A stretch of DNA of 32,000 nt, taken from Methanothermobacter marburgensis str. Marburg (lineage in GTDB: Archaea; Methanobacteriota; Methanobacteria; Methanobacteriales; Methanothermobacteraceae). Numbering within the stretch: position 1 is the stretch's first letter; every line of letters begins with the position of its first letter. The notes beneath the pieces are model-generated. The model saw only the letters and a program-made list of their open reading frames with translations, searched no databases and had not been told where the DNA came from. Where the stretch lies: the NCBI RefSeq assembly GCF_000145295.1, contig NC_014408.1:570001-602000 (forward strand). Reading direction: 5' to 3'. Below are positions 1 to 32,000 of this stretch, in pieces. The position numbers and the translations under genes were made by a program.

Positions 1-1
1 T

Positions 2-1078
2 GAGGATAGAAGGAACCTCATAGCTGAACACAACCTCCATGTGAGCTTTGCAGAGATAAGGAAGGTCCGCCAGGCAATTTATGATGGGAGCCTAATGGAA
101 CTTGTTGAGGAGAGATGCAGGGCACATCCAAGGCTCCTTGAGGGATACAGGAGGATGTCGGCTTACGTTGAACTCTCTGAGAGATTCGAGCCAAGGTCCA
201 AACGCTCAGCATTCTTCTACACTGGACCAGAATCACTGGGGCGTGTTGAGGTTCACAGGCATCTTCAGTGGGTTAAGAAAAACCTGAAGGGAAGGATGGC
301 CATCGCAGGCCCATCAAGGAAACCCTACTCATCCACTTTACCCTCCAGTATCAGTGGTTTTCGCTCAATGAAGCCCCAGGCTGATGGAGAATGGAGTGTT
401 GTGGTTGCAGACGTACCCTTTGGCCTCATACCCCTTGAACTTGATCAGGTCTATCCACTCGCCCAGAGCGATGCGCCGGGTATCATGGATCTGGAGGCCA
501 GGCACTTCCTGAGGGAACTGATACTCGACCTTGAGGGGGACGTGATCATCAGTGAGGACCTCTGCAGTGAACTTGGACTTCAGCTTCCACACCCCTATTC
601 TGGGGAGGTGGAGACCTATGTTGATGACCTTGACCGCATAAGGATGATTGCAGAGTACCAGTTCGGTGAGGGGGCCGGCGATGCCCTTTTCCCTGATGAT
701 GTGAGGATTGAGAGAAGCCGTAACACAGGGAAGATAAGGCACATCTACTCAGGAGAGAAACTGATATGCACCATGAGGGCATCTGACGGCCTATTCGTGC
801 TCTCAGCCGAGGGTGCCAGGAGGCTTCATGATGGCACAGCCTACCCCCGCTGCAGGGTGGCCGTGAATGAGGAGTCTGAACCATTTGCAAGGGAGGGCAG
901 GAGTGTATTTGCAAAGTTTATAATTGACTGCGACAATAATATAAGGGCCGGTGATGAAGTTTTAATTGTTAATGCTCATGATGAACTTCTGGCCACAGGC
1001 AGGGCACTTCTCTGTGCCGAGGAGATGATGGACCTCAACCATGGTCAGGCAGTGAAAACCAGGAAAGGAGGATTTTAA
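2..1078 (+). CDS. tgtA: archaeosine tRNA-guanine transglycosylase, C-terminal part (5' end lies upstream of the window)
   Basis: The reading frame is open from base 2, with no stop before the first ATG at 41, so the gene enters the window already running. AEHNLHVSFAEIRKVRQAI...RAHPRLL resembles the end of the TGT barrel/C1 region. The last ~75 aa (RCRVAVNEESEPFAREGRSVFAKFI..GDEVLIVN..LLATGRAL) look like a PUA domain. The ArcS/TgtA2 paralog cannot be excluded from this fragment. Confidence 0.7.
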   Translation, partial: EDRRNLIAEHNLHVSFAEIRKVRQAIYDGSLMELVEERCRAHPRLLEGYRRMSAYVELSERFEPRSKRSAFFYTGPESLGRVEVHRHLQWVKKNLKGRMAIAGPSRKPYSSTLPSSISGFRSMKPQADGEWSVVVADVPFGLIPLELDQVYPLAQSDAPGIMDLEARHFLRELILDLEGDVIISEDLCSELGLQLPHPYSGEVETYVDDLDRIRMIAEYQFGEGAGDALFPDDVRIERSRNTGKIRHIYSGEKLICTMRASDGLFVLSAEGARRLHDGTAYPRCRVAVNEESEPFAREGRSVFAKFIIDCDNNIRAGDEVLIVNAHDELLATGRALLCAEEMMDLNHGQAVKTRKGGF

Positions 1079-1432
1079 ATGATACCGGGCATGGGAATGA
1101 ACCCAAAGCAGCTGAAACAGATGCAGAGGGCAATGAAGCAGATGGGAATGGATATGAAGGACCTCCGTGGCGTTGAGGAGGTTGTGATCAAACTCAAGAA
1201 GAAGGAGATCATAATAAAAAATCCCCGCGTGAATGTCATGGACTTCATGGGCCAGAAGACCTATCAGGTGACCGGCAAGGCCCGTGAATGTGACCTTGAA
1301 GCTGAGGTTAAGATACCCGATGATGACATTGAACTTGTCATGAACCAGACCGGTGTAAGCCGGGAGGAAGCCACCAGGGCCCTTCAGGAAACCGGGGGTG
1401 ACCTGGCAGAGGCCATTATGAGGTTGAGCTGA
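1079..1432 (+). CDS. nac: nascent polypeptide-associated complex protein (NAC alpha homolog with C-terminal UBA-like domain)
   Basis: The start abuts the tgtA stop with 0 nt gap. The N-terminus MNPKQLKQMQRAMKQMGMDM and the NAC beta-barrel core (EEVVIKLKKKEIIIKNPRVNVMDFMGQKTYQVTG) are present. The C-terminal LVMNQTGVSREEATRALQETGGDLAEAIMRL is UBA-like. Confidence 0.9.
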   Translation: MIPGMGMNPKQLKQMQRAMKQMGMDMKDLRGVEEVVIKLKKKEIIIKNPRVNVMDFMGQKTYQVTGKARECDLEAEVKIPDDDIELVMNQTGVSREEATRALQETGGDLAEAIMRLS

Positions 1433-2169
1433 TGGTCTTAATAGCCCATATCTCGGATCTCCATGTGGGCGCACCCAACTTCAAGGAGGACATACTCCTT
1501 GAGGCCATAAGACAGATAAATGAGCTTAAACCTGACGCAACCGTTATAACCGGTGACCTTACAGATAACGGCTACTACCTTGAATTCCTGCAGGCCGCCG
1601 AGTACCTCAGCGACCTCAAGGGGCCCCACATATTTGTTCCAGGGAACCATGATGCAAGACATGTGGGAAACGAGACCTTTGAGGATGTCTTCAGGTACAG
1701 GAAGGGGACCTTTGTGATGGATGACCTCACAATAATAGGACTTGACAGCAGTGAGCCTGATCTCGACTACGGCAAGATAGGGAGGTCCCAGCAGATCTGG
1801 ATGGAGGAGGAACTTGAGAGGGCCTCAGAGAGGGGACATTTCAGGGTTATAGCCCTCCACCACCACATAATACCTGTTCCCAAGACAGGCCGTGAGAGGA
1901 ACGTACTTGCAGATGCAGGGGACATACTCTATTCAATAATCAGGAAGGGCGCTGACCTGGTGATATCAGGCCACAAGCATGTCCCCCATGTCTGGAGGGT
2001 TGAGGACACTTTCTTTGTAACCGCCGGGACGGTTTCATCCCTTAAACTGAGGGGTAAAGATATTAATTCATATAATACATATTACATTACTGAGGATTCT
2101 ATAAGAATAGTTCTCAACCAGGTTCAGGGAGAAAGGATTGAACTGGCATCCCACAGCCTGCGGGAATAA
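1432..2169 (+). CDS. calcineurin-like metallophosphoesterase (Icc/CpdA-like motif set)
   Basis: The start overlaps the nac stop by 1 nt (TGATG). The full phosphoesterase motif series is present: SDLH (DxH), TGDLTD (GD), GNHD, ALHHH and SGHKH (GHxH). Confidence 0.85.
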   Translation: MVLIAHISDLHVGAPNFKEDILLEAIRQINELKPDATVITGDLTDNGYYLEFLQAAEYLSDLKGPHIFVPGNHDARHVGNETFEDVFRYRKGTFVMDDLTIIGLDSSEPDLDYGKIGRSQQIWMEEELERASERGHFRVIALHHHIIPVPKTGRERNVLADAGDILYSIIRKGADLVISGHKHVPHVWRVEDTFFVTAGTVSSLKLRGKDINSYNTYYITEDSIRIVLNQVQGERIELASHSLRE

Positions 2170-2187
2170 TCTCATTCAGGTGGTTAC

Positions 2188-3213
2188 TTGAGGGTAATTA
2201 TAGATGCATCGAACGTCGCCCATTCAAGGAAAAACGACGATGATAGGCCATGCATAGAGAATATACTGTCAGCGGCAGAGGAGCTTGAAAAACTCGGCTA
2301 TGAACCTGTTATAATTGCCGATGCATCCCTGCGACATGAGATAGATGATAAGGAGAAGTTCAGGAAACTCCTTGAGGAGGGGAAATTCCAGCAGGTTCCC
2401 TCAGGTACCACGGCTGATCACTTCATACTCAAGATGGCAGAGGAGGAGGATGCCAAGATACTCTCAAATGATGTATTCAGGGAGTACAAGGACGAGTTTC
2501 AGGACATAAACAGCAGGAGGATACCCTACACATTCAGGGATGACAGGATCCTCATAGGGACCTCTGGAAAGCCAAAGAAGGTTAAGAACATCCTCCAGAA
2601 AATCTGTAACGAGGCCCTCAAGGAATTCGAGAAGAAGAGGATAGACTCATATAAGGCCAAAAGGGGCAAGAAACTAAGCGGGATAGCCATAGCCAAGGAG
2701 GCCATTGACAGAATAAGCAGGAGTCAGGAGGAAGGCCTTGAACCCAAGCTTGAGGGTATATTCATGAAGCTCCCCCTCTTTGAGAAGTTCATGAGCATGG
2801 TGGAGGAGGTGGAGCGGACCAGCAACTACATAATATTCGTGCTGGTGCACCCCAGGGACTACAGGGAGGCGGTGAAGTACGCAGGTAACATTGCTGTAAC
2901 GGTTGGTGACAGGCTCAAACTGGAGCACGCCCCCCTGGTGGCTGTAAGGAACGACCTCTTCCTGAAACCAGGCACATTTGAACTGAACATAATGTACTCT
3001 GAGGACGTCATGGAGGAGGCCCCCTACAACGTTAACATAACCATAAATGATCATGATTACAGTTTTGTTAAGAAGAACTCAAGGAACATAGCAAGCACAA
3101 TCGCAGCCAGGATAGGATCATGGAGGTTCCCCATAGTATCTGTTAAACCCAGCATGCTGCTTGAGAAGCCAGGGGAATTCGATGTGGTTCTTGAAAAGGG
3201 AGGCAATGATTGA
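2188..3213 (+). CDS. Zc3h12a-like NYN-domain ribonuclease with uncharacterised ~150-aa C-terminal domain
   Basis: TTG start 6 nt after AGGTGG. The N-terminal ~125 aa match the NYN/Zc3h12a pattern: VIIDASNVAH, PVIIADASLRH, TTADHFILKMA, AKILSNDVFREY, with the acidic residues retained. A Lys-rich linker follows, then a C-terminal domain with no motif I recognise. Confidence 0.8.
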   Translation: MRVIIDASNVAHSRKNDDDRPCIENILSAAEELEKLGYEPVIIADASLRHEIDDKEKFRKLLEEGKFQQVPSGTTADHFILKMAEEEDAKILSNDVFREYKDEFQDINSRRIPYTFRDDRILIGTSGKPKKVKNILQKICNEALKEFEKKRIDSYKAKRGKKLSGIAIAKEAIDRISRSQEEGLEPKLEGIFMKLPLFEKFMSMVEEVERTSNYIIFVLVHPRDYREAVKYAGNIAVTVGDRLKLEHAPLVAVRNDLFLKPGTFELNIMYSEDVMEEAPYNVNITINDHDYSFVKKNSRNIASTIAARIGSWRFPIVSVKPSMLLEKPGEFDVVLEKGGND

Positions 3214-4418
3214 TGGTCATGGATTATCTGCTAAGGAAGATACTGGGATTTTTCATAGGACACAGGGTTCTGAGTATCGGGACCAAGTACATGCCCACCA
3301 ACAGTACAGAAAGGGAATACGTGGACATGCTCAACTACACAAAGACGATGCTCATAGAGATAGAAAGGGCCCATATCAACACCAGCAACATCTTCGATAA
3401 CCTCACAAGGGAACTTGGAACTGACAACATCCCCAAGAACAGAAAGTTCATTGAACTCAAACCTGCAGAGAACAGGGTTGACGAGTATGCGCTCCTCAGC
3501 AACATAATAATGGGAAGCGACCGCTACCTCTACATTGAGGTCTTCAACGGCGGGCGCATAATGGATGAATTTGTGTCCATAATAGAGAAGGAGAAGGGGA
3601 GGATCATCGAGAAGAGTTCAAGCGAGATACTCGCAAGGTTCCTCTCCAAGAACGACGCCATAAGGGTCGCCATAAAACTGATAGGCGCAGGGAGCAAAAG
3701 GGGGATAAATGTCAGGGCCGCCGCCGGAATGACGGGGGCCGCGGCAATTGAGAGGGCCATAAACCTCAACAGGGAGATAGGTGAGGTCCCAGGTGTTGGT
3801 TTCACAAAGCTGGGAGGGGAATTTGCGATAATATTCACCAGTGAATTCGAACCACTCTCAGGCAGCCCCTCATACCGTGACAACTACCTCTTCATTGACA
3901 TGATCGACTCAACAGGCTTCATAGAGAGGTTTGGCCGTGACAGCCTTGTTGAGATAATGAACGATATAAAGGCCTACATGGAGAATGACTGCAGGGGAAA
4001 GATCGAGGGTTACCGTGAGGGCGGGGACGACCTCATAGCAAACTTTCCCACAAAGGACATGGCTCTGAGGGCGGGGATAGATTCCGCATGGCATGCAATG
4101 GACAACGGAGCCAACATAAGGGTGGGTATCGGGAAGACCAGGCGGGAGGCCGGTGAAAGGGCCCAGATTGCCGACAGCATAAAGCTCTGGAACCCCACAT
4201 CAATCATGATATTTGATGTTGCAGATGGAATATACGGCTACTTCATCCCTTCACCCTTCACAAGGTCTGTTATTGACTTTCTGATGCATAAGAAGTCTGT
4301 GGCGCTCCTGGTGTTTGTATTTGTGTTCGTGGCAACCTTCCTTGGCTGGAATATGGGGCACTGGGAGTTTGGTCTTATCGCAATCCTCCTTGCCGTTATC
4401 TATGCGGCCACGGCATGA
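3210..4418 (+). CDS. membrane-anchored protein with cyclase/GGDEF/Cas10-like palm domain (GGDD motif), probably a tandem palm with a degenerate N-terminal copy
   Basis: The start is TTG 3210 or ATG 3213, and either overlaps the upstream stop (TGATG). Residues ~225-335 read YLFIDMIDSTGF..(30 aa)..YREGGDDLIANFPT..ALRAGIDSAWHA..IRVGIGKT..AGERAQIADS. This gives the order and spacing of a nucleotidyl cyclase/GGDEF palm, with the GGDD codons at 4020-4031. Two C-terminal hydrophobic helices are present (VALLVFVFVFVATFLGW, FGLIAILLAVIYAA). That it is a CDS is solid. The family assignment is by eye only. Confidence 0.7.
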   Translation: MMVMDYLLRKILGFFIGHRVLSIGTKYMPTNSTEREYVDMLNYTKTMLIEIERAHINTSNIFDNLTRELGTDNIPKNRKFIELKPAENRVDEYALLSNIIMGSDRYLYIEVFNGGRIMDEFVSIIEKEKGRIIEKSSSEILARFLSKNDAIRVAIKLIGAGSKRGINVRAAAGMTGAAAIERAINLNREIGEVPGVGFTKLGGEFAIIFTSEFEPLSGSPSYRDNYLFIDMIDSTGFIERFGRDSLVEIMNDIKAYMENDCRGKIEGYREGGDDLIANFPTKDMALRAGIDSAWHAMDNGANIRVGIGKTRREAGERAQIADSIKLWNPTSIMIFDVADGIYGYFIPSPFTRSVIDFLMHKKSVALLVFVFVFVATFLGWNMGHWEFGLIAILLAVIYAATA

Positions 4419-4435
4419 AAAGGAAAGTTATTTAA
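4418..4435 (+). promoter_or_regulatory. BRE/TATA-like element (AAAAGGAAAG-TTATTTAA) upstream of the small ORF/argJ/argB unit
   Basis: A purine-rich tract followed by TTATTTAA at 4428-4435, ~35 nt upstream of ATG 4469. No other AT-rich box lies before argJ. Confidence 0.4.
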
Positions 4436-4468
4436 GGGTACTTCAAGATAATAATAAGGGGAATTGAA

Positions 4469-4756
4469 ATGAGACCTGAAACCGAGGCTAAAATTATTGT
4501 TAGCTTCCTGATTTCCCTCATAGCATTTGGCTGCGGGTCAGGTCTGGGCATTGTTATAGGTCTTTCCAACGATAATATTACTGCAGTGGATATTAACGAT
4601 ACTCCATCCAGTGATGTCCAGCTCTCCCCCAGCAGCACCAACCACCTGCCCCTCAACGGGATAAAGGAGCGCGGCAGGGAGGAAGCCCAGAACAGTTACG
4701 GGGAAGTCAATGTTGTTAACAGCAACCAGGGGTCCTCCAACAATACAACCTTCTGA
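4469..4756 (+). CDS. small hypothetical single-pass membrane protein
   Basis: ATG preceded by AAGGGG. There is one clear TM helix (IIVSFLISLIAFGCGSGLGIVIGL) followed by a Ser/Asn/Thr-rich tail. It has its own BRE/TATA-like element upstream. No recognisable family. Confidence 0.45.
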   Translation: MRPETEAKIIVSFLISLIAFGCGSGLGIVIGLSNDNITAVDINDTPSSDVQLSPSSTNHLPLNGIKERGREEAQNSYGEVNVVNSNQGSSNNTTF

Positions 4757-4772
4757 GGGGATCCCACTGAAC

Positions 4773-4779
4773 TTTTTTT
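4773..4779 (+). terminator. T7 tract between the small ORF and argJ
   Basis: ACTTTTTTTGG lies 17 nt after the stop at 4756 and immediately before the argJ start region. It could be a partial or leaky terminator or an attenuator. Confidence 0.35.
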
Positions 4780-5995
4780 GGTAGGAGTGGATACTGTGAA
4801 AATCAGGTTTATTGAAGGCGGGGTCTGCGCTGTTGATGGAGTGCTCGCTGCAGGTTGCCGCGAAGGTAAATATGGCGTTGGGCTTATCGTCACCAGAAAA
4901 GCAACTGCAGCGGGTGTTTTAACATCCAACAGGGTCCGGGCAGAACCTGTTAAATTGACAGAGAAGGTCCTTGAGGGCGGCAGAATTTCAGCCATAGTTG
5001 CAAACAGTGGAAACGCCAACTGTTTTACAGGAAGAGACGGGATGGATGATGCCCTCAGGATGGCCAGGGTAACAGCAGAATCCCTGCAGGTGGATGCCGG
5101 TGAGGTTGCGGTTGCATCAACTGGCGTTATAGGAAGGAGGATGCCCATCAGGAAGATCGAGTCCCTCATAAGAATGGCTGCAGATCAACTTGAAAACTCC
5201 CCGGAAGCCTCAGGGAACCTTGCATCTGCAATAATGACCACAGACACATTCCCCAAGGAGGTTGCGGTGGAGTTCCAGCTTGAAGGCGGTGAGACCGCCC
5301 GTATAGGTGCTGTTGCCAAGGGTTCAGGTATGATAGCCCCAAACATGGCCACAATGCTCTCCTTCATAACAACTGATGTTGATGCATCACCTTCAGAGCT
5401 CAGGGAGGCCCTCAGGAGGGCTGTTGACGACACCTTCAACATGCTCATAGTGGACGGTGATGAAAGCACCAATGACATGGTTATAATGGCATCAACCTGC
5501 AAATCAGGGAGGATAGATGAGAACTTCACTGAGGCCCTTGGGGTCGTCTGCAGGGAACTTGCCCGTATGATGGCACGTGACGGTGAGGGGGCCACCAAGT
5601 CATTCCAGGTCGATGTTGTGAATGCCAGGACACGGGAGGATGCAAGGAGGGCCGCCAGGGCAATCGCAGGTTCATCCCTCGTTAAGACGGCAATATTTGG
5701 GGCCGACCCCAACTGGGGACGTATAGTTGCGGCTGCAGGATATTCAGGTGCAGAGTTCGACCCCGACAGGATAAGTGTGACCCTAGAATCTGAGAACGGA
5801 TCTGTGGGAATAGTTGAGGAGGGGGATGTACTGGCCTTTGAGGGCAAACCTGAACTTGAACTTGCAGAGAGGATAATGGGTGATGATGAGATAAGGATAA
5901 CAGTTGACCTCAACGCCGGCAGTGAATCGGCAACTGCATACGGCTGTGATCTCACCTATGACTATGTGAGGATAAATGCTGAGTATACTACTTAA
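4778..5995 (+). CDS. argJ: bifunctional ornithine acetyltransferase / N-acetylglutamate synthase ArgJ
   Basis: Autoproteolytic site context KGSGMIAPNMATMLSFITTD. Family blocks DGDESTND and DPNWGRIVAAAG, and the C-terminal DLTYDYVRINAEYTT. The true start is more likely GTG 4787 or 4796, after GGAGTG, than the TTG at 4778, which lies inside a T7 tract. Confidence 0.93.
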   Translation: MVGVDTVKIRFIEGGVCAVDGVLAAGCREGKYGVGLIVTRKATAAGVLTSNRVRAEPVKLTEKVLEGGRISAIVANSGNANCFTGRDGMDDALRMARVTAESLQVDAGEVAVASTGVIGRRMPIRKIESLIRMAADQLENSPEASGNLASAIMTTDTFPKEVAVEFQLEGGETARIGAVAKGSGMIAPNMATMLSFITTDVDASPSELREALRRAVDDTFNMLIVDGDESTNDMVIMASTCKSGRIDENFTEALGVVCRELARMMARDGEGATKSFQVDVVNARTREDARRAARAIAGSSLVKTAIFGADPNWGRIVAAAGYSGAEFDPDRISVTLESENGSVGIVEEGDVLAFEGKPELELAERIMGDDEIRITVDLNAGSESATAYGCDLTYDYVRINAEYTT

Positions 5996-6028
5996 AGTGA
6001 TGTATTTATTGTGGTGAAGGGTGTTTGA

Positions 6029-6910
6029 ATGAAGACCGTTAACATTCTGGTGGAGGCACTCCCCTACATCAAGAAGTTTCACAAGAAGAAGATAATGATA
6101 AAGTATGGCGGCCACGCCATGATAGATGAGGCTGCAATGGACTCGACCGCACGGGATACTGTGCTGTTGAAGTATGTGGGTATGGAGCCGGTGGTTGTCC
6201 ATGGAGGCGGCCCTGAGATTTCAAGGGCCATGAACAAGATGGGCAAGGAGCCAAGGTTCATAGAGGGCCTCAGGGTTACAGATGAGGAGACCATGGAGAT
6301 CGTCAAGATGGTTCTTGTGGGTAAGATAAACACGAGCATCGTCTCAAAGATATGCTACCATGGAGGAAGGGCCATAGGACTGTCAGGTAAGGACAGCAAC
6401 CTTCTCCTTGCAAAAAAGAGGGCTCCACATGTTGTTAAGGATAGTGAAACAGGTGAGAGAAGGGAGATAGACCTTGGACTTGTGGGTGAAATTGAATCAG
6501 TGGACCCAAGCATAATCAACATGCTCACAGATAACAACTACATCCCTGTGATATCACCCATCGGTGTTGACAGGAACGCCAACACACTGAACCTCAATGC
6601 AGATACGGTTGCAGGTGAGGTTGCAGCGGGTATAGGGGCAGAGAAGCTTATAGTCTTAACAGATGTGCCTGGAATACTCGAGGACCCCTCAGATCCCGAC
6701 ACCCTCATAAGGAAGGTGACTGTTGATGAACTCAGCGACCTTGTAAAGAGCGGTATAGTGGAGGGGGGGATGCTCCCCAAGACACTCACATGCATACAGG
6801 CCATAAATGATGGTGTCTCCTCAGCCCATATAATAGATGGAAGGGTTGAGCACTCACTTCTACTTGAAATATTCACAAAGAAGGGAATCGGGACCATGAT
6901 AACCAAGTGA
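6029..6910 (+). CDS. argB: acetylglutamate kinase
   Basis: Amino-acid kinase family blocks: [43 protein letters not shown], and LTDVPGIL followed by GGMLPK. Confidence 0.95.
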
Positions 6911-6940
6911 TTGCTTCATGGTCTCTCTTAATTTACTCAG

Positions 6941-7045
6941 CTAATTCCTTTTTTATGGCATGGGCCATTTCCATGGTACTGGCACTTCCTATTCATCTAA
7001 TTCCTTTTTTATGGCATGGGCCATTTCCATGGTACTGGCATTTCC
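6941..7045. repeat. 56-bp-period tandem duplication of the dehydrogenase gene 3' end (two copies, 48/49 identical core)
   Basis: 6941-6989 and 6997-7045 are identical over 44 nt and 48/49 overall. The second copy is the genuine 3' coding end of the minus-strand gene (..STMEMAHAIKKELDE*). The first copy lies just past the stop and would read ..SASTMEMAHAIKKELAE*, with its own TAA. Confidence 0.95.
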
Positions 7046-7978
7046 CCCAAGATCCGGTGTCATTATACCCTTAAGCAGAGTCCTTTCCAGTGCTTTCTGT
7101 ATTTTCTGTGCTTCCTGTGTTTTGTTTAGGTGTTTTAGCATGAGTGTTGTTGTTAGTATCATGGCTGTGGGGTTTGCTATGTTTTTTCCGGCTATCTGGG
7201 GTGCTGATCCGTGGACTGGTTCGAATATTGCGTTTTTTTCTCCTATATTTGCTGATGGCGCGAGTCCGAGTCCTCCTATGAGTCCTGCTGCTTCGTCTGA
7301 GACTATGTCCCCGAAGAGGTTGGTTGTGACCAGGACCTGGAATTCCTGGGGCTGTGTTATGAGGTACATGGCTGTGGCGTCCACGTAGTAGTCCTCTGCC
7401 TCCATCCCAGGGTACTTTGATGCCACCCGGTAGAATTCCTCCCTGAACACCCCATCGGTTTTTTTAAGGACATTTGCCTTGTGCACCGCGGTCACACGAG
7501 TCCACCCCTCCCTCTTAGCATACTCAAAGGCAAATCGACTTATCCTCCTGGATGCGGAGCGTGTTATGATCCTCCTTGCAACAGCCCCATCAGCGGTGAA
7601 CTCCTCATCACCCACATAGAGGTCCTCAGTGTTCTCCCTCACTATGACAAAGTCAAGGTCAGGGTAGAGGCACGGCACACCAGGAAGGGACTTCACAGGC
7701 CTCAAATTCGCAAAAAGATCAAGCTCACGCCTCAATGTAATAATGGCACTCTTCTGGCCGGGCACGGTTGTAACTGCACCAAAGAGTGTTGCATCGGACC
7801 TTCTGACGAGTTTCACTGTTTCCTCTGGTATGGTTTCACCGCACCTCATGAAGCACTCATTACCTGCCTCTGCATACACAAATTCCAGTTCAAGGTCCAG
7901 TCCTCCAAGAACGTGGAGGGCGGCTTCCATAACCTCCTTACCGATACCATCACCGGGTATAACTGTTATCCTGTACAT
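6989..7978 (-). CDS. isopropylmalate / homoisocitrate dehydrogenase family (beta-decarboxylating dehydrogenase)
   Basis: N-terminal ITVIPGDGIGKEV, then LFGAV, IVRENTEDLYVG, TNLFGDIVSDEAAGLIGGLGLAPSANIG and FEPVHGSAPQIAGKNIANP. I cannot tell LeuB from AksF by eye. Confidence 0.9.
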   Translation of the reverse strand: MYRITVIPGDGIGKEVMEAALHVLGGLDLELEFVYAEAGNECFMRCGETIPEETVKLVRRSDATLFGAVTTVPGQKSAIITLRRELDLFANLRPVKSLPGVPCLYPDLDFVIVRENTEDLYVGDEEFTADGAVARRIITRSASRRISRFAFEYAKREGWTRVTAVHKANVLKKTDGVFREEFYRVASKYPGMEAEDYYVDATAMYLITQPQEFQVLVTTNLFGDIVSDEAAGLIGGLGLAPSANIGEKNAIFEPVHGSAPQIAGKNIANPTAMILTTTLMLKHLNKTQEAQKIQKALERTLLKGIMTPDLGGNASTMEMAHAIKKELDE

Positions 7979-8025
7979 CTGAACACCTTAAGTTTAATTC
8001 CATGAATTCAGATTCCATGTGAGAT

Positions 8026-8041
8026 GGTATAATATTTAAGG
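8026..8041. promoter_or_regulatory. AT-rich TATA-like element in the divergent intergenic region (dehydrogenase on the minus strand, TPR gene on the plus strand)
   Basis: GGTATAATATTTAAGG. It lies ~50 nt upstream of the minus-strand ATG (7978) and ~45 nt upstream of ATG 8083. Its position argues that ATG 8047 is not the real TPR start. Confidence 0.45.
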
Positions 8042-8082
8042 ATCCTATGATAAAAGTATACCCAAGTGGGGGGAATTTTTTC

Positions 8083-8961
8083 ATGCTCAACGTTCTCAGT
8101 ATCTTTGATTCCCTGAGGGATGATAGAAGCGCACTCAGACACTACAAGAAGAAGCTTCACGAGTACCAGGAACATGAGGCCGAGGTTCTCATAGATATAG
8201 GGGTCATCTACCTTGACAGGGGGGAAATAGAGAGGGCAGTGGGAAGCTTTGAGGAGGCCCTTGAAACCTACAGGAAACTCAAATTCCCTGAAGGAGTCGC
8301 ATATGCATCTGAACTCCTTGGGGACTCCCTGATGGCTCAGCGGGAATTTGATAGGGCGATGAAATGCTACTCAGAGTCACTCTCAATATACTCGGAGATC
8401 AACAGCAAGGTTGCAGATGAACTGAGGGATAAGATATATGAGGCGGGTAAGATAAAGGAGGCACTGAGTTCAGATGATACTGAACCTGAACCCGTCAAGC
8501 GGGATTCACAGTCCACAGACATTCAATCTGAGACCCAGAAAATCTTCAGACTTGCAGATGACCTCATGGGTATCATTGACTCCTTTGAATCATACGGGAA
8601 GTGCTGGGAGGACCGTGACATAGACACCCTCAATTCCAATCTGGAGTCTGCCACAATTATACGTGACCGCCCAACGGAGGCCCTTCTCAATCTTCTGATA
8701 GGTCGCTACAGGATGGAGGAGGGTGAGCTCTATGATGCCCTGAAGTTCATTAAAAGGTCCAACAGGATATTCAGGGAGAGTGGAGATTCTGCAGGAATTG
8801 CAGTATCCCTTGTGATCCTTGGAGTTCTCTTATTCCTTATTGATGAACGTGAAAATCTCTACAATGTATTTAAGGAGGCGCTTGAGATTTTCAGGGCACT
8901 TGGACTTGAAGACGCTGAGAAGGTTACAATGAATATCATAAATACCCTCACCAGGACCTGA
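8083..8961 (+). CDS. TPR-repeat protein
   Basis: Repeated 34-aa-like helical units (VLIDIGVIYLDRGEIERAVGSFEEALETYRKL; AYASELLGDSLMAQREFDRAMKCYSESLSIY; LNLLIGRYRMEEGELYDALKFIKRSNRIF). ATG 8083 follows GTGGGGGG. The ORF opens at 8047, but that ATG sits directly after the TATA element. Confidence 0.75.
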   Translation: MLNVLSIFDSLRDDRSALRHYKKKLHEYQEHEAEVLIDIGVIYLDRGEIERAVGSFEEALETYRKLKFPEGVAYASELLGDSLMAQREFDRAMKCYSESLSIYSEINSKVADELRDKIYEAGKIKEALSSDDTEPEPVKRDSQSTDIQSETQKIFRLADDLMGIIDSFESYGKCWEDRDIDTLNSNLESATIIRDRPTEALLNLLIGRYRMEEGELYDALKFIKRSNRIFRESGDSAGIAVSLVILGVLLFLIDERENLYNVFKEALEIFRALGLEDAEKVTMNIINTLTRT

Positions 8962-9033
8962 ACCTCAGTTCTTACTTACCAAATCATAAATACCCTCAGT
9001 GGGAGCTGAATCCCATTTCTTCCTTACTTTACC
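8935..9033. repeat. degenerate 48-bp-period duplication of the TPR gene 3' end, including a second in-frame stop
   Basis: Copy A runs 8935-8982 (ATCATAAATACCCTCACCAGGACCTGA..., IINTLTRT*). Copy B runs 8983-9033 (ATCATAAATACCCTCAGTGGGAGCTGA..., IINTLSGS*). The first 16 nt are identical and identity is about 75% afterwards. The stop codon is kept at the equivalent position (9007-9009). Confidence 0.8.
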
Positions 9034-9058
9034 TGCACCTCATGACATTTTAGCCGTA

Positions 9059-9075
9059 TTTTTTTGTTTGATCAC
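9059..9075 (+). terminator. oligo-T tract (T7) within the shared motif TTTTTTTGTTTGATCAC
   Basis: A T7 run lies ~100 nt after the TPR stop. Archaeal termination uses oligo-T. A 16/17-identical copy of this 17-mer follows mdh. Confidence 0.4.
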
Positions 9076-9176
9076 TGTAAGATACAATTCATGAAAATCC
9101 ATGGGCTTCAGCCCCCAGTTTTCCAGGATAAGTATTATGTATCCATGCGGACATAACGAATATAACAGGTGATAAC

Positions 9177-9743
9177 ATGCAGAGGAGAGAAAACGTTGCG
9201 AGGCTCATTGAGCAGTTAAGGGAAGACGATGAACTCATGAGGGTTCAGGTTATTGAACTCCTCAGTGAGATAGGTGAACCAGCGGTTGAACAGCTCATTG
9301 AGGCCCTCGACGATGATAACAAGTTTGTTAGGAGGGGGGCCGCAGCGGCGCTTGGTAAGATTGGGGATCCCCGGTCCATAGAACCCCTCATAGAGGCCCT
9401 GGCCGATGAGAATAAATGGGTTCGAAGGGACGCATCAACTGCCCTTGCAAAGATGGGTGAAGAGGCAGTGGAACCCCTCCTTGAGAGCCTCTCAAGTGAC
9501 GACTGGAAGATAAGGGGTGCTGCCGCATGGGTCATAGGGAACTTCAGGGATGAGAGGGCTGTTGAACCACTCATTGAACTCCTGGAGGATGACAGTGGCT
9601 TTGTGAGAAGTGGTGCTGCAAGGTCACTTGAGCAGATAGGTGGTGAACGGGTGAGAGAAGCGATGGAGAAACTGGCAGAGACCGGGACAGGATTTGCAAG
9701 AAAGGTCGCCCTCAGCTACCTTGAAACTCACCAGGAGGAGTGA
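9177..9743 (+). CDS. HEAT-repeat (PBS-lyase-type) protein
   Basis: ATG after AGGTGA. There are four to five ~31-aa repeats of the type [31 protein letters not shown]. Confidence 0.9.
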
Positions 9744-9746
9744 TTT

Positions 9747-10724
9747 TTGAAGGTAAGTATAATTGGGTCAACAGGGCGTGTTGGAAGGGCAACGGCACTG
9801 TGCCTTGCAGAGGAAGAGGCTGTGAAGACACTGCACCTCATATCAAGGAGGGAGAGCCTTGAGCAGAACATTGGAGAGGTCCTTGATATGAGCGATGCCC
9901 TTGCAGCCAAGGGGGTTTCGGTTAAACTGGAGAACTCTGCTGACATAGAAAATGTCCATGGCTCAAGGATAGTTGTTATAACAGCAGGTGTTCCCAGAAC
10001 CGCTGATATGGACAGGGATGACCTTGCATTCCAGAATGGGGTTATCGTTGCCGAGTATGCAAGACAGATTGCCAGATTCGCCCCGGATTCAATTATACTT
10101 GTTGTGACCAATCCTGTTGATGTGATGACCTACGTTGCACTCAAGTATTCGGGTTTTCATCCCAGCAGGGTATTTGGCCTTGGAAACCACCTTGACTCCC
10201 TCAGGCTCAAGAATTACATGGCAAGGCATTTCAATGTCCATGTTAGTGAGGTTCACACCCGGGTTATCGGGCAGCACGGCCCCTACATGGTCCCCCTTAT
10301 CAGCTCGACATCAATAGGGGGTATACCGATTGAGCACTATGCAAGGAGGGACTACTTCTCTGGTTACCGGAGGTTCGACCTCAAGAAGACCATAGAGAAG
10401 GTTATCAATGCAGGTAGCAACATCATAAGCAGGAAGGGGGCCACCGAGTATGGTCCGGCCTTCGCAATCTCCAACATAGTGACAACGATACTGAATGACG
10501 AGCGGAGGATACTCACGGTTTCAACCCTCATGGAGGGCGAGATTGATGGTATCAGGGACGTGTGCCTGGGTGTGCCGGTGAAGCTCGGTAAAAATGGTAT
10601 AGAGGGTGTTGTACCTGTTTTAATGGACAGGGATGAGAGGGAAACCTTCAGGGAGGCTGCAAGCCATGTCAGAAACTCCACAATGAAGGTTATGGAGTTT
10701 CTGGATGAGGAACTTCCACTTTAG
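9747..10724 (+). CDS. mdh: malate dehydrogenase (LDH-like MDH family)
   Basis: TTG start after AGGAGGAG. Rossmann segment KVSIIGSTGRVG, then ITAGVPR, VVTNPVDVMT and the catalytic region RVIGQHG. Confidence 0.9.
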   Translation: MKVSIIGSTGRVGRATALCLAEEEAVKTLHLISRRESLEQNIGEVLDMSDALAAKGVSVKLENSADIENVHGSRIVVITAGVPRTADMDRDDLAFQNGVIVAEYARQIARFAPDSIILVVTNPVDVMTYVALKYSGFHPSRVFGLGNHLDSLRLKNYMARHFNVHVSEVHTRVIGQHGPYMVPLISSTSIGGIPIEHYARRDYFSGYRRFDLKKTIEKVINAGSNIISRKGATEYGPAFAISNIVTTILNDERRILTVSTLMEGEIDGIRDVCLGVPVKLGKNGIEGVVPVLMDRDERETFREAASHVRNSTMKVMEFLDEELPL

Positions 10725-10734
10725 TATCGCTGGC

Positions 10735-10751
10735 TTTTTTTGCTTGATCAC
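10735..10751 (+). terminator. oligo-T tract (T7) 11 nt after the mdh stop, within the motif TTTTTTTGCTTGATCAC
   Basis: The T7 run follows a gene end directly. The 17-mer is 16/17 identical to the one at 9059-9075. Confidence 0.55.
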
Positions 10752-10796
10752 GGGCTTTCAGGGTGAAGGTTCTTTCATCCACCCATTTCCATTTCA

Positions 10797-10903
10797 GGGG
10801 GTCCCATTGTGTGCTGGTTATCTTTCAGGTCAGGACCCATAAGGCTGGACCTGCACTGGCAGCAGGGTCCAATGGCACAGGTTATCTTTCAGGTCAGGGA
10901 CCC
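10797..10903 (+). repeat. two ~42-nt direct repeats (64-bp period), each bracketed by a GGGTCC/GGACCC inverted repeat
   Basis: The core GGTTATCTTTCAGGTCAGG is identical at 10816-10834 and 10880-10898. Each copy is flanked by GGGTCC ... GGACCC, so it can form a stem-loop. The repeats lie in a 380-bp intergenic gap. Confidence 0.85.
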
Positions 10904-10938
10904 TGATGTTATGGAACCCTTTTAGAGGCACCATGGAA

Positions 10939-10948
10939 ATATTTATAT
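10939..10948 (+). promoter_or_regulatory. TATA-like box ATATTTATAT (distal copy)
   Basis: This 10-mer is identical to the pdxT-proximal box 112 bp downstream. No coding ORF follows it. Confidence 0.35.
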
Positions 10949-11050
10949 AACTGTTCAATTATAAGTTAATTCAAGACCTGGTTTCTGAACATTGTACATC
11001 GATATTCTGCTGGGTCAGGGTTCAGAGATAACCGGCAACTATTTTCCGGT

Positions 11051-11060
11051 ATATTTATAT
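11051..11060 (+). promoter_or_regulatory. TATA-like box ATATTTATAT, probable pdxT/glutamate synthase operon promoter
   Basis: It lies ~46-55 nt upstream of the pdxT ATG (11106). The ATG is preceded by AAGGAG. Confidence 0.5.
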
Positions 11061-11105
11061 GGTCACGTGCCAAAAACCTAATCAAAAAAACTGAAAGGAG
11101 ACACC

Positions 11106-11684
11106 ATGATAAGGATAGGCATTCTTGATCTTCAGGGCGATGTTTCCGAGCACCTCGAGATGACCCGGAGGGCAGTTGAGAGGATGGATGTGGATGCAGA
11201 GGTAGTGAAGGTGAGAACAGCGGAGGATGCATCAGCTGTAGATGCAATAATAATCTCCGGCGGTGAGAGCACCGTCATAGGTAAACTCATGGAGGAGACA
11301 GGGATAAAGGATGTTATCCTCACCGAGAACAAAGCAGTGATGGGGACCTGTGCCGGGATGGTTCTTCTTGCAAGGGAAACAGACTATGAACAGCCCCTCC
11401 TGGGACTCATAGACATGAAGGTTAAGAGAAACGCCTTTGGAAGGCAGAAGGATTCCTTTGAGGAAGACATAGAGATACTTGGAAGAAAATTCCATGGAAT
11501 ATTCATAAGGGCGCCAGCTGCCGTCGAAGTGGGTGAGGGGGCCGAGGTACTGTCCAGAATCGATGAAGGGATCATCGCAGTGAAGGAGGGCTGCAACCTT
11601 GCACTTGCCTTCCACCCTGAACTGGGAGAGAACACGGGACTTCACGAATACTTTATAAAGGAGGTATTGAATTGTGTGGAATAG
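11106..11684 (+). CDS. pdxT: pyridoxal 5'-phosphate synthase glutaminase subunit PdxT
   Basis: IGILDLQGDVSEH, IIISGGESTV, GTCAGMVLL (nucleophile Cys) and the C-terminal AFHPEL are all present, as in the PdxT/SNO family. Confidence 0.9.
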   Translation: MIRIGILDLQGDVSEHLEMTRRAVERMDVDAEVVKVRTAEDASAVDAIIISGGESTVIGKLMEETGIKDVILTENKAVMGTCAGMVLLARETDYEQPLLGLIDMKVKRNAFGRQKDSFEEDIEILGRKFHGIFIRAPAAVEVGEGAEVLSRIDEGIIAVKEGCNLALAFHPELGENTGLHEYFIKEVLNCVE

Positions 11685-12589
11685 CAGGAGTGGTCTACAA
11701 GGATGGTAAACTTCATAACGTTGGGGCAGACATGACGAGGATGCTCCATGCGCTGCAGCACAGGGGCCCCGACTCAGCGGGTTTCTCAATCTATGGAGGT
11801 CTTGGTCTTGAGGAGAACGAGTACCTCCTTAACATTGAGGTTAAAGAAAAGAAGGGGCTTCTTGAGAGGGTCAAGGAAACAGTTGAAACGGTGAGCCCCA
11901 TAAGGAAGGATGAGGTCATCCCATCAGTTGAGAACTACATAATATACCGCTGCAGGATCACCCTTGAATCATTCTCACAGCTTAAACCACTCATAATGGA
12001 GATAGACAGGATAGAGGATGTCATAGTACTCAATGGAAGCCACTCCTTTGAAATGATAAAGGATGTGGGATCTGTACTTGAAATAGCAGACCGCTACGAC
12101 ACCTGGTCAAAGAAGGGCACACATGCCATAGGCCACACAAGGTTCTCGACAGAGAGCATAGTTGACAGGTACCATGCACACCCCTTCCAGAGCTACATCA
12201 TCCCTGACATAACTGTGGTACACAACGGCCAGATAACCAACTACTGGAAGATAAGGGAACCCCTTGAGAGGAAGGGACACATATTCGAGACAAACAACGA
12301 CACAGAATGTATAGTCCACTACGTTGCAGATAAACTGGCATCAGGCTACAGCCTGGAGGAGGCACTTGAACAGTCAGTGAAGGACATGGACGGACCTTTC
12401 TCATACATAGTCGGAACACCCACCGGTGTGGGTATAGCAAAGGACCAGCTCGGCCTCAGGCCAGGGGTGATGGCAGAGAACGATGAGGTATTCGCGGTTG
12501 CATCAGAGGAGGTCTCCCTGAGGGAGGTCATGGATACAACCGAGGTTGAACAGATATCCCCCGGCGAGGTCAGGGTATACGAGATATAG
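11672..12589 (+). CDS. glutamate synthase, class-II (Ntn) glutamine amidotransferase domain protein
   Basis: TTG start directly followed by CGIAG, the N-terminal Cys nucleophile. HRGPDSAG, IGHTRFST and VHNGQITN are present. The gene overlaps the pdxT end by 13 nt. Confidence 0.9.
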   Translation: MCGIAGVVYKDGKLHNVGADMTRMLHALQHRGPDSAGFSIYGGLGLEENEYLLNIEVKEKKGLLERVKETVETVSPIRKDEVIPSVENYIIYRCRITLESFSQLKPLIMEIDRIEDVIVLNGSHSFEMIKDVGSVLEIADRYDTWSKKGTHAIGHTRFSTESIVDRYHAHPFQSYIIPDITVVHNGQITNYWKIREPLERKGHIFETNNDTECIVHYVADKLASGYSLEEALEQSVKDMDGPFSYIVGTPTGVGIAKDQLGLRPGVMAENDEVFAVASEEVSLREVMDTTEVEQISPGEVRVYEI

Positions 12590-12595
12590 GGTGAT

Positions 12596-13288
12596 ATGAT
12601 GAGGGAAGCAGTAGTTGATGCAGAATCAAAAACCCCCAGGGAGGTTAACAGGGCCATAAAGAGCCTGGCAAAGGACCACGACAGGATAGTGGTTAAAAAC
12701 CCCAACGCCATGCACTACATCGGCGCGGGACTCACAGAGGACGTGGAGCTCATAATAGATGGTTCAGCCGGATACTTCGCCGCGACAATGATACACGGCC
12801 CAAGGGTTAAGATAAATGGTAACGCAGGATGGTTCCCTGCAGACAACATGACAGAAGGTGAGGTCATAATAGAGGGATCCGCTGGAGACGGAGTCGGACA
12901 GGGAATCTACGGCGGAACAGTCGTTGTAAGGAAGGGAGCAGGGTCAAGGACAGGAGAGATAATGAAGAACGGGACCATCATCATAGGTGGAAACTCAGGT
13001 TTCATGACAGGCCTATTCATGATGGGCGGCCGCATAATAGTCCTGGGGGACCTTGCAGAGGACGCCGGGGAGTCCATCATAAGGGGAACGATATACGTTG
13101 GTGGAGAAATAAAAAGCCTTGGAAAGAACGCAAAGGTTGAGGACATAACCCCTGAGGAGGAAGAGGAACTCAGAGGCGTCCTCTCAGCATACGGATTTGA
13201 ACTTGAGGATGAGGAATACCATTCCTTCAGAAAGATTGTCCCAAGAAGCAAAAGGCCATTCTATGGCGAAGAATCGGAGGAAGGATAA
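12596..13288 (+). CDS. glutamate synthase GXGXG-repeat domain protein (GltB C-terminal / FwdC-like beta-helix)
   Basis: Repeated Gly-rich turns: IDGSAGYF, INGNAGWF, IEGSAGDGVGQG, GGTVVV.KGAG and IIIGGNSG. Confidence 0.85.
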   Translation: MMREAVVDAESKTPREVNRAIKSLAKDHDRIVVKNPNAMHYIGAGLTEDVELIIDGSAGYFAATMIHGPRVKINGNAGWFPADNMTEGEVIIEGSAGDGVGQGIYGGTVVVRKGAGSRTGEIMKNGTIIIGGNSGFMTGLFMMGGRIIVLGDLAEDAGESIIRGTIYVGGEIKSLGKNAKVEDITPEEEEELRGVLSAYGFELEDEEYHSFRKIVPRSKRPFYGEESEEG

Positions 13289-14343
13289 TGAGCAGATATG
13301 CAATGGTCGGAACACCCTGCCAGATAACAGCAGCCACACTGATGAAGGAATATAACGGGGAATTCCCTGTTGAACTCAGAATCGGGCTCTTTTGCATGGA
13401 GAACTTCTCCTACACCTACCTGAGGGAACTTGCAGAGGCGGAGGGTGTTGACCTCAGGGATGTTTCAGAGTGCAGGATAGAGAAGGGCAGGCTCTGGTTC
13501 CACCTCAACGATGGAAGCACAGTATCCATACCACTTGAAAGGGCCAGGTCTGCAATGAGAAAGAACTGCTCTGTGTGCATGGACTTCACATCAGAACAGT
13601 CAGACGTTTCAGTGGGATCTGTGGGCTCACCGCAGGGATGGTCAACACTCATAATAAGGACGGAAAGGGGCAGAGAGCTGGTTGATGGGGCCGCAAAGGC
13701 AGGATACATTGAGACAGCACCCATAACCGGGAAGGGCCTCAAACTTCTTGAAAAACTTGCATCAGGTAAAAAGGAGGAGAACCTTGAGGAGATACAGAGA
13801 AGGGAATCAGTTGCGAGGCCCGTACTCTACTGGAGGGTGATGCCCGGGGACCTCTACCCTGAGGAAATTAAGGACTGCCAGTTCGATGATCTTCGGGCAG
13901 ATGTCATCGATGTTGGCGCATGCGTGCTCTGCGGGGCCTGCGAGGCGTCATGCCCGGAGGGTATTGTGAGGATAAACGACAGAAAACCTGAGGTTAAGGG
14001 CGGATGTCCCGGGGGCTGCAACGCATGCTATGTGGCATGTCCAAGGACCTACGTACCCGACAGCATAATAAGTCACGAGTCCGCGGCCGAACCACTGGGG
14101 GAGTACACTGAGATACTATCTGCAAGGGCCCCCATGTTCAGGGGCCAGGATGGTGGTGTTGTAACCGCACTCCTGACCTATGCCCTCAGGGAGGGAATCG
14201 TGGACGGGGCACTGGTGGTTGACAGGGACCCTGCAATGCCATGGAAACCCGTACCTGTACTGGCAGAGGATCCAGAGGATGTTGTGAGGGCTGCAGGTAC
14301 CAAGTACTCAGTATGCCCGATATTGAAGGTATTAAAGGAGTAA
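13288..14343 (+). CDS. FrhB/FdhB-family F420-interacting subunit with inserted 2x[4Fe-4S] ferredoxin motifs (domain order permuted)
   Basis: TAATG overlap with the upstream gene. The N-terminal half has VGTPCQI, LFCMENFSY and SVGSVGSPQGWSTLIIRTERG, typical of the FrhB C-terminal domain. Next come CVLCGACEASCP and CNACYVACP. Last comes GQDGGVVTALLTYALREGIVDGALVV...AAGTKYS, typical of the FrhB N-terminal domain. Confidence 0.85.
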   Translation: MSRYAMVGTPCQITAATLMKEYNGEFPVELRIGLFCMENFSYTYLRELAEAEGVDLRDVSECRIEKGRLWFHLNDGSTVSIPLERARSAMRKNCSVCMDFTSEQSDVSVGSVGSPQGWSTLIIRTERGRELVDGAAKAGYIETAPITGKGLKLLEKLASGKKEENLEEIQRRESVARPVLYWRVMPGDLYPEEIKDCQFDDLRADVIDVGACVLCGACEASCPEGIVRINDRKPEVKGGCPGGCNACYVACPRTYVPDSIISHESAAEPLGEYTEILSARAPMFRGQDGGVVTALLTYALREGIVDGALVVDRDPAMPWKPVPVLAEDPEDVVRAAGTKYSVCPILKVLKE

Positions 14344-14355
14344 GAGGGGTTAAAG

Positions 14356-15855
14356 ATGCCTTTTAAGGTTGAGAGAAAGGAAGATGTATGTAAGAGGAAC
14401 TTTGACCGTCCCGGCTGCTGCTGGTACATGTGTGATAACCGGGACGAGTCACTCTGTGCAAACTGTTACTCATGCTATAACAACTGTCCACATGATGTTT
14501 ACGAGATAATAAACGGGGAACCAGTACCCCTGAGGCATGAAAACTGTGTGGGGTGCCGTATATGTGAGGAGATGTGCCCCAACAATGCAATAGAGGTTAA
14601 CGCCGTACCCGAGGACCGGAGGAATGTATGGTCATTCACTGACCTGCTTGAGATACAGAGGAAATCCAGGGAGGGTTCCTACAAGGTCAGGGGCTGCGGT
14701 GCGGTGAGGAGGATACCCACCTTTGACGACCTTGTGATCATACCGGCCCAGGTCTCAAGGCCACCCATAGATAAGTACAGGGAGCCCTGCAATACCAGGG
14801 TGGTGCTGGGTGACAGGTTCGCCGAGAACCCCCTGGAACTTGACACACCAATCATGATAGCGGCCATGTCCTTCGGCGCCCTCAGCAAGGAGGCCAAGAT
14901 AGCCCTTGCAATGGGGGCAACCCTTGCAGGCACAGCCACAAACACAGGTGAGGGGGGAATGCTCCCTGAGGAGCGTAAATACGCCTCAAAACTTATTGCA
15001 CAGTATGCATCAGGACGCTTCGGTGTCTCTGCAGAGTACCTCAACAATTCAGAGGCCATTGAGATCAAGATAGGTCAGGGTGCCAAGTCAGGTATGGGCG
15101 GACATCTGCTTGCAGAGAAGGTAACAGCGGAGGTCTCAAGGATAAGGATGATACCAGAGGGTACCGATGCACTGAGCCCGGCAAGGCACATGGACATCGT
15201 TGGACCTGAGGATCTCAGCATGAAGATATCCCAGCTTCGTGAGATAACCGACTGGAAGGTCCCGATAATGGTCAAGTTCACATCAGGCCGTGTTGCCGAT
15301 GATGTGAAGATAGCTGCAAAGGCAGGGGCCGATATAGTCGTGGTTGATGGTATGCAGGGAGGTACCGGTGCAGGACCTGACGTTGTAACCGAGCACTCAG
15401 GTATACCCACAATAGCAGCCATAGTGGAGGCCGATGAGGCCCTCAAGGAGGTCAACCTCCGTGATGAGGTGAGCCTTGTTGCAGCAGGTGGTATAAGGAG
15501 CGGGGCTGACGTTGCAAAGGCCATCGCACTTGGTGCGGATGCGGTCTACATCGGTACAGCGGCCCTTGTCTCGATTGGCTGCCGTGTCTGCCAGATGTGC
15601 TACACAGGCACCTGCAGAAAGGGTATTGCAACCCAGGACCCACGCCTCAGGAAGCGCCTTGACTATGTTGAGGCAGGTAAAAACGTTGCAAGGTACATAG
15701 AGGCCATGACAGAGGAGGTGTGCATGCTCATACAGCAGGCTGGTAACACTGACGTGAGCAAACTTGAGAAGGATGACCTCAGGGCGCTCACCGTGGAGGC
15801 CTCGGCACTTACGGGAGTTAAGATGGCTGGAATGGAGGCGCCGGCCCGGTTTTAG
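14356..15855 (+). CDS. glutamate synthase FMN-binding (synthase) domain protein with N-terminal 2x[4Fe-4S] ferredoxin
   Basis: CANCYSCYNNCP and CVGCRICEEMCP at the N-terminus. GltB domain-2 blocks follow: ISAMSFGALS, NTGEGG, QGAKSGMGGHL, DGMQGGTGA and AAGGIRSGADVAKAIALGADAV. Confidence 0.92.
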   Translation: MPFKVERKEDVCKRNFDRPGCCWYMCDNRDESLCANCYSCYNNCPHDVYEIINGEPVPLRHENCVGCRICEEMCPNNAIEVNAVPEDRRNVWSFTDLLEIQRKSREGSYKVRGCGAVRRIPTFDDLVIIPAQVSRPPIDKYREPCNTRVVLGDRFAENPLELDTPIMIAAMSFGALSKEAKIALAMGATLAGTATNTGEGGMLPEERKYASKLIAQYASGRFGVSAEYLNNSEAIEIKIGQGAKSGMGGHLLAEKVTAEVSRIRMIPEGTDALSPARHMDIVGPEDLSMKISQLREITDWKVPIMVKFTSGRVADDVKIAAKAGADIVVVDGMQGGTGAGPDVVTEHSGIPTIAAIVEADEALKEVNLRDEVSLVAAGGIRSGADVAKAIALGADAVYIGTAALVSIGCRVCQMCYTGTCRKGIATQDPRLRKRLDYVEAGKNVARYIEAMTEEVCMLIQQAGNTDVSKLEKDDLRALTVEASALTGVKMAGMEAPARF

Positions 15856-15978
15856 CCGCCAGAACATTTAACTTCCCTGATTTTCATTTTTTAAATTTTT
15901 CCATTTTTCATTTTATGAAACCTATTTAAACATGGCAACCCATAGAGTAATAACAGGTTTTTTTCTGGAGGGAATAAC

Positions 15979-17355
15979 TTGAATGAGTACACCAACAGGT
16001 CACTCAGGGTCTATGTTCTCATAGCTGCAACCCTATCATCCTTTTTAACACCCTTCATGGGGTCATCCATCAACGTTGCACTCCCTGTGATAGCACTTCA
16101 CTTCGGGATAGATGCAATACTGCAGACATGGATTCCAACGGCATTTCTCCTTGCAGCGGCAATCTTTGCCGTACCCTTTGGGAGGATATCTGAGATATAC
16201 GGTATGAAGAGGATTTTTATCTATGGAAACATGATATTCACTGTTTCATCAGTCCTATCAGCATTCTCACCCTCTGCCCTTGCCCTCATAATATTCAGGG
16301 CCATCCAGGGCGTGGGATCAGCCATGATATTCGTCACAGGCCTTGCAATGCTCACCCGTGTATTCCCGCCAATGGAGAGGGGTAAGGCCATAGGTATAAA
16401 CACGGCCGCAGTGTACATTGGACTTTCGATGGGCCCGGTTCTTGGGGGTTTTCTCACGCATTTCCTGGGCTGGCAGAGCATATTCCTTGTCACGGTCCCG
16501 GTAACACTCATTGTTCTTGCTGTGTGCCTCCTTAAGGTTGAGGGGGAATGGGCTGATGCCTCAGGGGAAAGTTTCGATGTCCCCGGTTCAATCTCCTACT
16601 GTATATTCCTGTTTCTTTTAATGTATGGATTCTCCGCCCTTCCTGAGGTTGTAGGGGCGCTCATGATAGTCCTGAGTATCCTGGCATTCGCGATATTCCT
16701 TAAAATTGAACTATCATCAGAGAGCCCTGTGTTCAATGTGAGGCTCTTCAAAAATCTCAGATTCAGTTTCTCAAGTCTCGCGGCCCTCATAAACTACAGT
16801 GCAACATTTGCGGTTTCCCTGCTTCTGAGCTACCACCTTCAGTACATCAAGGGACTGGACCCGGGCTCCAGCGGACTCATACTCGTCACGCAGCCCATTG
16901 TCATGGCATTCGTGGCCCCCCTGGCAGGGAGGGCCTCTGACAGGTTCAACCCCCAGATACTTGCAGGTATAGGGATGGCAATAAATGCGGCTGCGCTTCT
17001 GAGCCTCAGCATCCTTGATAGGGGCACGCCCCTATTCATGATAGTGACATCCCTTCTTGTCCTTGGCCTCGGTTTCGGGTTTTTCTCATCCCCCAACACC
17101 AATGCAATCATGGGTTCCGTTGAGAGGAGGGACTATGGCATTGCATCTGCCACCGTGAGCTCCATGCGCCTCATCGGCCAGGCCTTCAGCATAGGTATAG
17201 TGACACTCATCTTCGCATTCCTGATAGGGAGGGTTCCAATATCCCCTGCAAATTATGACCTCCTTATAGAGAGCACAAGGATATGCTTCCTGGTGTTCGG
17301 GGTCCTATGTTTCATAGGGGTTTTTGCTGCAACAGCCCACAGGAATGACGGCTGA
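15979..17355 (+). CDS. MFS transporter (14-TMS DHA2/EmrB-like)
   Basis: TTG start 6 nt after GGAGGG. The protein is hydrophobic throughout. MFS motif A-like GRISEIYGMKR is present, along with RAIQGVGSAM and a central loop before TMS7. Confidence 0.9.
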   Translation: MNEYTNRSLRVYVLIAATLSSFLTPFMGSSINVALPVIALHFGIDAILQTWIPTAFLLAAAIFAVPFGRISEIYGMKRIFIYGNMIFTVSSVLSAFSPSALALIIFRAIQGVGSAMIFVTGLAMLTRVFPPMERGKAIGINTAAVYIGLSMGPVLGGFLTHFLGWQSIFLVTVPVTLIVLAVCLLKVEGEWADASGESFDVPGSISYCIFLFLLMYGFSALPEVVGALMIVLSILAFAIFLKIELSSESPVFNVRLFKNLRFSFSSLAALINYSATFAVSLLLSYHLQYIKGLDPGSSGLILVTQPIVMAFVAPLAGRASDRFNPQILAGIGMAINAAALLSLSILDRGTPLFMIVTSLLVLGLGFGFFSSPNTNAIMGSVERRDYGIASATVSSMRLIGQAFSIGIVTLIFAFLIGRVPISPANYDLLIESTRICFLVFGVLCFIGVFAATAHRNDG

Positions 17356-17467
17356 TGAGCAGACCCCTAAACTTTTCACAAAAAGTGATTTAATCTACAC
17401 TTTTTTTATTTTTTTGGAAAATTATTTAAACTATTTTTTATTTAATTTTTATTGAGGGGGGAAATTT

Positions 17468-18835
17468 TTGAAAGATGATTATCTGAAGGTTTATGTGCTA
17501 TGCGCAGTGACCTTCTCATCATTCCTCGCACCATTCATGGGTTCATCAATCAATGTGGCCCTCCCCCTTATGGGCGAGAGCCTTAATATGGGACCCTCCC
17601 AGCAGACCTGGATTATAACGGCATTTCTTTTAACAGCAAACGTCTTTCTATTGCCATTTGGCAGGTTATCTGAGATATACGGGATAAAGAGGCTCTTCAT
17701 TTCAGGTAACATCATATTCATCACAGCATCAGTTCTCTGTGCAATGGCACCTGATGCAGCTTCAATCATCCTTTTCAGGGCATTTCAGGGAATCGGGGCC
17801 TCCATGGTACTGGTAACAAGGCTTTCTCTCATATCAATGGTGTTCCCTGCATCTGAACGTGGCAGGGCCATAGGTGTGAATACAGCGGCAATAGATATGG
17901 GTCTCTTTGCCGGTCCCATCCTGGGAGGTTTTCTGGCAGAGATCATGGGATGGGAGTCCATATTCCTATTCACGGTTCCAGTGGGAATCCTTGTTATACT
18001 CATCTCGCTATCCAGAATTGATGACGAGTGGATGGCTGGTGGAAGCAAAAAATTCGATCTGGAAGGGTCACTCACCTACTGCACATCACTTTTTCTCTTC
18101 ATTCAGGGATTCTCAACACTTGCAAGTGTGAAGGGGCTTCTTCTGCTTGTTCTAAGTTTCCTGGCGTTTTCTCTCTTCATCAAGACGGAAACACAGGCAA
18201 GGAACCCACTCTTTAATGTTGAGTTATTTAAAAACAGAAGATTTTCCTTTTCATCCCTTGAAGCCCTTGTGGTATTCACATCCACATTTGCGGTTTCCCT
18301 GCTTCTCAGCTACCACCTCCAGTACGTCAGGGGACTCAGCCCCTCTGCCAGCGGACTTATACTCATAGTTCAACCCCTCATGATGGCCCTGATCGCCCCC
18401 CTTGCAGGGAGGATGGCCGATATGGTGAAGCCCCATATTCTGACATCAGCGGGTATGGTGCTGATCTTCATGGCACTCATGGGATTTGCAACACTGGGCC
18501 CTGATACACCGGAAACAGCAGTAATAATGGGACTCATGCTACTTGGAACGGGTATGGGACTTTTCTCATCCCCAAACACAACAAAGATTATGTGTTCAGT
18601 TAAGAGGGATCATGATGGGGTGGCGTCTGCCACCGTGAGCTCCATGCTCCTCATCGGCCAGGCCTTTAGCATGGGTACAGTGACACTGATCTTTGCATTC
18701 CTGATGGGGAGTGTTTCACTATCCCCTGCAAATTATGGCCTCCTCATGGAAAGCACAAGAAAATGCTTCCTTTTATTTGGTATTATCTGTTTCATAGGTC
18801 TTTTTGCCACAGCAATCCACAGAAACAGTTATTAA
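17468..18835 (+). CDS. MFS transporter, tandem paralog of the preceding gene
   Basis: TTG start after GAGGGGGG. It is collinear with the upstream paralog (GRLSEIYGIKR, RAFQGIGASM, FSFSSLEAL..STFAVSLLLSYHLQY). Confidence 0.9.
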   Translation: MKDDYLKVYVLCAVTFSSFLAPFMGSSINVALPLMGESLNMGPSQQTWIITAFLLTANVFLLPFGRLSEIYGIKRLFISGNIIFITASVLCAMAPDAASIILFRAFQGIGASMVLVTRLSLISMVFPASERGRAIGVNTAAIDMGLFAGPILGGFLAEIMGWESIFLFTVPVGILVILISLSRIDDEWMAGGSKKFDLEGSLTYCTSLFLFIQGFSTLASVKGLLLLVLSFLAFSLFIKTETQARNPLFNVELFKNRRFSFSSLEALVVFTSTFAVSLLLSYHLQYVRGLSPSASGLILIVQPLMMALIAPLAGRMADMVKPHILTSAGMVLIFMALMGFATLGPDTPETAVIMGLMLLGTGMGLFSSPNTTKIMCSVKRDHDGVASATVSSMLLIGQAFSMGTVTLIFAFLMGSVSLSPANYGLLMESTRKCFLLFGIICFIGLFATAIHRNSY

Positions 18836-19067
18836 ATGATCTTATATTGTTTGACAGTTGGGATGATCTGGGTCGCAGCATCAACCGTAAGTTCAATGAG
18901 TCTTATCGGGCAGATTCTGAACGGTCACCGCCAGCTTTTCGATTTTTATGGGGAGTCACATATTTTACCTAAGGATAAATATATTGATTAGGGAACAGGG
19001 ATCTGCTTCATCATATTTGCCTTGCTATGCATGATGGGGATACTTGCTCTGCTTATGGGTGTTAAAG

Positions 19068-19763
19068 ATGAGGATAAGGGTTCTTAAGGACGGACCATAC
19101 CTTGTGGAGGGCTCGGTACCACTCTATGAGGAGGTAATTGTAACCGATGAGGATGGACACACAAGGGAATTTGTTGAGAGAAGGGAGTTTCCAATGAAGG
19201 AGAGGTACCTCCTCTGCCGCTGTGGCGCATCAAAGAACAAACCCTACTGTGATGGAACACACCTTGAGGTGGGCTTTGATGGTACCGAAACAGCATCAAG
19301 GAAGCCCTACATTGAAAGGGCGACCGTGTTCAGGGCGGGGGACCTTGAACTCACCGATGTCCCTGAACTGTGCGACCACTCAAGGTTCTGCCTCAGGGCG
19401 GGGGGTATAAGGGAACTCCTCAGGAAGGGTGATACTGAGAGCATACAGATAGCCATTGAGGAGGCAATGATCTGCCCATCAGGGAGGCTCGTCCTCTGGG
19501 ACAGGAGGACCGGGAAACCCTATGAAAGGGACTATGAAAAATCAATAGTGGTTATCCATGATAAACAGAAGAAGTGTGAGGGGCCCCTCTGGGTCAGGGG
19601 AGGTATAAAAATAGAATCCGCAGATGGGAGGGAGTATGAGACCAGAAACAGGGTCACACTCTGTCGGTGCGGTTTATCTGAGAACAAACCATTCTGTGAT
19701 GGTAGCCACTGGATGAGTGCAGAGGAGAAGCTTGAATTTAAGAGGAAGTGGGGTATTGAGTAG
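19068..19763 (+). CDS. CDGSH-type iron-sulfur domain protein (two CDGSH motifs flanking a Cys-rich middle domain)
   Basis: CRCGASKNKPYCDGTH and CRCGLSENKPFCDGSH both match C-x-C-x2-S-x3-P-x-C-D-G-(S/T)-H. The middle region has CDHSRFC...ICPSG. ATG 19068 after GGGTG is preferred over the upstream TTG at 19044. Confidence 0.85.
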   Translation: MRIRVLKDGPYLVEGSVPLYEEVIVTDEDGHTREFVERREFPMKERYLLCRCGASKNKPYCDGTHLEVGFDGTETASRKPYIERATVFRAGDLELTDVPELCDHSRFCLRAGGIRELLRKGDTESIQIAIEEAMICPSGRLVLWDRRTGKPYERDYEKSIVVIHDKQKKCEGPLWVRGGIKIESADGREYETRNRVTLCRCGLSENKPFCDGSHWMSAEEKLEFKRKWGIE

Positions 19764-20207
19764 TTTTTTTGAGGAGAAGCTTGAATTTAAGAGGAAGTGG
19801 GGTATTGAGTAGTTTTTTTGAGGAGAAGCTTGAATTTAAGAGGAAGTGGGGTATTGAGTAGTTTTTTTGAGGAGAAGCTTGAATTTAAGAGGAAGTGGGG
19901 TATTGAGTAGTTTTTTTGAGGAGAAGCTTGAATTTAAGAGGAAGTGGGGTATTGAGTAGTTTTTTTGAGGAGAAGCTTGAATTTAAGAGGAAGTGGGGTA
20001 TTGAGTAGTTTTTTTGAGGAGAAGCTTGAATTTAAGAGGAAGTGGGGTATTGAGTAGTTTTTTTGAGGAGAAGCTTGAATTTAAGAGGAAGTGGGGTATT
20101 GAGTAGTTTTTTTGAGGAGAAGCTTGAATTTAAGAGGAAGTGGGGTATTGAGTAGTTTTTTTGAGGAGAAGCTTGAATTTAAGAGGAAGTGGGGTATTGA
20201 GTAGTTT
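19722..20207. repeat. perfect 49-bp tandem repeat, 9 full units plus one 45-bp unit
   Basis: The unit is GAGGAGAAGCTTGAATTTAAGAGGAAGTGGGGTATTGAGTAGTTTTTTT. Unit starts are 19722, 19771, 19820, 19869, 19918, 19967, 20016, 20065, 20114 and 20163. I found no mismatch when reading all copies. Unit 1 is the real 3' end of the CDGSH gene (EEKLEFKRKWGIE*) plus T7. Confidence 0.98.
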
Positions 20208-20244
20208 ACCAGAAAATAAGAAGAAATGAGAAATTTAGAAATTT

Positions 20245-20727
20245 CTACCCCATTTTCCTTTTCATCCAGAGCGCCCCTATTAAAAGGCCAACTATGACCC
20301 CTATCAGCGCCCCTGAAAGGAATGGAGTCATAAAGCCGCCACTCATCTTTTCTGTATTCACTGAGTTGAGTTCAAGGAGTTTCTCTCTGATTGATGCCTC
20401 ATCGGCACTGCAGTACGTCACCCTGGTTGCAAGTTCAGGATGCCTTTCAAGGAAGGCCCGCACGGTGTCCTGGTAGGCAACTGCCAGTATCTTCTTGTTG
20501 GGGTTTCCAAGGGCGTGTTCCAGTTCATGCTCCACATCCGATGGGCTCTGGAAACGGTACACGGTGACATTGACCCCGGTCTCATCGGCCACTGACCGCG
20601 CAAGTTTTCCTGTGGAGTTATCTGCTATTACAATGAATGACTCTGGGGTTATCTCCATTCCATGGGCTGAGACACCGCCGATAAGAAGAAAAATTAATAT
20701 GAATGCGAACTTTTTCACATGAACCAC
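20245..20727 (-). CDS. hypothetical bitopic protein (N-terminal signal/TM, C-terminal TM anchor)
   Basis: GTG start immediately after the upstream TAG stop. The N-terminal FAFILIFLLIGGVSAHG is signal-peptide-like. The C-terminal LSGALIGVIVGLLIGALW is followed by KRK. The ~110-aa central domain is unrecognised. Confidence 0.6.
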   Translation of the reverse strand: MVHVKKFAFILIFLLIGGVSAHGMEITPESFIVIADNSTGKLARSVADETGVNVTVYRFQSPSDVEHELEHALGNPNKKILAVAYQDTVRAFLERHPELATRVTYCSADEASIREKLLELNSVNTEKMSGGFMTPFLSGALIGVIVGLLIGALWMKRKMG

Positions 20728-21354
20728 CTAGACCTTTTCCATTGCAATGAGCTCAGGTTTCATCCTCTCAAGGAATGAGAATATGAACATGCTTGCAGCA
20801 CCCTCCACGACACCCACGAATATGTAGAAGGGTATGAGTGTTGACATGAGCATTTCAGGGCCTGCAACACCCGCTGCCAGGAGTATCATGATGTGGAACG
20901 CGGTTGCAATCATTATACCAAGAAGGAAGGTGGCTGAGAATACAGCAAGGCCCCTGTCGAGTTCACTTAGAACCCTGTAGACCCCATAGGTTCCGATTCC
21001 AAGGCCAATACCCATTGTCAGTATATTGGCCCCCATGCTGGTTATCCCCCCCATTCCAAGTATGAAGAACTGGACAAGGAGGCAGAGCACAGCAACCATA
21101 ACCGCCGTGAGGGGACCGAGTATTATGGCTGCAAGGGGTATCAGGAAGAAATGCACCGGGACACCGAAGGGTGATGGCACAGATATGGAGGATGCAACCG
21201 CCGCTGCCGCTGCAAAAAGTCCTGTTCCAGCTATCCTTTTTTCCTTTCCAGGTTTCTTTGAGAATATGTAGAAGAATATGCCAATGTTCACGAGTGCAAC
21301 AGCCCAGTAGACTGCAGACTGCCAAAGTGGTATGATTCCATCGGGTATATGCAC
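20728..21354 (-). CDS. CbiM/NikM-like metal (Co/Ni) transporter substrate-capture component
   Basis: The N-terminus MHIPDG is the hallmark of CbiM/NikM, where Met1-His2 ligate the metal. The protein is polytopic and Gly/Ala-rich. No CbiQ or CbiO gene is adjacent. Confidence 0.75.
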   Translation of the reverse strand: MHIPDGIIPLWQSAVYWAVALVNIGIFFYIFSKKPGKEKRIAGTGLFAAAAAVASSISVPSPFGVPVHFFLIPLAAIILGPLTAVMVAVLCLLVQFFILGMGGITSMGANILTMGIGLGIGTYGVYRVLSELDRGLAVFSATFLLGIMIATAFHIMILLAAGVAGPEMLMSTLIPFYIFVGVVEGAASMFIFSFLERMKPELIAMEKV

Positions 21355-21400
21355 TGTTGAACCTCCGTTAAGCGTTATTGAATATATGCACTTTTTGTAT

Positions 21401-21829
21401 TCAGTTGCGTGGGAACCTGAATGCGGTTAAACCAAAAACCAGGCACAGTCCTGCAAGTGCAGGTAGGAATCCGTAATCTGGTTTCATATTGACATCTGCT
21501 GTTTCTGTGGTATTCTCCCGTTCATCTGTAACGTTCTCTTCAGGCCGGACACTGCTTTCAGCACCGGACTTTCCTGATGAATCTGATGAGTCCAATTTGC
21601 TCTCATGGGTAGTTTTATGGCCACCTGATGTGCTTGTTTTGCTGCTACTCTGACCTGAAGGCTTATTCGAAGTACTGGATGAATCTGATGTGGTGGATGA
21701 ATCTGATTTACTGTCACCTGAATCCGATGGCTCCTCAATGTAGTAACCATGGCCCGGGTGGGCCCATGCATGATGCGAGAGACCTGCGATCAGCGCAACT
21801 GTCGCTAAAATGATAAGGAACCTTCTCAT
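21401..21829 (-). CDS. secreted/anchored Ser/Thr-rich low-complexity protein with His-rich mature N-terminus
   Basis: Signal peptide MRRFLIILATVALIAGLSHHAWA, then HPGHGYY, then ~90 aa dominated by S/T/D/K, then a C-terminal hydrophobic anchor FLPALAGLCLVFGLTAF followed by RFPRN. ATG after GGTGA. Confidence 0.6.
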   Translation of the reverse strand: MRRFLIILATVALIAGLSHHAWAHPGHGYYIEEPSDSGDSKSDSSTTSDSSSTSNKPSGQSSSKTSTSGGHKTTHESKLDSSDSSGKSGAESSVRPEENVTDERENTTETADVNMKPDYGFLPALAGLCLVFGLTAFRFPRN

Positions 21830-21854
21830 TGTATCACCACAGATTAGTTAAAAC

Positions 21855-21889
21855 ATCTTCAATATATAAAATCTTTTATTACTGAAGAT
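21855..21889 (-). promoter_or_regulatory. TATA-like box (TTTTATATAT on the minus strand) bracketed by a 7-bp inverted repeat ATCTTCA/TGAAGAT
   Basis: The AT-rich core lies ~37 nt upstream of the 21829 ATG. The arms at 21855-21861 and 21883-21889 are perfect complements. Confidence 0.4.
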
Positions 21890-22057
21890 ACTGATAGGAA
21901 TCTAAAAGTAATACCAGAATGGAGATGTGGTCGCGGAACTCCTTGATGAGGAGATCTATGAAATCAAAGGTAAATGCTCTATGTGATTTAGAAAATTAAG
22001 AGGATCTAAGTGGGCTGATAGATCAGCCTCTATCCATAAAATAAAAATAAGCCTCTT

Positions 22058-23335
22058 CTATTTTGAGGACTCCAGAACATCCAGAAGGGCATGTGAGATA
22101 TCCCTGAAACTGTAACCCTCACTCACAAGGTTTCCCAGGAGCTCGGAGTCACCGTAACTCTTGGATTTAAGGTTTCTACGGAGCACCTCCACAAGGTCCT
22201 CTTCGTAACCCCTCCTTATCTCCTGCGGGGATGGCATGTTGCTCTTCTTTATCCTTTTACCTGTAAAGGACTGGATTCGCCTTAACCTGTGGACCTCCCT
22301 TCCAACAACCAGTGTAAAGGATTTTCCACTTGAACCGGCACGCCCGGTACGCCCTATCCTGTGAACATAGTACTCGTTCTCGAATGGGAGATCATAGTTG
22401 ACAACGACCTCCACATCAGGCACATGTATACCCCGTGCAGCAACATCAGTTGCAATGAGGAGGTTGAACCTTCCCTTCCTGAAGCGTTCCATGACACGCT
22501 CACGCTTTGACTGTGATAGATCCCCGTGAATTTCATCCACAGAGTAACCCATACGGCTAAGCTGCTTTCTGAGCCTCTGAACCCTCCTTTTGGTGTTGCA
22601 GAATATGAGGCCCATTCTGATGTCATTGGATGTCAGTATCCAGTCAAGGAGCTCAACCTTGTCCTCCTCCCTGGTTTTGAAATAGAATTCATCTATCCTG
22701 GGGCTGTGCTTTTTCTCTACACGGAGAATCTGGGGGCTCCTCATATACCTCTCTGCGATCCTTAGCACCGGCTTTGAGATGGTTGCAGAGAACAGCATGG
22801 TCTGTCTCCTTTCAGGGACGTGGGATAGTATCCTCTCTATGTCATCTATGAAGCCCATGTTGAGCATTTCATCGGCCTCATCAAGCACAACCGTGGATAT
22901 GCCTCCAAGGTCCACAGTACCCCTCTCGATATGGTCTATGAGCCTTCCTGGTGTTGCGACGATAACATGGACGCCCCTCCTGAGTTCGGCTATCTGACCT
23001 CCAATACCCTGGCCACCATAGACCGCAAGCACCCTCACATTAAGGTACTTGCCTATCCTCCTTATCTCATCGGTGACCTGCAGACAGAGTTCACGGGTCG
23101 GGCAGATCACAAGTGCCTGGGGGACCCTCTCTGGTTCAAGGTTCTCAAGCAGTGGTATGGTAAAGGCAGCGGTTTTCCCGGTCCCGGTCTGGGCCTCGCC
23201 AACAACGTCCATACCATCAAGTGTAACAGGTAATGTAAGTGCCTGGATTGGGGTTGTACCCTCAAATCCCATATCATCAAGGGCCCTGTTAATTTCCCCT
23301 GAGATATCAAATTCACTGAATTTCAATTCTTTCAT
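22058..23335 (-). CDS. DEAD-box ATP-dependent RNA helicase
   Basis: FSEF..GF..TPIQ (Q motif), AQTGTGKT, PTRELC, VLDEADEM, SAT and HRIGRTGRAG are all present. ATG 23335 (MKELKF...) is preferred. The ORF extends to a TTG at 23374. Confidence 0.95.
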   Translation of the reverse strand: MKELKFSEFDISGEINRALDDMGFEGTTPIQALTLPVTLDGMDVVGEAQTGTGKTAAFTIPLLENLEPERVPQALVICPTRELCLQVTDEIRRIGKYLNVRVLAVYGGQGIGGQIAELRRGVHVIVATPGRLIDHIERGTVDLGGISTVVLDEADEMLNMGFIDDIERILSHVPERRQTMLFSATISKPVLRIAERYMRSPQILRVEKKHSPRIDEFYFKTREEDKVELLDWILTSNDIRMGLIFCNTKRRVQRLRKQLSRMGYSVDEIHGDLSQSKRERVMERFRKGRFNLLIATDVAARGIHVPDVEVVVNYDLPFENEYYVHRIGRTGRAGSSGKSFTLVVGREVHRLRRIQSFTGKRIKKSNMPSPQEIRRGYEEDLVEVLRRNLKSKSYGDSELLGNLVSEGYSFRDISHALLDVLESSK

Positions 23336-23548
23336 TTTTATCTTTTCCTCAATTCTTAAAAATCGATTATTCAATTATCAGCTGCCAGCCGGCAGATCTG
23401 AAACATGATAGCCCCAAAATTTCTGCCAGGCACATGATAATTAAAAATCAGCACATATCCATGTTGAACTCCACACTATTTAAACTAATGGTTTTGGTGT
23501 GAATTAATTTTCAGGATTTAGTTCATTATAAGGATCTGTAATCTGGTT

Positions 23549-24169
23549 TCAGATGACTCGCGGGATTTTTTCATTGAGAAATAGTCTTATCACACGCATG
23601 GGTGTCACTATCATGTTTATCCTTTCATCGTGGTCCTCAACAGGGACACTTTCAATGATCTGCAGCTCATGTACCGTTGTAGCTATGGGGGTATCCTCTC
23701 CTATGGCCCCCTGATCCCTGAGTTCAGATATCTCCCTGTCACCGTATCCTCCCCCCTTACCGAGGCGGTTTCCCTCCAGGTCAACGGCCACGGATCCCTC
23801 AACAACAAGGTCAACCTCAGGGAATCTGCTGATGAATGAGCCATACCTGTAGGCGCCCCTTATGGTTGATGCAGCATCAGCATCCGGAACATCCCCTGAG
23901 ATTAAAAGGTAACCATCCTTTATCTTTGGTGTGGGCATTACAAGGTCCTTTCCATCATCAAGGGCCAGTCTTCTCACTGGGCGCTGGGCAGAATCGGGGG
24001 ATGAGAATACAACATCTGCTCTTTCCCATTCTATGGTCCTTGAGAGCCTCTCTGCGGCTGCAACTGACCCCTGAAAGTCTGGTATGCGGCCATGGGGGCG
24101 GCTGCTTACACCCCTATCCTTCAGGAGTTTCCAGATCCTCTCCCTGATTAGGTTCTTATCCGTCATCAT
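23549..24169 (-). CDS. 5-formyltetrahydrofolate cyclo-ligase family protein
   Basis: N-terminal K..IRERIW..L, then VVFSSPDSAQRP.R, then GNRLGKGGGYGDRE, typical of the MTHFS-like fold. The substrate in a methanopterin-using organism is unclear. Confidence 0.7.
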   Translation of the reverse strand: MMTDKNLIRERIWKLLKDRGVSSRPHGRIPDFQGSVAAAERLSRTIEWERADVVFSSPDSAQRPVRRLALDDGKDLVMPTPKIKDGYLLISGDVPDADAASTIRGAYRYGSFISRFPEVDLVVEGSVAVDLEGNRLGKGGGYGDREISELRDQGAIGEDTPIATTVHELQIIESVPVEDHDERINMIVTPMRVIRLFLNEKIPRVI

Positions 24170-24196
24170 TTTTCTCTGCAGACAGATTCAAATGGA

Positions 24197-24619
24197 TCAT
24201 AAATCCTGTTCAGCATCATCGGCCCCATTCTTCGCTGCACTAACAACCCGTGTACCTGCAATTGCGTCGAGGATCCTCAGGCGATTCCTGAGGCGTCCCA
24301 GGATGACGTCCAGGATGAGGGGGAACCAGAGTATCCTTGAAAGGTTCCTTATGACAACCTGGCCCCAGCCAAGTTCACCCTCCTCTGATATTACATGAAG
24401 GCCCATCATCCTCTTACCCACTGTTCCTCCATGGTACTCAAGGTAGCTGAAATACAGAATGGTTATGATGCCAAGGAGGGGGAGCCAGTATCTGTAGATT
24501 GAGAAAAGGTTCAGGAGAAGTGCTAATGGATAAACAAGGACTGTTAAGAGGTACATCACCCCTGTAACCACAAGGAAGTCCAATGCAAATGCACAGAGCC
24601 TTTTCTTCTTAAGTTCCAT
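24197..24619 (-). CDS. RDD-family membrane protein
   Basis: KRLCAFALDFLVV, hydrophobic helices and GGTVGKRMMGLHVISEEG are typical of RDD domains. Confidence 0.65.
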   Translation of the reverse strand: MELKKKRLCAFALDFLVVTGVMYLLTVLVYPLALLLNLFSIYRYWLPLLGIITILYFSYLEYHGGTVGKRMMGLHVISEEGELGWGQVVIRNLSRILWFPLILDVILGRLRNRLRILDAIAGTRVVSAAKNGADDAEQDL

Positions 24620-24639
24620 AACACTCCTCCTGTATCAGA

Positions 24640-25650
24640 TCAGCACACCCTTGGAACAGGATCAGCAACAGGGGCCTCAAGTATCCTCCTGCCTCCAAGG
24701 CTTGTTTCAAGGATCACATGACTGTCCTGATTCGCTTCACCTATTATCCTCGCGTTTTCACCGTATGGTGCCTTCCGGACGGCTCTGAGGACATCCTCAG
24801 CGTATTCAGGGTCGACACCCATGATGACCTTGCCCTCATTGGCAACCTCATAGGGGTCGATGCCAAGCATCTCAGAGACAGCCCTCACCTCCTCCCTTAC
24901 AGGGATCATGTCCTCATCAACAACCATCCCGACCCCTGATTTATCTGCGAGTTCGTTGAGGGCATTTGCTATACCACCCCTTGTGGGGTCCTTCATTGCG
25001 GTAACACCACCAACCTCAAGGGCAGCCTCAACCATACCCCATACCGGGGCAACATCCGATTCAAGGTCGGTGTCGAATCCAAAACCCTCACGGAAGGCCA
25101 TGAGTGCCATACCATGGTCCCCCACGCTGCCTGTGAGTATGATCTTATCACCGGGCCTCAGTCCTGAGTCCCTTATTATCTCACCACGCTTCACAACACC
25201 TATACCCGTGGTTGTTATGACCATCCTGTCCAGTTTACCCCTCTCCATGACCTTGGTGTCCCCGGTTACGATTGACACCCCGGTCTCCCTGGAGACAGCG
25301 TCCATTGACTGCACGATCCTCTCAAGATCCTCGCCAGGGAACCCCTCGCTGAGGATCATTGCACTTGCAATTGCAAGGGGCCTTGCACCCATAACCGATA
25401 TGTCGTTGACTGTACCTGCAACCGATATCTTACCTATGTCACCGCCGGGGAAGAAGAGGGGGTCGACTGTGTGGCCATCGGTACTCATAACTATTTCATA
25501 GTCGCCGAGGGGTATGCTTGCACCGTCGTCAAGGTCCTCGAGGCCAACTCCGCCGTTAACCCTCGTGTTATGGATATTGGATAGTATTATGTTTGATATG
25601 AGGTCCTGCATCACTTCTCCGCCTGCACCATGGGACATGCCGATCTTCAT
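24640..25650 (-). CDS. hypE: hydrogenase maturation protein HypE
   Basis: AIR-synthase-like fold motifs are present: SHGAGG near the N-terminus, DPLFFPGGDIGK and GDHG. The diagnostic C-terminal ..PRVC matches the HypE PR(I/V)C tail. Confidence 0.93.
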   Translation of the reverse strand: MKIGMSHGAGGEVMQDLISNIILSNIHNTRVNGGVGLEDLDDGASIPLGDYEIVMSTDGHTVDPLFFPGGDIGKISVAGTVNDISVMGARPLAIASAMILSEGFPGEDLERIVQSMDAVSRETGVSIVTGDTKVMERGKLDRMVITTTGIGVVKRGEIIRDSGLRPGDKIILTGSVGDHGMALMAFREGFGFDTDLESDVAPVWGMVEAALEVGGVTAMKDPTRGGIANALNELADKSGVGMVVDEDMIPVREEVRAVSEMLGIDPYEVANEGKVIMGVDPEYAEDVLRAVRKAPYGENARIIGEANQDSHVILETSLGGRRILEAPVADPVPRVC

Positions 25651-25847
25651 AGATTCACCTGTACAATCTCTTGATTATAGGGTATCTTGCTGATGGTATA
25701 AAACCTTTCATTGGTGTAATCCCATATTGATTCAGGGAAGAGGTTTCCATCAGGACAATATTTTATTTAAAGGAGTTAGGATAGATGGATTCAGTGATCC
25801 ATAGCATACCCTGGAAGCACAATCTTTTTAAATGGGGGATCCTATAC

Positions 25848-25867
25848 TATAGATAAATTTATCTATA
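25848..25867 (+). promoter_or_regulatory. 20-bp perfect palindrome TATAGATAAATTTATCTATA upstream of rps8e (TATA-like and/or operator)
   Basis: The palindrome is perfect (TATAGATAAA is the reverse complement of TTTATCTATA). It lies 68-87 nt upstream of the rps8e ATG. A second TATA-like CTTTTTAAAT lies at 25824-25833. Confidence 0.4.
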
Positions 25868-25875
25868 CCGAGTCA

Positions 25876-25894
25876 CTGAGTTTCTTAAACTCAG
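25876..25894 (+). promoter_or_regulatory. perfect 8-bp stem / 3-nt loop hairpin in the rps8e leader region
   Basis: CTGAGTTT-CTT-AAACTCAG, located 41-59 nt upstream of the ATG. Confidence 0.4.
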
Positions 25895-25934
25895 CATTAC
25901 TGATTCTGATAGAGACTTAGATTGAGGTGAAATA

Positions 25935-26318
25935 ATGGCAATCTGGCAAGGTAAATCAATGAAGAAACCAAGCGGTGGAAGAGCCAAGATGAACCGCGGA
26001 AAGAGGAAATACGAACTTGGAAGGGAACCCGCCGAGACAAAGATCGGTGACAGGCGTGTCAGGATGATAAGGACACGTGGGGGCAACACAAAGGTCAGGC
26101 TCGCTGCAGATACCAAGATAAACGTTGTTGACCCTGAAACAGGTAAGGTTGAAGTTGCAGAGATAAGGAATGTTGTTGAGAACACAGCAAACCCCCACTT
26201 TGTGAGGAGGAACATCATAACAAAGGGTGCTGTTGTTGAAACCAGCCTTGGAAACGTGAGGGTCACATCCAGGCCTGGACAGGACGGCGTAATAAACGGC
26301 GTACTTATAAAGGAATAG
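25935..26318 (+). CDS. rps8e: 30S ribosomal protein S8e
   Basis: ATG after GAGGTGA. The N-terminal WQGKS.KKPSGG, then RTRGGN.K.R, then the C-terminal [13 protein letters not shown] are present. Confidence 0.95.
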
Positions 26319-26349
26319 ATTTTCCGCTAAAAGCCCCTCAACCGGACCC

Positions 26350-27027
26350 ATGGGGTGTCATATGTCAGATAACCTTGAGGCCGAGATACTATCCCAGGTG
26401 GAAAGGTTCCTCAAACACATAAACAGCAACCTGCCTGAGGGCATGGAGCTGGAATTTGAGGGCTTTTACAGGAGGGGCTTCTTCGTAACAAAAAAGAGAT
26501 ACGCCCTAATAGAGGATGACACGATTGTTGCAAAGGGCCTTGAACTTGTGAGGCGTGACTGGGCACCGATAGCTAAAAAGACCCAGCAAAAAGTTTTAAT
26601 GGCCATTCTAAGAGACGGATCCCCTGAGAAGGCTAGAAAGATAATAAGGGATGTTGTAAGGCGCATAAGGGGCGGCGAAGTGGAACTGGATGACCTTGCA
26701 ATCCACACCCAGATAACAAGGGACCTCTCTGAGTACAAACAGATAGGCCCACATGTCATCGCCGCAAAACGATCCCTTGAGAAGGGAAGGCGCATTGAGC
26801 GGGGATCCATAATCAGGTATATCATAGTTAAGGGAAGGGGCCCCATAAGTCAGAGGGCCTTCCCACTTGAGGATGTTGAGGGCCTGGAGTACGACCCGGA
26901 CTATTACATTGAAAACCAGGTTATGGCCGCGGTATCAAGAATAATGTCATCTCTCGGCTACTCCACAGAGGATATAAATTCACTCTCATGTGGCGAAAGG
27001 CAGAGCAGCCTCGATGCCTTTTTCTAG
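26350..27027 (+). CDS. polB: family-B DNA polymerase, separately encoded C-terminal (thumb) subunit
   Basis: [51 protein letters not shown]...GPHVIAAKR...YYIENQV aligns by eye with the part of archaeal PolB just after the YxDTD motif. No exonuclease or palm region precedes it. The start is ATG 26350 or 26362. Confidence 0.9.
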
Positions 27028-27206
27028 AAAACAGGAACTTTATTTTTTCATCTGAGATTTCTATTGTATGTTCTGGACCTCCGCTCAGGGGTTATAGGCA
27101 GAATAGTTTTACATATTATTTTACATCATAATATTATCTGCAGAGAAACCAACACTGTTATAATTGATTAACTATAGAGTTTCATTACAGAGAGTAAGGT
27201 GGGAAG

Positions 27207-27887
27207 ATGCTGAAGGCGGTTTTCTTTGATATTGATGACACCCTCTATGACACATCAGGATTTGCCAAACTTGCAAGAAAGGCTGCCCTGAATGTGATGA
27301 TAGATGCGGGTTTACCCCTGACACAGGATGAGGCATACAAACTTCTGAGGGAGATAATCGCTGAGAAGGGCTCCAACTATGATAAACATTTCAATGTACT
27401 CACAAAGACGGTTTTCGGTGAGGAAAAACCCCTTCTCATTGCCCTTGGAATGATAACATACCACAACGTTAAGTTCGCACTTCTCCGGCCATTTCCCAAT
27501 ACAACATCAACGCTCATACACCTCAAGAGCAGGGGATACAGGCTGGGGGTCATATCCAACGGTATAACAATAAAGCAGTGGGAGAAACTGATAAGGCTCG
27601 GGATACACCACTTCTTCGATGAGGTCGTCACATCAGATGAGGTTGGCTTTGAGAAACCAAACATAAGGATCTTTGAGGAGGCCCTCAGAAGGATGGGCTG
27701 CAAACCTGAAAGGTCCATCATGGTTGGCAACAAGTTCAATGAGGACATACTGGGGGCAACCAATGCGGGAATGTCAGCCATACTCGTCAACTCAGAGCTT
27801 ACAGATGAAGAGAGGGATCTCATTGAAAAGAGGGGCCTTGATGTTACGGTCATCGATGACATTAGCGAACTTAAGGAGATTCTCTAG
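27207..27887 (+). CDS. HAD-superfamily hydrolase (subfamily IA-like)
   Basis: FFDIDDTLYD (motif I, DxD), ISNG (motif II), and K....MVGNK..EDILGA..AGM (motifs III/IV). Confidence 0.85.
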   Translation: MLKAVFFDIDDTLYDTSGFAKLARKAALNVMIDAGLPLTQDEAYKLLREIIAEKGSNYDKHFNVLTKTVFGEEKPLLIALGMITYHNVKFALLRPFPNTTSTLIHLKSRGYRLGVISNGITIKQWEKLIRLGIHHFFDEVVTSDEVGFEKPNIRIFEEALRRMGCKPERSIMVGNKFNEDILGATNAGMSAILVNSELTDEERDLIEKRGLDVTVIDDISELKEIL

Positions 27888-27906
27888 TTAGGATCTCCAC
27901 GTTTTT
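27875..27906 (+). terminator. hairpin (GGAGAT..ATCTCC) spanning the HAD stop codon, followed by T5
   Basis: A 6-bp stem (27875-27880 with 27893-27898) and a 12-nt loop, then GTTTTTC at 27901-27907. Confidence 0.4.
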
Positions 27907-27945
27907 CTGGGGGGGATGGACATGATTTCATGGATAGGGGGATGA

Positions 27946-29511
27946 GTGATGAACTGTGATTACTACTACCACGATGAAAACATGGTTGAACTCTTTGAGG
28001 AGCTGAAACAGCCAAAGACACTTGAGGAACTGGGTTTATCCTACTTCTTTGTGAGGGACCTTGTCCTGAAGATCCTTTTAACATACGGGACGGTTAAAAC
28101 CCAGCGAATAACTGATATTACGGGTATACACCTGGATATACTTGAGGATGTCCTTGGCCAGATGGAGAAGGACGGTTTCTGCGTCCAGGTGGGGGGAAGC
28201 TTCCTCTTCTCCAGTGTTGAGTATATACTGACAAAGAGGGGGGTTGAGAAGGCCCGCCTTGTAATGGAGGAAAACCCTTATATTGGAATGGCCCCTGTAC
28301 CCTATGAGAGATACTTTGAACTGATGGATAAACAGCTCCGGAACCGTTTCCCAATAAAGATACCCCCAGAGGTTATTGAAAGGGCCTTCAGGGACGTTGT
28401 CGGACTATCATATGCAAAGGAATGCCTTGTTGAGTCATGCACCATCGGTAAGGGACTTTTTGTTTATGGTGCTCCTGGAACAGGTAAAACCTTCATCATA
28501 AGCAAGGCATCGGACCTTCTACCCCCCGTGGTGATTCCCCGCTTTATAGAGTTCAGCGGGAGGATTATACAGATATACGACCCTGACTTCCACAAGCCAT
28601 GTCCTGAGGAACCTGATGATCCCCGCTGGATAAAGATACACGCCCCATTCGTTTTCACAGGTTCTGAATTGAGCCTCAATGAACTTGAGACCACCTACAA
28701 TATGAATAAGGGTGTATATGAGACCTCCCCCCTGATAAAGGCCAATGGTGGAGTGCTGCTCATTGACGACCTTGGAAGGCAGAGGGATGACCATGAGGTG
28801 ATCCTCAACCGCCTCATAGTACCCCTTGAGAATAAGAAGGACGTCATATACATAAGGGGGGTCCCGGTTATATTCCACACACATTTCATCCCTGCATTCT
28901 CAACCAACCTTGATGTGAGCATAATGGACGAGGCACACCTCCGGAGGGCGCCCCTCCACATATTCCTCAGAAACCCCCCTGTTGAGAATGTTGCGGAGGT
29001 ATTCAGGCGCAACCTTGATGCCACAGGTGAGGATTACGATGAAGAGGTCGTGGAAAGGATTAAGATGGTGTACACTCCAGTCGCCGATGGCGGCGAGGGC
29101 CTGCAGCCAAGCTATGCGCATGCCCGTGACCTTGCACAGATTGCCCAGGCAGTGAGGATAAACATGGAAAAGGATAGGATCGACCTTGAGGTCATTGAAA
29201 GGGCCCTTGATAAGCATGTCCTCATAGCACTCCAGAGGATGGATATCGATATCAGTCAGGTGCATCACAGTGTAAGGACATTCCGTGTTGTGACCCCTGA
29301 ACCCGAGAGTGCCGAGAGGGTTCTTAAACTCTACGGCGCCCTCACGGTTGCACTGGAGGATGGGGGTGTTCTAGCAGACTTTGAGGACTCAATAAGCCCT
29401 TCACAGCTTCTGGCCCATCTCCAGGGTGAGGGTGTTTCTGTGGGAAGGGTTGAGGTGGTGGCTGAAACCAAACGTGAAATCAAGAAGGCCATACTTGAAT
29501 ACAGTGGATGA
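27946..29511 (+). CDS. AAA+ ATPase with N-terminal winged-helix-like domain and extra C-terminal domain
   Basis: Walker A GAPGTGKT (28468-28491), Walker B GGVLLIDDLGRQ and sensor-1-like FSTN. The N-terminal ~110 aa (LGLSYFFVRDLVLKILLTYGTVKTQRITDITGIHLDILEDVLGQMEKDGF) look like a wHTH. The start is GTG 27946 or ATG 27949, after GGGGG. Confidence 0.8.
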   Translation: MMNCDYYYHDENMVELFEELKQPKTLEELGLSYFFVRDLVLKILLTYGTVKTQRITDITGIHLDILEDVLGQMEKDGFCVQVGGSFLFSSVEYILTKRGVEKARLVMEENPYIGMAPVPYERYFELMDKQLRNRFPIKIPPEVIERAFRDVVGLSYAKECLVESCTIGKGLFVYGAPGTGKTFIISKASDLLPPVVIPRFIEFSGRIIQIYDPDFHKPCPEEPDDPRWIKIHAPFVFTGSELSLNELETTYNMNKGVYETSPLIKANGGVLLIDDLGRQRDDHEVILNRLIVPLENKKDVIYIRGVPVIFHTHFIPAFSTNLDVSIMDEAHLRRAPLHIFLRNPPVENVAEVFRRNLDATGEDYDEEVVERIKMVYTPVADGGEGLQPSYAHARDLAQIAQAVRINMEKDRIDLEVIERALDKHVLIALQRMDIDISQVHHSVRTFRVVTPEPESAERVLKLYGALTVALEDGGVLADFEDSISPSQLLAHLQGEGVSVGRVEVVAETKREIKKAILEYSG

Positions 29512-30323
29512 TATTTATGGAGGCACTCCTCGTTGATGTGCTGGTCGCTGCACTTGTATCCCTTGGTGTCTGGACAGTACTTGAGATCTTACCTACCCTA
29601 TTTCCCAGGGAGACTGGGAGACTTGCAGCACGCATCAGGCCACTCCCATCCGGTGCAGTTGAGATATCCCAGTACCTCAACCTCCTCAGAAGGGGAAGCC
29701 CATGGCAGGTCTTCATGGCCCTTGAGGTTATAGGGGAGCTCTTCAGGATTAAGATCCGGGAACTTGAGTCCCTGAAGTACGAGGAATGGAAGAGGGAGGT
29801 TGAATCCCAGAAGGAACGGATGGAGAGGAGGGGGCTCAGTGACGATGAGATACTCCACCTTGAGGCTGGAAGGGAGATGATCCAGAACTCCAATAACCTG
29901 AATCTTAAATCAGGGGGTGGTCTTTATTCCAGCCCTGAAGAGGAGGAGTTCATAAGGATCAGAAATCATAAGAAGGACCTGTTACCTGACTTGAGGGATA
30001 AGTATTCTGATTTCAGGATATGGGCACTGAAGAACAGGGACATCCTCAGGTATGTCCAGGAGAGGGTCTTCAGAAGGGAGGAACTTGACCTTGAAAACCT
30101 GAGGGACCACAGCAGGGAATGGGCCCTTGTGAATATATGGGGGATGGAGCCACCTGAGAGTTATTCTGAGGATGAAATCCTTGAGGATATTCTCCTGTAT
30201 ATTGAAATAAAGGATGATAACATTATCAGTAAATTCGCCCATGCTCTGAGCAGTCACAGCGACTCCCTGAGGTACCTCGATAAGGTTATATCCGCTGTTT
30301 CAGCCTGGAAACGGGGAGGGTAG
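29508..30323 (+). CDS. hypothetical protein, N-terminal TM helix plus charged helical region
   Basis: ATGA 4-nt overlap with the AAA+ gene. The N-terminal LLVDVLVAALVSLGVWTVLEIL is hydrophobic. The rest is highly charged (E/R/K-rich). No family recognised. Confidence 0.65.
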   Translation: MIFMEALLVDVLVAALVSLGVWTVLEILPTLFPRETGRLAARIRPLPSGAVEISQYLNLLRRGSPWQVFMALEVIGELFRIKIRELESLKYEEWKREVESQKERMERRGLSDDEILHLEAGREMIQNSNNLNLKSGGGLYSSPEEEEFIRIRNHKKDLLPDLRDKYSDFRIWALKNRDILRYVQERVFRREELDLENLRDHSREWALVNIWGMEPPESYSEDEILEDILLYIEIKDDNIISKFAHALSSHSDSLRYLDKVISAVSAWKRGG

Positions 30324-30336
30324 CACCTGAAGATCA

Positions 30337-31110
30337 TTAAACCTCTATCTCAAGTCCTACTGGGCAGTGGTCTGAGCCCATCACCTCTGAGAGTATCCAT
30401 GACCTTTTAACGTTCTTTGCGAACTCCTCATTCACAAAGAAGTAGTCGAGCCTCCATCCCACGTTTCTCTCACGGGCCCTGGTCCTGTAACTCCACCATG
30501 TGTACTGGCCTGACTCGTTGTTGAACATCCTGAATGTGTCAACATACCCGTTTTCAATGAATTTGTCTATCCAGGCCCTTTCAACCGGTAGAAACCCTGA
30601 TACGTTGCTGTTTTCCTTTGGCCTGGCCAGGTCTATCTCCCTGTGGGCGGTGTTGAAGTCACCGCATATTACCGTGTTCCTGCCAGCGTCCCGCTCCCTG
30701 TTGACGTCCTCAAGGAATGCGTCATAGAATTCAAGTTTGTACTTTAACCTCTCATCTGACATCTTCCCGTTGGGGAAGTATATGTTGTAGAGCAGGAAGT
30801 CATCAAAATCTGCAACCTGTATGCGGCCCTCAATGTCGAATCTCTCAACACCAAAGCCCTCCCTGATGGATTTCGGGGGTATCCTTGTGTACATGGCCAC
30901 TCCACTGTATCCCTTCCTTTCTGCCGGGGTGAAGAAACTCCTGTAACCCTCAACATGCCTTAGCCTTCTGGGGAGCTGTTCTGGACTCGCCTTGGTCTCC
31001 TGAAGACATAGGATATCAGGTTTCTCGTCCATGAACCAGTCAAGGAAGCCCTTACGGTATACGGCCCTCAGACCGTTAACGTTCCAGGATATTATCTTGA
31101 TTTCTGCCAT
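30337..31110 (-). CDS. xth: exodeoxyribonuclease III family AP endonuclease (Mth212-like)
   Basis: [18 protein letters not shown], the motif pair NAH and D, and the C-terminal SDHCPV. This is the ExoIII/EEP fold catalytic set. Confidence 0.95.
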
Positions 31111-31156
31111 GGTACCACGGGATTATTTCTGTACTCAGCGCCTTAAGTACTGATCA

Positions 31157-32000
31157 TCACATGATGAATGGCAGTATCCTTGCAAAGATTCCCCCCAGGA
31201 AGAGGGCGGTTCCAAGGTTTGCAAGGGTTATTATGGATGTGGATTTCCACCCGAATTCCCGTGCAAGTACTGCTATCGTTGAAAGGCAGGGGAAGTAAAG
31301 CATTCCCACAAGGGTGAGCACAAGGATCTGGGGTGCTGTAAGTACAGCCCCAATATCTGTTCCAACCAGTGAGACGAGTCCCAGGAGGATGAACTCCTTC
31401 CTCACAGCACCAAGGATCAGGAGTATCCCGGCAAATACCGGCAGATGTAACCAGCCAGCTGTGAGCGGAGCCATGATATTGCTTACCGGATTTAAAAACC
31501 CGAGGGTGTAGAGGAGCTGTATGAGGGCGCTTCCGATTATGTATATGGGGAATACAAGGTATATGAGGGACTTTGTCCTTGTCCAGGTCTGCCTTGCTAT
31601 GACCCTGAAGGACGGCATTTTGAGGGAGTGCATCTCCATTATAAGGCCGGTAGTCTCCCCGGGAAGTGCCTTCAATGCAAGTTTACCCATTATGAATATT
31701 ATGAGGAGGTCCAGGGCGTATAACCCTATGGCCCACCATACACTGACAAAGAGGGCCACAAGCCCCAGTATCAGGATTGTTCTTGCGGCGCAGGGTGCAA
31801 AAGATATTGCAAAGGCTGCAAGGAGCCTCTCCCTGGGGGTTTCAAGTATCCTCGTACTGTCTATTGCCGGTACACTGCAACCGTATCCGAGTATGAGGGG
31901 TATGAGGGCTTTGCCATGGAGTCCTATCTTTCTCATGAACGCGTCCATCATGAACGCGACCCTGGTGAGAAGTCCCGAATTTTCGATGTAGGATAGCATG
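31157..32000 (-). CDS. feoB: ferrous iron transporter FeoB, membrane domain (5' end beyond the window)
   Basis: [42 protein letters not shown] is the canonical start of the FeoB membrane (gate) region, which follows the G-domain. The G-domain is not in the window, so the Met at 31999 is probably internal. Confidence 0.88.

Follow-up and report, generated by a model that had tools for sequence, protein, structure and literature searches.

A candidate nucleotide-signal gene pair of pseudomurein-containing methanogens joins a tandem cyclase-like membrane protein to an orphan domain that is fused to a Regnase-type RNase in Methanobacteriales

We analysed a string of coupled genes in a Methanothermobacter window of 32,000 nucleotides (the whole stretch of DNA under study) in order to understand what its members might do together. 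Judging from the neighbourhoods of its relatives, what has been conserved is a two-gene module, confined to pseudomurein-containing methanogens (Methanobacteriales and Methanopyrales), and not the trio of metallophosphoesterase (MPE), NYN RNase and membrane protein that a sequence-only reading had proposed as a second-messenger system. According to structure modelling, a profile match and an internal repeat, the 401-aa membrane protein consists of two cyclase/palm domains in tandem, followed by a C-terminal anchor of two predicted helices. Our best reading, with a probability of about 0.45, is that the module is a housekeeping nucleotide-signal synthase that would be coupled via an orphan domain, X, to a Regnase-type RNase.

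Pfam (PF00211 included), NCBIfam and PADLOC give no match to the 401-aa protein. Its AF2 model, of medium confidence (pLDDT 71), retrieved 57 PDB matches at E<=1e-3 with Foldseek, headed by the class III adenylyl cyclases AC9 C1-C2 (4e-6), bPAC/OaPAC, Rv1900c and Ma1120; the single-domain matches (Rv1900c, Ma1120) have a target TM of ~0.5 and an rmsd of ~3.5 A. Csm1/Cas10 (E ~8e-5) and GTP cyclohydrolase III (GCH III; 2qv6, E 2e-4) come after the cyclases. The presence of GCH III is a reminder that a cyclase fold does not always signal, which counts against a signalling reading. Profile A3, which includes Methanopyrus, matches the class III cyclase domain of Rv1900c (E 6.9e-4); in the alignment D229 falls on the Asp of FTDIVGST, and D272 on that of GD. 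The similarity is remote (10-20% identity, E 1e-4 to 1e-6), a weakness of the signalling reading. Independent support comes from InterProScan, which assigns the Methanopyrus member to SSF55073 / G3DSA:3.30.70.1230 'Nucleotide cyclase' (Lupo et al. 2025, PMC11915815). These matches, together with an internal repeat, support the palm or cyclase fold claimed from the letters alone. A specific affinity to Cas10 or mCpol is not supported: similarity in sequence and structure is highest to class III cyclases (mammalian tmAC C1-C2, soluble AC, mycobacterial Rv1900c and Ma1120), which are the best structural and the only significant sequence matches, and no mCpol/OptS was recognisable among the 50 Foldseek matches listed or found in the PDB profile search.

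The internal repeat is clear in hhalign, which aligns domain A to domain B with 97.4% probability (E 1e-11) and also to domain B of Methanopyrus (E 1e-6). Domain A carries E109 in place of D229 and SSSE(135-138) in place of GGDD. Loss of the acidic residues of FIDMID (3891-3908) or GGDD had been named beforehand as a possible refutation; all of the Methanobacteriales loci (80/80) and four Methanopyrales lineages retain both D229 and GGDD(270-273). AF2 places the helices of the C-terminal hairpin at 361-380 and 385-400, and the orthologous group has been assigned 1-2 TM segments (Lupo et al. 2025, PMC11915815).

The two predicted acidic metal ligands fall on beta1 and the beta2-beta3 hairpin, just as in class III cyclases, and like the pseudo-heterodimeric members of that class the protein is membrane-attached and has two homologous domains per chain, one with the acidic pair. 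It differs from them in its shorter domain, in which AF2 beta4 leads directly to alpha4 without a dimerisation arm, and in having a GGDD motif instead of xGD; no counterparts of their base-specifying and Asn/Arg residues could be recognised in it. The acid-bearing copy is the N-terminal C1 in tmAC and sAC, whereas here it is C-terminal, and the anchor is a C-terminal hairpin instead of the cyclase 6-TM bundle. The GGDD beta-hairpin resembles that of Cas10 (Csm1/Cmr2), as does the domain order, since in Cas10 Palm1/Palm2 a degenerate copy likewise precedes the GGDD-bearing one. As in Cas10/mCpol systems, a coupled partner gene accompanies that of the putative synthase and, here in one lineage, carries an RNase, but there are no cas genes, no CARF, SAVED or S-2TMbeta partner and no HD domain. 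Moreover, mCpol is a single small oligomerising palm, whereas the protein here fuses two copies in tandem and brings a TM anchor of its own. The mCpol/OptS systems of Panoptes are described as rare and widely scattered (PMC12657218, PMC12657230), unlike the core, vertical family described here.

The first gene of the pair encodes the NYN RNase domain and X. PF11977 matches NYN above its cut-off (E 7e-31, residues 2-137), profiles match the ZC3H12A/B/C and KHNYN structures (E ~2e-4), the AF2 model of the domain reaches a pLDDT of ~85, and D6, N9, D77, S93 and D95 are invariant. The earlier identification as a NYN RNase is thus borne out by the PF11977 match and the retained catalytic residues. 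Like Regnase-1, ZC3H12, KHNYN and N4BP1, the protein has a bona fide PF11977 NYN with the Asp/Asn/Ser set, but it has no CCCH zinc finger, KH or UBA; its C-terminal partner is X. Domain X matched nothing in Pfam, NCBIfam or the PDB, no known nucleotide sensor among them, and its structure prediction has a pLDDT of ~30. It carries the invariant motifs PLVxVRNDL and RxIASTxAxR...FPxVxVK. In four Methanopyrales lineages X is a stand-alone protein of 232-241 aa (31-33% identical, E 2e-29), whose gene lies 1-15 nt upstream of the cyclase-like gene (1 nt in Methanopyrus); all other neighbours differ from those in Methanobacteriales, with no NYN or MPE nearby. Homology thus points to X, without NYN, as the part common to the two orders. 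In Methanopyrales X has no fused effector, a point against the signalling reading, which accounts for no output there.

Homologues of the 401-aa protein (~880, 56-99% identical) are essentially all from Methanobacteriales. Relatives occur in 228 genomes, and the 80 loci retrieved, nearly all of which carry the label Methanobacteriales, lie at one and the same chromosomal position. Among 1.84 billion representatives, we found one 50%-identity cluster plus Methanopyrales only, and the family was not found in phages, plasmids or IMG/VR viral contigs. Comparison of these sequences shows a core, vertically inherited and non-mobile gene pair. Co-occurrence beyond the genus, as the sequence-only reading expected, held for the NYN-X gene, which lies directly upstream of the cyclase-like gene in 79/79 informative Methanobacteriales loci, and for X in Methanopyrales; the MPE accompanies the pair in Methanobacteriales but is absent from the Methanopyrales neighbourhood. 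The pair had already been listed, without follow-up, as 'cluster D' (OG0001213 and OG0001214, annotated 'Zc3h12a-like ribonuclease NYN domain' and 'Nucleotide cyclase'), specific to pseudomurein-containing archaea (Lupo et al. 2025, mSystems, PMC11915815). Missing from that account are the tandem-domain architecture, the conserved D/GGDD residues, the sharing of X and not NYN with Methanopyrus, and the MPE neighbour.

The genes in the window run nac, MPE (1432-2169), NYN RNase (2188-3213) and 401-aa membrane protein (3213-4418). Read directly, the sequence confirms the tight coupling described earlier: two TGATG overlaps flank an 18-nt gap (2170-2187) between the MPE stop (TAA, 2167-2169) and the NYN start codon (TTG at 2188), with AGGTGG at 2178-2183 inside the gap. 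The cyclase-like gene most likely starts at ATG 3213 rather than TTG 3210, judging from its orthologues, which are 401 aa long with the N-terminus MV.DY. Tight junctions are ordinary in this compact genome, where the tgtA/nac gap is 0 nt and unrelated neighbours further along overlap or lie 3-12 nt apart, and therefore the spacing alone is no more than expected by chance. The linkage gains its meaning from the comparative data. Beyond the string, the window neighbours are metabolic only (arginine, malate, vitamin B6 and glutamate-synthase genes).

Table 1 Coordinates of the features of the gene string in the window.
Feature	Position	Strand	Basis
nac/MPE TGATG stop/start overlap	1430..1434	+	nac stop TGA 1430-1432, MPE start ATG 1432-1434
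MPE, 245 aa, Icc/Rv0805/GpdQ-like	1432..2169	+	PF00149 at E 3e-21
NYN (Zc3h12a/Regnase-type PIN-like) RNase domain, residues 1-137 of 341-aa protein	2188..2598	+	PF11977
Orphan domain X, K/E-rich helical region and alpha/beta core, residues ~133-341	2584..3213	+	homology across orders
NYN-X/cyclase-like TGATG stop/start overlap	3211..3215	+	NYN stop TGA 3211-3213, ATG 3213-3215
Tandem cyclase/palm-domain membrane protein, 401 aa	3213..4418	+	AF2/Foldseek, profile match, internal repeat
Domain A, degenerate cyclase-like copy, residues ~100-212	3510..3848	+	hhalign vs domain B
Domain B, cyclase-like copy with acidic pair, residues ~220-347	3870..4253	+	Rv1900c profile match
D229 codon, predicted first metal-binding Asp	3897..3899	+	invariant in 80/80 loci and Methanopyrales
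GGDD hairpin, residues 270-273; D272 predicted second metal-binding Asp	4020..4031	+	invariance
C-terminal hydrophobic hairpin, two predicted TM helices, residues 361-381 and 383-401	4293..4415	+	Kyte-Doolittle scan

The nearest solved relatives of the MPE are Rv0805 (E 8e-12) and GpdQ, and its predicted Icc/CpdA-type identity holds in that it is closest to the Rv0805/Icc cyclic-nucleotide phosphodiesterases. Its metal ligands (D9, H11, D42, N72, H73, H143-145, H181 and H183) are invariant in ~70 loci. It scores below the CpdA equivalog cut-off (51 bits against 225 bits). There is an even chance that only the NYN-X and cyclase-like genes are associated and that the MPE is an unrelated housekeeping phosphoesterase sharing the nac/tgtA string. 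Methanopyrus KOL6 has no Metallophos gene within 10 kb, and in another Methanopyrales lineage one lies ~8 kb off (C-terminal part only in the locus) with no match to the MPE at E<=1e-3. In Methanobrevibacter the MPE-to-NYN gap widens to ~350-600 nt while the NYN and palm genes stay tightly coupled. Across Methanobacteriales, the median nac-to-MPE gap (3 nt, 69 loci) is smaller than that from MPE to NYN (24 nt), with 9 nt from NYN to palm gene (79 loci), all approximate, from tblastn hit ends. 'Phosphoesterase' was also not found in the entries listed in the pseudomurein-specific supplements of Lupo et al. (2025, PMC11915815). Against this separation stand the kinship to cyclic-nucleotide phosphodiesterases and the position of the MPE, always between nac and NYN in the 72/72 Methanobacteriales loci reaching far enough. 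The claim of a three-part unit is not upheld, given the absence from the Methanopyrales neighbourhood and the Methanobrevibacter gap; by synteny, the MPE link holds only inside the Methanobacteriales block that also has tgtA and nac. The MPE may be an accessory, for which a signal-degrading role is plausible.

In the preferred reading, the two cyclase-homology/palm domains encoded by the second gene pair within one chain as a pseudo-heterodimer, in which the N-terminal copy is degenerate and the C-terminal copy retains the two putative metal-binding acidic positions (D229, GGDD), with the hairpin anchoring the protein at the cytoplasmic membrane face. We infer a two-metal catalysis, as in class III cyclases, GGDEF enzymes and Cas10, that would turn NTPs into a cyclic mono- or oligonucleotide. 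Domain X, a purely conjectural receiver, would bind this product or dock directly on the synthase. In Methanobacteriales, where X forms one protein with an intact Regnase-type NYN RNase, the signal would lead to regulated cleavage of RNA. The neighbouring Rv0805/CpdA-like MPE could plausibly degrade the signal. The arrangement resembles the bacterial cAMP circuit of class III cyclase and CpdA/Rv0805 class III phosphodiesterase in its housekeeping character and in having cyclase-fold and Rv0805-like genes in one string, but it has no CRP/cNMP-binding receiver, the candidate receiver being an orphan domain fused to an RNase.

Such a module would be a chromosomal housekeeping regulator and not phage defence. 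Anti-phage abortive infection of the type III CRISPR, CBASS, Pycsar or Panoptes kind, built of synthase, nuclease effector and ring-nuclease-like esterase, has in its favour the logic of the domain set (GGDD palm, nuclease, phosphodiesterase), Csm1 among the fold matches and mCpol genes that are sometimes coupled to RNases. The best NCBIfam match of the MPE is also an 'anti-phage phosphoesterase' model, but it scores 67 bits against a cut-off of 420. Neither the putative synthase nor X matches PADLOC, the neighbours are metabolic, and the relatives sit at one chromosomal position in almost exclusively Methanobacteriales genomes; the family was not found in phages, plasmids or viral contigs, so a defence role is very unlikely. 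The earlier caution that housekeeping was at least as likely as defence has proved sound for a core, vertical, non-mobile pair without PADLOC matches. We also consider improbable an RNA processing or repair set, in which NYN cuts RNA that X recognises, the palm protein adds nucleotides to RNA ends as a template-independent nucleotidyltransferase, and cyclic-phosphate or phosphodiester ends are trimmed by the MPE. Such a set would suit the translation context of the neighbours tgtA and nac, and Rv0805/GpdQ-type MPEs have been reported to be promiscuous phosphodiesterases. Two genes downstream, all Methanopyrales loci examined (L081/L082, L083, L084, L085) have a gene of the RNA ligase family (PF09414), but thiC intervenes and tight packing is generic there. 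The RNA-repair polymerase Thg1 has been unified with palm domains of this superfamily (PMC12657218), which counts for such a set; the fold matches, however, point to cyclases and Cas10 and not to Thg1 or another polymerase, RNA repair gives no reason to expect a membrane anchor, and the window itself yielded no RNA family or tRNA feature.

Somewhat less doubtful, though still unlikely, is a non-signalling membrane-associated enzyme complex of X and the cyclase-fold protein, serving a nucleotide-dependent step of the pseudomurein envelope or a GCH III-like nucleotide conversion, with the NYN fusion and MPE secondary. The distribution of the pair matches the pseudomurein-containing archaea exactly, the cyclase-like protein is membrane-anchored, and X is extremely conserved, as an enzyme would be (82% mean column identity in alignment A2, which spans the entire NYN-X protein). 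GCH III is itself a non-signalling fold match with tandem cyclase-like domains, but the sequence shows no similarity to it: scans at E<=1 to 10 brought up no Pfam family, not even GCH III, and 2qv6 was not matched in the PDB profile search at E<=10. Lupo et al. (PMC11915815) judged cluster D to be probably outside pseudomurein synthesis, and it does not adjoin their pseudomurein clusters A and B. A cell-wall enzyme is also hard to square with an X-RNase fusion. Both orders, Methanobacteriales and Methanopyrales, belong to the class I methanogens and may be closely related, so the distribution of the pair may mirror ancestry and not the wall.

We compared the neighbourhood of the 401-aa cyclase-like membrane protein across Methanobacteriales and Methanopyrales. 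In 80 Methanobacteriales loci, the order tgtA, nac, metallophosphoesterase (MPE), NYN protein, cyclase-like protein, argJ and argB is kept wherever the contig reaches. This order is a family-wide synteny block, and the MPE, NYN and cyclase-like genes are not singled out within it. In Methanobrevibacter, tgtA and argJ are relocated and gaps of ~350-600 nt lie between the MPE and NYN genes; the NYN and cyclase-like genes remain coupled, with an 8-nt overlap in one locus (L079). In Methanopyrales, the cyclase-like protein is 25-31% identical and retains the D and GGDD acidic residues, and a protein of 232-241 aa is encoded 1-15 nt upstream of it. This smaller protein is homologous only to the orphan C-terminal domain of the NYN protein, hereafter domain X (residues 133-333, 31-33% identity, E 2e-29), and lacks the NYN part. 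No MPE, nac or tgtA gene was found inside 10 kb of the pair in Methanopyrus KOL6. Together, the breaks in the synteny block in Methanobrevibacter and Methanopyrales point to X plus the tandem cyclase-like membrane protein as the ancestral, selectively maintained unit, with the NYN RNase a fusion to X on the Methanobacteriales side. The sequence-only reading had proposed phosphoesterase, NYN RNase and palm protein as one module; the trio does occur together beyond the genus, within the Methanobacteriales block, but in Methanopyrales only X and the cyclase-like protein stay together. Downstream of the pair, all the Methanopyrales loci (L081/L082, which are one Methanopyrus KOL6 region, L083, L084 and L085) have thiC and then an RNA-ligase-family gene (PF09414) in the same orientation, overlapping or at near-zero spacing.

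Genes and motifs of the tgtA-to-argJ region, in window coordinates
Feature	Position	Strand	Remarks
tgtA, 3' part	1-1078	+	TGT_C2 and PUA; cut by the left window edge
nac	1079-1432	+	
MPE, calcineurin-like metallophosphoesterase	1432-2169	+	
NYN protein, Zc3h12a-type	2188-3213	+	
Cyclase-like protein, 401 aa	3213-4418	+	
FIDMID	3891-3908	+	in the cyclase-like gene
GGDD	4020-4031	+	in the cyclase-like gene
95-aa ORF, one TM	4469-4756	+	followed by argJ, then argB

The gene string in the window recurs in another locus (L001, NZ_JBNASF010000005.1), and a protein from a Methanothermobacter sp. is 99% identical to the 401-aa protein. The three junctions that had been read from the sequence were confirmed, with TGATG overlaps at 1430-1434 and 3211-3215 and, between MPE and NYN, a gap of 18 nt. 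The gap contains AGGTGG and leads to a TTG start at 2188, while ATG 3213 is most likely the start of the cyclase-like gene, since the orthologues are 401 aa long and open with MV.DY. The tgtA/nac gap is 0 nt, other unrelated same-strand neighbours in the window overlap or lie 3-12 nt apart, and the tight spacing of the MPE, NYN and cyclase-like genes is nothing special per se. Because its first 30 residues align with the final positions of the TGT catalytic-domain model, the product at the left edge is the C-terminal half (C2 plus PUA) of a full-length archaeosine tRNA-guanine transglycosylase and not a separate tgtA2; a 659-aa ORF occupies the tgtA position in L079. The patterns applied found no archaeal TATA-like boxes in window 1-8000. 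A run of seven T (4773-4779) directly follows the 95-aa ORF (stop 4754-4756) and meets the argJ start codon (TTG, 4778); it may be an archaeal oligo-T terminator parting the tgtA-to-small-ORF string from argJ-argB. The 95-aa ORF combines a single hydrophobic N-terminal segment with a tail rich in Ser and Asn, and is partially conserved, being found in 43 of the 80 loci, chiefly over its N-terminal part. It is probably outside the module, because in Methanobrevibacter it adjoins argJ, 1.5 kb from the cyclase-like gene.

We interrogated the cyclase-like protein using profile and structure searches. The whole protein, its two domains, and Methanobrevibacter and Methanopyrus orthologues gave nothing usable in Pfam, NCBIfam or PADLOC, with Pfam scans run down to E<=1 to 10. 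Homologues form ~880 clusters, essentially all from Methanobacteriales, and identity between genera is 66-72%, an unusual conservation, above that of most enzymes. An HMM scan of 1.84 billion representatives returned a single 50% cluster, some fragments and, as one distant relative of full length, P0131 from Methanopyrus. Three of the proteins from this search (P0158, P0144 and P0167) join single pieces of the family to unrelated sequence: in P0158, a vWA-like N-terminus (DRSGSMSG) precedes the family's final beta-hairpin plus TM anchor, and the other two carry fragments from the N-terminal region. They may be chimeras of assembly or a sign that modules of the family are reused. One hit of 3398 aa, matched over 24 stretches, was discarded as spurious, being a surface protein made of repeats.

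The AlphaFold model, of medium confidence (pLDDT 71), contains two successive beta-alpha-beta-beta-alpha-beta units (~105-208 and 225-344) and, after them, two helices at the C-terminus. Foldseek against the PDB gave 57 matches at E<=1e-3, headed by class III adenylyl cyclases (AC9 C1-C2, bPAC/OaPAC, Rv1900c, Ma1120, CyaB and sAC), with Csm1/Cas10 and GTP cyclohydrolase III coming after them. Probabilities are ~1.0 against Rv1900c, Ma1120, CyaB, bPAC, AC9 and sAC, at a target TM of ~0.5 and an rmsd of ~3.5 A over ~130 columns. A profile including Methanopyrus and Methanobrevibacter matched the Rv1900c cyclase domain (1ybt) at E 6.9e-4, compared with E 0.41 for a narrower profile, and in its alignment the Asp of FTDIVGST pairs with D229 and that of the GD hairpin with D272. 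The predicted palm or cyclase fold of this product is thus borne out by both the Foldseek and the Rv1900c profile matches. By hhalign the two units are homologues of each other (probability 97.4%, E 1e-11), and the first is degenerate, with E109 in place of D229 and SSSE in place of GGDD. This makes the cyclase-like protein an intramolecular pseudo-heterodimer of cyclase/palm domains; residues 361-401 form a hydrophobic hairpin at its C-terminus. Conservation of the acidic residues in FIDMID and GGDD had also been expected: D229 and G270-G271-D272-D273 are invariant in 80 of 80 loci and in four Methanopyrales lineages, but D232 varies in the same comparison. The N-terminal 100 residues (window 3213-3500) match nothing known and have AF2 pLDDT of 30-45, and their motifs GTKY.P, E33, N41 and E91-x-AL-x-S are invariant as far as Methanopyrus. 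This region could form an additional domain, to which X perhaps docks.

Compared with named systems, the protein is closest to class III cyclases. The pLDDT 71 model has the cyclase-homology fold (beta-alpha-alpha-beta-beta-alpha-beta core), D229 and D272 would supply the two metal-binding Asp on beta1 and the beta2-beta3 hairpin, and the two homologous domains would provide in one chain the paired cyclase-homology domains of an active site, as in the tandem Foldseek matches AC9 C1-C2 and sAC. Class III cyclases have a beta5-beta6 dimerisation arm, however, that is not visible in the AF2 model, and PF00211 gave no Pfam match at E<=1 to 10 with the window protein, its domains or two orthologues. 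R268 lies four residues ahead of D272, where Rv1900c has Asn, and ER pairs are conserved on alpha4 of both domains; any equivalence of these to the base-specifying Lys/Asp(Thr) or transition-state Asn/Arg residues of cyclases is unreliable. For GGDEF enzymes, there was no Pfam match to PF00990, the motif here being GGDDL, and no diguanylate cyclase or GGDEF enzyme is among the 50 best of the 57 Foldseek matches. The palm hairpin GGDD (270-273) is shared with Cas10 and mCpol, and Foldseek matches the model to the Csm1 structures 4uw2, 6kbd and 6o78 (E 8e-5 to 7e-4). In contrast to those systems, which have cas or CARF/SAVED/S-2TMbeta partners and a sporadic spread, the neighbours here are tgtA, nac, MPE, argJ and argB. 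GTP cyclohydrolase III (MJ0145, 2qv6) matches the model at E 2e-4, with a target TM of 0.33 and an rmsd of ~14 A, and shows no Pfam or PDB-profile sequence match.

The NYN domain (residues 2-137) belongs to PF11977 (107 bits against a 23-bit cut-off). D6, N9, D77, S93 and D95 are all invariant and fall on catalytic positions of Regnase-1 in the alignment; Regnase Asp D225 is Ala at the equivalent position here. In the AF2 model the NYN domain is folded and domain X has pLDDT ~30. The ~200 residues of X have no match in Pfam, NCBIfam or the PDB. X is not a third palm copy (hhalign probability 1.8% against the cyclase-like protein). A match of the NYN-X profile (A2) to ADP-dependent phosphofructokinase 6c8z (E 2.5e-4), over a K/E-rich linker, was taken as spurious and compositional, as it is gone with an X-only profile including Methanopyrus.

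MPE belongs to PF00149 (E 3e-21), with all calcineurin-type metal ligands (D-x-H, GD, GNHD, HHH and GHxH) present and invariant. Among solved structures it is closest to the cyclic-nucleotide phosphodiesterase Rv0805 (E 8e-12) and to GpdQ (2e-8), and it falls far below CpdA equivalog level (NCBIfam PRK11148, 51 bits against a 225-bit cut-off). We put even odds on MPE being an unrelated neighbour of the module.

At a probability of roughly 0.45, our main reading is that the cyclase-like protein is a nucleotide-signal synthase with X as its receiver or docking partner, gating the NYN RNase in Methanobacteriales. The comparisons establish the fold, the tandem duplication, the conservation of residues, the coupling of X to the synthase gene and the non-mobile distribution; we infer the chemistry and the direction of information flow. 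At the membrane, with metals on D229 and D272, the protein would convert NTPs to a cyclic mono- or oligonucleotide, X would take up this signal or dock on the synthase and, in Methanobacteriales, gate the fused RNase, and MPE could degrade the signal. The observation made from sequence is confirmed and its signalling interpretation supported in part: the fold, conserved residues, RNase domain and housekeeping caveat are upheld, and the trio as a unit is not supported. A doubtful rival is an enzyme complex that does not signal, possibly tied to the envelope because its distribution matches that of pseudomurein; less likely still is an RNA end-processing set.

That the module is a phage defence system is very improbable. 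Its synthase-plus-effector theme recalls anti-phage signalling, and NYN-X has a single, marginal PADLOC match (RT_VII-A2, E 0.003). However, recognised models and defence-island or mobile context of CBASS, Pycsar, type III CRISPR and Panoptes were not found, and 50,697 phage records, 72,556 plasmids and IMG/VR hold no homologue of the cyclase-like family. Relatives occur in 228 genomes, the 80 retrieved loci share one conserved chromosomal position, and the rest of the window encodes central metabolism and transporters. The distribution, position, conservation and context of the family are the signature of a core function, in agreement with the earlier caveat that housekeeping was at least as likely as defence.

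The pair appears in one published table as 'cluster D', comprising OG0001213 (Zc3h12a-like NYN) and OG0001214 ('Nucleotide cyclase') (Lupo et al. 2025, PMC11915815). The supplement of that study annotates SSF55073 / G3DSA:3.30.70.1230 on the Methanopyrus cyclase member only and no NYN domain on the Methanopyrus member of OG0001213, in agreement with our results (PMC11915815). The nearest minimal palm synthases are mCpol/Panoptes, whose partners are S-2TMbeta, CARF-2TM, SAVED-2TM and occasionally HEPN RNases (PMC12657218). Flagged in that table without analysis, the pair is uncharacterised and varies the synthase-plus-effector theme in a lineage-specific way. A search under the guessed M. thermautotrophicus tags MTH178-180 found no papers. 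In M. thermautotrophicus, the detection of cAMP dates from 1986. A 2023 review (PMC10249747) notes its presence in archaea, Methanothermobacter among them, and says that no archaeal protein making, degrading or binding it had been characterised.

Archaeal nucleotide second messengers are poorly understood, and the module supplies candidates for the synthase, the receiver domain and the phosphodiesterase, along with a defined RNase output. If our main reading is true, it would be a core, vertically inherited housekeeping counterpart to the synthase-plus-effector-nuclease logic of defence. More speculatively, and improbably as a whole, it would be the nucleotide-signalling pathway so far missing from Methanothermobacter and its relatives: the tandem cyclase, divergent and tethered to the membrane, would make cAMP or another cyclic (oligo)nucleotide, X would be a new sensor fold switching a Regnase-type RNase, the Rv0805-like esterase would reset the signal, and this pathway, specific to pseudomurein archaea, might link envelope or membrane state to mRNA turnover. 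Only pseudomurein-containing methanogens, among them the gut genus Methanobrevibacter, carry the pair, which is therefore a lineage-specific target. Genetic tools for Methanothermobacter now exist.

Two minor observations concern other parts of the window. A tightly packed, split archaeal-type glutamate synthase set (GATase, GXGXG, FrhB/FdhB-like, Glu_synthase+Fer4) lies at 11672-15855, with pdxT (SNO) and a malate/lactate dehydrogenase before it and two MFS transporters after it. At 6941-7040, two copies of the ~44-nt sequence CTAATTCCTTTTTTATGGCATGGGCCATTTCCATGGTACTGGCA are separated by 56 nt; the first falls within the convergent intergenic space past argB, and the second is the 3' end of a minus-strand gene (6989-7978) that by eye looks like an isocitrate/isopropylmalate dehydrogenase. 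The pair of copies looks like a short tandem duplication of the gene end.

What the first reader, a model, noticed from the sequence alone, without database searches (positions are those of the whole stretch)
19722..20207. Perfect 49-bp x ~10 tandem array built from a gene's last 13 codons, its stop codon and its T7 tract
Seen directly: the unit GAGGAGAAGCTTGAATTTAAGAGGAAGTGGGGTATTGAGTAGTTTTTTT occurs 9 times in full and once as 45 bp, head to tail, with no mismatch that I could find. Unit 1 is the authentic end of the CDGSH Fe-S gene (..EEKLEFKRKWGIE, TAG) plus seven T. The array is therefore ten stacked copies of a coding 3' end with its stop and an oligo-T tract, which is the archaeal termination signal. 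The 49-bp period is not a multiple of 3, and each unit carries stops in two of the three forward frames, so the array does not extend the protein. It lies between convergent genes. Perfect identity across 486 bp implies either very recent expansion or continuing homogenisation, and arrays like this usually vary in copy number. There are no spacers, so it is not CRISPR, and I see no flanking mobile-element signature. Two older two-copy versions of the same design sit at 6941-7045 and 8935-9033, which suggests a recurrent local mechanism rather than a one-off. Possible consequences are a multi-terminator insulator between convergent transcription units, a 3'-UTR repeat RNA, or a protein-binding array.
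Basis: seen in the sequence. Interest (0 to 1): 0.82.

Follow-up and report, generated by a model that had tools for sequence, protein, structure and literature searches.

The report
Variable tandem repeat at gene end
The end of an iron-sulfur protein gene in Methanothermobacter marburgensis has been copied head to tail ten times (six in a sister strain, one in most relatives); this is a real, copy-number-variable minisatellite, ordinary in kind, that also stacks nine oligo-T terminator-type signals behind the gene.

Summary
Window 19722-20207 holds a 49-bp unit, 9 full copies plus 45 bp, with 100% identity. The window is M. marburgensis Marburg (CP069376.1), a de novo PacBio assembly. It differs from the 2010 reference by only 30 indel bases genome-wide, so both assemblies must carry ten copies. 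This is not an assembly artefact.

Strain KEPCO 2 has the same unit, junction and flanks but six copies. Its flanks differ from Marburg by about 3-4%, yet all 16 units are identical, which points to ongoing expansion, contraction and homogenisation. Another MAG carries an independent 55-bp x2 duplication of the same gene end. Seven other Methanothermobacter lineages examined have one copy.

In M. thermautotrophicus-type genomes the two convergent genes abut. The 40-50-bp spacer in the marburgensis group is itself a decayed older copy of the gene end.

Best reading: a locus-specific VNTR made by tandem duplication and slippage or unequal recombination. It is tolerated because copy 1 keeps the ORF and stop and no promoter lies between the convergent genes. 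Each junction creates a T7 tract, a plausible archaeal terminator. A selected insulator role is untested and less likely.

I found no structured RNA, no ORF of 40 aa or more, and no CRISPR or mobile-element features. It is a new member of a known kind, of modest interest.

The parts
19068..19763 (+). CDGSH / divergent 4Fe-4S iron-sulfur protein gene (231 aa from ATG 19068; alternative TTG start at 19044). Its last 13 codons plus TAG form the first repeat unit.
   Evidence: ORF list. Pfam zf-CDGSH 5e-41 and Fer4_19. The exact protein is WBF10409.1 / WP_048901179.1 of M. marburgensis.
19722..20207 (+). Tandem array of a 49-bp unit GAGGAGAAGCTTGAATTTAAGAGGAAGTGGGGTATTGAGTAGTTTTTTT, 9 full copies plus 45 bp. 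Equivalent to ten 45-bp cores joined by nine TTTT linkers.
19722..19770 (+). Unit 1: the authentic 3' end of the gene (EEKLEFKRKWGIE, TAG at 19761-19763) followed by the first T7 tract (19764-19770).
19764..20162 (+). Nine T7 tracts spaced 49 bp apart, starting at 19764, 19813, 19862, 19911, 19960, 20009, 20058, 20107 and 20156. On the sense strand of the CDGSH gene they are oligo-T (oligo-U) terminator-type signals. On the other strand they read A7.
   Evidence: T-run list. Oligo-T enrichment after stop codons in this window, 11/33 genes against a 10% background. Literature: PMC8716108; PMC2253867, abstract as listed.
20163..20207 (+). Last unit, 45 bp, ending GAGTAGTTT and lacking the final TTTT. 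This is the right-hand boundary of the array and is identical in KEPCO 2.
20205..20244 (.). Residual spacer TTTACCAGAAAATAAGAAGAAATGAGAAATTTAGAAATTT, read as a decayed older copy of the same gene end. It is identical in KEPCO 2 and in the single-copy MAG L013.
   Evidence: Spacer versus gene-end alignments with shuffle tests and a multiple alignment. The resemblance is significant in L011, L001 and L014, and not significant on its own in Marburg.
20245..20727 (-). Convergent 160-aa gene (signal peptide plus C-terminal TM segment, no Pfam hit). It is the last gene of a minus-strand cluster that includes CbiM (20728-21354).
6937..7045 (-). Separate 56-bp x1.9 tandem duplication (96%) of the last ~17 codons plus stop of the Iso_dh gene 6989-7978. 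No oligo-T tract in the unit.
8935..9027 (+). Separate 48-bp x1.9 tandem duplication (82%) spanning the stop codon of the TPR gene 8047-8961. No oligo-T tract in the unit.

Best explanation
The array is a locus-specific minisatellite (VNTR). A 45-bp segment was duplicated in tandem in an ancestor of M. marburgensis Marburg and strain KEPCO 2: the last 13 codons of the CDGSH gene, its TAG and the following TTT. Four extra T at the junction give a 49-bp period and a T7 tract. Replication slippage and/or unequal homologous recombination between the identical units has since changed the copy number, to 10 in Marburg and 6 in KEPCO 2. The same processes keep the units identical (concerted evolution).

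The array persists because it is nearly harmless. The first unit keeps the reading frame and the stop codon, the other frames are closed, and the site lies between the 3' ends of convergent genes where no promoter is needed. This also explains why the other short tandem duplications in the window straddle stop codons.

As a side effect every unit places a T7 tract on the sense strand. Transcription of the CDGSH gene is therefore expected to end mostly at the first one or two tracts, with the rest acting as silent back-up signals.

Shown here: the array, its reality, the copy-number polymorphism, the homogeneity despite diverged flanks, and recurrent duplication at this gene end. Inferred: the slippage or recombination mechanism, near-neutrality, and termination at the T7 tracts.
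For: The perfect 49-bp x9.9 array is confirmed.

The window is CP069376.1, a de novo PacBio/Canu assembly of strain Marburg. It differs from the older NC_014408.1 by 68 single nucleotides and 30 indel bases in total. That is fewer than one 49-bp unit, so both assemblies have the same copy number.

KEPCO 2 (CP166185.1, L012) has the identical unit x5.9, with the same left junction, the same truncated last unit and the same spacer. The Marburg and KEPCO 2 flanks differ at 16 of 500 bp upstream and 20 of 500 bp downstream. The nearest differences lie at -5, -58, -64 and +80. There are zero differences among the 16 units. About 9 differences would be expected over the 5 non-coding shared units at 3.6% divergence, so P(0) is about 2e-4 (my calculation). 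Marburg and KEPCO 2 are sisters in the downstream-flank tree.

Single-copy state: CaT2, JAXOFW, JASFYG, K4, Kamch, JBPEHK and M. thermautotrophicus-type contigs. L011 carries an independent 55-bp x2.0 duplication (98%) of the same gene end, explained by a simple duplication reaching 3 bp into the old decayed copy. The spacers of the marburgensis group resemble the gene end (L001 0/2000, L011 1/2000 and L014 4/2000 shuffles), whereas the genes abut in M. thermautotrophicus-type genomes.

The RNA fold is no better than shuffles (z -0.2 to -1.5). There is no Rfam family, no inverted repeat and no viral hit.
Against: The origin of the four extra T at the junction is not explained by a simple duplication. 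The alternative is an ancestral T7 that later shortened in the last unit. The single-copy L013 could be either the ancestral state or a collapsed array, because collapse leaves no scar.

Three duplication events at one gene end (the old spacer, the 55-bp and the 49-bp duplications) are more than a purely random process would predict. This hints at a local hot spot or at selection. I could not verify KEPCO 2's sequencing method, so its copy number of six rests on the deposited complete genome alone.

There are no transcript data: termination at the T7 tracts is inferred from other archaea. The copy number was unchanged between the 2010 and about 2020 Marburg assemblies, so turnover is not fast on laboratory time scales.
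Confidence: 0.8

Rival explanations
1. The array is a selected multi-terminator or insulator. The stacked T7 tracts are maintained because they raise cumulative termination efficiency of the CDGSH transcript and stop it from running antisense into the convergent CbiM-cluster genes. Repeated 3'-end duplication would be the way this lineage created a spacer and terminator between genes that originally abutted.
For: Every unit carries a T7 tract right after a stop codon. T>=5 tracts are enriched about 3-fold after stop codons in this window. In M. maripaludis, more U4-tracts give higher termination efficacy, and more than 50% of transcription units have several consecutive termination sites (PMC8716108). 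A P. furiosus histone gene has four consecutive oligo-dT terminators (PMC2253867, abstract as listed). M. thermautotrophicus-type genomes have abutting convergent genes with no spacer. The marburgensis group acquired spacers derived from the gene end at least three times, several with T5-T7 at the junction.
Against: Close relatives manage with one copy and as little as TTT after the stop (L013, JAXOFW). Copy number varies 1/2/6/10 with no sign of an optimum. Nine extra tracts 49 bp apart add little once the first T7 acts. The aCPSF1 model needs tracts within about 18-36 nt, not 49 nt apart. The array gives only A7 to the opposing gene, so it insulates in one direction only. Perfect identity is the signature of turnover, not of selection on each unit. 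No transcript 3'-end data exist here.
Confidence: 0.13
2. The array is an assembly artefact, a collapsed or expanded repeat produced by the assembler.
For: Perfect identity over 486 bp is what an assembler error could produce. The metagenome scans found no junction.
Against: The record is a de novo PacBio assembly in which reads span the array. An independent older assembly differs by only 30 indel bases genome-wide. A different strain's complete genome carries the same unit with six copies and the same flanks.
Confidence: 0.02
3. The array is a functional cis-element of another kind: a protein-binding or chromatin-phasing array, a source of unit-length small RNAs, or a set of translated mini-ORFs (GAGGAG, 4 nt, then a TTG-initiated 26-codon ORF spanning each pair of units).
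For: The units are regularly spaced and identical. 147 bp (3 units) equals 14 helical turns. An SD-like GAGGAG precedes a TTG ORF in each unit (my reading).
Against: Predicted RNA structure is no better than shuffles. There is no Rfam match. No ORF of 40 aa or more is present, and the mini-ORF lies downstream of T7 terminator signals. The array is absent from most congeners, including near-identical loci, so nothing conserved depends on it. The unit is simply the coding sequence of the neighbouring gene.
Confidence: 0.05

Closest known systems
Prokaryotic minisatellites / VNTR loci (the kind used for MLVA typing), generated by replication slippage and unequal recombination
   Same: Head-to-tail units of tens of bp, locus-specific, copy number differing between strains (1/6/10), units kept identical by turnover, intergenic position that overlaps a gene end.
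   Different: The unit is visibly derived from the 3' end of the adjacent gene plus its stop codon, and each junction creates an oligo-T tract. It is in an archaeal methanogen, and I found no published description of this locus.
Consecutive oligo-U/oligo-dT termination sites of archaeal genes (M. maripaludis Term-seq, PMC8716108; P. furiosus histone gene with four oligo-dT terminators, PMC2253867)
   Same: Several T tracts in series downstream of a stop codon on the sense strand. A ladder of alternative 3' ends would be expected.
   Different: Known consecutive terminators are non-repetitive, closely spaced T-rich sequence. Here the tracts are 49 bp apart, embedded in perfect copies of coding sequence, and variable in number between strains. 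Termination here is untested.
Mycobacterial interspersed repetitive units (MIRU-VNTR; comparison from my own knowledge, not checked in a paper here)
   Same: Intergenic tandem units of 40-100 bp with variable copy number that overlap the ends of flanking ORFs.
   Different: MIRUs are a dispersed family present at dozens of loci. This unit was found only at this one locus in the sequence available, and it derives from the local gene.
CRISPR arrays
   Same: Regularly spaced identical repeats in an archaeal genome.
   Different: There are no unique spacers at all. The units are contiguous and lack the palindromic repeat structure.

Membership tests
Prokaryotic minisatellite / VNTR | Head-to-tail (tandem) copies of a unit of roughly 10-100 bp | tested here: met
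   49 bp x 9.9, 100% identity
Prokaryotic minisatellite / VNTR | Copy number differs between related strains at the same locus | tested here: met
   10 copies in Marburg, 6 in KEPCO 2, with the same junction and flanks. One copy in CaT2, JAXOFW, JASFYG, K4, Kamch and others.
Prokaryotic minisatellite / VNTR | Real in the organism's DNA (not assembly-generated) | tested here: met
   De novo PacBio assembly. Only 30 indel bases against the independent 2010 assembly. Second strain.
Prokaryotic minisatellite / VNTR | Copy-number change observed directly within a lineage (mutation rate) | not testable with these tools
   Needs long-read population data or PCR sizing. The two Marburg assemblies show no change.
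Archaeal oligo-U (intrinsic / aCPSF1-assisted) terminator | Run of at least 4-5 T on the sense strand shortly after the stop codon | tested here: met
   T7 starts 1 nt after TAG and recurs 9 times. Criterion taken from PMC8716108.
Archaeal oligo-U (intrinsic / aCPSF1-assisted) terminator | Transcript 3' ends map to the tract | not testable with these tools
   No Term-seq or RNA-seq access. Stranded RNA-seq exists as GEO GSE218145.
CRISPR array | Repeats separated by unique spacers of similar length | tested here: not met
   Units are contiguous with no spacer.
Dispersed intergenic repeat families (MIRU/REP/MITE-like) | Same element at multiple loci; terminal inverted repeats for MITEs | tested here: not met
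   The 49-mer occurs only in this array within the 32-kb window. No inverted repeats flank it. No hit in viral contigs or JGI metagenome contigs. The whole genome was not available to me.
Structured non-coding RNA | Stable or conserved secondary structure, or a match to an Rfam family | tested here: not met
   No Rfam gathering-score hit. MFE z-scores -0.26, -0.19 and -1.45 for 1-3 units.

The most novel reading that the evidence does not exclude
The junction between these two convergent genes may be a hot spot where coding 3' ends are repeatedly duplicated to create intergenic DNA and oligo-T terminators de novo. Ancestrally the genes abut, as they still do in M. thermautotrophicus. The marburgensis clade gained a spacer from a gene-end copy, then gained a 55-bp and a 49-bp duplication independently, each with a T-rich junction. 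On this reading the 6-10-copy array is a selected, tunable multi-terminator whose copy number sets read-through and antisense interference between the CDGSH gene and the CbiM cluster.
Probability: 0.12. Interest if true: 0.6.

Novelty: new member of a known kind. Interest (0 to 1): 0.3.

Why it matters
There are three modest reasons.

(1) It is a ready-made strain marker for M. marburgensis-clade methanogens, which are used in power-to-gas biomethanation. A single PCR across the locus separates Marburg (10), KEPCO 2 (6) and single-copy strains.

(2) It is a clean natural example of concerted evolution in an archaeon and of how intergenic DNA arises. The spacer between two once-abutting convergent genes is made of successive copies of a coding 3' end.

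(3) It offers a natural test for archaeal termination. Nine identical T7 signals 49 nt apart should give a quantifiable ladder of 3' ends, from which per-tract termination efficiency in vivo could be read directly.

None of this overturns current understanding.

Tried and rejected
- **Junction in JGI metagenome contigs:** I scanned for the exact repeat junction and for a degenerate version allowing 0-12 nt between TAGTTT and GAGGAG. Both scans gave 0 hits, so there is no environmental copy-number series.
- **Viral contigs:** a scan with a 30-mer of the unit gave 0 hits, which rejects a viral or mobile origin.
- **Rfam at gathering score over the whole window:** nothing.
- **RNA folding of 1-3 units, both strands, and of the gene end plus units:** z-scores between -1.45 and +1.5, which rejects a structured RNA.
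- **Inverted repeats in 18800-21200:** only one weak pair, inside the gene, which rejects a MITE or IS signature.
- **Bacterial-type hairpin terminator and sigma-70 promoter scan:** nothing in the array. The scan is not designed for archaea.
- **Old Marburg record (ADL58243.1 / CP001710):** two look-ups failed. I relied instead on the published genome-wide comparison.
- **Recent horizontal transfer between Marburg and KEPCO 2:** I looked for an unusually long identical block around the array. Identity ends at -5 and +80, so there is no evidence for transfer.
- **Literature searches for a description of this array or of repeats in M. marburgensis:** nothing relevant.
- **Spacer as decayed gene-end copy, tested on the Marburg spacer alone:** not significant by itself (386/2000 shuffles). 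The inference rests on the better-preserved homologous spacers of L001, L011 and L014.
Full report
**1. The observation**

The 49-bp unit GAGGAGAAGCTTGAATTTAAGAGGAAGTGGGGTATTGAGTAGTTTTTTT occurs nine times head to tail and is followed by a tenth copy of 45 bp, with no mismatch. TRF gives period 49, 9.9 copies, 100% matches and score 972. The exact 49-mer matches 9 times, against 0 in 100 shuffles.

The ORF 19068 (ATG; or TTG at 19044) to 19763 ends ..AEEKLEFKRKWGIE-TAG, so unit 1 is the end of that gene. The protein has two zf-CDGSH domains and a Fer4_19 domain. The next gene, 20245-20727, is on the minus strand, so the array lies between convergent 3' ends. On the forward strand one frame of the unit ends in TAG, a second has four stops and the third is open. 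Because 49 is not a multiple of 3, no reading frame survives more than 33 codons on the plus strand, and no ORF of 40 aa or more lies in the array on either strand.

One refinement is needed. The periodic stretch is 9x49+45 bp, the base before it breaks the period, and the last copy ends TAGTTT followed by ACCAG. The structure is therefore ten 45-bp cores joined by nine TTTT linkers.

**2. Where the window comes from, and whether the array is real**

The exact CDGSH protein is encoded on CP069376.1, a 1,634,705-bp record of Methanothermobacter marburgensis, with the same 482-bp gap to the next gene. CP069376 is the strain Marburg genome of Casini et al. 2023 (PMC10579436). It was assembled de novo from PacBio reads with Canu and Arrow, and such reads span a 486-bp array many times over.

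The same paper reports that the new sequence differs from the 2010 reference NC_014408.1 by 68 single nucleotides and only 30 indel bases in total. One repeat unit more or less would cost 49 indel bases. The two independent assemblies, made about ten years apart, must therefore both contain ten copies. An assembly artefact is excluded. At the consensus level the copy number is also stable on laboratory time scales.

**3. Comparison with relatives**

I fetched the locus from every close relative I could reach through the exact-protein index.

| Genome | Locus | State at the CDGSH gene end |
|---|---|---|
| M. marburgensis Marburg (CP069376.1) | window / L007 | 49-bp unit, 10 cores |
| Methanothermobacter sp. 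KEPCO 2 (CP166185.1) | L012 | identical 49-bp unit, 6 cores (TRF 5.9 copies, 100%) |
| MAG JASFYE010000011 | L011 | separate 55-bp x2.0 duplication, 98% |
| CaT2 | L008 | one copy |
| JAXOFW | L010 | one copy |
| MAG JASFYG | L013 | one copy |
| K4 | L014 | one copy |
| Kamchatka MAG | L001 | one copy |
| JBPEHK | L009 | one copy |
| M. thermautotrophicus-type contigs | L015-L022 | one copy |

KEPCO 2 has the same left boundary (..TGCA|GAGGAG), the same truncated last copy (TAGTTT|ACCAG) and the same downstream spacer as Marburg. More distant methanogens have no repeat at this gene end.

**4. Age and dynamics**

The shared and non-trivial junction (four extra T) and the shared right boundary indicate that Marburg and KEPCO 2 inherited the array from a common ancestor. 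They are sisters in the downstream-flank tree. Their flanks have since diverged: 16 differences in the 500 bp upstream and 20 in the 500 bp downstream, with the nearest at -5, -58, -64 and +80.

At about 3.6% divergence, the five shared non-coding units (about 241 bp) should show roughly nine differences between the strains if each unit had been inherited and evolved on its own. The nine non-coding Marburg units should carry several private changes. None exists among the 16 units, and the Poisson probability of zero is of the order of 1e-4 (my calculation). The identical tract does not extend unusually far into the flanks, so a recent transfer of the whole block is not indicated.

The simplest account is continuing gain and loss of units by slippage or unequal recombination. 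This homogenises the array, with the gene-proximal unit held constant by selection on the protein.

**5. History of the locus**

In M. thermautotrophicus-type genomes and in L009 the two convergent genes abut, with 0-3 bp called between them (0-6 bp read stop to stop). In the marburgensis group they are separated by 40-50 bp, and that spacer looks like a decayed copy of the gene end. Local alignment of spacer against gene end beats all or nearly all of 2000 shuffles in three loci:

- L001: 0 of 2000 shuffles
- L011: 1 of 2000
- L014: 4 of 2000

It is weaker in L010 (78 of 2000) and not significant alone in Marburg, CaT2 or L013. A multiple alignment nevertheless links all the spacers. The L011 spacer, for example, reads GCAGAGAAAAAGAGGAAGTGGGAAACTGAGGAGTTTT, against the gene end GCAGAGGAGAAGCTTGAATTTAAGAGGAAGTGGGGTATTGAGTAGTTTT.

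The same gene end has therefore been duplicated at least three times:

- an old event that created the spacer;
- the 55-bp event in L011, which is fully explained as a simple duplication reaching 3 bp into the old copy;
- the 49-bp event in the Marburg/KEPCO 2 lineage.

The spacer also turns over quickly. CaT2 and JAXOFW have flanks 98-99% identical but spacers of different types.

The single-copy MAG L013 has a spacer identical to the one after the Marburg array, and only TTT after its stop codon. Either T3 is ancestral and four of the seven T arose at the junction, or L013 is a collapsed array. Collapse leaves no scar, so I cannot tell which. In either case 'its T7 tract' is not securely a feature of the original gene. 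T-run length after this stop codon varies across strains:

- T7 in CaT2 and L011
- T5 in K4
- T3 in L013
- TT in JAXOFW (TTCGCAG)
- an interrupted GTTTCT in the Kamchatka MAG

**6. The 'same design' repeats**

The repeat at 6937-7045 is a 56-bp x1.9 duplication (96%) of the last ~17 codons plus stop of the minus-strand Iso_dh gene. It reads ..AIKKELDE-TAG and then ..AIKKELAE-TAA. The repeat at 8935-9027 is a 48-bp x1.9 duplication (82%) spanning the stop of a TPR gene.

All three repeats of period 15 bp or more in the window therefore straddle a stop codon, but the two older units contain no oligo-T tract. In related loci, short duplications also span a start codon (L009 5268-5325), lie in a spacer (L001 10028-10081, 27 bp x2, perfect), or are in-frame 18-bp repeats inside a gene.

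Long ORFs cover about 90% of the window. A duplication whose length is not a multiple of 3 inside a gene destroys it, whereas one that spans the stop codon leaves an intact first copy. The common 'design' is most simply a survivorship filter, not a dedicated mechanism. This is an inference. A genome-wide census would test it.

**7. What the array does**

I found nothing that points to a function of its own:

- no Rfam family;
- predicted RNA structure no better than shuffles (z -0.26, -0.19 and -1.45 for one to three units; the minus strand is essentially unstructured);
- no flanking inverted repeats;
- no match in viral contigs;
- no bacterial-type hairpin terminator or promoter;
- absence from most congeners.

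The one predictable consequence is transcriptional. Each unit carries T7 on the sense strand immediately after a stop codon. In this window, T>=5 occurs within 100 nt after the stop of 11 of 33 long ORFs, against 10% of random 100-nt windows. In M. maripaludis, U-tracts together with aCPSF1 set termination efficacy, more tracts give higher efficacy, and over half of transcription units have several consecutive termination sites (PMC8716108). A P. furiosus histone gene carries four consecutive oligo-dT terminators, and termination there occurs mainly at the first (PMC2253867, abstract as listed).

I therefore expect the CDGSH transcript to end mostly at the first one or two T7 tracts, with a weak 49-nt ladder beyond. 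The opposing gene sees only A7 tracts, so any insulation works in one direction. A selected multi-terminator role is possible, and the threefold recurrence of duplication at a junction that was originally spacer-less is suggestive. However, strains with one copy and only TTT after the stop exist, copy number shows no optimum, and perfect identity reflects turnover rather than selection on each unit. I give this rival about 0.13.

**8. Comparison with known kinds, and novelty**

The array meets the defining features of a prokaryotic minisatellite or VNTR: tandem units of tens of bp, copy-number polymorphism between strains, and real DNA. It fails the defining features of three other kinds:

- CRISPR, because it has no spacers;
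- dispersed repeat families or MITEs, because it occupies a single locus and has no inverted repeats;
- structured RNAs.

It resembles the consecutive oligo-U terminators of archaeal genes in layout, but membership needs transcript 3'-end data that I could not obtain. I found no publication describing this locus.

It is a new member of a known kind. Its points of interest are:

- its visible derivation from a coding 3' end;
- the recurrent duplication that built the spacer between two once-abutting genes;
- the clear evidence for concerted evolution;
- practical use as a strain marker and as a natural ladder for measuring archaeal termination.

Interest 0.3.

Noticed in passing
window 6937-7045 (minus-strand gene 6989-7978): A 56-bp x1.9 tandem duplication (96%) of the last ~17 codons plus stop of an isocitrate/isopropylmalate dehydrogenase-family gene. 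The gene ends ..AIKKELDE-TAG and the downstream copy reads ..AIKKELAE-TAA. It is unclear which ending is ancestral.
   Followed up: partly
window 8935-9027 (gene 8047-8961, +): A 48-bp x1.9 tandem duplication (82%) spanning the stop codon of a TPR-repeat gene. A T7 tract lies outside the repeat, at 9059.
   Followed up: partly
L011 3652-3762 (MAG JASFYE010000011.1): An independent 55-bp x2.0 duplication (98%) of the same CDGSH gene end. The non-coding second copy carries GAGAAGCTTG, as in Marburg, while the coding first copy has GAGAAACTTG.
   Followed up: yes
L008 3697-3743 vs L010 3697-3740: CaT2 and JAXOFW have flanks 98-99% identical, but their spacers between the convergent genes are of different sequence types. 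The spacer therefore turns over much faster than its surroundings.
   Followed up: partly
window 15979-17355 and 17468-18835; L012 1414-2610: Two tandem paralogous MFS transporter genes lie upstream of the CDGSH gene. In KEPCO 2 the second is called as two fragments (243 + 100 aa), probably a pseudogene.
   Followed up: no
window 19771-20207, each pair of units: An SD-like GAGGAG, then 4 nt, then a TTG opens a 26-codon ORF (MNLRGSGVLSSFFEEKLEFKRKWGIE) that runs from one unit into the coding frame of the next. It is repeated nine times and is probably incidental, because it lies behind T7 tracts.
   Followed up: partly
L001 10028-10081; L009 5268-5325; L008/L010/L012/L013 ~5170-5444: Further short tandem duplications in related genomes. 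L001 has a perfect 27-bp x2 ending in T5 in a spacer. L009 has a 26-bp x2.2 spanning a start codon. L008, L010, L012 and L013 share an in-frame 18-bp x2 inside the 143-aa Ser-rich secreted-protein gene.
   Followed up: no
window, whole: T runs of 7 or more number 8 on the + strand outside the array, against a single A run of 7 or more. Several lie just after + strand stop codons (9059, 10735, 17401/17409), which is consistent with oligo-T gene-end signals.
   Followed up: partly
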